NCBI GenBank assembly: GCA_944391315.1
Contig: CALXTD010000006.1
Location: forward strand, 1 to 61,905
DNA: 61,905 nt
Source: an uncultured Alphaproteobacteria bacterium
Lineage (GTDB): Bacteria; Pseudomonadota; Alphaproteobacteria; RF32; CAG-239
Direction: 5' to 3'
Of this stretch, positions 1 to 61,905 are shown one piece after another (position 1 is the stretch's first letter; every line of letters starts with the position of its first letter). The notes below the pieces were generated by a model, which was not told the origin of the DNA, did not search any database, and saw nothing but the letters and a program-made list of their open reading frames with translations. Made by a program: the position numbers and the translations under genes.

Positions 1-725
1 CCCATACCCTTGGCGACTTCATTAATATCGGCTCCAGTCTTTTCGCAGAAATTAGCCATCTCATTAATATAATGAATCTTAATTGCCAAAAACGCATTAG
101 ACGCGTATTTAATGGTTTCTGATGAGCGACGTTTGACAAACAACATATTGGTTTTGCCTTCAAACGGCTTATATAGCTCCTTAATGACATTCTTAGCTTT
201 TTCGGTATTGGCGCCGACAACAATTCTGTCCGGATGGAAAAAGTCGTGTACGGCAAAGCCTTCACGCAAGAACTCCGGCAAAGACACTACATCAAAGTCA
301 GCAGTCGGATTTTTCTTTTGAATCAAACCTTCAACCACATCGCCGGTTCCGACAGGAACAGTGGACTTGGTGGCAACAACTGTGTAGCCGGTTAAATATT
401 CTGCCAACTCTGTTGCAGCTGCGTGAATATATTTCATATCGGCTTCTTTAGTGACCGGATGAGGCGGTGTGCCGACGGCGATAATCACCAAGTCAGCATC
501 TTTTACTCCTTCTTCCATTGAGGTTGTAAAGTGCAAGCGCCCTTCCCTAACGTTTTTATGGAACAAATCTTCTAAACCGTCTTCATACAAGGTAATCTTT
601 CCGGCTTTTAAGGCATTTATTTTGCTGGGTTCACGGTCTATACAAGTAACTTGGTTGCCTAATTCAGCCAAGCCTACACCTGTGGGTAATCCGACATATC
701 CGGTTCCAATAATTCCTACTTTCAT
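1..725 (-). CDS. ugd: UDP-glucose 6-dehydrogenase (3' end runs off window)
   Basis: Not in the ORF track; manual translation from ATG at 725 gives MKVGIIGTGYVGL...IIAVGTP...KSTVPVGT...PEFLREG...IKYASNAFLA, the hallmark UDPG-DH motifs. Confidence 0.93.
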   Translation of the reverse strand, partial: MKVGIIGTGYVGLPTGVGLAELGNQVTCIDREPSKINALKAGKITLYEDGLEDLFHKNVREGRLHFTTSMEEGVKDADLVIIAVGTPPHPVTKEADMKYIHAAATELAEYLTGYTVVATKSTVPVGTGDVVEGLIQKKNPTADFDVVSLPEFLREGFAVHDFFHPDRIVVGANTEKAKNVIKELYKPFEGKTNMLFVKRRSSETIKYASNAFLAIKIHYINEMANFCEKTGADINEVAKGM

Positions 726-729
726 AATA

Positions 730-1695
730 TTACTCCGCTTTCTTAAATAAATTGATTTGAGTTTTGAAATATTCTATGGTCTTGTCTAAGCCTTCATCCA
801 GCTTGATTTTAGGTTCCCAGCCAAGTTTGGTTTTGGCCAAGGTAATATCCGGACGCCTCTGAGTTGGGTCGTCTTTGGGTAAATCTTTGTACACAATCTT
901 TGAGCTGCCCCCTATTTTGGCCACAACCTTTTCCGCCAGCTCCTTAATGGTAAATTCTCCGGGATTGCCGGTATTAACCGGACCGGTAAAGCCAGCTTCG
1001 GAATTCATCATGCGTATCATCGCTTCAATCAAGTCATCAACATAGCAGAACGAACGCGTTTGAGAGCCATCTCCGTAAATGGTAATGTCTTGCCCGCTCA
1101 AAGCTTGGCAGATAAAATTGGAAACAACACGCCCATCATTTGGATCCATCTTTGGGCCATAGGTATTGAATATGCGGATAACCTTAATATCAACGCCTTC
1201 ATGGCGGTGGTAATCAAAGAACAAACTCTCGGCGCAGCGCTTACCTTCGTCATAACAAGCGCGAATCCCGATAGGATTAACATTGCCGCGATAGGTTTCT
1301 ACTTGTGGATGGACAAGTGGTTCTCCGTAAACTTCGGAAGTTGATGTTTGCAATATTCTGGCCTTATGCTTTTTAGCCAGTTCCAGCATATTGATTGCAC
1401 CAAACACACAAGTCTTAGTTGTCTTTATCGAATAGCTTCCCTGATAAGCCGGAGGAGATGCCGGACAAGCCATATTGTAAATCTGGTCTATTTTTTCATC
1501 ATTAACATTCAAAGGTTCACAAATATCGTGCTCAATAAAACGAAAATTCGTATGGTTCATAATTTCTGCTACATTTTGCAGGCGTCCAGTGTAGTTGTTA
1601 TCAACGCAGATAACGCGATTGCCTTCTTTAATAAGTCTAATGCATAAATTGGAGCCTAAAAAACCGGTTCCTCCCGTGACTAATATCGTTTTCAT
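730..1695 (-). CDS. uxs: UDP-glucuronate decarboxylase (UDP-xylose synthase) family SDR
   Basis: [53 protein letters not shown] motifs. Confidence 0.9.
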
Positions 1696-1808
1696 TAAAA
1701 TATACCTCTTGAAATTAAATAATGTTTTATTTGATCAGAATATTTATGGCTGGGTGCAATTGTGCTTTTTACATTATAAACCGGCATAATCACCGAAACT
1801 TTAGGCAT
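1695..1808 (-). pseudogene. 37-codon remnant beginning like a GT2 glycosyltransferase
   Basis: ATG at 1808 reads MPKVSVIMPVYNVK (compare MPAVSVIIPVYNVEK at 29991), then an unrelated short tail. It overlaps the upstream stop codon and abuts the uxs start. Confidence 0.65.
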
Positions 1809-2391
1809 GGTAAGTGTCCTTTTCTTCCAGACCGTTTCGTTTGACAAAGCGGAAGACGGTATTACGAGTGACGTTGAAACGGCGGGCGATTTCGGCTTTG
1901 GTGACATTTTGTGCCAAAAGCTTGCGAATTTCTTCTTCCTTACCTCCCAAGCGTTTTTTGATGAGTGCCCCGAGTGGACGACCAAGCTTTACCCCTTCAT
2001 TTTTCCGTTTTTTCAGGACTTTTTTAACATTTTGCGAAATCAGGTTGCTGCGAACATCTATGGCAATATCTATCCCTTTGAAAAAATCATCGGTCAGATT
2101 GTTTTCATTAAAATGATAACCATCTTCGATTGAATAGATTTGTAATTTATGGTCACGGCAGAAAAGCAAATTTTCTTTAATCTGTGTCAGACCATCGCCT
2201 AACGCGCTGATATTAAATATAACTATACCTTCTGTTTCCGGCAGAATCATTTCTTTTATATTGGCAAAGGCGTAATCCGCGCAGATACAATCAAGCCTTA
2301 GCCCTTGCTCTTTGGCAAAAGACTGAACGGCCTGATACTGGCGTTTTTGCTCTGTTTTATCCTCGTTATTTTGTATATAACCTATGTACAT
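1801..2391 (-). CDS. Resolvase/invertase-like protein with C-terminal HTH; catalytic motifs degenerate
   Basis: Resolvase-like layout with G.KLGRP and AEIARRFNVTRNTVFRFV HTH. The YARVS and DRLxR motifs are replaced by YIQNN and SALGD. Confidence 0.75.
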   Translation of the reverse strand: MYIGYIQNNEDKTEQKRQYQAVQSFAKEQGLRLDCICADYAFANIKEMILPETEGIVIFNISALGDGLTQIKENLLFCRDHKLQIYSIEDGYHFNENNLTDDFFKGIDIAIDVRSNLISQNVKKVLKKRKNEGVKLGRPLGALIKKRLGGKEEEIRKLLAQNVTKAEIARRFNVTRNTVFRFVKRNGLEEKDTYHA

Positions 2392-2401
2392 ACCGAATCG
2401 C

Positions 2402-2431
2402 TATCTTCAAAAAGCTTCACTTTTGAAGATA
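2402..2431. promoter_or_regulatory. Perfect 11-bp inverted repeat just upstream of the resolvase-like gene (possible operator or hairpin)
   Basis: tatcttcaaaa-N8-ttttgaagata, 10 bp upstream of the start codon at 2391. Confidence 0.4.
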
Positions 2432-2643
2432 AAATTGCTATCTTATTGTAAAAACGATGAAAAATCTTTGCGTAACAAGGATTTGCATAAATAAAAAAAT
2501 ATATCTTGAAAATAGAAAAAATATATGTATGATACCTCTATTAATATAACAAATAAATGAACCTTTTTGAACGTCGTTTAGTTTTAGTAGGCTTTATTTT
2601 TAGTGTTTAATTTGTTCTTGTATATAGTTTCATTAAACTATTT

Positions 2644-2832
2644 ATGAGGACTATCAAATGATTTATAGATATTCCGCAGAGTCACTTTGTCGGCTCTGAT
2701 GATAAAGTTATTCCTCCGGTATTAGTTAATAAATTTGTGGAAGAAGCGTGGCCGGTAATTACGGTTGAAGGCGCTTGTCACAATTCCGGTTGGGAAAGCA
2801 TTTACCCAATCATTTGGAGCGAAAATCCTTAA
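2644..2832 (+). pseudogene. Remnant of an alpha/beta-hydrolase C-terminus
   Basis: One frame reads MRTIK*FIDIPQSHFVGSDDKVIPP...VEGACHNSGWESIYPIIWSENP*, with G..D.VIP and GA.H hydrolase-like tail motifs. Confidence 0.5.
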
Positions 2833-5651
2833 AATTCATATTGGTAACCAATCGTGATTTCATAAGGCATGGTTATTTTGCTGCCTAGATGTGTTGAAAC
2901 CTCAAAGAAGGCTGTGTTTTGTTCATTCCAAACACCTTTTACACCGGCACCTAATTTATAGTGCGTGGCTGACATGTCTTCTTTCATCAGATAATCTGCG
3001 ACTTGAACTTTGCTCTCGGACTTCCAGTCATGGATTAAACTGAACTTACCAAAAACTTCTGCCTCGGCTGTTTCACTAAAGCTATATTTTTTACCACCGG
3101 TTACTCCAATACTACCTTTGAGATTGTCTTGATCAGAACCTGTTATCAGGGTATTGAAGTTTGTGCGATAGCTAACACCCTTGATCCACATATATTCCAA
3201 GCCGACATGAGGCTCAATATACCAATCTTTATCTAGTTCAAAACGGCGCCCACCGATAACTGATGCATGCCAACCATGTGTATCATACTTTCCGTTAACA
3301 ATGGCGCCTGCCGGCGTATAGCTGTTTATTTTTTGATCATGAATAAAATAAGCCCCCATGGCGTCTAAAAACCACTGATTTTCGGTTGTTAAGCTTGAAT
3401 ACAGACCAAAGCTTTTGGTATAGCCTTCTGACTTTCCGGCTTGACTAAACTCCTGTCTGGACTTGCTATAGCTGGTGAAGCCTCCCAATCTAACTTGGTA
3501 ATCACTTTCTTCCATTATTTCATAGTCTACGCCAATATTGCCACCGTATACATCTGTTTGGCTATCTGTTCCATCATTAAAGTCTTGGTTTATGCGACGG
3601 CTGATGCCTTTTACCCAAAGACCGCCTTCATGTTTGCCTTTTCCATGTTTTTCAAACATTCGGCTATAAACAGGGCTTAAATGCGCGTAAAATAAAGACG
3701 ATAATGAGCTAAACGTATTTTTTGCAACATAGGTTGTCTCGTTAATTTTATCGGTGTTTTCCAGATACCAATCATTGCCTTCTTGAACCAATTTATACTG
3801 ATAAGCTCCGACATCTACTGCCCCTCCTATCAGATAAAAGTTTTCATGAGCGGATTTTTCATCAATAATTTTATATTTATTTGGAGCTGTGTCCATGCTA
3901 TAATCATTAACAATCAGACCAAATTCACCATCTCCGTTTTGGATATTTATTTGATCTGCCTCATTTGATGATATATTTGTATTCATACTGAATATTCCGG
4001 TCCCGTTAAGGTTTTCAATATTCAGTGTGTGATAACTGTCTCCTTTGGCCATATTTACCAGGGTTTTATCCAATGTCAGATTTGGAATTTCGTTATCTCC
4101 TACAATATTTATAATACTGTCTGCAGCTGTTGTCGTTCCGGTTAACCTTCCGCCGCTTTGCAAATTTAATATTGCTTTATCCAATGTCGCGGCGTCTGCA
4201 GTTCCTCCTGATAGAATATTTAATACTCCTCCTCTGTTTACTTTTGTATTTTGAGCCAATCCGTAAACATTTTGACGTCCGCTGTTAATCTGAGTTCCGC
4301 TGGCCGTTCCATAAACATTTTCAACACCGGCATTTAGAATCGTGTTTTGTGACTCGCCGCCTGTTTCTACAGTTAAAGTACCGCCTGACACTGTGGTATT
4401 TTTAGCAGTTCCATAAACATTTTGTGCGCCACTGGTTAAGCTTGTATCTGTTGTAAGGCCATAGACATTTTGAGTTCCACCTTTAATCTGGGTACCACTG
4501 GCCGTGCCATAAACATTTTCAACACCTGCATTTAGAATCGTGTTTTGTGTCTCGCCGCCTGTTTCTACCGTTAAAGTGCCGCCCGACACTGTGGCACTGA
4601 TTGCTTTTCCGTTATCTTTGACGATTAAACTTCCGCCAGCATTAACCGTTGCTTCGTGAGCCTCACCAATTGCGGTTAAGGTTCCGCCATCATAAATATT
4701 TGAACGATAAGCATAGCCTCCGGTATTTGCTATTTGATTGCCGCCGCTATAAATTTTGGCATTATAACCATAGCCACCACTCATAATTTGTTGAACACCG
4801 GTGCCTTGTATGGTGGTTTCATCAGCTTGGCCATCGCTTTCGATATATTGAGTTCCTCCGTTTATAGTACTATTTAAGTCGTAGCCATAGACATCTTCAA
4901 TACCGCCATTGAGGGTTGTGTCTGACACAAACGCTCCACTGTTAACCAGCATTGTTCCATTTGTGATGGTGGTATTTTCAGCATAACCGGTACTATACAC
5001 TGTCATTTTTCCGGTTCCTTTAATTTCTGCATCTATCGAATCGCCATAAACAGACTGCAGACCGCCACTAATAATACTTCCTGTTACTTTGCCTCTGACC
5101 GCTATGTTTTGTTCGCCTCCATTTATCTGGGTTCCGTTTGCTACTCCATAGCGATTAATTTGTTGGACACCGCCGTTTATTATACTGTTATTATCGGTTC
5201 CGCTTACACTTTCAGTTCCTGAATTTAGAATCGTTCCAGAAGCTGTTCCGCCGCTTAATACTGACAACTTTCCACCGTCTATTGTTGTATTGTTGGCTAC
5301 ACCATTACGGTTAACATTTGAGCTACCGCCTGTTTGTATTGTCGTTGAATTTGCGGTGCCGCTTATTGTTTGTATGGCATTGGCTTGAATATTGCTGCCA
5401 TTTGATGTTCCGCCGCTTGATATATTTTGCTGACCACCGGCGTAGACATTACTGTCATTGGTAATGCCTCCACTCATTACTTGTTGATTTCCATACACGG
5501 AGAAGCTATTTGCCGTTCCATAAACCTGCTGAGTTTGAACAGGATTAACAAGCCCGCCTGTTTGGGTTGTTCCGGCATCTACGACCGTTGTTACAGCCAT
5601 CGCAGGCAGAGGAATTAAACTTACGGCAAGAGAGAATCCAAGTTTTTTCAT
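2829..5651 (-). CDS. AIDA-I-like autotransporter adhesin (beta-helix repeats, pertactin-like junction, C-terminal beta-barrel)
   Basis: Signal peptide MKKLGFSLAVSLIPLPAMA, many GG.Q.V..GG.A..T.I repeats, barrel domain ending YQYEF. Confidence 0.9.
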   Translation of the reverse strand: MKKLGFSLAVSLIPLPAMAVTTVVDAGTTQTGGLVNPVQTQQVYGTANSFSVYGNQQVMSGGITNDSNVYAGGQQNISSGGTSNGSNIQANAIQTISGTANSTTIQTGGSSNVNRNGVANNTTIDGGKLSVLSGGTASGTILNSGTESVSGTDNNSIINGGVQQINRYGVANGTQINGGEQNIAVRGKVTGSIISGGLQSVYGDSIDAEIKGTGKMTVYSTGYAENTTITNGTMLVNSGAFVSDTTLNGGIEDVYGYDLNSTINGGTQYIESDGQADETTIQGTGVQQIMSGGYGYNAKIYSGGNQIANTGGYAYRSNIYDGGTLTAIGEAHEATVNAGGSLIVKDNGKAISATVSGGTLTVETGGETQNTILNAGVENVYGTASGTQIKGGTQNVYGLTTDTSLTSGAQNVYGTAKNTTVSGGTLTVETGGESQNTILNAGVENVYGTASGTQINSGRQNVYGLAQNTKVNRGGVLNILSGGTADAATLDKAILNLQSGGRLTGTTTAADSIINIVGDNEIPNLTLDKTLVNMAKGDSYHTLNIENLNGTGIFSMNTNISSNEADQINIQNGDGEFGLIVNDYSMDTAPNKYKIIDEKSAHENFYLIGGAVDVGAYQYKLVQEGNDWYLENTDKINETTYVAKNTFSSLSSLFYAHLSPVYSRMFEKHGKGKHEGGLWVKGISRRINQDFNDGTDSQTDVYGGNIGVDYEIMEESDYQVRLGGFTSYSKSRQEFSQAGKSEGYTKSFGLYSSLTTENQWFLDAMGAYFIHDQKINSYTPAGAIVNGKYDTHGWHASVIGGRRFELDKDWYIEPHVGLEYMWIKGVSYRTNFNTLITGSDQDNLKGSIGVTGGKKYSFSETAEAEVFGKFSLIHDWKSESKVQVADYLMKEDMSATHYKLGAGVKGVWNEQNTAFFEVSTHLGSKITMPYEITIGYQYEF
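4285..4594. repeat. Internal ~110-bp duplication in the autotransporter passenger (4285-4396 and 4483-4594)
   Basis: TVSGGTLTVETGGE[TS]QNTILNAGVENVYGTASGTQI occurs twice, offset by 198 bp. Confidence 0.85.
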
Positions 5652-5795
5652 ATTTTTTCTCCATGATTGCATTTCTTTTTATTTAATTCTGTTTTTTTAC
5701 TTTACACCTCTTTTCTTAATTTATTTTTACTTGAATTTATATTTTTTGGTGATAGTCTGTATTTTGTTTGTAACTATCCGGAGCTTTGGGGCATT

Positions 5796-7031
5796 ATGCC
5801 AGATATTTTGTTTTTTGATAAAGAAGTTCAAAAACCTTTTTATGACTTTCTTCAATCTGACAGCGGAAATCTTGATGTTAACCAAAGAAAAATTAAGCAG
5901 GCTTTTATTTTACCTCTGAAAAAATGTTCTGACGATAAAGATAATCATTTTTTTAGAGGTGGTGTAACCGATAAAGATGGTAATTTTGTTGAAGAATCTG
6001 CTCATCGAAAAGAAACAATCAGCGGAGAAATTGTCGGAGCATATGATTTTTCGACCAAAGATGTTCCCTTGATTCATAAAAATGTTATTTATGGTGGAAT
6101 TTTAAACAATCATTTCGGGCATTTTTTAGTAGAAAACACCGGTCGTTTGTGGTGTTGGCTGGAGCATAAGGAAGAAGATCTTGATATTGTTTTTTTGAAT
6201 ACCAAAAAAAAGATTATTCCACAGTTTTGGACATTTATGAGTCTGCTGGGCATTCCTAAAAATAAAATTATTATTCTAGATCAGATTTCACAATTTGATT
6301 CCGTTTTGGTTCCTTCTCAGGCTCATATTCTTGATGTGTCTTATAATCCGAAGTTTATTACTCCTTTTCAATACATTAGCTCTTTGCTACCGGAAGCTCC
6401 TAAGAAAAAAATTTATTTGTCTCGCACTAAGCTAAAGCATGTTACCTCTTGCTTGGGCGAAAAACAGATTGAAAAGCTATTTGCTGATAATGGTTTTTCG
6501 ATTGTCTATCCTGAAAAACTGCCCTTGCACAAACAAATTGAAATTATTAAAAATGCCAGCGTGATTGCCGGTGTTAACGGGACGGCACTTCATATGGCCT
6601 TATTTGCGACTCCTGAAACAAAAATTATTGTTCTGGAAAGAAGTGACCATTTTGTTCCTGAACAAATGATTATTAACAAAGCTCTTCATGCTGATTTTTA
6701 TCACATCGGCGTTAATTTGAATCCTTTTCCCGTTGAGCATAGTATCGGGCCTACCCTTTTGGGAATTACTCAAAATTTGGTTGATTTTTGCTCAGCTCAC
6801 AACATGCATTATGACCCCCAAAAAGTAAATTTTGTAAAAAATTCTGATGCAAAAAAATTTGTAAAAGAGTTTTTGCGCAATTACTCCCTGCCGGACAATA
6901 ATAAAAAACTAGCGCCGCTTGCTCCGGTTTTGGCCAGAAGACTTTCTTTCATGGCTCAGGCTTTTGCTCCCTTAAAAAAGGTTATTAAGCTAAAGGTTAA
7001 GCATTTGATAAAGAAAGCTAAATCCTTTTAA
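5796..7031 (+). CDS. Glycosyltransferase family 61 (DUF563-like) protein
   Basis: HFGHFLVE, KIYLSR, PEKL...QI, GVNGTALHMALF motifs. The start at ATG 5796 is inferred. Confidence 0.75.
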   Translation: MPDILFFDKEVQKPFYDFLQSDSGNLDVNQRKIKQAFILPLKKCSDDKDNHFFRGGVTDKDGNFVEESAHRKETISGEIVGAYDFSTKDVPLIHKNVIYGGILNNHFGHFLVENTGRLWCWLEHKEEDLDIVFLNTKKKIIPQFWTFMSLLGIPKNKIIILDQISQFDSVLVPSQAHILDVSYNPKFITPFQYISSLLPEAPKKKIYLSRTKLKHVTSCLGEKQIEKLFADNGFSIVYPEKLPLHKQIEIIKNASVIAGVNGTALHMALFATPETKIIVLERSDHFVPEQMIINKALHADFYHIGVNLNPFPVEHSIGPTLLGITQNLVDFCSAHNMHYDPQKVNFVKNSDAKKFVKEFLRNYSLPDNNKKLAPLAPVLARRLSFMAQAFAPLKKVIKLKVKHLIKKAKSF

Positions 7032-7118
7032 AAACTTATGCAAAGGTTTGTTTTTTGGACTTGAAATTTCCTTGCGCTGATTTATACTGTCTTCGTTGTT
7101 ATTTCAAGGAAATGTTAT

Positions 7119-9221
7119 ATGTCTGATTCTGAACCTTTAGGAGCTCATTATACCCCGCGTCTTTCTACTTTTTCTGTTGCATCGGAAAATGCAAAAGCTA
7201 TTGATTTATGCCTCTTTTCTTCTGACGAAAAAACAGAAAAACGTATCCCTCTTACAAAGGAAGGAATCTATTGGAAAACTGATGTTCCCAATCTCAAGCC
7301 CGGACAAAAATATGGTTTCCGCGCTTATGGAGATTATGATCCCTCTCAAGGATTGTTCTTTAACCCTAAAAAGCTTGCTATTGATCCTTATGCTTTGGAA
7401 GTTTCTTCCACTTTCAGGAACTGGCAATCAGAAGCTCTTAGTGTTGAGAACGATATAGACACGGCTCCTATTGTGCCAAAGTCTGTTCTTGTTAACGAAG
7501 ATGAGCTATTTGATTTTGAAAAACTATCCGATATTTATAATCGTCCCAAATTTGGAATTGGCAAAAATATTATTTATGAAACGCATATCAAAAATTTTTC
7601 GCAGCTTAATCAGCATTTGCCCCCGAAAGACCGCGGACGACTTTCTGCCTTGGCTGATGACTGGACTATTCATTATCTTCAAAAAATCGGGATTAATAAT
7701 GTTGAGCTAATGCCGATTGCGCCGACCTGTCCGGGGCGCCAAATTCCGGAGAGAGAAGGAAGATGTGATAGCTGGGGTTATAATCCCTATTGCTATTTTG
7801 CCGTTGATCCTAGATATGGAAATCTTAAAGATTTGCTTTTTGTTATTGATAAACTTCATAAAAATGGGATAAAGGTTACGGTTGATTCTGTCTTAAATCA
7901 CTCCGGAGAGCATGCTGCCAGAGGCTATTGGAACAGGGCTTTATCATTTAAATTATTAGACAGTCCGAGCTATTATCTTGATGTTTATGGAAACAAAGCA
8001 GACTATATGAATTCAACAGGTTGTCACAATACACTTAATATTGACTCAAGGCTCGGGCACAGGCTTTTGCATGATTATATCAACCATATGCACAAGCTCG
8101 GAATTGATGGTATTCGCTGGGATTTGGCCGGAGATAATGCCCTCGATAACTATGGCAATTTTCAAGACAACGGCGCTTTTATCCAAGAACTTAAGCACGC
8201 CGTTAATGATCTGAAGATGGAAATGTATGTTGAGCCATGGAGCGCTTTGGGCGGAAACTATAGCGGAAGGTTTAGTCATCTTGTTCCCGGTGTTAAAGAA
8301 TGGAGCGATAAAAGACGTGACTTTACGGCTAACTTTTTCAGTGCCAGAGAAAACGTGGCCGGTGAGTTTGGGGTTCAGGCTTCCGGATCTTCAATTATTG
8401 ATCCGGTTAAAAACGAATCTGCCATGGTTGGAACGGCCTTTACTCATGACGGATTTAGTCTGGTTGGAGCTTTTAAATATCACAAAGACACGACAGACAA
8501 CGGCGAACATGGACGAGATGGCAGTCCGGATGCTTATGCAAAATCTTATAATGACGAAGAACTTTACCGCAGAGCAGCCAGCGCTGCCGCAATGAATATT
8601 CTCAGCAAAGGAATCCCTCTTATTCGAAATGGAGATGAGCTTAGTTATGCCAGCCCAAACAATAATCCTTATTGTATTGATGATCATTCCGTATGGCTTA
8701 ACTGGAATAATCTTGATGACCGACAGAAAAAGCTTTTTACACAAATATGCCGACTTAATGCACTGCGCCGTAAGCATCCTGTTTTTACTGACTTGACTCT
8801 ATACAACGGCAAAGAAATGTCCGAAAACGGAAAAAAAGACATTACTTGGTTACGCCCTGACGGACAAGAGATGACCGTTGCTGAATGGACACTCCCTTAT
8901 CATAAAACCGGAGCTTATATGATTAATGGGGCGGCAACATCTTCGCGTCAGGCTGATGATGATTTTCTGATTATGGCATCCGGTGATAATTATCACACTG
9001 TTGATTATACGCTTCCTACGCCACCTTCCGGCGGGAAATGGCAGCTTTTGCTTGATACTTCAGAAGGAAAATTTGCAGATACGGCGCGCTTGCTAGAGCC
9101 TAATAGTCATTATGCCCTAAAACCTTATTCATTTGTTGTGCTTACTCGCAAAAAGTCTATGACGCGCGTTAATCAAAAAGTTTTGGCGGCTTTTGTTGAA
9201 GCAAGAAAAAAACGACGCTAA
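7119..9221 (+). CDS. glgX: Glycogen debranching enzyme / isoamylase (GH13)
   Basis: NPKKLAIDPYA, IIYETH, WGYNP, DGIRWDLA, VEPW and THDGF catalytic motifs. Confidence 0.88.
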   Translation: MSDSEPLGAHYTPRLSTFSVASENAKAIDLCLFSSDEKTEKRIPLTKEGIYWKTDVPNLKPGQKYGFRAYGDYDPSQGLFFNPKKLAIDPYALEVSSTFRNWQSEALSVENDIDTAPIVPKSVLVNEDELFDFEKLSDIYNRPKFGIGKNIIYETHIKNFSQLNQHLPPKDRGRLSALADDWTIHYLQKIGINNVELMPIAPTCPGRQIPEREGRCDSWGYNPYCYFAVDPRYGNLKDLLFVIDKLHKNGIKVTVDSVLNHSGEHAARGYWNRALSFKLLDSPSYYLDVYGNKADYMNSTGCHNTLNIDSRLGHRLLHDYINHMHKLGIDGIRWDLAGDNALDNYGNFQDNGAFIQELKHAVNDLKMEMYVEPWSALGGNYSGRFSHLVPGVKEWSDKRRDFTANFFSARENVAGEFGVQASGSSIIDPVKNESAMVGTAFTHDGFSLVGAFKYHKDTTDNGEHGRDGSPDAYAKSYNDEELYRRAASAAAMNILSKGIPLIRNGDELSYASPNNNPYCIDDHSVWLNWNNLDDRQKKLFTQICRLNALRRKHPVFTDLTLYNGKEMSENGKKDITWLRPDGQEMTVAEWTLPYHKTGAYMINGAATSSRQADDDFLIMASGDNYHTVDYTLPTPPSGGKWQLLLDTSEGKFADTARLLEPNSHYALKPYSFVVLTRKKSMTRVNQKVLAAFVEARKKRR

Positions 9222-9274
9222 AATGTATATATAAGAAACAATAATATTAGTATCATCCTAATCTAATTATTTTT

Positions 9275-10657
9275 TTATCGATCGAGGCTTAGTCTGTTTT
9301 TGTTGTTGGTATAAATTTCTCCGGAATTTGGACGGTTAAACCAAGTATAGAGGATGCTGACTTCTTCTTTATCAGATATCCATGGATTATAGTTTTTTAA
9401 AACCTGACTATGTAGGTTGTGCGTAAATATGGCGCGCAGTGTATTGTCTATATGAGTGGAATAATTATCACTAAAATCAGGCTGTGCGGCAATATTCATT
9501 GCAACTATCCCGCCCTCTTTGACATGATCTTTCACCCTTTGAAAATATTCTGCCGTTACCAAAGACAGCGGAGGAGTTTCTGCTGAATAAGAATCCAATA
9601 CAATTAAGTCATATTTCTCTTTATTTTCATTTAAAAACTGGTTGGCGTCATTGACCACAAATTTTTTATTGGCGCCGAGTTTCTTGCCAAGAAATTTTTC
9701 TTCTGCGTGTTTCTTGAGGCTTTTATCTATATCAACATAAGTATAATCGTTAAAATCATCATCTTTGCCCATGGTAAAGCCGCCGGCTCCTAATATTAAA
9801 ATTTTGCTCTTTTTATCCTTTGGAAGCGTATTTATAAAATTTTCATCAATATAGACAGTGTATTCGAACAGCAAATTTTTATCCGCTGATAATTTTGAGG
9901 CAAAAGTATCGTTAATAGTCATCAGCTTTGACTTGCCTTTATCTATATTTAAGATAGCGATGGTTGAAACAGCGTTGTTTTCGACAATTCCAAATATTTT
10001 TTCAAGAATAAGGCCATGGTTCAAAATTATAGCCGTCAGCAAAATTGCGCACCAGCGGAACGGCAAAAATCTTTTGGAAAACAATGCCGCACCGAAAAGG
10101 CACATTATTACCACACAGACAATGGTATAATTAACACCAAGCAAAGGCATAAAAACTAAAGTGGATACCAAAGAACCCAACACCGAGCCAATTGTATCAA
10201 CCGCCATAACCTTGCCGGTATAGTTGCGGTTATATTTATGCAGCAGGCGGCTGGCCAATGATGTGATGAGGCCAAAGACATAAGACGGATAAGATAAAAA
10301 AATCAGGCTGTATATGGTTGTTTTTAGCAGGCTGTTGTTAATTTCCATCATATATAAGCCGGTAAAATATGCTGCCAATAAGACAAAGCTTGATGATAAT
10401 ATGACCAGCCATGACAGGCGGATAAAAGATTTATATATTGTGTTTCTTAGTCTGGTTTGTGATATAGAGGCGGTTGAACCTTTATAATATCCGACAGACA
10501 TAAACAGCATAATCACTCCGATGATAATCGACGTTATTGCGGTGGTTGAACCGACAAATGTACTGAGTTGTCTTAACGCAATCAGTTCCGTTGCCAGAGA
10601 AGCAAAGCCACCGATAAAAATTGCGCTCAGCATCAGGAGTTTTATTTTTTTATTCAT
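9275..10657 (-). CDS. Membrane-anchored spermidine synthase-like SAM-binding protein (fused MFS/SpeE type)
   Basis: N-terminal multi-TM region (GSVLGS), then ILILGAGG, VVNDA, YDLIVLDSY. Confidence 0.75.
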   Translation of the reverse strand: MNKKIKLLMLSAIFIGGFASLATELIALRQLSTFVGSTTAITSIIIGVIMLFMSVGYYKGSTASISQTRLRNTIYKSFIRLSWLVILSSSFVLLAAYFTGLYMMEINNSLLKTTIYSLIFLSYPSYVFGLITSLASRLLHKYNRNYTGKVMAVDTIGSVLGSLVSTLVFMPLLGVNYTIVCVVIMCLFGAALFSKRFLPFRWCAILLTAIILNHGLILEKIFGIVENNAVSTIAILNIDKGKSKLMTINDTFASKLSADKNLLFEYTVYIDENFINTLPKDKKSKILILGAGGFTMGKDDDFNDYTYVDIDKSLKKHAEEKFLGKKLGANKKFVVNDANQFLNENKEKYDLIVLDSYSAETPPLSLVTAEYFQRVKDHVKEGGIVAMNIAAQPDFSDNYSTHIDNTLRAIFTHNLHSQVLKNYNPWISDKEEVSILYTWFNRPNSGEIYTNNKNRLSLDR

Positions 10658-10810
10658 GTTTGTCTTCTTTCCGTCATTATTTTATTTGAGTGTAATCTTC
10701 CTTGAGTTGCCTTGCAAGGCCAAAATAATTTATGCTCTTTTGGTTTTATGGTTGACGGTTTATGTTTTTACAACTATCATTATTCTATCTTGCATATAGG
10801 AGAAAAGATT

Positions 10811-11239
10811 ATGTGCCGTTATTTCTCGTTAATTTGTGTTTCTGCCTTTTTAGCTTCTGCGGCCTTTGCCGGTGACATTCGCTATGGATATAATAATCAG
10901 GGAGAATATGTGCCAATCGAGATTGACGGGCAGCGCGTTGAATATGGCTACAACAATCAGGGCGAATATGTTCCCATTGCCATTGGAAACAAAAGAGTTG
11001 AATATGGTTATAACAACCAAGGAAAATATGTCCCGACATCAATCGGTGATGAAAAAATCGGTTATGGATATAATAACCAAGGCGAATATGTAGCAACTTC
11101 TATCGGCGATGAGAAAATCGGTTATGGATATAATAACCAAGGTCATTATGTGCCAACTTCTGTCGGTGATGAAAAAATCGGCTACGGATACAACAACCAA
11201 GGTGTTTATGCGCCGGTTGCCATAGGACAACCATTTTAG
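10811..11239 (+). CDS. Secreted protein made of six 20-aa repeats (YGYNNQGxYVP..IG)
   Basis: RBS ggag before ATG 10811, signal peptide ending AAFA, six tandem repeats with a 60-bp DNA period. Confidence 0.8.
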   Translation: MCRYFSLICVSAFLASAAFAGDIRYGYNNQGEYVPIEIDGQRVEYGYNNQGEYVPIAIGNKRVEYGYNNQGKYVPTSIGDEKIGYGYNNQGEYVATSIGDEKIGYGYNNQGHYVPTSVGDEKIGYGYNNQGVYAPVAIGQPF

Positions 11240-11266
11240 CAGGATTTTGAGCGTTTCGGCTTAGGA

Positions 11267-12397
11267 TTAATATTTTAGGGCTATGCCGGTTACGATGGCG
11301 TAGCCTTTATTGTTATTATCTGATGCTCTGTCAATGCCTTTTGAATTGATGTATGCATTTATCCAAAACAAGTCAAAATATTTATTTAGTGTGTAGCGGT
11401 TGGTTTGCACCAATAAATCATCTCGGTGTCTGGTGTTTTCGGCCTGAGCATGAAGGTAAGCTAAATTTGTTTTGAATGCGCCAAAATCATACCCAATGCT
11501 AAAATCCCAGACCTGACTTTCACGATAATTATCAAAATATGCCGGCAGGTTTGAATTTTGGGCGGTTGTTGAAATCGGATTTTTATGGCCTTCAATATAT
11601 GCTTTTTTATAAGATGTTGACATGCTCAGGCCTTTATACTTCCATCTTAAGCCAAAGGCCCATTCATTATCTGTTCGATTAAATAGTCCATATGCGGCCG
11701 AGGTATATAAAGTTCCTAAGCCGACATCCCATTTATTTTGCATTCCTGCCGTATAACCGTCTTGGGTTGTTTCATAATTTACATAACGGCTGACCAAGCC
11801 GCGGCGATTGGCATTATCCGGCGTGTAGCTGAAACCTAATTTTGTATTTCCAATTTCCGGAGTAAAATAACTAAATTTTGCGGCTCTGCCATCATCTAAA
11901 ATATGACTGGATTTTGGGGTGGCAAATTTGACGCTGCTTAAACCATTTACCCAGTTGGCACTGCTCAAAAAATATGTGAGGTTGCTATCTTGTATCCCGA
12001 GCCAACTTATATCTTGCGCCCCTTGATGCAAAATATAGGCTGCGTTATAGGTGTATCCTATCGTCAGCTTGCCGTAATTTTTATGTTCGGCCAGGGCATA
12101 GGGATAAAAGCGCCAGTCTCCTTTATCATAGCTCTTATCATGCTGGCGATAGACAACTGTATAATCTCCGTGCAGTCCTAATCTGGTACCGTTATTATAT
12201 TTATATGCTCCTTCTAATTTTCCATCCAGACGGAAAACTCCCCTATTCGGCAAATTGGCGATATTATTGTCGTCTCTTGTTTCCATTACGCCATAGTATA
12301 AACCGCCCAATCCGGACTGCCAAAACTCAAATTCATCGGCATAGCTTGGCAACGAAAAGCTCATAACCGCCAATGCTCCTGTCAAAAACTTCTTCAT
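11267..12397 (-). CDS. Outer-membrane porin
   Basis: Signal peptide, amphipathic aromatic-rich strands, K.SYFTP and SYTPD porin-like motifs, terminal aromatic residue. Confidence 0.75.
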   Translation of the reverse strand: MKKFLTGALAVMSFSLPSYADEFEFWQSGLGGLYYGVMETRDDNNIANLPNRGVFRLDGKLEGAYKYNNGTRLGLHGDYTVVYRQHDKSYDKGDWRFYPYALAEHKNYGKLTIGYTYNAAYILHQGAQDISWLGIQDSNLTYFLSSANWVNGLSSVKFATPKSSHILDDGRAAKFSYFTPEIGNTKLGFSYTPDNANRRGLVSRYVNYETTQDGYTAGMQNKWDVGLGTLYTSAAYGLFNRTDNEWAFGLRWKYKGLSMSTSYKKAYIEGHKNPISTTAQNSNLPAYFDNYRESQVWDFSIGYDFGAFKTNLAYLHAQAENTRHRDDLLVQTNRYTLNKYFDLFWINAYINSKGIDRASDNNNKGYAIVTGIALKY

Positions 12398-12570
12398 TCT
12401 TTCTCTTTATTTTTTCATTTAATTGAGGGAGTATATTACATAATTATTTTTTAAATTTTACTTAATCATTCCTTATTATTCCCTTTTCTGACACTTTTAG
12501 TTTTATTCTCTTGACTTGATTTTTAAAATGTTTTCTTATGTCTTAGGTGTTTGTTTTTCTGAGGGAGATT

Positions 12571-14160
12571 ATGGCTAGGTTATTTCATTCAAAAGTCTTT
12601 GTTTTGGCACTTTGGGGCGCTGTTATTGCGGCTTTCATATTCGTTGGGCGCTGGGGGTTTTTGAAATATCTTGACTATAAACAAGAGAAACTGGCTCAAG
12701 AACTGACAGTTCATGACAAGCCATTTAATGCTGAAACACTCGTTCAGATGGCTAAGTCCCTTGCAAAGAATCCTTATATTCCACCAAAATCTGCTTTACC
12801 TAAAGAAATTGACACACTTGATTATGACCAGCATCGTGACATTAGATTTGTGCGTGAAAACGGTCCGTGGTTTGATAAAAAGCTAAAGTTTGAAATGCAG
12901 TTTTTTCACCTTGGTTCTTTGTTTAAGACATCTATCCCCGTTAACGAAGTTATCAAGGGAAAGAGTCACTCTATTCCTTATTCTGCTGCATTTTTTGATT
13001 ATGGTAAGAATAAACTTACTTCCGATGCACTTAAAGGAATCGGATATGCCGGTTTTCGTCTTCATTACCCGCTGAATTCATCTGACTATTATGATGAGTT
13101 GGTTGCTTTTTTGGGCGCAAGCTATTTTCGGGCTCTCGGAAAAGGCCAAAAATACGGTTTATCTGCTCGCGGCTTAGCGATTGACACCGCCTTGCAGACC
13201 GGCGAAGAATTTCCTATTTTCAGAGAATTTTGGATTGTGAGACCCAAAAGAAAAGACAATTTTGTTACAATCTATGCTTTGCTCGACAGCCCCAGTGTGA
13301 CGGGTGCTTTTGAATTTAAGGTTACTCCGGGGGAAAGCACGACTATTGATGTTGATGCAACGTTATTTACGCGAAAAGCTATTAAAAAGCTTGGCATCGC
13401 ACCGTTGACATCTATGTATTTGTTTGGAGAAAACACAAAGAATCGGTTTGATGATCATCGTCCCGAAGTTCATGACAGTGACGGATTGTTAGTTTGGAAC
13501 GGAAATAATGAATGGTTATGGCGACCTTTGGATAATGCAAAACAGCTTCGAATCAGCGCTTTTGTTGATAATAACCCTAAAGGTTTCGGCTTGCTTCAGC
13601 GCGACCAAGACCCAGCTCATTATCTTGACTTCGAATCTATGTATGAACAACGTCCAAGCCTGTGGGTTGAACCGCTTGAAGACTGGGGAAAAGGCTGGGT
13701 AGAACTGGTTGAAATTCCGTCCATCCAAGAAATTCACGATAATGTTGTTGCTTATTGGGTTCCGAAAAAGCCGGTTGATGCTAATCAAGAACTTCATTTC
13801 AAATATCGTCTTTATTGGTTCAAAAAACTGCCCATTACAAAAGTTCCCGGCGATATTACCGCCACCTATACAGGAATCGGCGGAGTATCCGGAATGCTCG
13901 AAACGCAGAAAAGAAAATTTGTGATTGACTTTGACGTTCTTAACATGGAAAAAGAACTGGCTAAAGGCATTGTATCGTTAGATGTTTCAGCAAGCGAAGG
14001 AAAAATCTCCGGTCAACATTTGATGTATAATCCCGTTACAAAAGGATTGACTGCTTATATCGACTTTGTTCCTAACGGAAAAACGTCTGAGTTACGAGCC
14101 GTTCTGGTAAAAAAAGGTAAGAATATTTCTGAAGTTTGGAGTTATCAGTGGTTGCCTTAA
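12571..14160 (+). CDS. opgG: Periplasmic glucan biosynthesis protein OpgG/MdoG
   Basis: FLGASYFRA, YGLSARGLAIDT, RPEVHDSDGL, EVWSYQW. Confidence 0.92.
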   Translation: MARLFHSKVFVLALWGAVIAAFIFVGRWGFLKYLDYKQEKLAQELTVHDKPFNAETLVQMAKSLAKNPYIPPKSALPKEIDTLDYDQHRDIRFVRENGPWFDKKLKFEMQFFHLGSLFKTSIPVNEVIKGKSHSIPYSAAFFDYGKNKLTSDALKGIGYAGFRLHYPLNSSDYYDELVAFLGASYFRALGKGQKYGLSARGLAIDTALQTGEEFPIFREFWIVRPKRKDNFVTIYALLDSPSVTGAFEFKVTPGESTTIDVDATLFTRKAIKKLGIAPLTSMYLFGENTKNRFDDHRPEVHDSDGLLVWNGNNEWLWRPLDNAKQLRISAFVDNNPKGFGLLQRDQDPAHYLDFESMYEQRPSLWVEPLEDWGKGWVELVEIPSIQEIHDNVVAYWVPKKPVDANQELHFKYRLYWFKKLPITKVPGDITATYTGIGGVSGMLETQKRKFVIDFDVLNMEKELAKGIVSLDVSASEGKISGQHLMYNPVTKGLTAYIDFVPNGKTSELRAVLVKKGKNISEVWSYQWLP

Positions 14161-14576
14161 AGCTTTTATCCAAAGATGATGTTATCGCCGCTTATTTGAA
14201 AAGTTTTGGTTTTCAAGGAGAACGTTTGGCTGCAGCGGTTTCAGCTATCTCTGCTGACTTAAAGACATTTTCTTCCGACGACGGTGAAGCCCTTATAAAA
14301 AAAGTGGATTTAATTTTATTAAAAACCGCACGAAAGATTTTTTTGCATGCAGAGCTTGCCGATGAACAGTTATTGGCGCAGTTTAAGCTTTGTTTTATTT
14401 TGGCTGGTGGTGCTGAAAAATGTTCTCCAGCCGCACTAAAGACACTCTCTTTGCCGGAATCATTAATATCAGAAATGAGGCAACTCTTTATGGTGAATGC
14501 TCCGGCTTGCCACTATCAAGAAATGCCGGCGCAGTCTTTGGATTATTCTTCAATCGAGGAGAAAAAACATGGTTAA
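14148..14576 (+). CDS. Small protein between opgG and opgH, overlapping both
   Basis: Open frame overlapping both neighbours; the GTG start at 14148 is inferred. Confidence 0.6.
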   Translation: MVALKLLSKDDVIAAYLKSFGFQGERLAAAVSAISADLKTFSSDDGEALIKKVDLILLKTARKIFLHAELADEQLLAQFKLCFILAGGAEKCSPAALKTLSLPESLISEMRQLFMVNAPACHYQEMPAQSLDYSSIEEKKHG

Positions 14577-16605
14577 CCGTTTTATTCCGATTTCTCCAAA
14601 GCAAATTAAGCGCCGCCGCTCTCTGATATTCGGCTTGGTATTGGTGTCAACTCTTTTGGCAACCTTGAAGTGGATTGTGGTTATTCCCAGTGATGCTTTT
14701 ATGGTTACCAAAATTTTTATGACATTGTTTTTTGTTTTGACTTTTGCATGGATTGCGCTGTTTTTCTGGTCAAGTATTTTCGGCTTTGTAGAATTGTTGC
14801 GGCGCAGAAATGTTCCCGGCGTACATTGGCCAGCTGCTCAGCGTCAGCTTTCTTCAAAAACGGCTATTTTAATGCCGGTTTATAACGAATCTCCGTCAAC
14901 TGTATTTGCTAATCTTTTGGCCATGGCAGAAAGCCTAAAAAATACCGGCCAAGAAAAGCATTTTGATATTTTTGTTCTTAGCGACACGACCAATCCTAAG
15001 GTTTGGATAGAAGAAGAAAATCTTTGGTTTGAAACAAAAAAGTTAATGCCCAGCGGCATGAATATCTATTATCGCAGACGTGCACAAAACACAGCACGAA
15101 AAAGCGGTAATATCGAAGATTTTTGCCATAAATGGGGGGCGCTTTATGACTATATGATTGTGCTTGATGCAGACAGTCTGTTGGAAGGTGAAACAATGGT
15201 GACTATGGCTCAGCTTATGGAGCTGAACTCTGACAGCGGAATTATTCAAGCGCCACCGATGTGTGTTAATCAGAACTCTCTTTTTTCACGAATCCAGCAA
15301 TTTGCCGGAAAAGTCTATGGCCCGATTGTTTCTGCCGGTTTGGCCTATTGGCAAGTCTGCGACAGCAATTACTGGGGGCATAATGCAATTATTCGCGTTA
15401 AGGCATTTATGCAATGTTGCAAACTTCCGGTACTGAAAGGGAAAGCTCCTTTTGGAGGTCATATCCTGAGTCACGACTTTGTTGAAGCGGCTCTTATTTC
15501 TCGCGGTGGATGGAAAGCATGGTTGCTTCCCGAGCTTAAAGGAAGTTATGAAGAATGTCCGCCTTCGATGATTGATTTTGCCGTTCGTGACCGCCGTTGG
15601 TGTCAGGGAAATATGCAGCACATAAAAGTTCTTATCTCTAAGGCTATTCATCCCGTTAGCCGTGTGCATTTTATTATCGGAATTATGTCTTATTTATCTT
15701 CGCCTTTGTGGTTGTGTTTCTTGCTCATCGGGCTAGCGGTTGCGCTTGGGCGAAACATCTTTCCGACAGAATATTTTCCAACAACCTATACCCTTTTTCC
15801 GAACTGGCCGATATTTGATAAAATCGGCGTTATCAGCTTGTTTGCGTTTTCTATGTTTATGCTCATCTTTCCAAAATTTCTTGGTCTTATTATCTTTTTG
15901 AAGCAAAATAAACCCAAGAATTATGGCGGATTTTGGGCTCCGATTAAGTCTACTTTTACCGAGATTATTTTCAGCGCACTCTCGGCTCCAATCATGATGA
16001 TGTTTCAAAGCAAATTTGTATTTGATATTTTTACCGGAAATTCCGTTAGCTGGAATACACAAAATCGTGACGCCGTCGGAACATCTTGGAAAACGGCTTG
16101 GCAACGCCACAAGTGGCATATGTTTTTGGGAATTGTCTCGACATTGATTATTTGGCAATATGCTCATGATTTGTTTTGGTGGATGTTGCCGATTACGCTC
16201 GGGCTTATTTTGTCGCTACCAATCTCGGTCTTTTCTTCTCGAGAAGCTCTTGGAATTAAAGCTAAGAAAAAGCGCTTTTTCATTATTCCGGAAGAAATCA
16301 GTTGTCCTGATATATTGCGCCGTTCTCTCCGCTTGCGTCCTAAGCTGAAATCTCTTAACACTGCAACAGAAGGGGTTATTTCTTTGGTTAAAGACAGCAG
16401 GCTTACGGCTTTGCACATCTTGATGCTTGAAGTTAACGGTCCGGCACCCATTGCTTCTCCTTTGGTCTTGGAAGCGGCTAAGATTAAGCTGGATAATTTT
16501 CTTAGTCATCATCTTGCTCCTGATTTTGAAAAAGATGAAGAAATCGCCCTGCTCTATCATCCCGAAATTCTAAAAAAAGCAAACCTCATTTTGCAGCTTG
16601 ATTGA
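14569..16605 (+). CDS. opgH: Glucans biosynthesis glucosyltransferase OpgH/MdoH
   Basis: MPVYNE, LSDT, RKSGNI, LDADS, YWGHNAIIR, LSHDFVEA, RDRRWCQGN. Confidence 0.93.
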   Translation: MVNRFIPISPKQIKRRRSLIFGLVLVSTLLATLKWIVVIPSDAFMVTKIFMTLFFVLTFAWIALFFWSSIFGFVELLRRRNVPGVHWPAAQRQLSSKTAILMPVYNESPSTVFANLLAMAESLKNTGQEKHFDIFVLSDTTNPKVWIEEENLWFETKKLMPSGMNIYYRRRAQNTARKSGNIEDFCHKWGALYDYMIVLDADSLLEGETMVTMAQLMELNSDSGIIQAPPMCVNQNSLFSRIQQFAGKVYGPIVSAGLAYWQVCDSNYWGHNAIIRVKAFMQCCKLPVLKGKAPFGGHILSHDFVEAALISRGGWKAWLLPELKGSYEECPPSMIDFAVRDRRWCQGNMQHIKVLISKAIHPVSRVHFIIGIMSYLSSPLWLCFLLIGLAVALGRNIFPTEYFPTTYTLFPNWPIFDKIGVISLFAFSMFMLIFPKFLGLIIFLKQNKPKNYGGFWAPIKSTFTEIIFSALSAPIMMMFQSKFVFDIFTGNSVSWNTQNRDAVGTSWKTAWQRHKWHMFLGIVSTLIIWQYAHDLFWWMLPITLGLILSLPISVFSSREALGIKAKKKRFFIIPEEISCPDILRRSLRLRPKLKSLNTATEGVISLVKDSRLTALHILMLEVNGPAPIASPLVLEAAKIKLDNFLSHHLAPDFEKDEEIALLYHPEILKKANLILQLD

Positions 16606-16690
16606 AATTCGCCATGATATTTCTTATGTCTTGATTTAGGCGCAAATTTGTTTTATCCTTGTTATAGCTATTTTTTTGAAAGGGTTTATC

Positions 16691-17404
16691 ATGAACAAAA
16701 TATTAAATTATATTCACAGCGGAAAAGGTATTGGAGCTCTTTTTCTGCTCGCATTAAGCTTGATTTGTGTTCTGCTTATCTCTTTGTCGCTTTCTCTCGG
16801 CACAAAAGAAATCGTTGAGAAAACACAAGAGGTTTCAGAAAAGTTGCTGCCCATTAAAATTGAAAATTATACTCTGGTTGAACCTGCTACCGAAAAAAGA
16901 GAGGCCTCTTTTTCTATCGGCGGTCAACAAATTAATTTTGCCATAGATCCAACAACGGATGCTCTTGATACTTCTGCATTGAAACAAGGTATCTATATGA
17001 GTCGCAAAAATGTTTATTTCGTCAGCGATGTTGATACCAAGGTTGAGTCTTTTGCTCAAAATCTGGACTTGCCCAAAGGTGATTATCGCGATACGATTAC
17101 CGAGCTTTTATCTATGCTTAAATGGACAATTATCTTAGTGTCATTTGTCGGATTTTTTATTGCATTTGTCGTACTGGCTCTATTCTATGCTTTTTGCGCT
17201 GGTATTATTGGCTCTATCTTGAAAAAAGCTATTCCTTTTGATGCTAAAATGCGCTTGTCGTCAATTTGCTTATCCGGCGTTGTGATATTGTTTATTTTGC
17301 TGTCATTTGTCGGTTTGAACTTAGGCTTATTGGCTTCTTTGCCGATTGTGCTTTTGTTGCAGTTTTTCTATTTTGCAAAAATTGTTCCGACAGCGCAAGA
17401 TTAA
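16691..17404 (+). CDS. Membrane protein (DUF1189-like topology)
   Basis: N-terminal TM, soluble domain, three or more C-terminal TMs. Confidence 0.6.
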   Translation: MNKILNYIHSGKGIGALFLLALSLICVLLISLSLSLGTKEIVEKTQEVSEKLLPIKIENYTLVEPATEKREASFSIGGQQINFAIDPTTDALDTSALKQGIYMSRKNVYFVSDVDTKVESFAQNLDLPKGDYRDTITELLSMLKWTIILVSFVGFFIAFVVLALFYAFCAGIIGSILKKAIPFDAKMRLSSICLSGVVILFILLSFVGLNLGLLASLPIVLLLQFFYFAKIVPTAQD

Positions 17405-17412
17405 TTTTTAAC

Positions 17413-17449
17413 AAAAAAAACAGGCGGATTTTACTCCGCCTGTTTTTTT
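17413..17449. terminator. Bidirectional intrinsic terminator
   Basis: A-tract, caggcgga-tttta-c-tccgcctg, T-tract between convergent genes. Confidence 0.8.
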
Positions 17450-17457
17450 ATGTTTCT

Positions 17458-18042
17458 TTATTTTCTTTTTATTACAGCTTCGGCAATTTCTTTGGCCAGT
17501 TTATCAACCAGCTCGCTTTGTTTTTCTACCAAATCAACGTAGCCTTTGCCTAAATCTGTCTTGAAAAAGCTGCGGCGGGAAGCCAAAATCGAACCATCCT
17601 TGCCGCTGATTTCCCACCAAGCTTCAATCATAACTTGTTCATCCCACGTTCCTTCAAAGCGGCTTATTTCTACATTTATGTTATAAGCTGCCGGTTTGTA
17701 GATGCTGTCAACCGTTCGGATTTGTGCTTGAGGCAAATACTGCGCAATATCCGCGGCCAAAGTTCTTTGAATAATGTCGCTCAAAGGGGCTCCCCAGCGG
17801 TTGAACTCGCTTTTTACAATCTCGACACGATTGCTGTCTATGGTTACAATTTGAGGCTGTTGCAGATAGTCTGCCAGCTCAATTTTTTCTATCTGAATGT
17901 CAAATGTTTTTTGAGAAAGAGCCTGAACCTCCATCGGGGTGCTTAAAGTGTAAAAAGTTGAGTTCGGACTATAGCCGCCAAAGCATCCGCTCAGTGCCAT
18001 CATTGCTCCCGCGAGGGCTGCTTGTCTCCATTTTTTTATCAT
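17458..18042 (-). CDS. PqiC-like ABC auxiliary lipoprotein
   Basis: Lipobox LSGC, FYTL, YLQQPQIV, RWGAPL, ISRFEG. Confidence 0.8.
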   Translation of the reverse strand: MIKKWRQAALAGAMMALSGCFGGYSPNSTFYTLSTPMEVQALSQKTFDIQIEKIELADYLQQPQIVTIDSNRVEIVKSEFNRWGAPLSDIIQRTLAADIAQYLPQAQIRTVDSIYKPAAYNINVEISRFEGTWDEQVMIEAWWEISGKDGSILASRRSFFKTDLGKGYVDLVEKQSELVDKLAKEIAEAVIKRK

Positions 18043-18825
18043 TTATTTCTCCTTTCCTCTGACGATAGCTTCCGGATGACGCTCTAAATAATCCGTCAAA
18101 TTACGGAGAGAGTCTCCTGCCCGTTTTACGCTGACTGCGGCGTCATTCAAATTTTTTATAGTCGCTTTAATTGCCTGAGCATTGGTCGCAACAAGGTCGC
18201 TCGTACCTTGAAATGTTTTGCTGACTTGCGGTAAAATATTGGGCAATTCTTGATTTAGTTTTGTCAGGACTCCGTTAAAGTTTGCAACCAAAGCACTGAC
18301 TTGAACCTTTGATAAGTCCTGCGAAATTTCTTTTATCGGCGATAAAACTGTCGGTATTTCTAAGATATCATTATTTTCGCCCTGATATTTTAGCACAATC
18401 GGGCTATTGGGCAATATTACCAATTCAACAATAAGCTGTCCCGTAATGTAATTTTGTATTCCAAGTCGTGCTCTCAGCCCTTTTTCAATCAGCTTATTCA
18501 GCAGTTCTTTTCTGCTATGATAGCTTTTGCGGGATAAGCTGCTTTTGTATTCGGTCAAGGTTGCATATACCGGTATGCGAAAGCTTGTGTCATCGCTATT
18601 CGTGATTAACTCTATTTTTGAGATTTTTCCGATTTCCACACCATTGAAAACTACAGATGAGCCAACGTTTAACCCTCTGACCGATTCATCAAAATACATA
18701 ACAACCGTATCTCTTTTATTCGGCATAATGTTTGTGCTGATATAGCTGGCTAAAATGACAATAACCGCAACAATACCGGTTACGACAAACAAGCCTATCA
18801 TCTTGGTATTTGGCTTTCTAGGCAT
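18043..18825 (-). CDS. mlaD: MlaD/MCE-domain protein
   Basis: IGLFV, FDESVRGLNVGSSVVFNGVEIG, YLERHPEA. Confidence 0.85.
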   Translation of the reverse strand: MPRKPNTKMIGLFVVTGIVAVIVILASYISTNIMPNKRDTVVMYFDESVRGLNVGSSVVFNGVEIGKISKIELITNSDDTSFRIPVYATLTEYKSSLSRKSYHSRKELLNKLIEKGLRARLGIQNYITGQLIVELVILPNSPIVLKYQGENNDILEIPTVLSPIKEISQDLSKVQVSALVANFNGVLTKLNQELPNILPQVSKTFQGTSDLVATNAQAIKATIKNLNDAAVSVKRAGDSLRNLTDYLERHPEAIVRGKEK

Positions 18826-19585
18826 GGATATTTTCTCCTCGCGTTAAAAATTCTTTGACTTTTTCATTTGGCGGATTTTTCAAAAGCTCTTTAGGATTGC
18901 CGCTGCCTTTTATGCTTTTGGTTTCCGCATCCAGATAAACGGAATTGTTGGCTACGGCAAAAATTGACGGCAATTCATGGCTGACGATTACAAAAGTTGT
19001 TCCCAGACTTTGGTTCAACTCGATAAATAAATCATCAAGCAAGTGAGAGCTTATCGGGTCAAGGCCTGCAGAAGGTTCATCACAATAGACTATCTTGGGA
19101 TCTAGGGCTAAAGCTCTTGCCAATCCGGCTCTTTTTTTCATACCGCCGCTTATCTCTGATGGATAAAAATTTTCAAACCCGGCCAAGCCAACCAGCGCCA
19201 ATTTTAGCGATACAAGTTCTTTTATCAGGCTTGAAGAGTAATCTGTATATTGCTGTAGCGGCATTGCAATGTTTTCGGCCAAAGTCATGGAGCTGAACAA
19301 TGCTCCGCTTTGATATAATATGCCGCAATCAGTCATAATATCTTTGCGCAAAGTTTGATCTGAAGTCCATAAATTTTTGCCGTCTATTTTGATGCGACCG
19401 CTTGCTGCCTTTTTTAATCCGGTTAGGATATGAAGCAAAGTTGACTTGCCGCAGCCTGAGCCGCCCATAATCACAAAGATATCGTGTTCCTTCACCGCAA
19501 AGCTGATATTTTTCATCAGCATAAAATCGCCATAGCCAAAGCTCAAGTCTGTTGCTTCGATAATATTTTTGGGCTCTGCAATCAT
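18818..19585 (-). CDS. mlaF: MlaF-type ABC ATP-binding protein
   Basis: GGSGCGKS, ISGGMKKRAGLARALALDP, DEPSAGLDP. Confidence 0.88.
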   Translation of the reverse strand: MIAEPKNIIEATDLSFGYGDFMLMKNISFAVKEHDIFVIMGGSGCGKSTLLHILTGLKKAASGRIKIDGKNLWTSDQTLRKDIMTDCGILYQSGALFSSMTLAENIAMPLQQYTDYSSSLIKELVSLKLALVGLAGFENFYPSEISGGMKKRAGLARALALDPKIVYCDEPSAGLDPISSHLLDDLFIELNQSLGTTFVIVSHELPSIFAVANNSVYLDAETKSIKGSGNPKELLKNPPNEKVKEFLTRGENIHA

Positions 19586-20679
19586 GCGCCGGCCTCCTCT
19601 ATGATAACCGTCAAAATACCGGTAATAACTATCATCCAAACAATTGAGGCGACAACGGCTTTGGTCGTTGCAACACCGACACTGTCAGCATTTCTGCCGC
19701 AATGAACACCATAATAGCATCCGCACAAAGCAATAATATAGCCATAGACAAAGCCATGCAGAATTCCGAGCAAAAAGTTGCTCATCTTTAGGGCTTTTTC
19801 GGTGTACTGCCAATATTCATCAATAGAAAAACCAAGCATAACCGTTCCGACGACAGCACCGCCGATCATACCCATCAGGTCTGAGAGCATGGTTAAAAAC
19901 GGCATGGTTATCATCAAAGCAGAAATGCGCGGTAATACTAAAAAATCTGTTATCGGAATCCCCATGGTACGCAGGGCATCAACTTCTTCATTAACCTGCA
20001 TGGTGCCAATCGTGGCAGCATAAGATGCTCCGGTTCTGCCTGACATGACTATTCCTGCCATAATCGCACCCATTATTCTGGTCATGGCAATGGCGACCAA
20101 GCTTGAAACATATATCTCAACACCAAAAGTTTGCATTTGTATGGCGCCGACAAATGCCAGTATCAGCCCCACCATAAAGCTTATCAAGGAAATGATGCCC
20201 ACAGCTTGATAGCTACATCCTTCTAAGGCAAAAAGAAAGTCAACTTTTCTCATGATAGCGCGACCACTAAGCAGTCTCAACATTGATTTCATGCTATCTT
20301 TGATAAAGCTTACGCCTTGGCAAAAGCTTTTATAGCCATTTATACTGTTTTCACCAACTTTTTCAAAAAAGTCTTGTTTTTCGTCCTTGGCTTCCGGCGG
20401 TTTACGGTCAACTTTTAAGGCGAGCTGGAGCAAATGAGCCAAATCTTTGGGCAACGAAGTGACGTCTATTTCTTTTCGCCCTTTGGATAATTTATAAAGA
20501 AAACCAACCGTTGTTGAATCCCAGTCGGTTAGCTTTTTGGCATCAAAGCTTATTTTTGATTTTTTTTGTTCGGCGATGGTAGCATAAATTTGCGCCTTCT
20601 CTGCCTCGTTATCATAAGAACAGAGATTGCCCTCCAAAATGACTTTGACTTCTCCGGTTAAAACTTGGCAAGACAGCAC
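19582..20679 (-). CDS. mlaE: MlaE-type ABC permease with N-terminal STAS-like region
   Basis: GRTGASYAATIGTMQVNEEVDAL, VGVATTKAVV. Confidence 0.88.
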   Translation of the reverse strand: MLSCQVLTGEVKVILEGNLCSYDNEAEKAQIYATIAEQKKSKISFDAKKLTDWDSTTVGFLYKLSKGRKEIDVTSLPKDLAHLLQLALKVDRKPPEAKDEKQDFFEKVGENSINGYKSFCQGVSFIKDSMKSMLRLLSGRAIMRKVDFLFALEGCSYQAVGIISLISFMVGLILAFVGAIQMQTFGVEIYVSSLVAIAMTRIMGAIMAGIVMSGRTGASYAATIGTMQVNEEVDALRTMGIPITDFLVLPRISALMITMPFLTMLSDLMGMIGGAVVGTVMLGFSIDEYWQYTEKALKMSNFLLGILHGFVYGYIIALCGCYYGVHCGRNADSVGVATTKAVVASIVWMIVITGILTVIIEEAGA

Positions 20680-20772
20680 TGTTTACGCTCTCCTTTTTTT
20701 ATATTATGAGGTAATATTGCTTAATAATTTAATCTTGTTTTTTAGTTTTTTCAAGAAAAGCTTTTCCGTTTC

Positions 20773-21171
20773 TTATTTCTTAAGGTTAAAAAATTTTTCC
20801 AATCCCTCAATAATTTCTTTATCCGCCGGTGCGAAATCGTATTTTTTTAATTCTTGCGGCGATATCCATTTGATTTGTTCGTGCGAATCCATATAATCAA
20901 TTTTATCTGTTTGGCTTTCTGCCCAAAAAGCATTTAATGATATGCTGAATTCTCCGTAATCATAACGGGTTTCCATGAAAAAATCTTTAACGTTTACATC
21001 AAGATGCAGTTCTTCTTGCAATTCTCTTTTTAAGCACTCCGGTAAGGTTTCTCCGGCTTCAAGCTTTCCGCCGGGGAATTCCCATTTATAGGCAAGAGAT
21101 TTTCCGTGTATTCTTTGGGCAATTAATATTTTGCCGTTATACATCACTATTCCGGCGGCAACTGTTTTCAT
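20773..21171 (-). CDS. NUDIX hydrolase, MutT/NudG family
   Basis: WEFPGGKLEAGETLPECLKRELQEEL Nudix box, FAPAD. Confidence 0.88.
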   Translation of the reverse strand: MKTVAAGIVMYNGKILIAQRIHGKSLAYKWEFPGGKLEAGETLPECLKRELQEELHLDVNVKDFFMETRYDYGEFSISLNAFWAESQTDKIDYMDSHEQIKWISPQELKKYDFAPADKEIIEGLEKFFNLKK

Positions 21172-21177
21172 GATTGA

Positions 21178-21837
21178 TTATCCTATGATTTTTTTGACAA
21201 TTTCAAAAGAATGTTGTCCGGCCTCGGCCCAAAAGTTTTCATATTGTGTGTTATGATTTTTAATGCCCGGAGTGTCACTGATAATTCTAAGGCTCAAAAA
21301 CGGAACATTATACATTAAACAAACTTGGGCGATTGCCGCAGATTCCATATCAACAGCGGCGGCCTGCGGATAAATATCTTTGATATGGGCAACTTCATCT
21401 GCCTTGGTTATAAAACGATCACCGCTGGCAATCATTACAGGGATGGCGCCTGATTGTTCTGCTTTTTTTCGCCATAAAAAATCTGTTTCAAAATATTGCG
21501 AAAAGCCCTGCAAGTGACCTTCTTCTTCTCCGCAATAAACGTCGTAATACCCTATTTTATCGGCAACTACAATATCTTTTACTTGCAGATTTTGGCCAAT
21601 GCCGCCGGCTGCCCCCGTGTTTATCAACACATCAGGATGGTAGTTTTTTATTAATTCAAGAGCGCCTACAGCGGCACAGACTTTTCCTATTCCGCACTGA
21701 CCGATTGTTAATTCATTTTCACTTAATCTGCCATGGTAAAACAAACTTCCGCCGATTGAGTTTTTTTCAGCTTCTGAAATTAAGCCCTGCAGAAGCTCAA
21801 TCTCTTTGCTCATTGCCGCGATAATACCGATTTTCAT
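21178..21837 (-). CDS. mtnN: 5'-methylthioadenosine/S-adenosylhomocysteine nucleosidase
   Basis: MKIGIIAAM, GIGKV, SGDRFI, VDMESAAIAQVC, RIISD. Confidence 0.9.
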   Translation of the reverse strand: MKIGIIAAMSKEIELLQGLISEAEKNSIGGSLFYHGRLSENELTIGQCGIGKVCAAVGALELIKNYHPDVLINTGAAGGIGQNLQVKDIVVADKIGYYDVYCGEEEGHLQGFSQYFETDFLWRKKAEQSGAIPVMIASGDRFITKADEVAHIKDIYPQAAAVDMESAAIAQVCLMYNVPFLSLRIISDTPGIKNHNTQYENFWAEAGQHSFEIVKKIIG

Positions 21838-21845
21838 TTTATCCT

Positions 21846-22490
21846 CTAGTAATAAAACGGATCAAAACCAATGCGGACACCTACCAATATTTCTTGCATT
21901 TTATCTATTCCGGGGATGTCGGCAAAAATGTAGCGATACATGGCTCGGAATGAGATATAGTCATCAAAATTAATTTGGAAACCGGCGCCTAATCTCAAGC
22001 CGATAGAATCGTCTTTTTCCGTAACTTTCTTCTCAATACCACCGGCTGAATATTTAAATTCTGTTTCAAAATTATATTGTGCTACACCGGCTGAGAGCAG
22101 CCAATCAACCTTATCTGTTGATTTTATATAGGCCATCATGTCCAGACCGTAGGCCTGATATGATGTTTCTGCACTCAACTGAGAGTTAAGGCTGGCAATA
22201 TTATCATAGGTTTTATCATGTGTTCCAGAGGCTTGATAAAATACTTCAACACCAAAATTTTCGCTAAAATTATAGCCGGCATTAATCGCAGCATTAACCA
22301 TGCTGTCCGGTGCCTCAACAGACTGACTGACCGGAGGATTTATATTTGAAAAGCTGGGGCCTCCGTCAACTTTATTAAAGTCATAAATAAAATCTGTTCC
22401 CACATAGACGCGATTGGGAACGGCATAGGCATTTGCCGCACTCAAAAGACTGAAAATCGTACCATAGTAAAAAAGCTTTTTCATCCGCAT
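21846..22490 (-). CDS. OmpA-like outer-membrane beta-barrel protein
   Basis: Signal peptide, AGYNFSENFGVE, RLGAGFQ, RAMYRY. Confidence 0.75.
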   Translation of the reverse strand: MRMKKLFYYGTIFSLLSAANAYAVPNRVYVGTDFIYDFNKVDGGPSFSNINPPVSQSVEAPDSMVNAAINAGYNFSENFGVEVFYQASGTHDKTYDNIASLNSQLSAETSYQAYGLDMMAYIKSTDKVDWLLSAGVAQYNFETEFKYSAGGIEKKVTEKDDSIGLRLGAGFQINFDDYISFRAMYRYIFADIPGIDKMQEILVGVRIGFDPFYY

Positions 22491-22594
22491 AATCCTTCCT
22501 TAGTCTTTTTTATATGATATTATTTTATTATTCAACTGCTGTTGATATTTTATCCTCTTTATTGTATTGTGGTTTGAAAATTTGGAGGCATGAT

Positions 22595-23299
22595 ATGGGT
22601 AAAAAATATAAAAGCATTGTGGTTTTGACCGGAGCAGGAATTTCTGCCGAATCGGGATTAGCTACCTTTCGAAGCTCTAACGGCTTATGGAACAATCACC
22701 GCGTTGAAGATGTGGCTACAATCGAAGCCTTTCAGCGTAATCCGGAATTTGTTCATGACTTTTACAACCAGATGAAGCCGGAACTCCTTGCTGCAAAGCC
22801 TAATCCGGCTCACTTGGCACTGACAAAGTTGCAAGATAATTATCCTGCTCCTGTTTCTATCATTACACAAAATGTTGATACTTTGCATGAAAAGGCAAAG
22901 TCACGCAATATTTATCATATTCACGGGCAAATCAATCAAGCCGTTTGTCTTAACTGCGGACATATTTTAGAAACATGGAACGACATAACCACCGAAACAG
23001 TTTGCCCACAATGCTCGGTGGCCGGTATGATGAAGCCAAACATTGTCTTCTTTGGTGAAAATCTGCTTTATATGGACAAGGTTGAGCGACTTTTGGCTTC
23101 TTGCGATTTGTTTATTTCCGTCGGTACATCCGGTGTGGTTTTTCCGGCTGCGGCTTTTGTGCAAACGGCAAAGCTTTATGGCGCTGAAACCTATGAATTT
23201 AATCTCGAAAAGACATCAAATAATTTTTATTTTGACCATCATATATTCGGAAAAGCCGGAGAAACCCTGCCGCCCTTTGTTGATGCGCTTTTAGCCTAA
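22595..23299 (+). CDS. cobB: NAD-dependent deacylase (sirtuin)
   Basis: TGAGISAESGLATFR, TQNVD, HG, CxxC pairs, PNIVFFGE, GTSG. Confidence 0.92.
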   Translation: MGKKYKSIVVLTGAGISAESGLATFRSSNGLWNNHRVEDVATIEAFQRNPEFVHDFYNQMKPELLAAKPNPAHLALTKLQDNYPAPVSIITQNVDTLHEKAKSRNIYHIHGQINQAVCLNCGHILETWNDITTETVCPQCSVAGMMKPNIVFFGENLLYMDKVERLLASCDLFISVGTSGVVFPAAAFVQTAKLYGAETYEFNLEKTSNNFYFDHHIFGKAGETLPPFVDALLA

Positions 23300-23338
23300 A
23301 AAAATTCCTCAGTTTTTTTCAAACTGAGGAATTTTTAT
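23298..23338. terminator. Bidirectional intrinsic terminator
   Basis: aaaaattcctcagttt / aaactgaggaattttt inverted repeat between cobB and secA. Confidence 0.8.
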
Positions 23339-23341
23339 TTT

Positions 23342-26080
23342 CTAAACCTTGCCGTGGCAATGTTTATATTTTAAGCCCGAGCCACAAGGACAAGGATCAT
23401 TTCTTGACACCTTTCCCCAAGTGCTTGGATCTTTGGGATCTATTGCCGTTTTGTTATATGAAAACGGTGAGGCTTTTGCGGCTTCTTGCTCTGCTCTCGG
23501 GGCTTCTGCCGGACGGCGAGAAATTAAAGACTGCGGTTCTTCGTGAACTTCCTTCATCTCGCGCGGCGCTTCATTTCTGGCCTGCAAAGTATTTGCATCG
23601 CCCATTTGGATTTGAACACGGCAAATCAAGAAGGTCAGGCGCTCTTTCAACAAATCAAGCATTTGTGAAAACATATTAAACGCCTCTTTTTTATACTCGT
23701 TTAACGGGTCTTTTTGGCCATAAGCGCGCAGAACAATCGTATGACGCATTTGCTCTAAGGTAGCAATATGGTCTTTCCATAACTGATCCATAACTTGGAG
23801 CAAGATGCTCTTTTCTACCATATGCATCAGCGAATCGGGCACGTCTTTATTACGGGCTTTGATATTTTCAACAACAAAAGCTATGACTTTTTCAGACATA
23901 CCATCCGAATCGATTTCTGCCTCTTTAGCCCATTCTTCAACAGGAATATCCATTCCCGTAATGCGGAACAACTCAGTCTTGAGTTCTTTGAGCGGGCATT
24001 CTGACGGCAGGCTTCCGTGCGGAATATATGAAGCAACAATATCCTCCAAATATTCATCACGCATTTCTTCAACCGTTTCAGAAACATCATCTGCCTGCAT
24101 CAATTCACGGCGCTGTTCATAAATGACCTTTCTTTGGTCGTTCATTACGTTATCGTATTTTAACAAATTTTTACGGATATCAAAGTTGCGCTCTTCGACT
24201 TTTTGCTGCGCTTTTTCAATTGCACGGCTTATCCATGGGTGAACCAGCGCCTCACCTTCCGGCAAACCTAAGCGCTTTAACATTGCACTCATTCTCTCAG
24301 AGCCGAAAATACGCATTAAGTCATCTTCAAGCGATAAGAAGAACTTTGAGGTTCCAGGGTCGCCTTGACGTCCGGAACGTCCGCGCAGCTGATTATCAAT
24401 ACGGCGGCTTTCGTGACGCTCTGTTCCCAAGACATATAGACCACCAGCTTCGATGGCTTTCTTTTTGCCTTCTTCAATCTCGGCTTTTAATTTCTCTTTT
24501 ATCTTGGCAATTTGCTCTTCGCTTTCATCACCTTTGAGTTCTTCTTTTAAGCGCATATCCAAGTTACCACCGAGCTGAATATCTGTTCCGCGGCCGGCCA
24601 TATTGGTGGCGATGGTTACTGCCCCCGGAACACCTGCTTGGGCAACAATCGCGGCTTCTCTTTCATGGTGGCGCGCATTCAAGACCTCAAACTTTATGTT
24701 ACTGCGCTGTTTTAATAAATCTGCAATCAGTTCTGATTTTTCAATTGAGGTTGTACCGACCAAAATCGGCTGGCCTTTTTTTTGGCAATCAATTATTGTA
24801 TTTATAATTGCATTATATTTTTCTTTGGCGGTACGATAAATTTCGTCATGTTCATCTTTGCGCTGTACCGGCTTGTTGGTTGGAATTTCAACGCAAGTCA
24901 AATTATAAATATCACCAAACTCAGCTTCTTCGGTCATGGCCGTACCGGTCATACCTGCGAGTTTTGGATAAAGACGGAAATAATTTTGGAAAGTAATGGA
25001 GGCCAAAGTTTGGTTCTCTGACTGAATATCAACCCCTTCTTTGGCTTCTAAGGCTTGGTGCAAGCCATCTGAATAACGGCGGCCTTCCATAATACGTCCG
25101 GTGAACTCGTCAATAATCATTACCTTGCCGTCTTTGACAATATAATCTACATCACGAGAAAACATCTTGTGTGCGCGCAAGGCCTGATTGACGTGGTGAA
25201 CCAAGGTGACATTGGCTAAATCATACAGTGAGCCTTCTTTTATCAGACCGACTTCTTTTAACAAAGCTTCTACATGGGTCATGCCGGCTTCGGTTAAAAC
25301 GACCGTTCTGGCTTTTTCATCTTTTTCATAGTCGGCCGGTATTAACTTCGGAATAACTTTATTTACCGAGATATATTTTTCTGAAGAATCTTCTGCGGCG
25401 CCGGAAATAATCAACGGAGTACGTGCCTCATCAATCAAGATTGAGTCAACCTCATCCACAATCGCATAGTTAAACGGACGCTGTACCAGCTCGTTCATGG
25501 AAAACTTCATATTATCGCGCAGATAATCAAAGCCAAGCTCATTATTTGTTGCGTAAGTAATGTCGCAATTATAAGCCTGTCTGCGCTGATTGTCATCTTT
25601 TCCATGAATAATGTAATCGACAGTCAAGCCCAAGAAGCGGAAGACTTGTCCCATCCACTCAGCATCACGCTTGGCCAAATAATCGTTTACCGTAACAATG
25701 TGAACGCCTTTGCCTTCCAGCGCATTCAAATAAGCCGGCAAGGTTTCAACCAAAGTTTTACCTTCACCGGTTTTCATTTCAGCAATCATGCCGTTATGCA
25801 AAACAATACCACCGATTAACTGAACATCGTAGTGGCGCTGCCCCAAAGTTCTTTTCGCTGCCTCACGTACTACGGCAAAAGCTTCAGGCAGCAAGTCATC
25901 CAGTGTTTCGCCTTCTTTTATTCTGGTTCTGAACTCTTCAGTCTTGGCTTTTAACTCTTCATCACTCAGGGCTGACATCTCAGGTTCAAGTGAGTTTATC
26001 TTTTGTACTATCTTATTTTGTTTTTTTACAAATCTGTCGTTTGCGCTACCAAAAATTGTTTTTGCTATTTTTCCCAGCAT
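23342..26080 (-). CDS. secA: Preprotein translocase ATPase SecA
   Basis: [39 protein letters not shown]-terminal CPCGSG.KYKHCH. Confidence 0.98.
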
Positions 26081-26248
26081 TATTTTTTCCTATTTTTTTA
26101 TTTCAATTATTTTACATTTAGTGTGAATTGTGCTCAAAGTCAATACTTACCACCAAAGTTATAAACTTCTTAAAAAAATTATCTTGGAATTATGTTTTTA
26201 TTTGGCTATATTTTATTTGATTTAATTTTTTTTAAGGAGATGCTTTTT

Positions 26249-27091
26249 ATGCAAAACAAACTGATTGCCGCTGCCGCTTTGTCGATGCTCGTATTGGCCC
26301 CCAATGCCGCTCGCGCCGAAGGAAAAGATGGTGTGGCCGCCGTGGTTAACGGTGAAGAAATTACGGTTGAGGAAATGAAGCAAGGTTATGAAGACAATAC
26401 TCCGATTAAAGAGCAAGTGTCTTTCGACGTCTTTTATGACAAAGCCCTTGATGTCTATGTTAACGGAAAACTTTTGTATCTGGCAGCAGAAGAAGCCGGT
26501 GTGCTCGATATGCCTGAATATAAGCGCAATGTTCAGACTGCTAAAGAAGAACTCGCCAGAAAGTTTTATCTCCAGAAAAAAGTTGATGAAAAAGTTTCTG
26601 ATGAAGACATCAAAAAACTTTATGACGAATACAAGTCAACCTTCAAAAGCGAAAAAGAAATTAAAGCTAAACACATTTTGGTTGACTCTGAAAGCAAGGC
26701 CAAAGAAGTTATCTCAAAACTCAAAAAAGGTCAGAAATTTGATGACTTAGCCAAAGAATATTCTCTTGATAAAGCTGTTGATCTTGGCTATTTTACCCGC
26801 AATATGATGGTGCCGGAATTTTCTGATGCCGCTTTTGCCATGAAAAAAGGAAAATATTCTACAAAGCCGGTCAAGACTCAGTTCGGTTATCATGTAATTT
26901 TGGTTGAAGATATTCGCGATGCGAAACCGCTGCCCTTAAAACAGGTTAAATCTCAGCTGAAGGGTATGCTCTCTCAAGATGCTATTGCTCAGGTCTTCAA
27001 AGAGCTTTATGATTCTTCTAAAATTACGAAGTATTCTCTCGACGGAAAAGAGATTAAAGATCCGGTTATTATGCCTAAGAGTGCAAAGTAA
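26249..27091 (+). CDS. Periplasmic parvulin-type peptidyl-prolyl isomerase
   Basis: Signal peptide, AKHILV, LAKEYS.D, DLGYF, KTQFGYHVI. Confidence 0.88.
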   Translation: MQNKLIAAAALSMLVLAPNAARAEGKDGVAAVVNGEEITVEEMKQGYEDNTPIKEQVSFDVFYDKALDVYVNGKLLYLAAEEAGVLDMPEYKRNVQTAKEELARKFYLQKKVDEKVSDEDIKKLYDEYKSTFKSEKEIKAKHILVDSESKAKEVISKLKKGQKFDDLAKEYSLDKAVDLGYFTRNMMVPEFSDAAFAMKKGKYSTKPVKTQFGYHVILVEDIRDAKPLPLKQVKSQLKGMLSQDAIAQVFKELYDSSKITKYSLDGKEIKDPVIMPKSAK

Positions 27092-27093
27092 AG

Positions 27094-27537
27094 TTATTTA
27101 CTTTTATCTTCGCCCTTTTGGTTTTCTGCCAGAAGGGCTTTTCTTTTGCGCTCAAAGCTTTTGATGTCGGCAATTTTGTTTTTAACATAGTCTGCTTGCT
27201 GCGGGGTTAATTTATTTTCGACAAGTGTTTTTTCCAATATCTCTTTTATTTCTTTTGTGGTTTTAGGCTCGTTTACGGCAATATTATGCAGATAAAAAAC
27301 AGCGCCTCTGAAAATTTGGTCATTTTTGGATTGCAACTGTTCGGCAATGCTGATATATGGCGGCGTAAAACTATCTTTTTCATCTTCTATCATCGCATCA
27401 TAGGCGCTTTTTTGAATTTTGCGCGCGATTGCCTCGGTTATGCCGACATTTTTTTCTCCGCGAAATAAATTTCCCGTGCGGCTGACAATGTTTTTAATCT
27501 TATTTATTATCGCGAACTGCGGGCTGAACTGTGTCAT
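27094..27537 (-). CDS. Hypothetical protein
   Basis: 147-aa ORF abutting the antiporter gene. Confidence 0.6.
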   Translation of the reverse strand: MTQFSPQFAIINKIKNIVSRTGNLFRGEKNVGITEAIARKIQKSAYDAMIEDEKDSFTPPYISIAEQLQSKNDQIFRGAVFYLHNIAVNEPKTTKEIKEILEKTLVENKLTPQQADYVKNKIADIKSFERKRKALLAENQKGEDKSK

Positions 27538-29280
27538 CTATTTTTTCTCCTCTTCTTCGGGCTCTTCTTTTTCTTTTCGGCTATATAAATTGCTTAAAAA
27601 TTGTCCTTCAATGCGATGATATTGATTCATTAATCCTTGAGAACGATACATCAACAGAAGCAATATAAACACGATGATATAAGTAACGTATATATTTTTG
27701 GTCAAAAAGTGATTTATAACAATCATGATATACATAGCGGCTATTATCATGCGAAAGGCTATCATTAACACTAAGGGCAAGCGTTTCTTTACGCTCCTTG
27801 TCCAAAGTGTAGTATATATTTTCTTTACTCTGTCTCTCGGCGTCAATAAATTGCGCAAGAAAGGCGACATCATGGCCAGAGTGATAATGGTGGTTATAAT
27901 CGATGATACATTTTCAGGAAATATATCAATTAAGTATGGATAAACAACAAAAAAGTTTATATTTATGATAGCAATAACAATTACGGAAGTAATGCTCAAT
28001 TTCATAAAGTAATTATAAAACAGCTCTTTCCAAAGGTTTTCTTCCGCATGTGTCGGAGGTACATTACTGGTGTGTTTAGCCAAAAACAGTTGTACTTTTT
28101 CAGGAAGTCTTTTATTTATATAATTGTATGCCGGTTTACTCATTTTTATCATCAATGGGGTAGTAAAAGTCGTTATGACAGATACTGCTACGATTATTGG
28201 ATATAGTTCTTTGCTAATTACGCCTAATTGTGTTCCCACTGCGGCAATAATGAAAGCAAATTCTCCTACTTGCGCCAAAGAAAAGCCACATTTCAGAGCG
28301 GTTTCAAGCGGTTTTCCCGATATTAAAACACCTAAGCTATTCATGCTTATTCGCCCTAAGACCACAACTAATGAGATGACGATTATTGGAAGAGTATATT
28401 CAATAAAGTTGTATGGATTGACAGCCAAGCCGACAGATACAAAGAAAATGGCGCCAAAGAAGTCCTTAACCGGCTTGAATATTTTTTCAATTTGTTCAAC
28501 AACTTCAGTTTCGGCCAAAATAGAGCCCATAACAAAAGCTCCCAAAGCAGAAGAAAAACCAAACTGAACGGCAAGCAAAACCATTCCTAAGCACAAGGCG
28601 ATAGCTGTTATCAAAAGCATTTCATCGTTTAAAAATTCTTGAATTTTTTTCAAAAACGTCGGGATAATGTATATTCCCGTGATAAACCACAAAACCAAGA
28701 AAAAGCCCATTTGCAAGACGCTGTAAATAACATCAAGCCCATTCACTGTTTTTCCGACGGCAACGGTTGGCAGCAAAACCAAGATTAAAATTCCGACTAA
28801 ATCTTCTACGACCAAAATTCCGAACACTATATCTCGAAAAGGCTGTCTTCTTAAATTTAGTTCTTCAAACGCCTTAATAATAATCGTGGTGGAAGACATG
28901 GATATCATACCACCCAAGAACAAACTATCTGTTGTGCTCCAGCCCAAAAACAAGCCAACCTGATAGCCTAAAAACAGCATGAACAAAATATTTGCATTGG
29001 CTGCAATCATTGCTGATTTTCCGACATTAACAATCTTTTTAAAACTGAACTCTAAGCCCAATCCAAACAGCAAAAAGATTACGCCGATGTCTGCCCAGAC
29101 TTTTATGTTTTCAAAATCGACTACCGTGGGGGAAATTTGGCAATATGGACCTATTAAAATACCGGCTAAAATATAGCCCAGAACGACCGGCTGTTTTATC
29201 TTTTTAAAAACCAGCGTCACGATAGCGGCATAGATGCTTATCAGAGCCAAATCGCGTATCAACCCCGGAAGTTCTGTCAT
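27538..29280 (-). CDS. CPA2-family cation:proton antiporter
   Basis: KQPVVLGYILAG, FGLGLEFS, SMSSTTI, LAQVGEFAFII. Confidence 0.88.
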   Translation of the reverse strand: MTELPGLIRDLALISIYAAIVTLVFKKIKQPVVLGYILAGILIGPYCQISPTVVDFENIKVWADIGVIFLLFGLGLEFSFKKIVNVGKSAMIAANANILFMLFLGYQVGLFLGWSTTDSLFLGGMISMSSTTIIIKAFEELNLRRQPFRDIVFGILVVEDLVGILILVLLPTVAVGKTVNGLDVIYSVLQMGFFLVLWFITGIYIIPTFLKKIQEFLNDEMLLITAIALCLGMVLLAVQFGFSSALGAFVMGSILAETEVVEQIEKIFKPVKDFFGAIFFVSVGLAVNPYNFIEYTLPIIVISLVVVLGRISMNSLGVLISGKPLETALKCGFSLAQVGEFAFIIAAVGTQLGVISKELYPIIVAVSVITTFTTPLMIKMSKPAYNYINKRLPEKVQLFLAKHTSNVPPTHAEENLWKELFYNYFMKLSITSVIVIAIININFFVVYPYLIDIFPENVSSIITTIITLAMMSPFLRNLLTPRDRVKKIYTTLWTRSVKKRLPLVLMIAFRMIIAAMYIMIVINHFLTKNIYVTYIIVFILLLLMYRSQGLMNQYHRIEGQFLSNLYSRKEKEEPEEEEKK

Positions 29281-29374
29281 TATTCGTTCCTTTAAAAATA
29301 AAATTTTACCTATTTTTTATTGTTATAAAATTAGGTTAAAATATCTTAAAAAAATGTTGTTTTTAAATAAAAAA

Positions 29375-29818
29375 TTATTTCTTTTGCAGTGATGTTTCGG
29401 GCTGAGTTTTTTCTGGCTCACTGAGGTCATTTATCTTTATGCTAAAATCTTGCCAAAGCTTTTTGACCTTGTCTAAAAATGATGTTTCATATTCGCAAGT
29501 TTGTGTTTTTTCATTCCACTGACCTCCCGAATCCTCACATTTTTTTATCTCTTTTTGAGAATAAGCGTAAATTCCATATCCTATTCCGCCGATGACGGCC
29601 AAAACGATAACCGTCTTAAACAAATGTCTGACAACAAAGTAAACACCCCATAAGACAAACAGTCCGTATAAAATGGCTCTGTTCATCAGGGTATCTCCGC
29701 CAAAAATATAAATTTTTGAAGCATAATAAAGTATAGCAACTATAAATAGGCTTGATATCGGCGCGGCCAAGAAGAACAGCCCTATTCTGCTAAAAAAACC
29801 TTTGTTATCATCTGACAT
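29375..29818 (-). CDS. Hypothetical membrane protein
   Basis: RBS ggagg before ATG 29818, three TM segments, C..SGG.W....C motif. Confidence 0.6.
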   Translation of the reverse strand: MSDDNKGFFSRIGLFFLAAPISSLFIVAILYYASKIYIFGGDTLMNRAILYGLFVLWGVYFVVRHLFKTVIVLAVIGGIGYGIYAYSQKEIKKCEDSGGQWNEKTQTCEYETSFLDKVKKLWQDFSIKINDLSEPEKTQPETSLQKK

Positions 29819-29990
29819 ATCGACCTCCCTTGCTATTATCTTCTTATTATTTTTTTTCGGTTTAAGCAAGGATGTTTTGACGGTTATTCTTGTCTAAATT
29901 TTATACTTGATATCTAACCATAAATAATTGCAAAAATGATATTTATATTGTACTCATAAAATAGTTATAATTAATATTGGGAGGGGGTCT

Positions 29991-30923
29991 ATGCCTGCCG
30001 TTTCTGTGATTATTCCCGTGTATAATGTTGAAAAATATCTTCAGCGTTGTTTGGATTCCGTTTTTAATCAGACATTTTCTGATTTAGAAATTATATGTGT
30101 CAATGACGGTTCTCCCGATAATTCTCTAGCAATTTTGCAAGAAAATGCGAAAAAGGATAAGCGCATTAAAATTATTTCTCAAAACAATCAAGGTTTGTCT
30201 CAAGCGCGCAATAACGCTATGAAACATATATCAGGAAAATATGTTGCCTTTCTTGATTCCGATGACTTTTTTGATGATAATTTTATTGAATGCTTATATA
30301 AAAAAGCTGAAGAAGCAAAAGCCGATGTCGTCATGACCAATACCAGATATATATCGCCGACCCGAAGTAAACAAACTCATTTTCACGAAAGATTGCTTTC
30401 AAGTTTTGGTGATAAAATTAAAGCCATTCCTGACGGTAGCTGTTGGAATAAGCTCTATTCTTATGATTTTCTTAAAAAACATAATTTGAATTTTCCTTCC
30501 GGTCTTTATTTTGAAGATAATCTGTTTACTATTCCTGCTTGTTATTTTGCTGATAAATTTATGGTGATTAACGGCGGGTGCTATAATTATATTTACAATC
30601 CCAACAGCATTACAAAAGATCCTAAAAAAGAGCAAAAACGCCTTGCCGATGGTCTTGCTATTACAAAAAAACTTATGGAATTTTGCCACAATCATAAGAT
30701 AAATGAACAAGATAGGCTTTGTGTAGCAGACTTTTGCTTAAATAACATTATAAATTATAAAATGCTTGTCGATAAAACTTATCATGATGAGGTCATATCA
30801 ATTATCGGTGAAAATAAACTTTTGAAAAAGCTCTGTCTTAAAGCTTGGGCAAAGAACATCAGAAGAAAGATTAAAAGCTTTTTGAAAACTCTGCTCGGTA
30901 TAAACACAAAAAAATCCGCTTAG
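29991..30923 (+). CDS. Glycosyltransferase family 2
   Basis: VSVIIPVYNVEKYL, VNDGSPD, GLSQARN, FLDSDD. Confidence 0.9.
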   Translation: MPAVSVIIPVYNVEKYLQRCLDSVFNQTFSDLEIICVNDGSPDNSLAILQENAKKDKRIKIISQNNQGLSQARNNAMKHISGKYVAFLDSDDFFDDNFIECLYKKAEEAKADVVMTNTRYISPTRSKQTHFHERLLSSFGDKIKAIPDGSCWNKLYSYDFLKKHNLNFPSGLYFEDNLFTIPACYFADKFMVINGGCYNYIYNPNSITKDPKKEQKRLADGLAITKKLMEFCHNHKINEQDRLCVADFCLNNIINYKMLVDKTYHDEVISIIGENKLLKKLCLKAWAKNIRRKIKSFLKTLLGINTKKSA

Positions 30924-30938
30924 TGCGGATTTTTTTAA

Positions 30939-31014
<76 letters not shown>

Positions 31015-31035
31015 ATTTAACCTTACGGCTTTTAC

Positions 31036-32397
31036 TTATACATCAATTTTATTTACAATGTCAATAAAATGCTGTCCTCTTTCCATAAAGTTTTTATATT
31101 TTCCAAAACTCGGTGAGGTCGGTGAAAATAACACAATCCCTCCTCCGTGTTTCATCAAACAAAAATATGCAAGAGAAACAGCTTCTTCCAGACTTTCGCT
31201 CTCGACTATCGACATATCTTTGCGGGTTATAACCTCTCTTAGTTTGGTGGCTATTTTGGGGCCGCACTGATACAAGGTTATGGCCATTTTGACCTTTGGG
31301 TGCGAATCGATATATTCGGCATAAGCGGTATAATCCTGCGTGTTTTCTTCTCCGCCCGAAATGATAACAATATTCTCATCAAAGCTCTTCATAGCGCCAA
31401 TGGCAGCTTCCGGTGCAGTTGAAATGCTGTCATTAATAAAGGTTACGCCATTTTTCACGGCTACATTTTGCAAACGATGAGCCAGAGGCTCAAAAGTCTT
31501 CAATGCCTCAACCGCTTTTTTGATATCAAGGCCTAAATAGTTAATAATTGAAAAGACACCGGCAAAATTTTCTAAATTATGGTCACCGAAGAGTTTCAAA
31601 TCTCTGATATCAACAAGCTCGGTTTTGTCTTCATAAAGCTTTTTGCCTTCGGCGTGAAAGCCGTTTTCTTCATTATATTTTACAATATTTTTATCATTAT
31701 ATTCCGATGCATAGTGCACAAGCTCAGCATTTCTGCCGTTGATAAAACATATGTCTCCTTCTTGCTGATTGGCAATCAAGTTCAACTTGTCACGGCAATA
31801 ATTTTCGTGCCCGTGGTGCCATTTATCATGAACAAAATATAGGTTTGTAAACATCGCAATATGCGGTGAAACGCTTAAATCAGCCGCTTGATAACTCGAT
31901 ACTTCGGCGATGAGATAGTCAAAGTCTTTATCCAAAAGCTCTATCAAAGGAACGCCGATATTTCCGCCCAGAACGGCTTTTTTGCCTTGCGCAATCAAAA
32001 TATGATAAAGAGCGCTGACGCTGGTGCTTTTTCCTTTTGAGCCGCTTATCGCTATGATTTTACTATCTGGCTTTTGCGCTCTTATTTCAGACAAGCATAT
32101 ATCGGTTGATGAAGTAAATTTTACGCCTCTTTCTTTGGCTTTTATAATCTCTTCTTTATACAAGCTCACACCCGGAGACTTGATTACAACATCAACCTCG
32201 TTGAGCAAGCTTTCTATCGCCTCGCCATCATAAGCCGGATACTGAGAAAATTCGGCAGAGATATCAATTTTTGAATCATTATAAATACAAATATTTTTAT
32301 CCAGCCCTCGGCGCGCCAAAAAGTGTAAAATTTCACGACCTTCCGCACCTAGTCCCCAGATTAAGATTTTTTTGTTTTCAAGTTCTTTAATCAGCAT
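31036..32397 (-). CDS. murD: UDP-MurNAc-L-Ala:glutamate ligase (MurD; MurD2-like signature)
   Basis: KSPGVS, GSKGKST, GGNIG, EVSSYQ, HRLQ, NDSIST, SP.SPSFG.Y.NF.ERG. Confidence 0.85.
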   Translation of the reverse strand: MLIKELENKKILIWGLGAEGREILHFLARRGLDKNICIYNDSKIDISAEFSQYPAYDGEAIESLLNEVDVVIKSPGVSLYKEEIIKAKERGVKFTSSTDICLSEIRAQKPDSKIIAISGSKGKSTSVSALYHILIAQGKKAVLGGNIGVPLIELLDKDFDYLIAEVSSYQAADLSVSPHIAMFTNLYFVHDKWHHGHENYCRDKLNLIANQQEGDICFINGRNAELVHYASEYNDKNIVKYNEENGFHAEGKKLYEDKTELVDIRDLKLFGDHNLENFAGVFSIINYLGLDIKKAVEALKTFEPLAHRLQNVAVKNGVTFINDSISTAPEAAIGAMKSFDENIVIISGGEENTQDYTAYAEYIDSHPKVKMAITLYQCGPKIATKLREVITRKDMSIVESESLEEAVSLAYFCLMKHGGGIVLFSPTSPSFGKYKNFMERGQHFIDIVNKIDV

Positions 32398-34870
32398 TTT
32401 TTGCGCCTTTTTTGTTTTTCTTTGAGGCATAGAACTGGCTTTCGGTTTCTTCTGAAACAACACTTCCCTGATGGACAACCAATTGTGCAAACGGAATCTC
32501 TATTCCTTCTTCATTGAAACGACGATTTATCTCATAACGAATATCGCTTGGAGCGGTAAAGCCGTCCCAGATATTGCTGACATAAAATCTTAGTTCAAAA
32601 TCCAAACTGCTGGCTCCAAAATTTTGGAACAAGACATAAGGTTCCGGCTTTTTCAAAACACGCTTATGGCTGGTAGCGCATTCCATTAAAATATCTTTTA
32701 CCTTTTCAACATCAGAACCATAAGCCACACCAACCGTGACGCTGTATCTGGCCCAATTATTGCTATGAGTTAAATTGGTTAATGATGTTGACAGCAAGGT
32801 AGCATTTGGCACAATCACACTGGCGCGGTTAAAGGTTTCAATCTCGGTAGAGCGGATATTAATTTGCTTAACTTTGCCTTCTTCGTTATTGATTTTTACC
32901 CAGTCACCAACTTTAATCGGGCGTTCAAACAACAAGATTATTCCCGATACAAAGTTATTGACCACATCTTGCAAACCTAAACCGATACCAACAGATAACG
33001 CACCGGCAATCAAGGCAAGATTGCCAAAGCTTCCACCCATCATCAGTAAAGCCAATATTGCCGCGATGATAAAGCTGATAAAGCTAAAACCGGATATCAA
33101 AGAGTGTTTAATGCCGTCATCAATATCCATTTTATCCAGCACGTTTGACACGGCATGGCGGCGCAATGCTTTCATTACAGTCAAAGTTACAAAAAATGTA
33201 ATAATACCAACAACGATTGATATTACGGAGACCTCAACATTACCAACCTTAAAGCCAAACAAGATTTTCTTTAAGCTTTGGAGCATCAAATCCGTCGAGA
33301 CGCCCCACATGCCCAATATCAACAAGGCGCCGGCAACAATAAATATCGGGTCAACAATCAGGGTTAACCAAAAGTCTATCTTGGTTATCAGGCGGCGGCG
33401 TAGCTTGAATGTTCTTGCCCAAAAGCGTAAAAATAATACACGGTGTAAAATTTCACTTACAGCACGGCGCAAGATTAAAAATATTCCAACAACCAACGCT
33501 GATCCGATAAATCGGTCAAATATAAATGATGATAGCCGCTGATAGCCAAACAGAGATAATGAAAAAACACCGATGCACAGTAATGATACGATAAAGGTAA
33601 TCTTTACCTTGGGATTAAGGTGCTCTTCATCGCTGATTTCTTCATCTGTCAGCTCTCTTGGCTGGATGTTATCATCGTCATCGGTTACCTGAACGTCATC
33701 CCATAACATGGTTTTTACAATCATGATGACGCTCAATCCTTTGACTGCACTGGATATGGCCATTATGTAATAGATGACATCCATTGAAGAATCTGTCTTA
33801 AAGGCAATGCGCTCAAAAAACGAACAAACCCCAATCACAGTAATAAAGAAATAGGCTACGCGGGTTAGTTTTTTAGCTTTTTCGGTTGAAATTTTTACCA
33901 AACGCCATGGCTCATTATACGGGGTTAAAGTCACACGTGTCAGCGCGCGGCAAATCACGATATAAAACAAGCAAACCAAAGCATTGGTCAAAGCTACGAA
34001 GAAGAAACTTCCTTTTAGAAGCTCGGCATTATAAACCCAATACAAAGCAGCGCCGATTAAACTTGCCGGTATAATTCCATAAGCTAAAGCAACAAAGATT
34101 GCGGCGCTCACCTTGCGACTGTATCTGATGCGGTCATCGTTGGTTTTATAACCAAAATACTTCATAATGAACAGGCGGAGATAGATACTGACGAGTAAGG
34201 TTAAAACCACCACCAAAATTACAGGTAAAATGTTGCTTTTAACGGAGTCTTTTCCTTCATCATTTAGATTTAGGTACCAATCAAACGGCGAGCTGGCTAT
34301 GTCGAAAAGCATGGTTGCTAACAACTTGTTTGCCGTATAAAAATTTTGAGGCAAAATCAGTGCTTCTTGCTTTTCCAGCAAACGGGATACCAGTGCCTGA
34401 TTGCGAACCTGAATTATCATTAAATCAAGCTCATCAATCTGTGTCAGCAAGATATCTGCTTCAGACAATCTGGCCTTTAGTGCAGAGGCTTCAGCGTTAA
34501 ACTCCGTACGTTTTTGAGCTATTTCTTTGACTTCTTTGCTTCCATCTTCCGGTGCCGCGCCTAAAGCTTCTATCTTTTTTTCTACAAACTGAAGCTCTTT
34601 TTCCGTTGACGTTTTGTAGTTGTTAATCGCATTTATAGTACGACTTAATCCATCTAAATATTCAGAGATGAGCGTGGAGCTGAGATTGCCTTCTTTGACA
34701 TTTTTCTCAACTTGTTGAAGTCTTTTATTGAGCTCATTATAGTTCAATTTGCCGTTTTTTACGATCTCAATTTCTGCTGGCTTAGTGCTAATTACTTCTG
34801 CATAAGCCATTGGCATAAAGTTAAAATATGATGCCATAAAAATCAACAAAGCCAGAATTCTCAGCTTCAT
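32387..34870 (-). CDS. Large MscS-family mechanosensitive channel (MscK-like)
   Basis: Coiled periplasmic N-terminus, many TMs, GALSVGIGLGLQ, FERPIKVGDW, VGVAYGSD. Confidence 0.88.
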   Translation of the reverse strand: MKLRILALLIFMASYFNFMPMAYAEVISTKPAEIEIVKNGKLNYNELNKRLQQVEKNVKEGNLSSTLISEYLDGLSRTINAINNYKTSTEKELQFVEKKIEALGAAPEDGSKEVKEIAQKRTEFNAEASALKARLSEADILLTQIDELDLMIIQVRNQALVSRLLEKQEALILPQNFYTANKLLATMLFDIASSPFDWYLNLNDEGKDSVKSNILPVILVVVLTLLVSIYLRLFIMKYFGYKTNDDRIRYSRKVSAAIFVALAYGIIPASLIGAALYWVYNAELLKGSFFFVALTNALVCLFYIVICRALTRVTLTPYNEPWRLVKISTEKAKKLTRVAYFFITVIGVCSFFERIAFKTDSSMDVIYYIMAISSAVKGLSVIMIVKTMLWDDVQVTDDDDNIQPRELTDEEISDEEHLNPKVKITFIVSLLCIGVFSLSLFGYQRLSSFIFDRFIGSALVVGIFLILRRAVSEILHRVLFLRFWARTFKLRRRLITKIDFWLTLIVDPIFIVAGALLILGMWGVSTDLMLQSLKKILFGFKVGNVEVSVISIVVGIITFFVTLTVMKALRRHAVSNVLDKMDIDDGIKHSLISGFSFISFIIAAILALLMMGGSFGNLALIAGALSVGIGLGLQDVVNNFVSGIILLFERPIKVGDWVKINNEEGKVKQINIRSTEIETFNRASVIVPNATLLSTSLTNLTHSNNWARYSVTVGVAYGSDVEKVKDILMECATSHKRVLKKPEPYVLFQNFGASSLDFELRFYVSNIWDGFTAPSDIRYEINRRFNEEGIEIPFAQLVVHQGSVVSEETESQFYASKKNKKGAKNAD

Positions 34871-34887
34871 CAGCCTTCTCCTTATTT

Positions 34888-35904
34888 TTAGTGGACTGTT
34901 TCTTGTGTTTGAAAGGCTTTCATTACCTGATAAGCATTTTTGGCTGCGCCGGAGTGCAAATTATCGGCAACGCACCAAAAGCTGATACCGTTTTCAACCG
35001 AAACATCTTGCCTGATGCGGCTGATGTAAATATCATCTTCGCCTTGAACATCAACCATGGTCACATAGCCGCCATCAACCGTTTTATCAAAAACAACAAC
35101 ACCTTCGGTCGTTTTCATTAATTTGCGTGCTTCATCGGCGTCAATTTCTTCCTCACATTCAACATTGACATATTCGGCCAAGCCGATAAAGGTCGGGATA
35201 ACCGCAAAGTTTGCATGGACTTTAACATTTCCGTTCAAAATCTTTTTGGTCTCGGCATTAACCGCCCATTCCCAGCTGGTTTCATCGCCGATAAATTCTC
35301 CGGCTTGAGGAATCACGTTAAACGCAATCTGTTTGTTGAAAACTTTTTGATGATCAACCAAGCTCTCGTTCATGAAAATTCGGCGGGTTTGATTAAACAG
35401 CTCGTCCATCGCCTCTTTGCCGTAAACCGAGGTTGAAATATAACCATTGACGACCAAGCGTTTGATTTTATATTTTTCGTTAATCGCTTTTAAGGGGATT
35501 AGCAACTGTGTTACTGCAGCCGAAGGAATGCTGACCAAGCCTTTTTTGGCGGTATTAATTTCTTCATCATTAACACCGGCAATAATCATCGGCACATCCG
35601 AATCGCTAAAATATGCTCCAGAGGCATCAACTGTTTTGACGCCGGCCTTCAATGCCTTTGAAATAAATCTTTTGGCGACCTCGGCGGTGGTGGCAAATAT
35701 AGCTATATCAACCTGCGAAAAGTCAAAACTTTCCAAGCCATGGACGTCAAGCTCATCATCTTCTCCGTAAGATACCTGTGTTCCCAGCGGGGCGTTAACA
35801 TCAACGGCCAAAACATCTGCGGCTTTTATGCCGTCGGCTTCCATGATGTCTAAAATTTCATGTCCGATACCTTCTAAGGCTCCGACAATCGCATATTTGC
35901 TCAT
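34888..35904 (-). CDS. Aspartate-semialdehyde dehydrogenase homologue lacking catalytic residues
   Basis: Asd fold motifs are retained (GKEAMDEL, QIAFNVIP, ETKKIL, RIRQD, WCVADNL..GAA.N), but NPNCS reads IPSAA and RVP..GH reads VIP..GL. Confidence 0.8.
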   Translation of the reverse strand: MSKYAIVGALEGIGHEILDIMEADGIKAADVLAVDVNAPLGTQVSYGEDDELDVHGLESFDFSQVDIAIFATTAEVAKRFISKALKAGVKTVDASGAYFSDSDVPMIIAGVNDEEINTAKKGLVSIPSAAVTQLLIPLKAINEKYKIKRLVVNGYISTSVYGKEAMDELFNQTRRIFMNESLVDHQKVFNKQIAFNVIPQAGEFIGDETSWEWAVNAETKKILNGNVKVHANFAVIPTFIGLAEYVNVECEEEIDADEARKLMKTTEGVVVFDKTVDGGYVTMVDVQGEDDIYISRIRQDVSVENGISFWCVADNLHSGAAKNAYQVMKAFQTQETVH

Positions 35905-36069
35905 TTCAAATTCCTTCCTTAATTTTTTACTTTACCTTTTTATATAACACAATTGTTTTTAAATTAATAATTTTTTTTACGAAAAGCAACAGCTTCCGCA
36001 CAGATTTTACTTTTAAGCACAAAAAAGCCCATGCTATGCACGGGCTTTTTAACTTTTGTCCGAAAGATA

Positions 36070-36468
36070 TTATTCGGCGCTCTTGTTCTCGTCTTTTGCT
36101 TTTGCAGCTGCTGACAAATCGTCGGCAATACGAGCAGAACGACCGCGCAATGCACGCAAGAAGTATAATTTTGCACGACGGACTTTACCGATACGTGATA
36201 CTTCAATCTTAGCAACATTCGGAGAATAAAGCGGGAATACTCTTTCTACGCCTTCGCCGAATGAAATTTTTCTAACGGTGAATGATGAATTCAAGCCATC
36301 ATTCTTGCGGGCAATGCAAACGCCTTCATATACCTGAATACGTTCTCTATCACCTTCTTTTACTTTGGTGTGAACTTTTAAGGTATCTCCCGGCTTGAAG
36401 TTCGGGATGTTTTTACCTTCGGTGAGCTTTGAAATTTGCTCTTTTTCGATGTTTTCCAATATATTCAT
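36070..36468 (-). CDS. rplS: 50S ribosomal protein L19
   Basis: [35 protein letters not shown]. Confidence 0.97.
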
Positions 36469-36504
36469 GGTTCTTCCCTTTTTTAATTTTTTAACTTTAT
36501 ATAC

Positions 36505-37221
36505 CTAAACCTTTTTCAAATCAAGATATTTTTGATAAAGGTCCGGCCTTCTGGTTTTGGTTACTTCTATGGCTTGTTCTTGGCGCCATTTGGCTATGTT
36601 TTGATGATGTCCGCTTAACAAAACCTCCGGAACTTTGCGACCTTCCCAGTCTATCGGGCGGGTGTATTGCGGATGTTCCAGCAAGATGTTTTCAAAGCTC
36701 TCGTCGCTCAAGGAATCTTTATTTCCTAAAACTCCGGGGAGCAAACGGATAACCGCATCAAGCATGATTAGTGCTGCCTGCTCACCGCCGGTCAGGATAT
36801 AATCGCCTATGCTGATTTCCTCAACATTATAGGCTTCTAAAACTCGCTCATCTATCCCCTCAAAGCGGCTGCAGATGATGCTTAAGTTTTCTTCCGCGCT
36901 CAGCTCGTGAACTTTGCTTTGTGTCAGAGGAATTCCCCGAGGACTCATACTGATTATTCTTCCAGTTTTGTGGTTGGCTTTTATCGCCTCGCTCAAGATA
37001 TCGGCTCTCATAACCATTCCGGCGCCGCCTCCGCAAGGGGTGTCGTCAACCGATCCGTATTTGTCCTTGGCATAATCTCTGATATTGACAGTCTCTATTG
37101 ACCAAAGGCCTTCGCTTAGTGCCTTTCCGGTTAATGAATAGCCCAGAAACCCCGGAATGAGCTCCGGAAATATCGTGAACAACTTAACCTTCAGCACCGG
37201 CTTCGCCCTCTTCTTCGTCAA
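36505..37221 (-). CDS. trmD: tRNA (guanine-N1)-methyltransferase
   Basis: VDDTPCGGGAGMV, RFEGIDER, SIGDYILTGGE, YTRP. Confidence 0.96.
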   Translation of the reverse strand: MTKKRAKPVLKVKLFTIFPELIPGFLGYSLTGKALSEGLWSIETVNIRDYAKDKYGSVDDTPCGGGAGMVMRADILSEAIKANHKTGRIISMSPRGIPLTQSKVHELSAEENLSIICSRFEGIDERVLEAYNVEEISIGDYILTGGEQAALIMLDAVIRLLPGVLGNKDSLSDESFENILLEHPQYTRPIDWEGRKVPEVLLSGHHQNIAKWRQEQAIEVTKTRRPDLYQKYLDLKKV

Positions 37222-37729
37222 TAAAATTCATCAAAACACTTTCGACAATAATATAACCTTCTTTAATATTTACCTCGGGAACATAAGCCTTGCTAAAAGG
37301 TATCATCTCTTGACGACTGCTATCTTTCAGCCGCAGCTCCAAGACATCTCCCGCACCGAAGTTATAAACACCGATAACTTGTCCGACGACCTTGTCTTCT
37401 CCGGCCTGTTTAACTTCTAAACCGACCAAATCGTCAAGATAATATTCCTCTTCTTCCAAGTCCGGCAACTGGGTGCGATCAATGTAAAGCTCTATGCCTC
37501 TGAGGCCTTCCGCCGTGGTGCGGTCGTCAATGCCTTTTATCTTTACTCTTAACAGTTCCTTTGAATGTCCGGTGACTTTAATTTCAAACTTTTTGCCAAG
37601 CTTGTCTTCCACAAGACCATATTTATCAATATCCGTGTCTTTGGCGGTATAACTTTTGACTTTTACCTCTCCTCTGATCCCGTGGACACCGACAATCTTG
37701 CCCAGACATACTTTTTTTGCGTTTGTCAT
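37184..37729 (-). CDS. rimM: 16S rRNA processing protein RimM
   Basis: HGIRGEVKV, DLVGL, NFGAGDVLE; canonical operon position. Confidence 0.95.
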   Translation of the reverse strand: MTNAKKVCLGKIVGVHGIRGEVKVKSYTAKDTDIDKYGLVEDKLGKKFEIKVTGHSKELLRVKIKGIDDRTTAEGLRGIELYIDRTQLPDLEEEEYYLDDLVGLEVKQAGEDKVVGQVIGVYNFGAGDVLELRLKDSSRQEMIPFSKAYVPEVNIKEGYIIVESVLMNFIDEEEGEAGAEG

Positions 37730-37773
37730 TATTGTCTTCCGTTTGTCATAAAAATAACCTTAATCTTTAAGAA

Positions 37774-38142
37774 TTATTCAGCAGAAGAATTGGCTTCTTC
37801 AGCAGCAGCTTTTTCTTCTTTTTCTTTCATTCTCTCTAAGGCTTTTGCTTTAGGAGCAGATTTCTTTGGCTGATTGCGCAAAGCCGGAGCAGCGCACAAA
37901 CCCAAATTAGCAAAAAGCTTTTGCAGTCTTTCGGTCGGTTGAGCACCTTTTGAAATCCAGCTCTTTACTTTCTCAGCATCAACAACCAATCTCTCAGCGC
38001 TGTCTTTCGGAAGCAGAGGATTGTAGGTGCCTAATTTTTCAATGAATCTACCATCACGAGGAGCTCTTTGATCGGCCGCAACAATGCGATAAAACGGACG
38101 TTTCTTTGAACCACCGCGTGATAATCTGATACGTACTGCCAT
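37774..38142 (-). CDS. rpsP: 30S ribosomal protein S16
   Basis: [30 protein letters not shown]. Confidence 0.97.
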
Positions 38143-38191
38143 TTTTATTTCCTTTCGTTGTGTTATTAAATTTCAAATTTCCGCCTTATGG

Positions 38192-39577
38192 CTAAAACGG
38201 AAACCTGTTGTTCATTCCGCCCGAAAAACCTCCGAACGGATTTTTCTTCATCATCATTTGAGCTGCCAAGCCTTTCATTCCGCCCAGCTTGCCCATTCTT
38301 TTCATCATTGTCGACATCTGCTCATAAGATTTGAGCAATTTGTTGACGTCATGAACTTCTACTCCGGCTCCTGTCGCTATTCTCTTTTTGCGAGAGGCTT
38401 TGATAATATCCGGCTCGCGGCGTTCCTTCTTGGTCATTGAAAGAATTATCGCCTCTTGCTTTTTTATCAAATTGTCGCCGACGCCTGATTCTTCAATCTG
38501 CGCTCTGAACTTTGACAGCCCCGGAATCATCCCCATCAAGCTGCCTAAGCTTCCAAGTTTTTGAACCTGACGCAGTTGAGTGAGCATGTCTTCAAGGTCA
38601 AACTTGCCTTTCATCATTTTTTTGGCAACTTCTTCCGCCTCTTCGCGGTCAATCTTTTCCATGGTCTTTTCAACCAAAGAAACGACATCGCCCTGACCTA
38701 AAATGCGTCCGGCCAAACGATCCGGATGAAAGGCCTCAAACTCATCAATTTTTTCGCCGGTTCCCAAATATTTTATCGGAGCGCCTGAAATCATACGCAT
38801 TGATAAAGCAGCACCGGCGCGAGACGAACCGTCTACTCTGGTCAGAACAATTCCGGTCACACCGACTTTATCATTAAACTCTTTGGCAACATTGCAAGCA
38901 TCTTGGCCTATCATTGAATCGGCAACCAGCAAGACTTCTGTCGGGTTGGTGATTTCTTTTATCCGAGCAACCTCGTCCATCAAAGCTTCATCTATATGCA
39001 GGCGACCGGCCGTATCTAAAATAATGACATCATAACTACCGCTCTTGCCTTGTTTCAGAGCGCGGCGGGCAATTTCCTCTGGCTTTTCCCCTTGAACAAT
39101 CGGCAAAGTGTCAACACCAATCTGCGCACCGAGCTGAGCTAATTGTTCTTGGGCGGCCGGACGATAAATATCCAAAGAAGCCAGCAAAATCTTTTTCTTG
39201 TTTTTCAACAAATTTGCGATTTTGGCCGAGGTTGTGGTTTTACCTGAACCTTGCAGACCGACCATCAAGACACATGCCGGCGGAACAGCTTTGAAATTAA
39301 GCTCGCTTTCATCCGAACCCAGAAGTTTGACCAGTTCATCATGGACAATCTTAACTACCATTTGCCCCGGCTGGATTGAGCGGACAACTTTTTCACCCAG
39401 TGCTTGTTCTTTAACCTGTGCGATAAAGCTGCGAACAACGGGAAGCGAAACATCTGCCTCCAGCAAGGCAACGCGAATTTCGCGCATAGCCTCGTCGATA
39501 TCTTTTTCATTAAGCACGCCGCGTGAGGTTATTTTTGAAAAGGCTGCGCTTAATTTATCCGTTAATCCGTCAAACAT
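38192..39577 (-). CDS. ffh: Signal recognition particle protein Ffh
   Basis: GLQGSGKTT, DTAGR, FHPDRLAGRILG, M-domain. Confidence 0.97.
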   Translation of the reverse strand: MFDGLTDKLSAAFSKITSRGVLNEKDIDEAMREIRVALLEADVSLPVVRSFIAQVKEQALGEKVVRSIQPGQMVVKIVHDELVKLLGSDESELNFKAVPPACVLMVGLQGSGKTTTSAKIANLLKNKKKILLASLDIYRPAAQEQLAQLGAQIGVDTLPIVQGEKPEEIARRALKQGKSGSYDVIILDTAGRLHIDEALMDEVARIKEITNPTEVLLVADSMIGQDACNVAKEFNDKVGVTGIVLTRVDGSSRAGAALSMRMISGAPIKYLGTGEKIDEFEAFHPDRLAGRILGQGDVVSLVEKTMEKIDREEAEEVAKKMMKGKFDLEDMLTQLRQVQKLGSLGSLMGMIPGLSKFRAQIEESGVGDNLIKKQEAIILSMTKKERREPDIIKASRKKRIATGAGVEVHDVNKLLKSYEQMSTMMKRMGKLGGMKGLAAQMMMKKNPFGGFSGGMNNRFPF

Positions 39578-39594
39578 CTTTTTCCTATAAGCTA

Positions 39595-39650
39595 TTGCAC
39601 GACAGTGGGCGAAAACTCGCTGACTGCCGGCACCCCGCAGAAGTGTAAAA
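39595..39650 (-). ncRNA. Candidate ffh leader RNA
   Basis: GC-rich island (plus strand gggcgaaaactcgctgactgccggcaccccg) just upstream of ffh; position matches the alphaproteobacterial ffh leader motif. Confidence 0.45.
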
Positions 39651-39812
39651 TCTCTTTCCTTTGGGAAAATCCTTTTTATTTACTTTGCGTTATAAAGATA
39701 TTTTTCATAAAAGTCAATAAGTTTTTTAGATTGTTTTCTCTTTTTTCCAAATATTTAAAACAAAAAAAAATGACATCAGGTTTGCCTGATGCCATTCTTT
39801 ACAGATTTTAGA

Positions 39813-40061
39813 TTACTTATTCCTTGTGCCACGGCGGTTAATTTTTGGCTTTTGGGAAACGCCGGACTGTAAGTTTTCTTTTTGCGGAACTTTTCTATCC
39901 ATATCAAACGCTCTGTCCGGTTTAGAATCTTCCTTGCTCTCCGGAGATGGAAGCAACGATTTCAGTCCTGTGAAAACTTGCGTCTTTTTCACGCAAACAA
40001 TACACAATACCAGCAGAAAAATTACCGCTGCAAAAACATAAAGTAAAAATACTGTTGTCAT
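39813..40061 (-). CDS. Small single-TM hypothetical protein
   Basis: Hydrophobic N-terminus, charged tail, terminator-like hairpin downstream (about 39766-39795). Confidence 0.5.
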   Translation of the reverse strand: MTTVFLLYVFAAVIFLLVLCIVCVKKTQVFTGLKSLLPSPESKEDSKPDRAFDMDRKVPQKENLQSGVSQKPKINRRGTRNK

Positions 40062-40141
40062 AATTATAAAAATTTTGAAGGTTAATAATAAAAGTTAATT
40101 ATAAAATTCTTATTTTTTTTCTAACATATTCCGAAGCTTTG

Positions 40142-40852
40142 TCAAGCGTTATCCTCAGCCTCATTTTGTGGTGTATGGTCTAACCCATAGCCGGTTGCAC
40201 GAACCGTACGAATATAGTCAGCCCCATATTCATTTAATGATTTTCTTAACCTTCTGATATGAACATCAACCGTGCGGGTCTCAACATAAATATTTGTTCC
40301 CCATACATTTTTAAGCAAATATTCTCGTGAAAATATTTTTCCCGGCGTTTCCATCATCATCTTCAAAAGTCTAAACTCCGTCGGCCCCAAGTGAATAAAA
40401 TTCTCTCCACGAAAGACTTTTTTTTCAACCAAATCCATGCGGATATCTTCAAAAACCAGTTCCGTTGCTGTTTGCGGTTCAGGCGCGCGCCTCATTTGCG
40501 CCTTTACTCTCGCGACCAACTCAGGAACCGAAAACGGTTTAGTCACATAATCATCAGCTCCGGCGGTCAGGCCTTTGATTTTATCTTCTTCTTCGCCTTT
40601 TGCGGTCAACATAATGACCGGAATATTTTTGATATCAGGCTTTGAACGCAGCAGCTTGCAAATTTCGACACCAGACATTTCAGGAAGCATCCAATCCAAA
40701 ATTATGACTGACGGCTGATGTTTTTCAATTTCGGCCAGCGCAATATTTCCGCGATTGATGCATTTTACCTGAAAGCCTTCTTTTTCCAGATTATACTTCA
40801 AAAGAAGCGCCAGAGCTTCCTCATCTTCTACAATCATCACTAAATTTGCCAT
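40142..40852 (-). CDS. phoB: OmpR/PhoB-family response regulator, PhoB-like
   Basis: ILDWMLP, HLGPTEFRLL, VETRTVDVHIRRLRK. Confidence 0.8.
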   Translation of the reverse strand: MANLVMIVEDEEALALLLKYNLEKEGFQVKCINRGNIALAEIEKHQPSVIILDWMLPEMSGVEICKLLRSKPDIKNIPVIMLTAKGEEEDKIKGLTAGADDYVTKPFSVPELVARVKAQMRRAPEPQTATELVFEDIRMDLVEKKVFRGENFIHLGPTEFRLLKMMMETPGKIFSREYLLKNVWGTNIYVETRTVDVHIRRLRKSLNEYGADYIRTVRATGYGLDHTPQNEAEDNA

Positions 40853-40902
40853 GATGTTCGTCCTTTTTATGTTAATTCATAGCCTAAGCTAACAGGTTTC
40901 TG

Positions 40903-41544
40903 TTAATTTTGCCTTAAGGCCTTGATATTTGCCTCATAATCATCTGTTGAAAATATGGCTGTTCCGGCAACCAGAATATCCGCCCCTGCTTTAATACATT
41001 CTGCCGCGGTTTCGGGATTAATTCCGCCATCAACTTCAAGTTCGATATCATAACCTGATATCATCTCTTTGATTCTAGCAATCTTTTCAAGCTGCGAATC
41101 GATAAAACTTTGTCCGCCGAAACCCGGATTGACACTCATTACCAAAACCAAATCAAGCTTATCCAGCACATATTCCAAAACGCTTTCCGGTGTTGCCGGA
41201 TTAAGCGAAACGCCGGCACGACACCCCAAAGAGCGAATTTCATCCAGCGCTTTATCCAAATGTGTTACCGCCTCAGCATGAACCGTTATTATATCTGCCC
41301 CAGCCGCGGCTATGGACGAAAGCATTTTCTCGGGATTAGTAACCATCAAGTGAGTATCAAAAACCAGCCTACTGCGCGGTCTTAGTTCTTTTATGACCGG
41401 TGCGCCAAAAGTTAAGTTTGGAACAAACACACCATCCATCACATCTAAATGCAGCATATCTGCGCCGGCGGCTTCCAGTCGGCGAATTTCTTCTTCCAGA
41501 TTTCCAAAGTCTGCCGATAAAAGGCTTGGAGCGATTTTTACCAT
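40903..41544 (-). CDS. rpe: Ribulose-phosphate 3-epimerase
   Basis: IAPSLLSADF, HLDVMDG, MSVNPGFGGQ, VDGG. Confidence 0.96.
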   Translation of the reverse strand: MVKIAPSLLSADFGNLEEEIRRLEAAGADMLHLDVMDGVFVPNLTFGAPVIKELRPRSRLVFDTHLMVTNPEKMLSSIAAAGADIITVHAEAVTHLDKALDEIRSLGCRAGVSLNPATPESVLEYVLDKLDLVLVMSVNPGFGGQSFIDSQLEKIARIKEMISGYDIELEVDGGINPETAAECIKAGADILVAGTAIFSTDDYEANIKALRQN

Positions 41545-41686
41545 TTTTCAATCTCCTTTATTCTTGTTTGCTCTATTATATTCTTTGCTGCTTAAAATAC
41601 TCTAAATAAAATTTTATCTTCTTGATTTTTGCAAATTGGCGATTACTTCCTTGACTGGCAATATTTTTTTCAAAAGGAGATTTATC

Positions 41687-42184
41687 ATGTCTGAAATGGC
41701 CATTAAAATTTGCGACCTTAACACAAAAGACTTAATCAAAGAGCTTAATGCAGCCTTTGCCGAAGAGTGGCTGGCTTATTATCAATATTGGATTGGTGCG
41801 CAAGTTGCTGCCGGCGCAATGCGTTCAGTTGTCAGCGCCGAATTTGAAGAACACGCCAAAGAAGAGCTTGAACATGCTGAAAAAATAGCAAAACGAATCG
41901 CAGAACTCGGCGGGACGCCCCTTACTCACCCGAATCAGTGGGAAAAAGCGGCAACTTGCAAATACGAAGAACCAAAAGACTCTTGTACAGCAAAGCTTTT
42001 GGAGCAAAATTTGTCAGCTGAACGCTGCGCCATTGTTCGCTATCAAAAAATTTGTGAGATGACGCACGGAAAAGATTTTGTAACTTTTGACCTTGCTCTA
42101 AGTATTTTAAAGGACGAAATTGAGCATGAGCAAGAGATTGACGACCTCATTTGCTCTATTTGGGCTAAATGTGCCAAAAAGTAA
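41687..42184 (+). CDS. DPS-like (DPSL) ferritin-family protein
   Basis: AFAEEWLAYYQY, EELEHA, RIAELGG, Cys pair (ATC..., AERCAI), EIEHE. Confidence 0.82.
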   Translation: MSEMAIKICDLNTKDLIKELNAAFAEEWLAYYQYWIGAQVAAGAMRSVVSAEFEEHAKEELEHAEKIAKRIAELGGTPLTHPNQWEKAATCKYEEPKDSCTAKLLEQNLSAERCAIVRYQKICEMTHGKDFVTFDLALSILKDEIEHEQEIDDLICSIWAKCAKK

Positions 42185-42319
42185 CTTTCATTCTTTAAAT
42201 TTTGTTTATAAAATATTTTTATTATTTTTCAATATATTAGTCCTGCTGCTATTAGAAAAATTAAAAATAGCAGCATTTTTTCTATTGACAAAATTTTTAA
42301 AATATATTATCTTTATGTC

Positions 42320-42492
42320 GAATTTGTTGAACAACTCTAAATAATTCTCAAAAAGCGGGCAACATAGACCTTCCTTCTAAAAGCTCCAAATAAAAAATAT
42401 GGTCTACCGCTTTAAGAGAAAGTCTGCCGTTTCAAACTCAACGGCAGGCTTGCTCACGAGGCCGCATCCCCTAATGTCGGCCTCGTTTTTTT
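42320..42492 (+). ncRNA. Candidate three-hairpin small RNA
   Basis: TTGACA (42285) - 17 bp - TATCTT promoter, three stems, ending in a GC-rich hairpin plus T-tract. Confidence 0.5.
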
Positions 42493-42576
42493 ATCTCTTC
42501 AGAATAATTTCTTGACTTTATTTCTTACAATGCTACAAAAAAGTTAATTGCTAATTATTCTATATATTATACTATT

Positions 42577-43110
42577 ATGAAAAATAAAAAACGTTCTTTT
42601 ATCTCCGATTTAATATTAAAAATTTGGCAGCAGACGCAACAGGAGCTTCTGCCCACCGGGGATAATTTTGTTGATTCCGAAGGAAAATATCCTTTCGAGT
42701 TGTTTTATGATGACGGAAGCCGTTCTTGGAAGCCAGAGCCTCATAAACACCCTTGGGGGGTTATTGTCAATTCTGTTGCAATTAGGCTTCGCGCTGCTCC
42801 TAAACGGTTTAATTGGGATGACGCTCAGGATTATTGCAGCAAAATTTGCATCAACGGCAGAGTTGCTTCTTGTGGCAGTTTGACCTCGTGGAAAAAAATT
42901 GCAGAACTTTCACCTGATGAGTTTTTAAAATTAAATCATTTTTTGGTATTTTTAAAAGGTGACTGGTTAGACAAGTCTCCTTTATGGACAACTTCATCAG
43001 AAAGCTTTTTTCGCGCTTATGCCATGAAGCTCGGAGAAAACTCATCAACTCTGGACCAAAGCAAAACTTTTGGCATTAATGAAACAAGACCTGTTATTGA
43101 AGGTATTTGA
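42577..43110 (+). CDS. Hypothetical protein, CLec/DUF1566-like; paralogue of 55521..55952
   Basis: Shares YPFE..Y.DG.RS, WGV, AQ.YC, CG...W, LN.F...L.G, WT and RP[VI] with the paralogue. Confidence 0.6.
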   Translation: MKNKKRSFISDLILKIWQQTQQELLPTGDNFVDSEGKYPFELFYDDGSRSWKPEPHKHPWGVIVNSVAIRLRAAPKRFNWDDAQDYCSKICINGRVASCGSLTSWKKIAELSPDEFLKLNHFLVFLKGDWLDKSPLWTTSSESFFRAYAMKLGENSSTLDQSKTFGINETRPVIEGI

Positions 43111-43169
43111 AAAACAAAAAAAACTCAGCTCCCAAAGGAACTGAGTTTTTTTGTTATTTAGCACAGAGA

Positions 43170-44219
43170 TTAAATTTCTCCGGCAGCATAGCGTTTGGCC
43201 ATTTCAGACATCGGAATAACCTTAATCTTATCAGCGTGACCAGCTGCACCAAAGGCAATATAGCGAGCTTCGCAAACTTTCTGCATTTCTTCAATTGCAG
43301 GTTTGAGATATTTTCTCGGATCAAACTCTTTCGGGTTCTCGGCAAATATCTTGCGAATCGCTCCGGTAATAGCCATACGACAGTCGGTATCTACGTTAAC
43401 CTTGCGAACACCGGACTTAATACCGCGAACAATTTCTTCAACCGGAACGCCAAAGGTTTGAGGAATGGCGCCACCATAGGCGTTAATTAAATCTTGCAGT
43501 TCTTGCGGAACAGAAGAAGAGCCATGCATAACCATGTGAGTGTTCGGCAGTTTTTTGTGAATTTTTTCAATAACATCAATAGCCAAGATATCACCATCCG
43601 GTTTTCTGGTGAACTTATAAGCACCATGAGATGTTCCGACAGCAACTGCCAAAGCATCAAGATGGGTTTCTGCTACAAATTTAGCAGCTTCATCAGGATC
43701 TGTTACCAAGCGTTTTTTATCAATTACGCCTTCTGCACCATGGCCGTCTTCTTTATCGCCTTTTCCGGTTTCTAAAGAACCGATAACACCCAGCTCACCT
43801 TCAACTGAAGCACCGACAGCATGTGCACGAGCAACAACTTCTTTGGTTACTTTTACATTATATTCAAAAGAAGACGGTGTTTTGCCATCAGCTTCCAATG
43901 AACCATCCATCATAACAGAAGAATAACCGTTTACGATAGCAGACTGGCAGATATCTACTGAAGAACCGTGATCTTGGTGAATACAAATCGGCAATTCCGG
44001 AAACATTTCTATTCCGGCCTGAACCATGTGACGAATCATCGGATCACCGGCGAATTTGCGCGCACCGGTTGAAGTTTGAAGAATAACCGGAGCATTAACT
44101 TTTTTTGCAGCCTGCAAAACTGCAATAACTTGTTCCATATCATTAATGTTAAAAGCAGGAACACCGTAGTTGTTTTCTGCTGCATGGTCAAGAATTTGAC
44201 GCATTGTTACTAAAGGCAT
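43170..44219 (-). CDS. fba: Class II fructose-bisphosphate aldolase
   Basis: HQDHG, SSVMMDGS, VEGELG, GTSHGAYKF, MHGSSSVP, FDPRKYL. Confidence 0.95.
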   Translation of the reverse strand: MPLVTMRQILDHAAENNYGVPAFNINDMEQVIAVLQAAKKVNAPVILQTSTGARKFAGDPMIRHMVQAGIEMFPELPICIHQDHGSSVDICQSAIVNGYSSVMMDGSLEADGKTPSSFEYNVKVTKEVVARAHAVGASVEGELGVIGSLETGKGDKEDGHGAEGVIDKKRLVTDPDEAAKFVAETHLDALAVAVGTSHGAYKFTRKPDGDILAIDVIEKIHKKLPNTHMVMHGSSSVPQELQDLINAYGGAIPQTFGVPVEEIVRGIKSGVRKVNVDTDCRMAITGAIRKIFAENPKEFDPRKYLKPAIEEMQKVCEARYIAFGAAGHADKIKVIPMSEMAKRYAAGEI

Positions 44220-44358
44220 ATATTATCTCCTTAAATCAATTATTTTCTATTTGCGAATATAGCCCCTACTCTTTTTTTTGCAAGCTTTTTTTATTTTTAT
44301 CCGACGAAAGCGGCTTTATTTTATCAAATTTTAATCTTTTTAAATTATGATTTTTTGC

Positions 44359-45654
44359 ATGAGTAGATTATCAGAACTTTTTAAGCCGATTAAGGCTGTT
44401 ATTTCCCCTTTATCCGCCTTTTTTGCCGGAACGCTATTAACCTGTGCCGGTTATGCCTTGCTGACTTCTTATTTGTCATTAAAAATGAACAAGTTCGGCG
44501 TGTCGACATCGCAAATCGGCATTATCTTATCTATGTATTATATCGGTTATATTTTGGCGGCGCTGACAGCTTCAAAAATCATCAACAAAGTCGGACACAT
44601 TCGCTCGTTTTCAACCTTTATATCTTTATTCTCGGCTTTAGTGTTAGCTCATATATTTTCACAATCACCAATGTTATGGGGCGGGCTTCGCTTTTTTGAA
44701 GGATATTGTATCGGGGCGGCAATGATGTGTCTTGAAAGCTGGCTTAATGCGCGCGCAAACAATAAAAATCGCGGGCTAGTGATGTCTCTTTATATGGTTA
44801 CGACTTATATGGGCTCCGGTCTGGGGCAGCTTTTGCTTAATATTCCGGACACCAACGGCGTGTTGATTTTGGCTTTGGTTTCTATTATTTTTTCTTTGGC
44901 GCTTATCCCCATTTCGCTCACGGCGCTTCCTATGCCGGACATTTCCGTGCAAAAAAGCATGAATCTTTTGGCTTTATATAAAATTTCTCCGGTCGGTGTG
45001 GTCGGTTGCTTTTGCAGCGGAATTTTTGTCGGCGCATTTTATACCCTCGGAACAATTTATGCCGTTCGCAGCGGACTGACTTTGCACCAAACGTCACTCT
45101 TTATGTTTGCCGGTATTCTCGGCGGAATGTGTGCACAAATTCCGGTCGGAAAATTGTCTGACTTGATTGATAGACGGTTTGTTATTCTTTGGGCCAATGT
45201 CTTGATGTTTTTCGTCGCACCTTGGGTTCATGTGTTTATTGATAACGGAACTTTTGCTTTGACCTCTGCTGCTTTTGTTCTTGGCAGTTGCACTTTTATT
45301 ATTTATCCGATTTGTGTTTCTCACGTTAATGATCTGATTCAAAATGAAGACCGTGTTCCGGCCAGCGGATTGCTTATCATGCTTCAAAGTCTAGGTATGG
45401 TTATCGGCCCAATTATTATTTCCGTTATCATGCAGCTCTTTGGGGCTTTATCTTTCTTGATTTGTCTTTCCGTCGCGGCGGCCGGATTTGTTATTTTCGC
45501 CTTCAAGCATATTGCTTTCCGCGATATTAAATACATCAAGGTTACGCCGACAGCACCGCAACCAACTGCTCCGACACCAGTCTTTCCTACACTGGCTGAA
45601 CATGACAGCGTTGTCGATAAAACCAAAAACTTTTTAGCTGATAAAAAACATTAA
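44359..45654 (+). CDS. MFS transporter
   Basis: About 12 TMs, VGHIR.F, ESWLN, GKLSDLIDRR. Confidence 0.88.
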   Translation: MSRLSELFKPIKAVISPLSAFFAGTLLTCAGYALLTSYLSLKMNKFGVSTSQIGIILSMYYIGYILAALTASKIINKVGHIRSFSTFISLFSALVLAHIFSQSPMLWGGLRFFEGYCIGAAMMCLESWLNARANNKNRGLVMSLYMVTTYMGSGLGQLLLNIPDTNGVLILALVSIIFSLALIPISLTALPMPDISVQKSMNLLALYKISPVGVVGCFCSGIFVGAFYTLGTIYAVRSGLTLHQTSLFMFAGILGGMCAQIPVGKLSDLIDRRFVILWANVLMFFVAPWVHVFIDNGTFALTSAAFVLGSCTFIIYPICVSHVNDLIQNEDRVPASGLLIMLQSLGMVIGPIIISVIMQLFGALSFLICLSVAAAGFVIFAFKHIAFRDIKYIKVTPTAPQPTAPTPVFPTLAEHDSVVDKTKNFLADKKH

Positions 45655-45674
45655 AAAAAACAACGTCCGTTGTT

Positions 45675-46174
45675 TTTTTACTTAGCGAGCCCTCGATACC
45701 CCTTGGCGCTCCTCTAATAAAACCGCTTCCGCGGTTTTCTAACTGGAGCGGGCAACGGGAATGCGCGATTACATCGCTCGTCACAGCGGCATCTAAACTC
45801 GCTGCGGGCGCTACCTCGCCCTTCCTCGTTAAGATGTTGCGCTGCTCTTGCAGATAAAAAGGCAAAAAACTTTGCCTTTTTACTTAGCGTGCCCTCGATT
45901 CCCCTTGGCGCTCCACTAATAAAACCGCTTCCACGGTTTTCTAACTGGAGCGGGCAACGGGAATGCGCGATTACATCGCTCGATACAGCGGCATCTAAAC
46001 TCGCTGCGGGCGCTACCTCGCCCTTCCTCGTTAAGATGTTGCGCTGCTCTTGCAGATAAAAAGGCAAAAAACTTTGCCTTTTTACTTAGCGAGCCCTCTC
46101 GGGTTCGATTCCCCTTGGCGCTCCACTAATAAAACCGCTTCCACGGTTTTCTAACTGGAGCGGGCAACGGGAAT
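45675..46174. repeat. Tandem ~202-bp repeats downstream of tRNA-Gly, each carrying the tRNA 3'-terminal 19 nt
   Basis: tggagcgggcaacgggaat at 45744, 45946 and 46156 (the tRNA itself), with near-identical intervening sequence. Confidence 0.92.
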
Positions 46175-46229
46175 CGAACCCGCATTTTAAGCTTGGGAAG
46201 CTCACATTCTACCATTGAATTATGCCCGC
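46156..46229 (-). tRNA. tRNA-Gly(CCC)
   Basis: Reverse complement GCGGGCATAATTCAATGGTAGAATGTGAGCTTCCCAAGCTTAAAATGCGGGTTCGATTCCCGTTGCCCGCTCCA. Confidence 0.93.
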
Positions 46230-46265
46230 TTTATTTTTTCTTCGCTTAATCTATATCAAAAAATT

Positions 46266-46607
46266 TTAATAATCAACCTCTAAAAACCGGTTATACAATT
46301 TGCATGGATGTCTGTCACAATCATCTCTGATATAGCTTCTTAAAATCGCATAGGCCTTTCTTTCGGCGCCACCTTTGATTTCATCATCCGACACCCAAGT
46401 CTTATCCATACAATAACCGGCAACTTCCCATGCTTGTCTTTTTGTATCTCCCGTCATTAAAGCGCCGCTCTTTGACAACTTCTCCGCCTCAATCTCTACA
46501 CATTGTGTATATTGTTCCTCCGGCGATAAAGTCAAGTCTATGCGCGACGGCAATTTGCAACTGCAAGCAATCAAACTCAGTCCGATTATTAAAATTTTAG
46601 TTTTCAT
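46266..46607 (-). CDS. Hypothetical lipoprotein
   Basis: MKTK-hydrophobic-IACSC lipobox-like N-terminus, RBS ggag. Confidence 0.6.
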   Translation of the reverse strand: MKTKILIIGLSLIACSCKLPSRIDLTLSPEEQYTQCVEIEAEKLSKSGALMTGDTKRQAWEVAGYCMDKTWVSDDEIKGGAERKAYAILRSYIRDDCDRHPCKLYNRFLEVDY

Positions 46608-46709
46608 CTCCCTACTCCGCTTTTCATTCTACTTAATCAAAACTTTCTCCGCAACTGTTTTTTATAAAAAAAATCCCGAAAGAAGCCTAAGCCGCTTTCG
46701 GGAAATAAT

Positions 46710-46907
46710 TTACTGTTTAAATTTACGGTAAAGGCCATAGCTTATACCGCAAAAGACAATTGAGATAAACAAATTTATCGTTTTTAGCGTTATGTTGCTT
46801 GGTGACACCCAAAGGCAAGCACAAACAAAATAAATGATAAACAAAATGTTTATTATCAGCCAGATGGCTGAAAACCTTACGGTTCGTTTCTGTTTTTTCT
46901 CGTTCAT
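46710..46907 (-). CDS. Small two-TM hypothetical protein
   Basis: Two hydrophobic helices; 5 bp downstream of the 46913 ORF stop. Confidence 0.5.
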   Translation of the reverse strand: MNEKKQKRTVRFSAIWLIINILFIIYFVCACLWVSPSNITLKTINLFISIVFCGISYGLYRKFKQ

Positions 46908-46912
46908 AAGTC

Positions 46913-47728
46913 TTAGCGTTTCATTCCGACATAAACTTGCATACTAGAGACAACCAAGATGATGGAAATTATCAGATTAAAAATCCCAATTCCGGGGAAA
47001 GCCGAAAAAACCATCATACTGTTTACCAACAAGAAAATCAAACACAATAGCTGAACAAACATCCACATCATTTTAGTGTTTGAGGGCTGACATGTCATCT
47101 TTAATGCACGATCATCACGATGTTCCGAATCGATTAATATCGTGACAATTTTTATCTTTTCCAACGGCTTCAAACATTCATGATGCTCCCAAAGCCACTT
47201 GCTGTAAGGGGCAAAGCCATATTTTGGACTTTTACGTAGATGTTTGACCATCAGAGCTGTGAATATTCGCATCATTTGGTATTTTCTTATTCCTGCCGGC
47301 GGGCAATCCAAACACAAATCTATCAGATATTTAATGCGTGGAATATTTTGTCCCATCGTTGCCAGCAGGCCATAGGTAAACCAAAACAGCTTGACTTCCA
47401 GCTTTTTAGATTGGATAAAAGGCACAAGATCATTCCGATTTCCGGAAAAATAAACAAAGCCCCTCACATCTTTTTCTTGTCGCAGGAAGAAATCCCATAT
47501 AGCCTTCATTTCGCAACTTCTCTCCAAATAAAGAGGATTATGCGACAAAACATCAAGAGAAACTCGCCGACATGACGCATTGTTCAACTCGGCAAAAAAG
47601 GCTTTCAGCATACTTTCCACTGATTGTTTTATGGCTTCAACCATTTCGGCTTCGACATCGAGAGAATTTGTCTGCATTACTCTTTCTTCATAATATTCTT
47701 TCATAATGATATAATTTAAGTGTGACAT
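46913..47728 (-). CDS. Hypothetical protein with two C-terminal TMs
   Basis: 271-aa ORF with no recognised motif. Confidence 0.5.
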   Translation of the reverse strand: MSHLNYIIMKEYYEERVMQTNSLDVEAEMVEAIKQSVESMLKAFFAELNNASCRRVSLDVLSHNPLYLERSCEMKAIWDFFLRQEKDVRGFVYFSGNRNDLVPFIQSKKLEVKLFWFTYGLLATMGQNIPRIKYLIDLCLDCPPAGIRKYQMMRIFTALMVKHLRKSPKYGFAPYSKWLWEHHECLKPLEKIKIVTILIDSEHRDDRALKMTCQPSNTKMMWMFVQLLCLIFLLVNSMMVFSAFPGIGIFNLIISIILVVSSMQVYVGMKR

Positions 47729-47952
47729 AATAGTTTTAAAATCTGGTTCACCATACCATCTTAGACAAAAAAGTCAACACCTTTCTTGTTTGTCCAGCTT
47801 TTTTTGTGGTTCTTCATGCTTTTTTTGATGGATTTTTGAATTTTTTAATGCTATAAAACGCGCATAGAGAATCTATGGCTCTATGTGATAAGTATGCCTT
47901 TATACTTGTTAAATAAGCTTTTTATTAACTTAAATTAAGGAAATACAATAAT

Positions 47953-50900
47953 ATGTCTGATGTTAAGATGAAAATGATGGATGGTAACGAAGCTGCTGCT
48001 TCCGTTGCTCACCGCATGAATGAAGTCTGCGTCATCTACCCGATTACTCCGTCTTCTCCGATGGGTGAATGGGCTGATGCGTGGTCTGCTGCTAATCAGA
48101 AAAACCTTTGGGGCGTTGTTCCTGAAGTTCAGGAAATGCAGTCCGAAGCCGGTGCTGCCGGTGCTTGCCACGGTGCGCTTCAAGCTGGTTCTTTAACAAC
48201 CACCTTTACGGCTTCTCAAGGTTTGCTCTTGATGATCCCGAACATGTATAAAATTGCCGGCGAGCTTTGCCCGTTTGTTATGCATGTTGCTGCTCGTTCT
48301 TTGGCTTATCATGCCTTATCAATCTTTGGCGACCACTCTGATGTGATGTCTTGCCGTCAGACAGGTTTTGCTATGCTTTGCTCAAACTCTGTTCAAGAAG
48401 TTCATGACTTTGCCGCTATCGCTCAGTCTTCTACTTTGCGTTCTCGCGTGCCGTTCATGCATTTCTTTGATGGTTTCCGTACTTCTCACGAAATTAAGAA
48501 AATTAAGCTCCTCTCCGATGATGATTTGAGAGCCATGCTTGAAGGTATTGATACAAACATCAACTCTAAACACGCTCTGCGCCCGGAAGCTCCGGTTATT
48601 CGCGGTACCGCTCAGAACCCAGACGTTTTCTTCCAAGGTCGTGAAGCATCTAATAAATATTATGACGCTGTTGAAGGCATTGTTCAGGAAGAAATGGACA
48701 AGTTTGCTAAGATATCCGGTCGTCAATATAATGTTGTTGACTATGTTGGCCCGAAAGATGCTGAACAAGTTATCGTTATTATGGGTTCCGGCGCTGAAAC
48801 AGTTGAAGAAACCATCAACTATCTCAACAACAACGGTTATAAAGTCGGTTTGGTTAAAGTTCACCTGTATCGTCCGTTCCCGACAAAGTCTTTCCTCAAA
48901 GCTTTGCCTGAAAGCGTTAAGGTTGTTAACGTTCTTGACCGCACTAAAGAATCCGGTTCTATCGGTGAACCGCTTTATCTTGATGTGGTTGCTACCTTGA
49001 CTCAAGCTTTTGCTAACGGCGAAATCAAAGCTATGCCGAAAATCTTGGGCGGCCGTTATGGCTTGTCTTCTAAAGAATTTACTCCGGGAATGGTTAAAGC
49101 TGTTTATGATAACGGCGCTGCCGCTAAGTCTATCAACGGCTTCTCGGTCGGTATTGAAGATGATGTTACTCACAAATCTTTGGCCTTCAATGACGATATT
49201 GACACCGAAGGCAAAGATGTTGTTCGTGCCGTCTTCTTCGGTCTTGGGGCTGATGGTACCGTCGGTGCTAACAAAAACTCAATTAAAATTATTGCCGAAG
49301 ATGCCGGAAAATATGGTCAGGGTTATTTCGTTTATGACTCTCGTAAGTCCGGCTCTATGACAACTTCTCACCTGCGTTTCTCAGATAATCCGATTAAAGC
49401 GGCTTATCTGATTAACAAGGCTGACTTTGTTGCTTGCCACCAGTTCCCGTTCATGTCTAAAGTTGATATTTTGAAAATCGCTAAACCGGGAGCTACCTTC
49501 CTTTTGAACGCTCCTTATGACGGACAGGAAGTTTGGAACCACCTGCCGAAGGAAGTTCAACAGGTTATTATTGACAAGAAGATTAACTTCTATGCCATTA
49601 ACGCTATTGATGTTGCTCGTAAGACCGGTATGGGTCAACGCATTAACACCATCATGCAGACCTGCTTCTTTGCAATTTCTAACATCTTGCCGAAAGATGA
49701 AGCTATTGCTCAGATTAAAAACGCTATTAAGAAAACATATAGCAAGAAGGGCGACGCAATTGTTCAAAAGAACTTTGAAGCCGTTGATGCTACGCTTGAA
49801 CATTTGGTTAAAATCAATGTTCCGGCAACGGCTGATTCTAACTTGCATATGTTGCCGCCGGTTCCGGCTAATGCTCCTGAATTCGTTAAGAAGTTGACCG
49901 CAGAGTTGATTGCCGACCGTGGTAATGAGCTTCCGGTTTCTGCTTTTGACGACGTTGTTGACGGCACATGGCCGACTGCTACAACCCAATACGAAAAACG
50001 TTGCATTGCAACCGAAATTCCGGTTTGGGATCCTGACACTTGTATTCAATGCGGTAAGTGCTCTATCGTTTGCCCGCATGGTGTTATCCGTATGAAAGTT
50101 GCTTCGGAAGAAGAACTCAAGAATGCACCGAAAGGCTTTAAGTCTGCCGCTTATAAGGGTAAGGAATTTGCCGGTAAACAGTTTATTTGGCAGATGTCTC
50201 CGGAAGACTGCACAGGCTGCGGCATCTGCGTCAGCGCTTGCCCGGCTAAGAACAAGGCTGATCCGGCTCGCAAAGCCATTAACATGGATCACATCGAAAA
50301 TCATTTGGAAGAACAGAAGGCTTGCTGGGACTTCTTTGAAACCCTGCCTTATGTAAAACGTACGGAAGTTGCTAAGAACTTGCCGAAGACAACCCAGATG
50401 ATTCAGCCGTTGTTTGAATTCTCCGGTGCTTGTGCCGGCTGCGGTGAAACACCTTATATCAAGTTGTTGACCCAGCTCTTTGGTGACCGTATGGTTGTTG
50501 CCAATGCTACCGGATGTTCTTCAATCTACTCCGGCAACCTGCCGACCACGCCTTATGCTAAAGATGAAAAAGGTCATGGTCCGGCTTGGGCTAACTCTTT
50601 GTTTGAAGACAATGCAGAGTTTGGTTTGGGTATGAGATTTTCAATCGACCAGCAACACAATGTTGCCATGAGCCTGTTGAACAGCCTCAAGGACAAGATT
50701 GGTGCCGAATTGGTTGAAAAGATTGTTTCTAACCCGCAATCTAACGATGTTGAAATTGATGCTCAGCGCGACAATGTTAAGGCTCTTCGTGCTAAACTCG
50801 CTTCTATCAACGATGCTGAAGCTAAGCACTTAGACAGCGTTGCCGACTACCTGATTAAAAAATCCGTATGGATTATCGGTGGTGACGGTTGGGCTTATGA

Positions 50901-51513
50901 TATCGGCTTCGGCGGCTTAGACCACGCTATTGCTTCCGGTAAGAACATCAATATCTTGGTTATTGATACAGGTGTTTACTCTAATACCGGTGGTCAGCAG
51001 TCTAAGGCTACGCCGATGGGTGCTTCTGCTAAATTTGCAACAGCAGGTAAAGAGCTTCCGAAGAAGGATTTGGCTATGATTGCCATGTCTTATGGTAATG
51101 TTTATGTGGCTCAGGTTTCTATGGGTGCTAATGACTCTCAAGTTATCAAAGCCATGAATGAAGCTGAAGCTTTTGATGGTCCGTCAATCATCATTGCATA
51201 CTCTCACTGTATTGCTCAAGGCTTTAACCTTGCTGATGGTTTGGAACACCAGAAGATGGCTGTTGAAACTGGAAGCTGGCCGTTGTACCGCTATAATCCG
51301 GACAACATCAAAGCCGGTAAAGCTCCGTTGACTTTGGATTCAAAGGCTCCGTCTCGTCCTTTGTCTGACTATATGTCTAACGAAGTTCGTTTCCAGATTG
51401 TCAATAAGATGAATCCGGAACGCTATGAGACTTTGATGAACAAGTCTGAGGAAAACCTTAAGAACAAACGCGATTTGCTTGAGCATATGGCTGAGTTCAA
51501 AGGTCAGGAATAA
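47953..51513 (+). CDS. nifJ: Pyruvate:ferredoxin (flavodoxin) oxidoreductase
   Basis: YPITPS, EMQSE.GAAG, two CxxCxxC...CP ferredoxin motifs, GAC.GCGE, GGDGWAYDIG. Confidence 0.97.
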   Translation: MSDVKMKMMDGNEAAASVAHRMNEVCVIYPITPSSPMGEWADAWSAANQKNLWGVVPEVQEMQSEAGAAGACHGALQAGSLTTTFTASQGLLLMIPNMYKIAGELCPFVMHVAARSLAYHALSIFGDHSDVMSCRQTGFAMLCSNSVQEVHDFAAIAQSSTLRSRVPFMHFFDGFRTSHEIKKIKLLSDDDLRAMLEGIDTNINSKHALRPEAPVIRGTAQNPDVFFQGREASNKYYDAVEGIVQEEMDKFAKISGRQYNVVDYVGPKDAEQVIVIMGSGAETVEETINYLNNNGYKVGLVKVHLYRPFPTKSFLKALPESVKVVNVLDRTKESGSIGEPLYLDVVATLTQAFANGEIKAMPKILGGRYGLSSKEFTPGMVKAVYDNGAAAKSINGFSVGIEDDVTHKSLAFNDDIDTEGKDVVRAVFFGLGADGTVGANKNSIKIIAEDAGKYGQGYFVYDSRKSGSMTTSHLRFSDNPIKAAYLINKADFVACHQFPFMSKVDILKIAKPGATFLLNAPYDGQEVWNHLPKEVQQVIIDKKINFYAINAIDVARKTGMGQRINTIMQTCFFAISNILPKDEAIAQIKNAIKKTYSKKGDAIVQKNFEAVDATLEHLVKINVPATADSNLHMLPPVPANAPEFVKKLTAELIADRGNELPVSAFDDVVDGTWPTATTQYEKRCIATEIPVWDPDTCIQCGKCSIVCPHGVIRMKVASEEELKNAPKGFKSAAYKGKEFAGKQFIWQMSPEDCTGCGICVSACPAKNKADPARKAINMDHIENHLEEQKACWDFFETLPYVKRTEVAKNLPKTTQMIQPLFEFSGACAGCGETPYIKLLTQLFGDRMVVANATGCSSIYSGNLPTTPYAKDEKGHGPAWANSLFEDNAEFGLGMRFSIDQQHNVAMSLLNSLKDKIGAELVEKIVSNPQSNDVEIDAQRDNVKALRAKLASINDAEAKHLDSVADYLIKKSVWIIGGDGWAYDIGFGGLDHAIASGKNINILVIDTGVYSNTGGQQSKATPMGASAKFATAGKELPKKDLAMIAMSYGNVYVAQVSMGANDSQVIKAMNEAEAFDGPSIIIAYSHCIAQGFNLADGLEHQKMAVETGSWPLYRYNPDNIKAGKAPLTLDSKAPSRPLSDYMSNEVRFQIVNKMNPERYETLMNKSEENLKNKRDLLEHMAEFKGQE

Positions 51514-51531
51514 TTTATAATCCTGCTTAAC

Positions 51532-51566
51532 AAAAAGCTCTTGATGTAAAATCAAGAGCTTTTTTT
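51532..51566 (+). terminator. Intrinsic terminator after nifJ
   Basis: aaaaagctcttgat-gtaaa-atcaagagcttttttt. Confidence 0.85.
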
Positions 51567-51642
51567 GTGACATAACAATAAAACACTTCAAAACATCTTT
51601 ATTGAATTTTATGGATGTGGGGGCATTATTCAGCCGGATACG

Positions 51643-51914
51643 TTATCCCCAGAAAAATTTTGCATTTATTCACAAAAACAAGGCTTTTCCACAGGGCGCG
51701 GTTTGCATTAAATATCAAAAGATGCTAATATGACTTTTGTGACTATCGGACTATGATTTTAATTTTGCAATTTTTTTCATAGAGGTACAATCAATGAATA
51801 TGTATAAAAAATTTCAGTCGCCGTTAGGATATCAGGCGACAGATAGTCAGATTGATAGTTATGGTGTTGATCACAGCTGCTTTTCTACACGTGATGAATT
51901 GGAATATCAATTTG
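51643..51914 (+). repeat. ~270-bp near-identical direct repeat, copy 1 (promoter region plus first 40 codons of the toxin-like gene); copy 2 is 53634-53904
   Basis: Aligned by eye from ttatccccagaaaa to gaatatcaatttg; weaker homology continues to about 52140 and 54125. Confidence 0.93.
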
Positions 51915-52414
51915 CAAGACAAAATAAGGAAAACCAACTCATTCAGAACTACAACAATCAAGGGATAACGAAAAACTACCCTCAATATGGTACTAATTTC
52001 TGGGGAAATCCTGATAATAACTACGGCTTCGGCTCTTCAAACATTCACGACAATATTGAGAATAGAGAGAGACAAACCGAACAGAGTTATGGTTTGGTGA
52101 ATGAGAGGCAGAATCAAACCTTGAGACAGCAAACAAATAACAATCATATATCTAATAAAAAAGGATTCATTGACAAATTTAATGAATTAGAATATATGAC
52201 AGATATTCCACATTCAATATCGACTGGCAATAAATTTATAGATAAAAATATTGCAAAATATGGAGCTAAAGCCCTTGGAGTATTAGCGAAAAGTCCTCAA
52301 GCAAAATTTGTTGTAAAAGCGGCAGAAAAAGCTTATCCTTATATTGAAACAGGTGGTGCTAACCTTGCACGAGCTGTTGCGGCATATAGGGATAGAAATA
52401 AATCTAAAGAGTAA
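51794..52414 (+). CDS. Putative polymorphic toxin 1 (shared N-terminus, unknown basic/helical C-terminus)
   Basis: RBS agaggt; N-terminus shared with 53784; N/Q-rich linker; unique C-terminal ~85 aa; followed by a small TM gene. Confidence 0.6.
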   Translation: MNMYKKFQSPLGYQATDSQIDSYGVDHSCFSTRDELEYQFARQNKENQLIQNYNNQGITKNYPQYGTNFWGNPDNNYGFGSSNIHDNIENRERQTEQSYGLVNERQNQTLRQQTNNNHISNKKGFIDKFNELEYMTDIPHSISTGNKFIDKNIAKYGAKALGVLAKSPQAKFVVKAAEKAYPYIETGGANLARAVAAYRDRNKSKE

Positions 52415-52462
52415 GCAATTATTTCTGTTAATTGTATAAATAAAAAGAAGGGAGATAAACTC

Positions 52463-52858
52463 ATGAAATTATGGTCAAAAGAAGCCTTGATATTAGGCGG
52501 AGTATATGGAGTTTTAACAACTCCCTTCACTTATTTTCACAATCAATATTTTGAACAAATTCATTTTGTTCTTTTGGGGTTATTTGTTATATTTATGTTT
52601 CTTAATTTTTTTAACAAAACACCTTCGTTTATTTATACATTCACGAAACAACATCCTATCTTATCTTATTATTTAATATCCATTGGATGGATTGCTTATT
52701 TTTTAATTTTTGGCATAATTATTATTCCTCTTTTTGCAAGCGTTTTTGAATGGAATGATACGGACATTAAAATTGTAGTAGATATATTTGATATTATTTG
52801 TACTTATGGAATTCCTGTTTCTTTGCTTTTTGCTTTTATAAAAGCTCGAAGAAAATAA
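52463..52858 (+). CDS. Four-TM protein, putative cognate immunity protein
   Basis: RBS ggag, very AT-rich, four hydrophobic segments, directly downstream of toxin 1. Confidence 0.6.
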   Translation: MKLWSKEALILGGVYGVLTTPFTYFHNQYFEQIHFVLLGLFVIFMFLNFFNKTPSFIYTFTKQHPILSYYLISIGWIAYFLIFGIIIIPLFASVFEWNDTDIKIVVDIFDIICTYGIPVSLLFAFIKARRK

Positions 52859-52902
52859 ATCTTTGCCCGAAAACATCTTTATTGAATTTTAAGAAAAATC
52901 AT

Positions 52903-53160
52903 TTATATTGAAAGTCAGGCGTGGGGAAAAAACTGCGTTTAGCACTGCGAGAGCGGTGCGGGACTTTGAACGGTCCTCATACATAGTTAGTCGCCCATAG
53001 TTTATATATGGGCGATATAGAAATCCCAACATGGTTGGGAAGCTTTTAGTGTATGTTCAAGGAGAGATTTCTCCCTCCCAAAGACTAAAAGAGTCATTTA
53101 ACTATGTATGATTGTTCAACTTCCCGACCGCTTTTGCAAAAAAAGTGGTCTTTTTTTTGT
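52903..53160 (+). ncRNA. Highly structured leader or antisense RNA (C4/CI-like) upstream of the HTH gene
   Basis: Multiple stems, a 13-bp long-range complementarity (52977-52989 with 53099-53111), ttgaac/gttcaa pairing, terminal terminator. Confidence 0.6.
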
Positions 53161-53184
53161 TTTTAATGTTCGGGGAGAAAAATC

Positions 53185-53625
53185 ATGGATATCAAACGCA
53201 TAAAATCTCGCGGCAAAATGGCCAACGGCGAACCTAATCCGATTGACGTTTACGTCGGTAAAAGAATGCGCCTGCGCCGGCAAATGCTTTGTCTATCTCA
53301 AGAAAAATTAGCCGCTGCGCTTGGCTTAACTTTTCAGCAAGTGCAAAAATACGAACGCGGCTTAAACCGCATGGGCGCCAACCGTTTGTGGGATATTGCC
53401 TCGGTTTTGAATGTTCCGATAAACTACTTCTTTGACGGTATGGACAGCCAAATCCGCCGCCAAAGTCCGAGCCAACTTTACGGCGCAGGCATCCCTTTTT
53501 CCGTTAATAAAAGTGACCCGCTGTTCAGCATGGAAAATATCGAGCTGGTTGCCGCCCTCTCTAAAATCAAAAACCCCAGCGCCCTACTTGCTCTCCGCGA
53601 CCTTATCTCCGCCCTTTCGGCTTAG
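53185..53625 (+). CDS. XRE-family HTH transcriptional regulator
   Basis: PNPIDVYVGKRMRLRR, SQEKLAAALGLTFQQVQKYERG.NR, YFFDG (typical alphaproteobacterial XRE). Confidence 0.9.
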   Translation: MDIKRIKSRGKMANGEPNPIDVYVGKRMRLRRQMLCLSQEKLAAALGLTFQQVQKYERGLNRMGANRLWDIASVLNVPINYFFDGMDSQIRRQSPSQLYGAGIPFSVNKSDPLFSMENIELVAALSKIKNPSALLALRDLISALSA

Positions 53626-53633
53626 TAAGCATT

Positions 53634-53904
53634 TTATCCCCAGAAAATTTTTGCATTTATTCACAAAAACAAGGCTTTTCCACAGGCTGTGGTTTGCGTT
53701 AAATATCAAAATATGCTAATATGATTTTTGTGACTATCGGACTATGATTTTAATTTTGCAATTTTTTCATAGAGGTACAACCAATGAATATGTATAAAAA
53801 ATTTCAGTCGCCGTTAGGATATCAGGCGACAGATAGTCTGATTGATAGTTATGGTGTTGATCACAGTGGCTTTTCTATACGCGATGAATTGGAATATCAA
53901 TTTG
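53634..53904 (+). repeat. Direct repeat copy 2 of 51643-51914
   Basis: Near-identical sequence offset by about 1990 bp. Confidence 0.93.
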
Positions 53905-54643
53905 ATGCCAGCGGGGGCTCCCCGCTCCGCAGTATGGCACAAACTTTTGGGGCAATTCTGATAATAACTATGGTTTCGGCTCTTCAAACATTCACGGCAA
54001 TATTGAGAATAGGAATAATAATCCATTTGAAAACACGGTGAATACCTTTGGGCTGAGCCAAGCTAAACAGAGTTATGGCTTGGGAAGTGATAGTCAAAAT
54101 CAAACCTTTGGGCAAGAAAACAATAATTCTACCCAATGGGGACTGAACAACACTCCTTTAGCGCAAAACAATAATGCTTATCTTGATTTTAATGGAAAGG
54201 AATTACGTTGGCATCAAAATAATGAGGTAACTAATTCTTGGAAAGCAATGTCGGGTAAACCTGATTATCAATGTAAAGAATATGACAGCGTAAAAGATAA
54301 AGGTCCATTGCCTGAGGGAAAATGGTTGGTAAGACAATCTCAACATCAGAACTTTTATAAAGACCAAAGTAAAATAGGACAATTAAAAAGTGAATATGGT
54401 TTTGGAATCATGGGAGGATGGCCTGGAGGAAAAGATTCTTGGGGTAATAACCGCATTTGGTTGGAGCCCGCTCAAGGAACAGATAATAAAGATAGAACTA
54501 ATCTTTCAATCCACGGAGGTAAAGAATATGGCTCTAAAGGGTGTATTGATTTAACAGATAGGATGGATGAATTTACCGATAAATTTAAGAAATATGGACA
54601 TGATATGATTCTTAATGTAAAATATGATAAAGACTGTTGGTGA
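53784..54643 (+). pseudogene. Putative polymorphic toxin 2 with Tlde1/DUF2778-like C-terminus, frameshifted at about 53905-53926
   Basis: The shared N-terminus starts at 53784. Homology (PQYGTNFWG...) resumes at 53927 in the frame of ORF 54038..54643, which carries MSGK, GPLPEGKW and IHGG...GSKGCID. Confidence 0.75.
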
Positions 54644-54706
54644 TTTTTATTGTATTTAAGATAAACGCTGAATATACTTTGAATAAATTTAACCGAAGGT
54701 GCAATT

Positions 54707-55027
54707 ATGAAAAAAATCAAACTTATACCGTTTTATCTATTGTCAGGATTATATGCCTTTGCGGTTTTTATCATTGCAGTAACATATCCAGATGATATGA
54801 CAAGTGACAGCATGCCATGGAATGCAGAGGCATTAGGTTGGGCATATGAAAATAGGTTTAACTATACCATAATGACATTAACATTATTACTCATAATAAT
54901 TGCACCTACGGTTTATGCTTGGAAGAAGCGTAAAACAAATCTCAAAAAATCCTATATAATTCTATCCATTCCGGCTCTTGTTTATTTGGCGAGATATATC
55001 TATTTTACTAATTTTTATAATATATAA
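54707..55027 (+). CDS. Small three-TM protein, putative immunity to toxin 2
   Basis: Hydrophobic segments with an acidic/aromatic loop; immediately downstream of the toxin. Confidence 0.6.
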   Translation: MKKIKLIPFYLLSGLYAFAVFIIAVTYPDDMTSDSMPWNAEALGWAYENRFNYTIMTLTLLLIIIAPTVYAWKKRKTNLKKSYIILSIPALVYLARYIYFTNFYNI

Positions 55028-55076
55028 ATCCAGCTATCGTGATGACCTCACATAACTTGCGATTAGGAGGAGTTTT

Positions 55077-55370
55077 ATGCAGCTTTAGGCTAACAGCATT
55101 ATCAATATGAAAAAAAAGCCTCCTTTATTGATGTCTTTTTTGTATTGGCATGGTGTTTTGAAAAACTGTTAATGTTTAGCTTATCTACAATTTTTAATTT
55201 ATTTTTTTCAATGGAGTACTTACGAGATTACATTTTTGGGAATGTATGATTATAGGATATGTGTTTTACAGCTTTTTTTCTCTTACTGAAATTCCTTATT
55301 TTGATATTATAGGGTGGTTTTGCTATTTTCATATCGCCTTGAGCTGTTATCAAAATAGATTTTTATTATC
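55077..55370 (+). pseudogene. Possible decayed small membrane-protein gene (orphan immunity?)
   Basis: Strong RBS aggagg, ATG at 55077 with an early stop, then T-rich hydrophobic-coding fragments. Confidence 0.3.
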
Positions 55371-55425
55371 ATAAATATACGCTGCCCAACTTCTTAAACA
55401 TCTTTATTTAATTTTAAGAAAAATC

Positions 55426-55478
55426 ATGGATATCAAACGCATAAAATCTCGCGGCAGAATGGCCAACGGTGAACCTAA
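55426..55478 (+). pseudogene. Truncated copy of the first 17 codons of the XRE HTH gene
   Basis: atggatatcaaacgcataaaatctcgcggc.gaatggccaacgg.gaacctaa matches 53185-53237, then stops at a terminator hairpin. Confidence 0.85.
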
Positions 55479-55520
55479 AAAGAGCAGCCTTATGGGCTGC
55501 TCTGTATTTTTGGTATTTGC

Positions 55521-55952
55521 TCAGACAATCGGGCGAGCCTTTACATAATAGTCAGCCCTATTGCCATAAGAAAGGCCAATTTCTTCATTAAAAAAACTTA
55601 TCCATGCATAATCTGCCAAATAAGAATCAGCTGTCCAAATCCGCCCTTTGAGCGGGGTGCCACCAAGTGCCTCAATAAAAGTATTTAATTCTGCGATTTT
55701 TGCTTTTCCTTGGCGAATGAGCTGTTCCCAAAAGCTTTTATCGCCGCAGGTGCAAGTCTTTTTTCCGACCTTTATACCTTGGCAATATTTTTGCGCTTCG
55801 TCAAACAAAATATCCGGTGATGATTGCAGGCTGATGCCTCTGTTGCAAAACATTACACCCCAAATCGTTTTTCCCTCTTGGGGGTGATTTGATCTTGTTC
55901 CATCCGTATAAATAACCTCAAATGGATAAATTGATAAATTTTCTTGTCCCAT
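55521..55952 (-). CDS. Hypothetical protein, CLec/DUF1566-like; paralogue of 42577..43110
   Basis: Shared motifs with 42577; C-terminus WTADSYLADYAWISFF...YYVKARPIV. Confidence 0.6.
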   Translation of the reverse strand: MGQENLSIYPFEVIYTDGTRSNHPQEGKTIWGVMFCNRGISLQSSPDILFDEAQKYCQGIKVGKKTCTCGDKSFWEQLIRQGKAKIAELNTFIEALGGTPLKGRIWTADSYLADYAWISFFNEEIGLSYGNRADYYVKARPIV

Positions 55953-56024
55953 AATTATAAAATTTAGATTAATAATAAAAAATGTTTTTTCTTTTTAATT
56001 GATTTTTGCTAATTGTCAAGGGCT

Positions 56025-56585
56025 TCACAGCATCAACAAAAGAGCGATTAACAAAACGCCATAAAGAATTACACCAGAAACATACATAAAGGCTATTCTA
56101 AAATCTGCCCTTGATGGAATCGCGTTTTCGATAATGATTGTTTGCAGCAGCACATAACCGATATACCACCATATCGTATGCGGGATATAGGGCAAGACAT
56201 AGCGGTTTATATAAAAAGACAAAGGCAATAATATTAGTGGTGCCAGCGCTGCAGGAACCGCGTTATAAAAGGTTATATTGCGAAAGCCGACACTGCCCAT
56301 AACATAGCCGCCAACAGGATCTTTTTTGGGAAATAATGTGAAATTTACCGGATGTGCATTCAAAAACAAACCAACCAGAAAATGCATCAGCTCATGCAAG
56401 ATTGTTCCGGGGATATTTACCAAAGCGCAGACAAACATGCTGCTGTAAGTTGCGTATTTTATTCTCATCAGCATAACAACCGCCAGTATGGTATAAAAGC
56501 GGTTGTTAAAAATGCTCTCGACGACTTCAGGGCTGTTTATATAGCGAAAAAAATTATCAATCGCCCTTATGGTTACGTCAATCAT
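56025..56585 (-). CDS. Membrane protein with HExxH motif (putative zinc metalloprotease)
   Basis: PGTILHELMH, hydrophobic segments, PS..D near the C-terminus. Confidence 0.6.
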   Translation of the reverse strand: MIDVTIRAIDNFFRYINSPEVVESIFNNRFYTILAVVMLMRIKYATYSSMFVCALVNIPGTILHELMHFLVGLFLNAHPVNFTLFPKKDPVGGYVMGSVGFRNITFYNAVPAALAPLILLPLSFYINRYVLPYIPHTIWWYIGYVLLQTIIIENAIPSRADFRIAFMYVSGVILYGVLLIALLLML

Positions 56586-56586
56586 A

Positions 56587-57180
56587 TTACCCCCGCTTTA
56601 AAACTGCTAATCCGGCCAAATAAGTGTTTAATAACAATTTGCAGAGGTTTTTCTTATTAACCATACGGAAGTCATTAATTATCGATGTGGTTAAGAATGA
56701 ACTCATGGCAAACAAGCTGAGCCACAATACTTGTCTTGCGACTTTTTTCTTGCGGGCGTTCAAATGGGTATAAACCGCATCAAATGAAGGCTGCCACAAC
56801 TGCATCATGCGAATAATCATGGCGCGGTAGCCTTGCGGCTGCTTGCTGGCATTTAGGTGATAATTATACAGCAAAAACCAAAGATTTGAATTTTGCAGCA
56901 CAAAACTGACAAAGATATCAAGATAAGTGTTCAAATTTTTATAAGCGCTTCTGTCCGGCTTGACCTGAGCCATTTTATCATACAATCTTTTTAAGGTTTG
57001 GAGGTTTATGGCTGCGACCAAATTATCCATGTTTGAAAACTGATTATATATCGTTCCGACCGAACAACCTGAGGCCTCAGACAATTTTCTGGCGGTCAGA
57101 TATTCCATCCCTTTGCTTTCGACAATCTCTCGGCCAACGCTTATCAGATATGTGCGGATATTTTCTTTGCTCTCTGTCAT
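56587..57180 (-). CDS. TetR-family regulator
   Basis: LTARKLSEASGCSVGTIYNQF HTH. Confidence 0.85.
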   Translation of the reverse strand: MTESKENIRTYLISVGREIVESKGMEYLTARKLSEASGCSVGTIYNQFSNMDNLVAAINLQTLKRLYDKMAQVKPDRSAYKNLNTYLDIFVSFVLQNSNLWFLLYNYHLNASKQPQGYRAMIIRMMQLWQPSFDAVYTHLNARKKKVARQVLWLSLFAMSSFLTTSIINDFRMVNKKNLCKLLLNTYLAGLAVLKRG

Positions 57181-57277
57181 CTTTGCTTAATAAATTGTTT
57201 GTAATTAGTTTTTATAATACTACATATATATCAATTATCATCCGTGTTCAATTTTTTTATTAAAGGATTTGGATAAA

Positions 57278-58108
57278 ATGCGCAATAAGTTATTTCTGGG
57301 GGCGGCCCTTTCCGTTATTATCTCAGCTACTGCAGCAATGGCTCAGGAAGCTTCTTCTGATTTTTATCAAAATATTTTGTTTTCTGAAGAATATGAACAG
57401 AAACAACAAGAAAATCAGGCTAAAGACAGTGCCGCAGCGCTTTTGGAAAAAAATGTGGCACCGGCTCCTTTACCCACAACCGAGGCAGAGGTTGCTGCTC
57501 CGCAGACGCTGTCTCAGGCTCTAGACAATCTGAAAAATACTTATGGTTCAGCACCGCTTGGTTTAGTTTGGGGTGCAAGCATGTCTGATGTTGAAAAATC
57601 CGGCGTGCGCCTTATTCCTCAGCCGATGAAAGATTATACAAACTCGTTCCTTGCTGAGAGATTGCCGAATCCGCTTAAAGACTTTTCTACTGCTTATCTC
57701 ATCTTCGGAGATTCCGACAAGCTTTATCGTGTTTTGGCGCGCAGTGATAAAATTTCCGACGATACGCCTAATGCGGCCAAGACCTTGAAGCTTTATCAAT
57801 ATTATTACAACTTGCTCTCCAAGAAATATGGTAATGCTCAGCAGAACTACAGCTTGGCAACCACCAATGTTGATGAGAATCCAACTCAGGCAAACTCTGC
57901 CGCGGCACAATCTCCGGAAGATAATCCCAACCTTTTGGCAAATTTAATCAGCGGAGCGGCGGTTCTATATGCAACTTTTGGCGGCGAAGATGTCGGTGTG
58001 GCTTTGGCTGTTAATGTTGACGGCGATAATCAAACTTATATCGAAATTGATTATCGAAATTTAAAGATTATTAAGGAAAATGAGCTAAACATATTAGAAG
58101 CTTTATAA
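57278..58108 (+). CDS. Exported hypothetical protein
   Basis: Signal peptide ending AMA, AP.GL.WG motif. Confidence 0.65.
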   Translation: MRNKLFLGAALSVIISATAAMAQEASSDFYQNILFSEEYEQKQQENQAKDSAAALLEKNVAPAPLPTTEAEVAAPQTLSQALDNLKNTYGSAPLGLVWGASMSDVEKSGVRLIPQPMKDYTNSFLAERLPNPLKDFSTAYLIFGDSDKLYRVLARSDKISDDTPNAAKTLKLYQYYYNLLSKKYGNAQQNYSLATTNVDENPTQANSAAAQSPEDNPNLLANLISGAAVLYATFGGEDVGVALAVNVDGDNQTYIEIDYRNLKIIKENELNILEAL

Positions 58109-58132
58109 TGTTTTTTAAGGACTTAATGGGAT

Positions 58133-59521
58133 ATGAAAAAAGTTGCTTTTTGCGCCGTTTCGGGTAACGGCATGAGCCCTTTGGCTCAGATTTTTGTGAA
58201 AAAAGGTTATCAGGTATTTGGTTCTGACCAAAGTTTTGATGCCGGAAGAGACCATGCTAATCGTGAGGCTCTGGTAGCTGCCGGTATTAAGCTGGTTCCA
58301 CAAGATGGTAGCGGAATTTCTGACGACTTGGAATTTTTGTGCGTATCCTCTGCCATATCTGATGACAATCCCGACGTGATTGCCGCAAAGCAAAAGAACA
58401 TCCCTATTCTTAAACGTTCAGAGCTCTTAGCTAAGCTCTTTCATGAATATAATTATAATATTGCTGTCGGCGGAACGGCCGGAAAAACCACAACAACCGC
58501 AATGATTGGCTTTATCCTCGATAAGCTCGGGAAAAAGCCGTGCATGATTAACGGCGGTATGCTGCGCGATTATGAATCAAACATCGGGCTGCCAAACTAT
58601 ATTTATAACAACAATGATATTTGTGTGGTTGAGGCTGATGAAAGTGATGGTTCCATCCGTTCTTATCATCCTTATATTGCCTTGGTAAATAATATCTCTC
58701 ATGACCATGTGGATATTCCGACTTTGGTTGAGTATTTTAGCGAGTTTGCTTCTCATGCTCGTCATGCATTGGTGGTTAATGCCGATTGTCCGCTTGCCTC
58801 AAAGCTCAATCATGCAAACAAAATCACTTTCTCGATTTTATCTTCCGATGCGGATTTATATGCCTCAGACATCAAAGCAATAGATAACGGGGTTTCTTAT
58901 AAGCTTAACGGCAAAAAATATTTTCTCAATCTTATCGGCAAGTTTAATGTTTCCAACGCCTTGGCCGCCATTGCTTGCTGCAAAGTTCTTGGCATTAGCC
59001 CTGACGAAGCGGCAACAGCTTTGCAAGGTTTTCATGGAATTAAACGCCGTCTTGAAGTCGTCGGAACCAATAACCGCAATATTACTCTGATTGATGACTT
59101 TGCTCACAATGCCAGCAAAATTGAGGCCTCACTCAAGGCGCTTAAAGAATATTCCGGTCGCCTCATCGTTATGTATCAATCGCACAAGCCTTTTTCGGCA
59201 CGCACGACCGGTGAAGAAGACGGCGTGGTCTTTGGACAAGTGCTGGATAAAAACGATATTTTGCTGATGCCGGAAATTTATATGCGCGACCCAATTAAAG
59301 ATGCGGATATATCCGGTGCAGACTTGGTTCGTTTTGCTCAGAACAATGGTGTAAACGCCCTCTTCCTTGAGACTAAAGACAAGGTTCGTGACTATATTTT
59401 GCAAAACGCTCAAAACGGTGACCGAATCGTCATCATGGGTGCAAGGGACAACTCTCTTCCGGATTTCAGCCGCCAGCTTTTGCAAGACTTGACTGACAAG
59501 CCTGAAGCCGTTAATTCTTAA
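58133..59521 (+). CDS. MurC/Mpl-family Mur ligase
   Basis: SGNGMSPLA, GSD, GTAGKTTT, EADESD, GIKRRLE, DDFAHN. Its position next to an LD-carboxypeptidase suggests a recycling role. Confidence 0.82.
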   Translation: MKKVAFCAVSGNGMSPLAQIFVKKGYQVFGSDQSFDAGRDHANREALVAAGIKLVPQDGSGISDDLEFLCVSSAISDDNPDVIAAKQKNIPILKRSELLAKLFHEYNYNIAVGGTAGKTTTTAMIGFILDKLGKKPCMINGGMLRDYESNIGLPNYIYNNNDICVVEADESDGSIRSYHPYIALVNNISHDHVDIPTLVEYFSEFASHARHALVVNADCPLASKLNHANKITFSILSSDADLYASDIKAIDNGVSYKLNGKKYFLNLIGKFNVSNALAAIACCKVLGISPDEAATALQGFHGIKRRLEVVGTNNRNITLIDDFAHNASKIEASLKALKEYSGRLIVMYQSHKPFSARTTGEEDGVVFGQVLDKNDILLMPEIYMRDPIKDADISGADLVRFAQNNGVNALFLETKDKVRDYILQNAQNGDRIVIMGARDNSLPDFSRQLLQDLTDKPEAVNS

Positions 59522-59541
59522 GCTTGTTTCGGAGGTGCGTT

Positions 59542-60435
59542 ATGTATTATCCCTTAACCCCAGGTGATAAAATCGGACTGGTTTCACCCTCTCGAAACGT
59601 AACCGAGCAAGAGATTGCCAAAGGTGTGGAATATCTGCGGTCACTCGGCTTGATTCCGGTTATGGGAAAAAATGCATTTAACGCCTTTCGCTATATGGGC
59701 GGAACAGCCGAAGAACGCGCCAAAGATATTATGGGCTTTTTTCTTGCCCCTGAGATTAAGGCTATTTTTGCCACGTCCGGCGGTGACGGAAGCCAATATA
59801 TTTTGCCGCTTTTGGATTTTGGCCTCATTAAAAAAAATCCCAAACCCCTGTTTGGTTTTAGTGACACAACGGCTTTGCAAAACGCTTTGGTGGAAAAATG
59901 CGGTCTTATTTGCCCAAGCGGTCTCACTCTCAATTATGATTTTCGGAGCGAATGTCTTAACAAAACGCTTGATGCAAGCGTCAAAAACATGATTTTTGGT
60001 GACGAGTTTTGTTATTGCGCAGGCAAGCCGGTTATTGTCGGTGAGGCAAAAGGCAAGCTTATCGGCGGATGTTTAAGCCTGTTTCGCAATCTGTGCGGAA
60101 CGCCTTATTTTCCATCTCTCAAAGGAGCGATTTTGTTGGTGGAAGATGTGGAAGAGCCGACCTATAAAATTGATTTGATGCTTCAACAAATTTCTCAATG
60201 CAAAGATTTTGATAAGCTTAGCGGTCTTATCTTCGGGCGCTGCTTGGACTGCCCCATTCGCCGCGAAGGTGATGGCTCGATTGATGAGGTTATCTCCTAT
60301 TTTAGTGAAAAGCTTTCTATCCCCGTCATCAAAGACTTTCCTTACGGGCATGAGTTTGAGCGCGTTATGCTGCCCTTAGGGGCTGAGGTTAAACTCCTTA
60401 GCTCAGCCAACGGTTGTCAAGTTGCTTCCATATAA
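59542..60435 (+). CDS. S66-family LD-carboxypeptidase (LdcA-like)
   Basis: VSPS, GFSDTT, GGCLS, LLVEDVEE, YGH (Ser-Glu-His triad). Confidence 0.88.
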   Translation: MYYPLTPGDKIGLVSPSRNVTEQEIAKGVEYLRSLGLIPVMGKNAFNAFRYMGGTAEERAKDIMGFFLAPEIKAIFATSGGDGSQYILPLLDFGLIKKNPKPLFGFSDTTALQNALVEKCGLICPSGLTLNYDFRSECLNKTLDASVKNMIFGDEFCYCAGKPVIVGEAKGKLIGGCLSLFRNLCGTPYFPSLKGAILLVEDVEEPTYKIDLMLQQISQCKDFDKLSGLIFGRCLDCPIRREGDGSIDEVISYFSEKLSIPVIKDFPYGHEFERVMLPLGAEVKLLSSANGCQVASI

Positions 60436-60540
60436 AAAAACAGAGAAACGTCTCACGACGGTTCTCTATGATTGATTTGTTTTCTCAATTGCTAAAGATT
60501 AACATCTGCGTTTCACAACGGCTTAGTCTTTGTTTACATT
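60434..60540 (-). ncRNA. Candidate small RNA with two GUGA-tetraloop hairpins
   Basis: Minus strand has cgtt-GTGA-aacg and cgtc-GTGA-gacg in extended stems, ending in a T-tract. Confidence 0.35.
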
Positions 60541-60690
60541 TAGAGAGTATAAAATAGTAATCACAATAATTAGTAACTGTCATCTTTTTATCATTTTATT
60601 TTGTTAACTGCTTTTTTTAAAAAGCTTTTATTTTATTTTTATTCATGATAAAAGAGGGTACCTTGTTGTTTTTGTGAAAGGAACTTTTTG

Positions 60691-61464
60691 ATGTCTAAAA
60701 TTGTTACCATGATTCCGGTGCGCATGGCCTCTACTCGCCTGCCGAACAAGCCTTTGCTCGATGTGAACGGAAAAAGTGTGTTACAACGCGTTTATGAAAA
60801 TGTTAAAGCCGCTGTTCCCGGAGATATTATTATTGCCGCCGGTGATCAGGTTTTGGTTGATGAGGCTAAAAAATTTGGCGCAACCGCTATTTTGACAGAT
60901 CCTAAACTGCCGAGCGGAACAGATCGTATTGCCGCCGCACTTAATCAAATTGACCCTGATGGTTCAAAATATGATATTGTTGTTGATTTTCAGGGAGACG
61001 GACTCAATGTTGACCCGAAAGTTAATCTTGACTTAATCGAAATGATTGAACGCACGGACTGTGATATTGCGACTTGCGGTATGCTCTTCAAAAACGAGAA
61101 AGATATTCATGATCCGACTATGGTTAAAATCTGTATGGGGCTTCGTGAAGGCGAAACCGAAGGTCGCTGCCTATATTTTACTCGCGCGGCGGCTCCTTAT
61201 ATCCGTAATCCGGAAAAGTGCAAAAATCATGATTATTATCATCATATCGGAATTTATGTCTTTAAGGCAAAATCTCTTAAAAAAATCGTGTCTTTACCGG
61301 TTGGCGTTTTGGAAGAAAAAGAATCTCTTGAGCAACTGCGTGCCCTTGAAAACGGTATGACCATTCGCGCAAAAATCATCGGCAATATGAAGCTGATTGA
61401 TGAAGCGCCGGCCGATATTAACACCCCTGAAGAATATGCCGAAGCCTGTAAGTGGATTAAGTAA
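60691..61464 (+). CDS. kdsB: CMP-Kdo synthetase
   Basis: IPVRMASTRLPNKPL, SGTDR, QGD, LYFTR, HHIGIY, ESLEQLRALENG. Confidence 0.92.
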   Translation: MSKIVTMIPVRMASTRLPNKPLLDVNGKSVLQRVYENVKAAVPGDIIIAAGDQVLVDEAKKFGATAILTDPKLPSGTDRIAAALNQIDPDGSKYDIVVDFQGDGLNVDPKVNLDLIEMIERTDCDIATCGMLFKNEKDIHDPTMVKICMGLREGETEGRCLYFTRAAAPYIRNPEKCKNHDYYHHIGIYVFKAKSLKKIVSLPVGVLEEKESLEQLRALENGMTIRAKIIGNMKLIDEAPADINTPEEYAEACKWIK

Positions 61465-61523
61465 ATTTTTTGATGATAAGAAAAAAATTTAGCGGCTCTG
61501 TTACGAGCCGCTTTTTTGCACTG

Positions 61524-61905
61524 TTACATACCACAAGGCAAGTTGTCTCCTCCGCTTTCGTAACAATATCCTCGTGAAGCTGCCGGTAAGCACCAATCTC
61601 CGGCTTCAGTTCCTACTGTTTTATACTCACGTGCAGCCCAGACAGCAGGATACGTACTGCTAGTCCCTTGCGCTCTTATCTTTGCACTATTTTCACAACT
61701 TGCATAGTCTGTTGCCGCTGTATCTTTTGATGTATAGTTCGTCAAACCCGAGATATCAACATATTCCGTTGACCACAGATATATCGTGCCGCCATTAACA
61801 GATTCCAATGCCAGTGCTTGTCCGCCGACCACACATTCCCAATTCCACCAACGCCGACACCCATAGCAGACATAAGCATCGTCGAAATCATCAAACTTTT
61901 CCTGT
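61524..61905 (-). CDS. 3' part of a surface-protein-like ORF (DUF1566-like segment), possibly rearranged; runs off window
   Basis: GQALAL, ENSAKI, YPAVWAA.EY, GDWCLPAA. The frame is open to the window edge, with a terminator at about 61490-61517. Confidence 0.45.
   Translation of the reverse strand, partial: QEKFDDFDDAYVCYGCRRWWNWECVVGGQALALESVNGGTIYLWSTEYVDISGLTNYTSKDTAATDYASCENSAKIRAQGTSSTYPAVWAAREYKTVGTEAGDWCLPAASRGYCYESGGDNLPCGM

Follow-up and report, generated by a model that had tools for sequence, protein, structure and literature searches.

Organization of the locus

The window, a 61,905-nt stretch of DNA from an uncultured alphaproteobacterium, contains at 51591–55503 two successive units on the forward strand, each with an upstream region, a gene for a candidate toxin and a gene for a small membrane protein. 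The organism is known from metagenomes only. Our best explanation, which as a whole we consider probable, is that this region is a chromosomal island whose two cassettes belong to a polymorphic toxin-immunity family not described before.

The first unit begins with a boundary repeat (51591–51611, AAACATCTTTATTGAATTTTA), and repeat families D2 and D4 cover 51591–51793. This interval includes the first copy of a shared upstream region, in which a GAGG ribosome-binding site is placed 7 nt 5' of the ATG; an XRE gene, present at the equivalent position of unit 2, is deleted from it. BLAST of 51591–51793 placed the second copy at 53634–53783 (94%) and further copies in loci L027, L037 and L038. Gene 1 (51794–52414) is an intact ORF for a candidate toxin of 206 aa and is followed by putative immunity gene 1 (ORF 52463–52858), which encodes a 131-aa multi-pass membrane protein. 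The next segment (52871–53184, repeat search) consists of the second unit-boundary repeat (52871–52891) and a 291-nt leader 5' of the XRE gene. This leader is single-copy in the genome, is 99% conserved in L027 and L038, contains a terminator-like hairpin (53126–53150, terminator scan) and gave no match in an Rfam search. The XRE-family helix-turn-helix regulator itself (53185–53625, 146 aa; PF01381 HTH_3, E 7e-11), with orthologues in the same two loci, lies 5' of cassette 2, which starts with the second copy of the shared upstream region (53634–53783, repeat families D1 and D2).

Gene 2 is in three parts: a 5' remnant with codons 1–40 of the N-terminal domain (53784–53903), a 23-nt GC-rich hairpin junction located by alignment to an intact orthologue (53904–53926, GATGCCAGCGGGGGCTCCCCGCT), and a remainder (53927–54643) that continues the N-terminal domain from PQYG through an N/Q linker into the putative toxin domain. 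It is followed by putative immunity gene 2 (ORF 54707–55027, a 106-aa membrane protein) and by a third unit boundary with what is left of a second XRE copy, a truncated 5' end (55396–55503, repeat families D4 and D6; homology at 55417–55478). A strong bidirectional terminator at 55481–55503 (terminator scan) marks the island end. A promoter scan performed at chance level (19 found, 17.7 expected).

Two direct repeats (51643–51776/53634–53767, 95% identity; 51758–51914/53748–53904, 92% identity; repeat search) form a single duplicated block of ~272 nt, comprising the upstream region and codons 1–40 of both genes. An additional common stretch (51980–52065/53927–54012, 87%) codes for PQYGTNFWGN..NNYGFGSSNIH. 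These repeats agree with the original prediction that the two genes have a common upstream region and N-terminus (92–95% identity over the block), and the C-termini are, as it also stated, unrelated and each followed by a different small hydrophobic ORF (52463–52858 and 54707–55027). It had described two genes; the frame of gene 2 is broken, so that the window has one working toxin gene only.

Gene 1 encodes the N-terminal domain (N-domain, residues 1 to ~95), an N/Q-rich linker and a helical C-terminus of ~85 aa. In the predicted structure, pLDDT was 75–88 for the N-domain and below 50 for the C-terminus. The protein had no match in Pfam or NCBIfam; its full-length relatives (P0001–P0005 and P0007) are 55–96% identical. 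Putative immunity protein 1 has three hydropathy segments (29–53, 65–98 and 104–126) and no Pfam match, and a 99% identical copy of its gene occurs in L027.

Disruption of gene 2

The ORF that starts at 53784 runs out of register and stops at 54041 after 85 aa, and the homologous continuation is in another frame, open from 53906 to 54643. Compared with the intact L027 orthologue, 800 of 823 positions outside the junction are identical. Relative to this reference, 66 nt of the N-domain encoding ARQNKENQLIQNYNNQGITKNY are exchanged for the 23-nt hairpin, a net change of −43 nt, and the frame is therefore shifted. The earlier reading of gene 2 as a single open gene ran across this break. An assembly artefact was considered and rejected because contigs are gapless across 53904–53927 in each of X1, X3 and X11, runs that belong to three studies; one of these studies may be the source sample. 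Elsewhere in the same genome the junction is found only before an orphan cassette on contig C5 (C5:60430), and it also occurs at L008:9978. Both intact and broken alleles are present among near-identical strains. Gene 2 is an inactivated, Tlde1-like member of the family in which part of the N-domain was replaced by an orphan-cassette boundary, the GC hairpin, and the immunity gene was retained.

The C-terminus of gene 2 had been assigned to Tlde1/DUF2778 on the basis of GP.P.G.W and HxxGSxGC motifs. Both are there, as GPLPEGKW and IHGGKEYGSKGC, except that the true spacing of the second is H-x6-S-x-G-C. IHGGKEYGSKGC keeps the Tlde1a spacing of H, S, G and C, and the second His of the H..(S/T)HGC motif is replaced by Lys. 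The remainder of gene 2 matched YkuD (PF03734) at E 5e-4 and 21 bits, under the cut-off of 23.4, and did not match PF10908 (Tlde1/DUF2778) at E ≤ 1. Its intact orthologue P0014 scored 23.5 bits with YkuD, and the C5 paralogue scored 26.9 bits with YkuD, over the cut-off, and 28 bits with PF10908, under the cut-off of 30.1. Eight of 150 relatives matched PF10908 at E ≤ 0.001. Thus, the assignment holds, weakly by score, for the YkuD/Tlde1 superfamily and not for PF10908 in the window copy, and we regard this C-terminus as a putative toxin with a Tlde1-like, YkuD-fold L,D-transpeptidase-type domain. Putative immunity protein 2 has two hydropathy segments (4–28 and 51–73). Relatives of its gene, 87–94% identical, are located 3' of Tlde1-type cassettes in L027, L038, L058, L062 and L067, and a paralogue follows the C5 cassette.

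The constant N-terminal domain

The N-domain was N-terminal in 200 of 258 fetched proteins and began at residue 1 in 180 of these 200. The family, whose members are small (mostly 150–450 aa), forms 241 clusters at 50% identity and occurs in 114 of 283 genomes of the order, with up to 17 matches in genomes of 1.5 Mb. An AlphaFold2 model of the N-domain was confident (pLDDT 81.1, pTM 0.71), and the linker 3' of it is rich in N, Q, S and G. No match to it was found in Pfam, NCBIfam, PDB sequences or a predicted-fold search; no Pfam family covered it in 150 proteins or in 10 long members, and no recognised trafficking domain (PAAR, RHS, LXG, MuF, TPS, VirD4-binding and others) was seen on it. A hydrophobic signal-like run was likewise absent from all of 150 proteins. 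The expectation that the N-terminus lacks a signal peptide and is not a described carrier was thus borne out. The ~95-residue N-domain is a real, previously undescribed domain with a predicted fold. Its proposed trafficking role is another matter: position and conservation suggest a constant delivery module, and no partner machine was found.

The mean column identity of the N-domain, 72% over 72 sequences from several genera, would suit docking on a conserved machine, and its distribution is clade-limited (7 of 24 genera). Both features would fit recognition by a dedicated export or injection system that is itself unrecognised and whose genes lie elsewhere and are confined to these genera. However, the named families tested (T6SS, T4SS, flagellar, sheath, Ton, Tol) offered no candidate, and we find such a system quite improbable.

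Exchangeable C-termini and partner genes

Among 171 proteins with a C-terminal part of at least 60 aa, the C-terminal sequences formed 25 clusters (19–25 overall). Pfam was run on 150 of the 171 and 13 families were matched, including GH108 (16 proteins), SAA (11), PG_binding_3 (8), Tlde1 (8), pesticin (PF16754; 4), VgrG3-C (3), YkuD (3), SLT (2), phage lysozyme (2) and GH46 (1). The C-termini are variable, as originally proposed, rather than one or two fixed non-toxic ones. By their domain matches, most typed C-termini would act from the periplasm on peptidoglycan or its lipid carrier; about two thirds have no Pfam match, and the description as mostly cell-wall-directed therefore holds only for the typed ones. 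Prok-SAA is described, in the sections of PMC12419801 that deal with it, as an extracytoplasmic toxin tip acting on lipid head groups. One long member had a weak match to the nuclease-like PBECR2 (21 bits, cut-off 27), and such a tip would need entry into the cytoplasm.

The downstream gene varied together with the C-terminus, a point on which the original prediction had been staked beforehand. Of 444 pairs whose C-termini match, 113 had a downstream cluster in common, versus 11 of 2331 pairs whose C-termini differ; the genomes are related, so that the pairs are not independent, and C-terminal cluster T0 is over-merged. Partners include exported soluble proteins and lipoproteins, some encoded on the opposite strand (clusters c3, c7, c8, c12 and c17). 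A helix-turn-helix regulator is located directly upstream, XRE in the window and, in 20 of the 80 loci, a member of cluster c1.

Orphan cassettes truncated at the 5' end are common in the 80 loci; many start at N-domain positions 28–62, and each retains its partner gene. Contig C5 has two such cassettes with partner genes. Those on C5 and in relatives keep the coding stretch PQYGTNFWG..NNYGFG, which most likely provides homology for swapping C-termini into an expressed copy.

The GH108 domains with PG_binding_3, the lysozymes and SLT all lack a signal peptide and have small multi-pass membrane ORFs downstream, an arrangement reminiscent of endolysin-holin pairs. It could be argued that the cassettes are lysis or cell-wall remodelling modules, that is, a cytoplasmic endolysin-like murein hydrolase with a holin-like membrane protein, either of phage origin or serving autolysis or release. 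We think this very improbable in view of the up to 17 copies per genome, the partner genes kept by truncated orphan cassettes, the covariation of partners that may be soluble, lipidated or encoded on the opposite strand, and the presence of tips that are not lytic (SAA/lipocone and the helical tip of gene 1). Moreover, the toxin loci are flanked by housekeeping genes and not by phage genes.

Polymorphic toxin-immunity systems were reportedly defined by Zhang et al. in 2012. The part of PMC12419801 concerned with these systems restates the definition. The present family has a conserved N-region with many C-termini, a covarying adjacent gene and orphan cassettes without a 5' end; a recognised trafficking domain is the one element not found. 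None of the three observations named in advance as contrary to this architecture was made. We therefore take the family, with good confidence in the explanation as a whole, to be a putative polymorphic toxin-immunity family of uncultured gut and rumen Alphaproteobacteria whose constant domain is new.

Candidate delivery routes

TssC (PF05943), the T6SS sheath protein, was not detected in any of the 283 genomes of the order (the E. coli control was positive), which rules out T6SS delivery. FlhA was detected in 0 of 29, 0 of 50 and 0 of 12 genomes of genera g317, g325 and g328, respectively; these genera hold 21, 38 and 3 toxin-positive genomes (62 in total), and flagellar type III export is ruled out as well. 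The genome that contains the window has no contractile sheath, and the suggested loading onto a phage-like particle thus finds no support in it. It is 97.9% complete and lacks the TonB C-domain and TonB-dependent receptors; TolB and three MotA/ExbB/TolQ-type genes are present. No secretion genes recurred beside the toxins across the 80 loci, and no lysis gene was recognised. T6SS-type payloads (Tlde1, VgrG3-C and GH108) in a clade without T6SS mean that a route of another, unknown kind must exist.

With T6SS, the flagellar exporter and the sheath excluded, the T4SS is the sole recognised Sec-independent machine common to all toxin-bearing genomes. A single copy of VirB4 was detected in each of 271 of the 283 genomes, which span 23 of 24 genera, and the five toxin-positive genomes without a VirB4 match all have VirB8. 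The genome analyzed here has VirB3, VirB4, two VirB8, VirB9 and two VirD4-like genes. The toxins might then be contact-dependent effectors of this order-core chromosomal T4SS, with the N-domain as an unusual N-terminal coupling-protein signal; a functional parallel is the bacteria-killing T4SS of Xanthomonas, with cell-wall hydrolase effectors and periplasmic immunity proteins. However, the T4SS is also present in 17 toxin-less genera, so the phyletic pattern does not link it to the toxins, and only 1 of 80 toxin loci (L056) is near T4SS-cluster genes. To our knowledge, T4SS signals, XVIPCD included, are C-terminal, and the C-terminus is the variable part here; no XVIPCD-type family was among the 13 Pfam families matched. 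We consider this route unlikely.

In our best explanation, a full-length toxin consists of the constant folded domain of ~95 residues, synthesized without a signal peptide, an Asn/Gln-rich linker, and an exchangeable C-terminal toxin directed in most typed cases against peptidoglycan or its lipid carrier; the adjacent gene encodes the cognate immunity protein, which is either membrane-bound or exported. For its delivery we tentatively favor, at somewhat less than an even chance and by analogy with pesticin and colicin M, a bacteriocin-like route. The toxin would be released without a dedicated injector, and the N-domain and linker would carry it across the outer membrane of related cells into the periplasm, its site of action and the location of the immunity proteins. 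We counted for this route the lack of recurring secretion genes and of TssC, FlhA and sheath, the upstream helix-turn-helix gene and the presence of TolB, and against it the absence of TonB and TonB-dependent receptors, the folded N-domain and the lack of a recognised lysis gene. The N-domain might, again at somewhat less than an even chance, define a new delivery pathway, either Ton-independent outer-membrane import or the first N-terminal signal for a bacteria-killing T4SS. If so, this pathway would serve periplasm-acting toxins in Gram-negative bacteria without T6SS or TonB; an N-terminal signal would concern a T4SS belonging to the core gene set of an entire order of gut Alphaproteobacteria, and a bacteriocin-like route would provide a modular carrier for periplasm-acting enzymes. 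The family, with hundreds of clusters at 50% identity, would give a widespread uncultured gut and rumen lineage of little-known ecology a large and diverse toxin arsenal, and the N-domain offers a compact query with which to find further toxin tips and immunity genes.

Relationship to known toxin systems

The family resembles CDI (CdiA-CT), Rhs and MafB systems in its constant N-part, variable tip and putative cognate immunity gene, and in 5'-truncated orphan cassettes with a short conserved homology stretch. Unlike these, its proteins are small and have no RHS, PAAR, haemagglutinin-repeat, VENN or DUF1020 regions and no signal peptide.

Tlde1-Tldi1 is an L,D-transpeptidase-like T6SS effector pair of Salmonella (PMC9638812). 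The gene 2 C-terminus and its relatives have the YkuD/Tlde1 fold signature, with H, S, G and C at the spacing of H121, S128, G130 and C131 of Tlde1 (PMC9638812), and the periplasm is the expected site of action. In contrast to Tlde1, there is no T6SS sheath gene in the order, Lys stands for the second histidine of the motif and the window copy is broken; the putative immunity protein, a membrane protein, shows no relationship to Tldi1 by Pfam.

With the X-Tfe/X-Tfi pairs of the Xanthomonas T4SS the family shares cell-wall- and lipid-targeting payloads and periplasmic immunity, and the T4SS is the only conserved injector of the organism studied here. The conserved domain is N-terminal and unrelated, whereas XVIPCD, the recognition domain there, is C-terminal.

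Bacteriocins of the pesticin and colicin M type act in the periplasm and combine an N-terminal uptake part with a C-terminal cell-wall toxin and a periplasmic immunity protein. The family parallels them in domain order, lack of a signal peptide, a peptidoglycan or lipid-carrier target, periplasm-facing immunity and lack of a linked secretion machine; 4 of 150 members even carry the lysozyme domain of pesticin (PF16754). Both bacteriocins depend on TonB and TonB-dependent receptors, and the present genome lacks these. The family also differs in that its genes are chromosomal and multi-copy, with orphan cassettes, and in that its N-domain is unrelated in sequence and predicted fold; this domain is predicted to be folded, whereas the translocation domains of colicins are disordered.

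A conserved N-terminal domain

The two toxin genes of the island, gene 1 and gene 2, share an N-terminus of ~95 residues (N-domain), which is followed by an Asn/Gln-rich linker. A word-indexed search for the N-domain returned 480 proteins at E≤0.01. When 1.84 billion representatives were searched exhaustively with HMMER, 241 clusters passed E≤0.001, of which 175 also passed E≤1e-10. It was present in 247 of the 258 proteins that were fetched, and was complete and N-terminal in 200, 180 of which had it starting at residue 1. No signal-like hydrophobic run was found in any of 150 N-domain proteins. An alignment of 72 sequences contained 18 invariant columns, with a mean column identity of 72%, and the AlphaFold2 model built from it (mean pLDDT 81.1, pTM 0.71) shows Gly/aromatic-rich loops wrapping a 24-residue helix (residues 32-55), with another helix at residues 84-97.

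Pfam had no match to the N-domain among 150 members scanned and 10 long members, NCBIfam had none for gene 1, and a profile search of PDB sequences produced no match (best E 0.61). With the N-domain model, Foldseek detected no structure at E≤0.001, and in an exhaustive VIA-align search of 48,161 chains none attained Z≥5, the best Z being 4.7. For the full gene 1 model the best score was Z 5.6, on its low-confidence helical tail. These negative fold searches, made with a predicted model, are not proof that the fold is new. ESM Atlas returned no usable match, and the portions of the literature that were accessible contained no description of the N-domain or of toxins in this clade. We conclude that the N-domain is genuine, is conserved and had not been described. 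The original prediction had suggested that it may act in trafficking, and we infer this role as the most reasonable reading, although the search of named secretion and uptake systems identified no partner for it.

Variable C-termini and their partners

The C-termini of 171 proteins formed 25 sequence clusters, which are over-merged by single linkage via the shared linker. In a Pfam scan of 150 of these proteins (21 from the largest cluster were dropped), matches were found to GH108 (16), SAA (11), PG_binding_3 (8), Tlde1_dom (8), pesticin (4), VgrG3-like C (3), YkuD (3), SLT (2), phage lysozyme (2) and several families seen once; the remaining C-termini of the 150 had no Pfam match. According to the available text of one study, prokaryotic SAA domains are lipocone toxin tips with a predicted extracytoplasmic activity, the cleavage of lipid head groups or lipid carriers (PMC12419801). 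Because of the Pfam families found and this description of SAA, the typable C-termini are predicted to act on the cell envelope.

For the neighborhood analysis, 80 loci were kept from 296 confirmed places in species-representative genomes. The gene located 3' of the toxin codes for a small membrane protein, an exported protein or a lipoprotein. Among these loci, many cassettes that are truncated at the 5' end begin at N-domain positions 28-62 and retain the partner gene. Of 444 pairs of toxins whose C-terminal clusters matched, 113 also matched in the downstream cluster, vs 11 of 2331 pairs with different C-termini; this comparison is descriptive and no test of independence since the genomes are related.

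For the gene 1 C-terminus (~85 aa), a helical structure was predicted with low confidence and no family was matched; the partner gene codes for a multi-pass membrane protein. Our guess is that it could be a membrane-directed toxin, which such a partner would suit. Judged by sequence, the C-terminus of gene 2 is a member of the YkuD/Tlde1 superfamily. Against YkuD (cut-off 23.4), the copy in the window scored 21 bits and an intact ortholog 23.5 bits, and a paralog on another contig of the genome (C5) scored 26.9 bits against YkuD and 28 against Tlde1_dom (cut-off 30.1). No PDB sequence matched frame B of gene 2 at E≤1. In IHGGKEYGSKGC of gene 2, His, Ser, Gly and Cys are spaced as H121, S128, G130 and C131 of Tlde1a, whereas Lys takes the place of H129, as judged from the available text describing that effector (PMC9638812).

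Two further gene clusters were detected in these neighborhoods. A ~230-aa protein that lacks the N-domain (cluster c10, representative L008:8679-9371) and a 171-aa membrane protein (c11) form a pair that recurs beside N-domain toxins in four loci (L041, L048, L057 and L065); this pair may represent another toxin-immunity type, one without the N-domain. Proteins of 110-260 aa (cluster c1) are encoded directly 5' of a full-length toxin in 20 of the 80 loci, e.g., L014:9417-9914 and L035:9136-9885, in the position held by the XRE gene in the window. The long forms of these proteins weakly match a helix-turn-helix family (HTH_19, E 0.008), and the conserved C-terminal part belongs to no family.

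Organization of the island

The 1.53-Mb genome (66 contigs, 97.9% complete), of which the window is contig C6, has an intact toxin gene, a full-length copy that is broken, two orphan cassettes (5'-truncated toxin genes with partners, both on C5) and four partner genes. The island lies between a pyruvate:ferredoxin oxidoreductase gene on one side and housekeeping genes (TetR, Mur-ligase family, LD-carboxypeptidase and cytidylyltransferase) on the other. It is made up of repeated units with a 21-nt boundary motif at 51591, 52871 and 55396, and in a full unit this motif precedes an XRE-type regulator gene, an upstream region of ~150 nt, the toxin gene and a gene for a small membrane protein. The first unit (boundary 51591) has a deletion of the XRE gene, the second (52871) is complete, and the third (55396) has just a 62-nt XRE stub and then a strong terminator. 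The duplicated block noted at the outset was recovered as ~272 nt at 92-95% identity, together with an 86-nt block at 87% further in.

A single-copy stretch of 291 nt (52890-53180), 99% conserved in two related strains, is located 5' of the XRE gene and is closed by a terminator-like hairpin and T-run (53126-53150). This stretch matched nothing in Rfam and may function as a leader or a small RNA. A promoter scan gave no more predictions than expected by chance. A 186-aa multi-pass membrane protein (56025-56585, - strand) with a HELMH (HExxH-like) motif and no Pfam match adjoins a TetR-family regulator (56587-57180, - strand), and this pair is kept beside the toxin island in three homologous loci (L007, L027 and L038). 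The Mur-ligase family gene and LD-carboxypeptidase (S66), which are peptidoglycan-recycling-type enzymes (58133-60435), occur ~3 kb downstream of the cell-wall toxin island; this proximity may be a coincidence.

Gene 2 is a broken copy

Gene 1 (51794-52414, + strand, 206 aa) is an open reading frame. The reading frame of gene 2, which starts at 53784 (+ strand), meets a stop at 54041 after 85 aa, and the homologous continuation lies in another frame, open at 53906-54643. The gene had been taken for a second working toxin, a view that this break contradicts. An alignment with the intact 300-aa ortholog P0014, from locus L027 of a near-identical strain, showed identity at 800 of 823 positions outside the junction; at the junction, a 23-nt GC hairpin replaces 66 nt coding for part of the long helix of the N-domain (net -43 nt). 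Elsewhere in the genome the hairpin sequence occurs in one place, directly 5' of a 5'-truncated Tlde1-type cassette on C5, and it is also present at the orthologous place in locus L008. Because of this recurrence, the break seems to have arisen when gene 2 exchanged sequence with an orphan cassette.

Several other explanations were rejected. The junction was spanned without a gap by contigs from runs of three studies (X1 record 3, X3 record 20 and X11 record 11; all runs are contigs, and one may be the source sample), which ruled out an assembly artifact. A programmed -1 frameshift at the G-run was ruled out since 22 residues of the long helix are absent in any frame, and a genome-wide repeat element since the hairpin occurs in just two places, both cassette boundaries. 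In the strain with locus L038, the gene 2 counterpart is broken at a different place. The gene 2 immunity gene was kept in all strains compared.

Distribution

The N-domain was detected in 2 of 401 genomes sampled across the class, including the genome studied here, and in 114 of 283 genomes of the order, in 7 of its 24 genera: g1 (12/14), g2 (33/56), g317 (21/29), g325 (38/50), g327 (5/14), g328 (3/12) and g310 (1/36). A single genome had up to 17 matches. Record titles of the 80 loci refer to uncultured Alphaproteobacteria of animal and human gut and rumen, apart from one 3-kb contig labeled otherwise, and runs holding the window stretch were mostly recorded as chicken gut metagenomes. A class-level sample genome from a different family (f107) has the N-domain in a 437-aa open frame (G385:C50:44767-45036, E 1e-33), a possible case of horizontal transfer outside the order.

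Possible routes of delivery

Several known machines were excluded or found unsupported: type VI secretion, whose sheath gene TssC occurs in none of the 283 genomes of the order; contractile particles, as the genome has no contractile sheath gene; flagellar export, as FlhA is absent from three toxin-bearing genera that together hold 62 toxin-positive genomes; and TonB-dependent uptake, as neither a TonB C-domain nor a TonB-dependent receptor was found in this 97.9% complete Gram-negative genome. For the latter reason, the conserved DTYGV stretch was also dropped as a TonB box. FlhA itself is all-or-none by genus (15 of the 24 have it; those without it include g309, g310, g317, g325 and g328); therefore, motility was lost or gained in whole genera of this family.

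A Tol-linked route is conceivable because TolB and three TolQ/ExbB/MotA-type genes exist in the genome. The tolB gene (C22:14371-15693) is isolated, with no tolQRA nearby. When a complex of TolB with the N-domain plus linker (residues 1-125) was predicted, the score was 0.01 (mark 0.32), which counts neither way. Toxin loci were near tolB in 2 of 80 cases and near genes of the type IV secretion cluster in 1 of 80, and such proximity is taken as chance.

The type IV secretion cluster (C8:12400-48500; loci L090 and L091) codes for VirB3, VirB4, two VirB8 and a VirB9 with a SPOR domain. It adjoins type IVb-pilus-like genes (T2SSE ATPase, PilO and secretin), and at its end are the genes for two giant repeat proteins, one of 1574 aa, which has beta-flower and RHS repeats, and then one of 1459 aa. 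Single-copy VirB4 in 271 of 283 genomes is unusual for genomes so small. Delivery of the toxin by this system would agree with its being core to the order, as the five toxin-positive genomes without a VirB4 match have VirB8, and with two VirD4-like genes in the genome (on C17 and C27); however, it is equally present in toxin-free genera, adjoins the toxin in just that one locus, and the type IV signals known so far are C-terminal, which counts against the N-domain as such a signal. We consider this route unlikely, and delivery by an unrecognised dedicated system somewhat less likely again.

We tentatively prefer a small-bacteriocin route of the pesticin or colicin M kind, which fits best because of the domain order, the periplasmic payloads, the location of immunity, the absence of machinery linked to the toxin genes and the repressor-type regulators encoded upstream of them. 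The main idea of the original prediction holds: these genes represent a polymorphic toxin family that had not been described, a variant of a kind of system already known, and its constant N-terminal domain is new.
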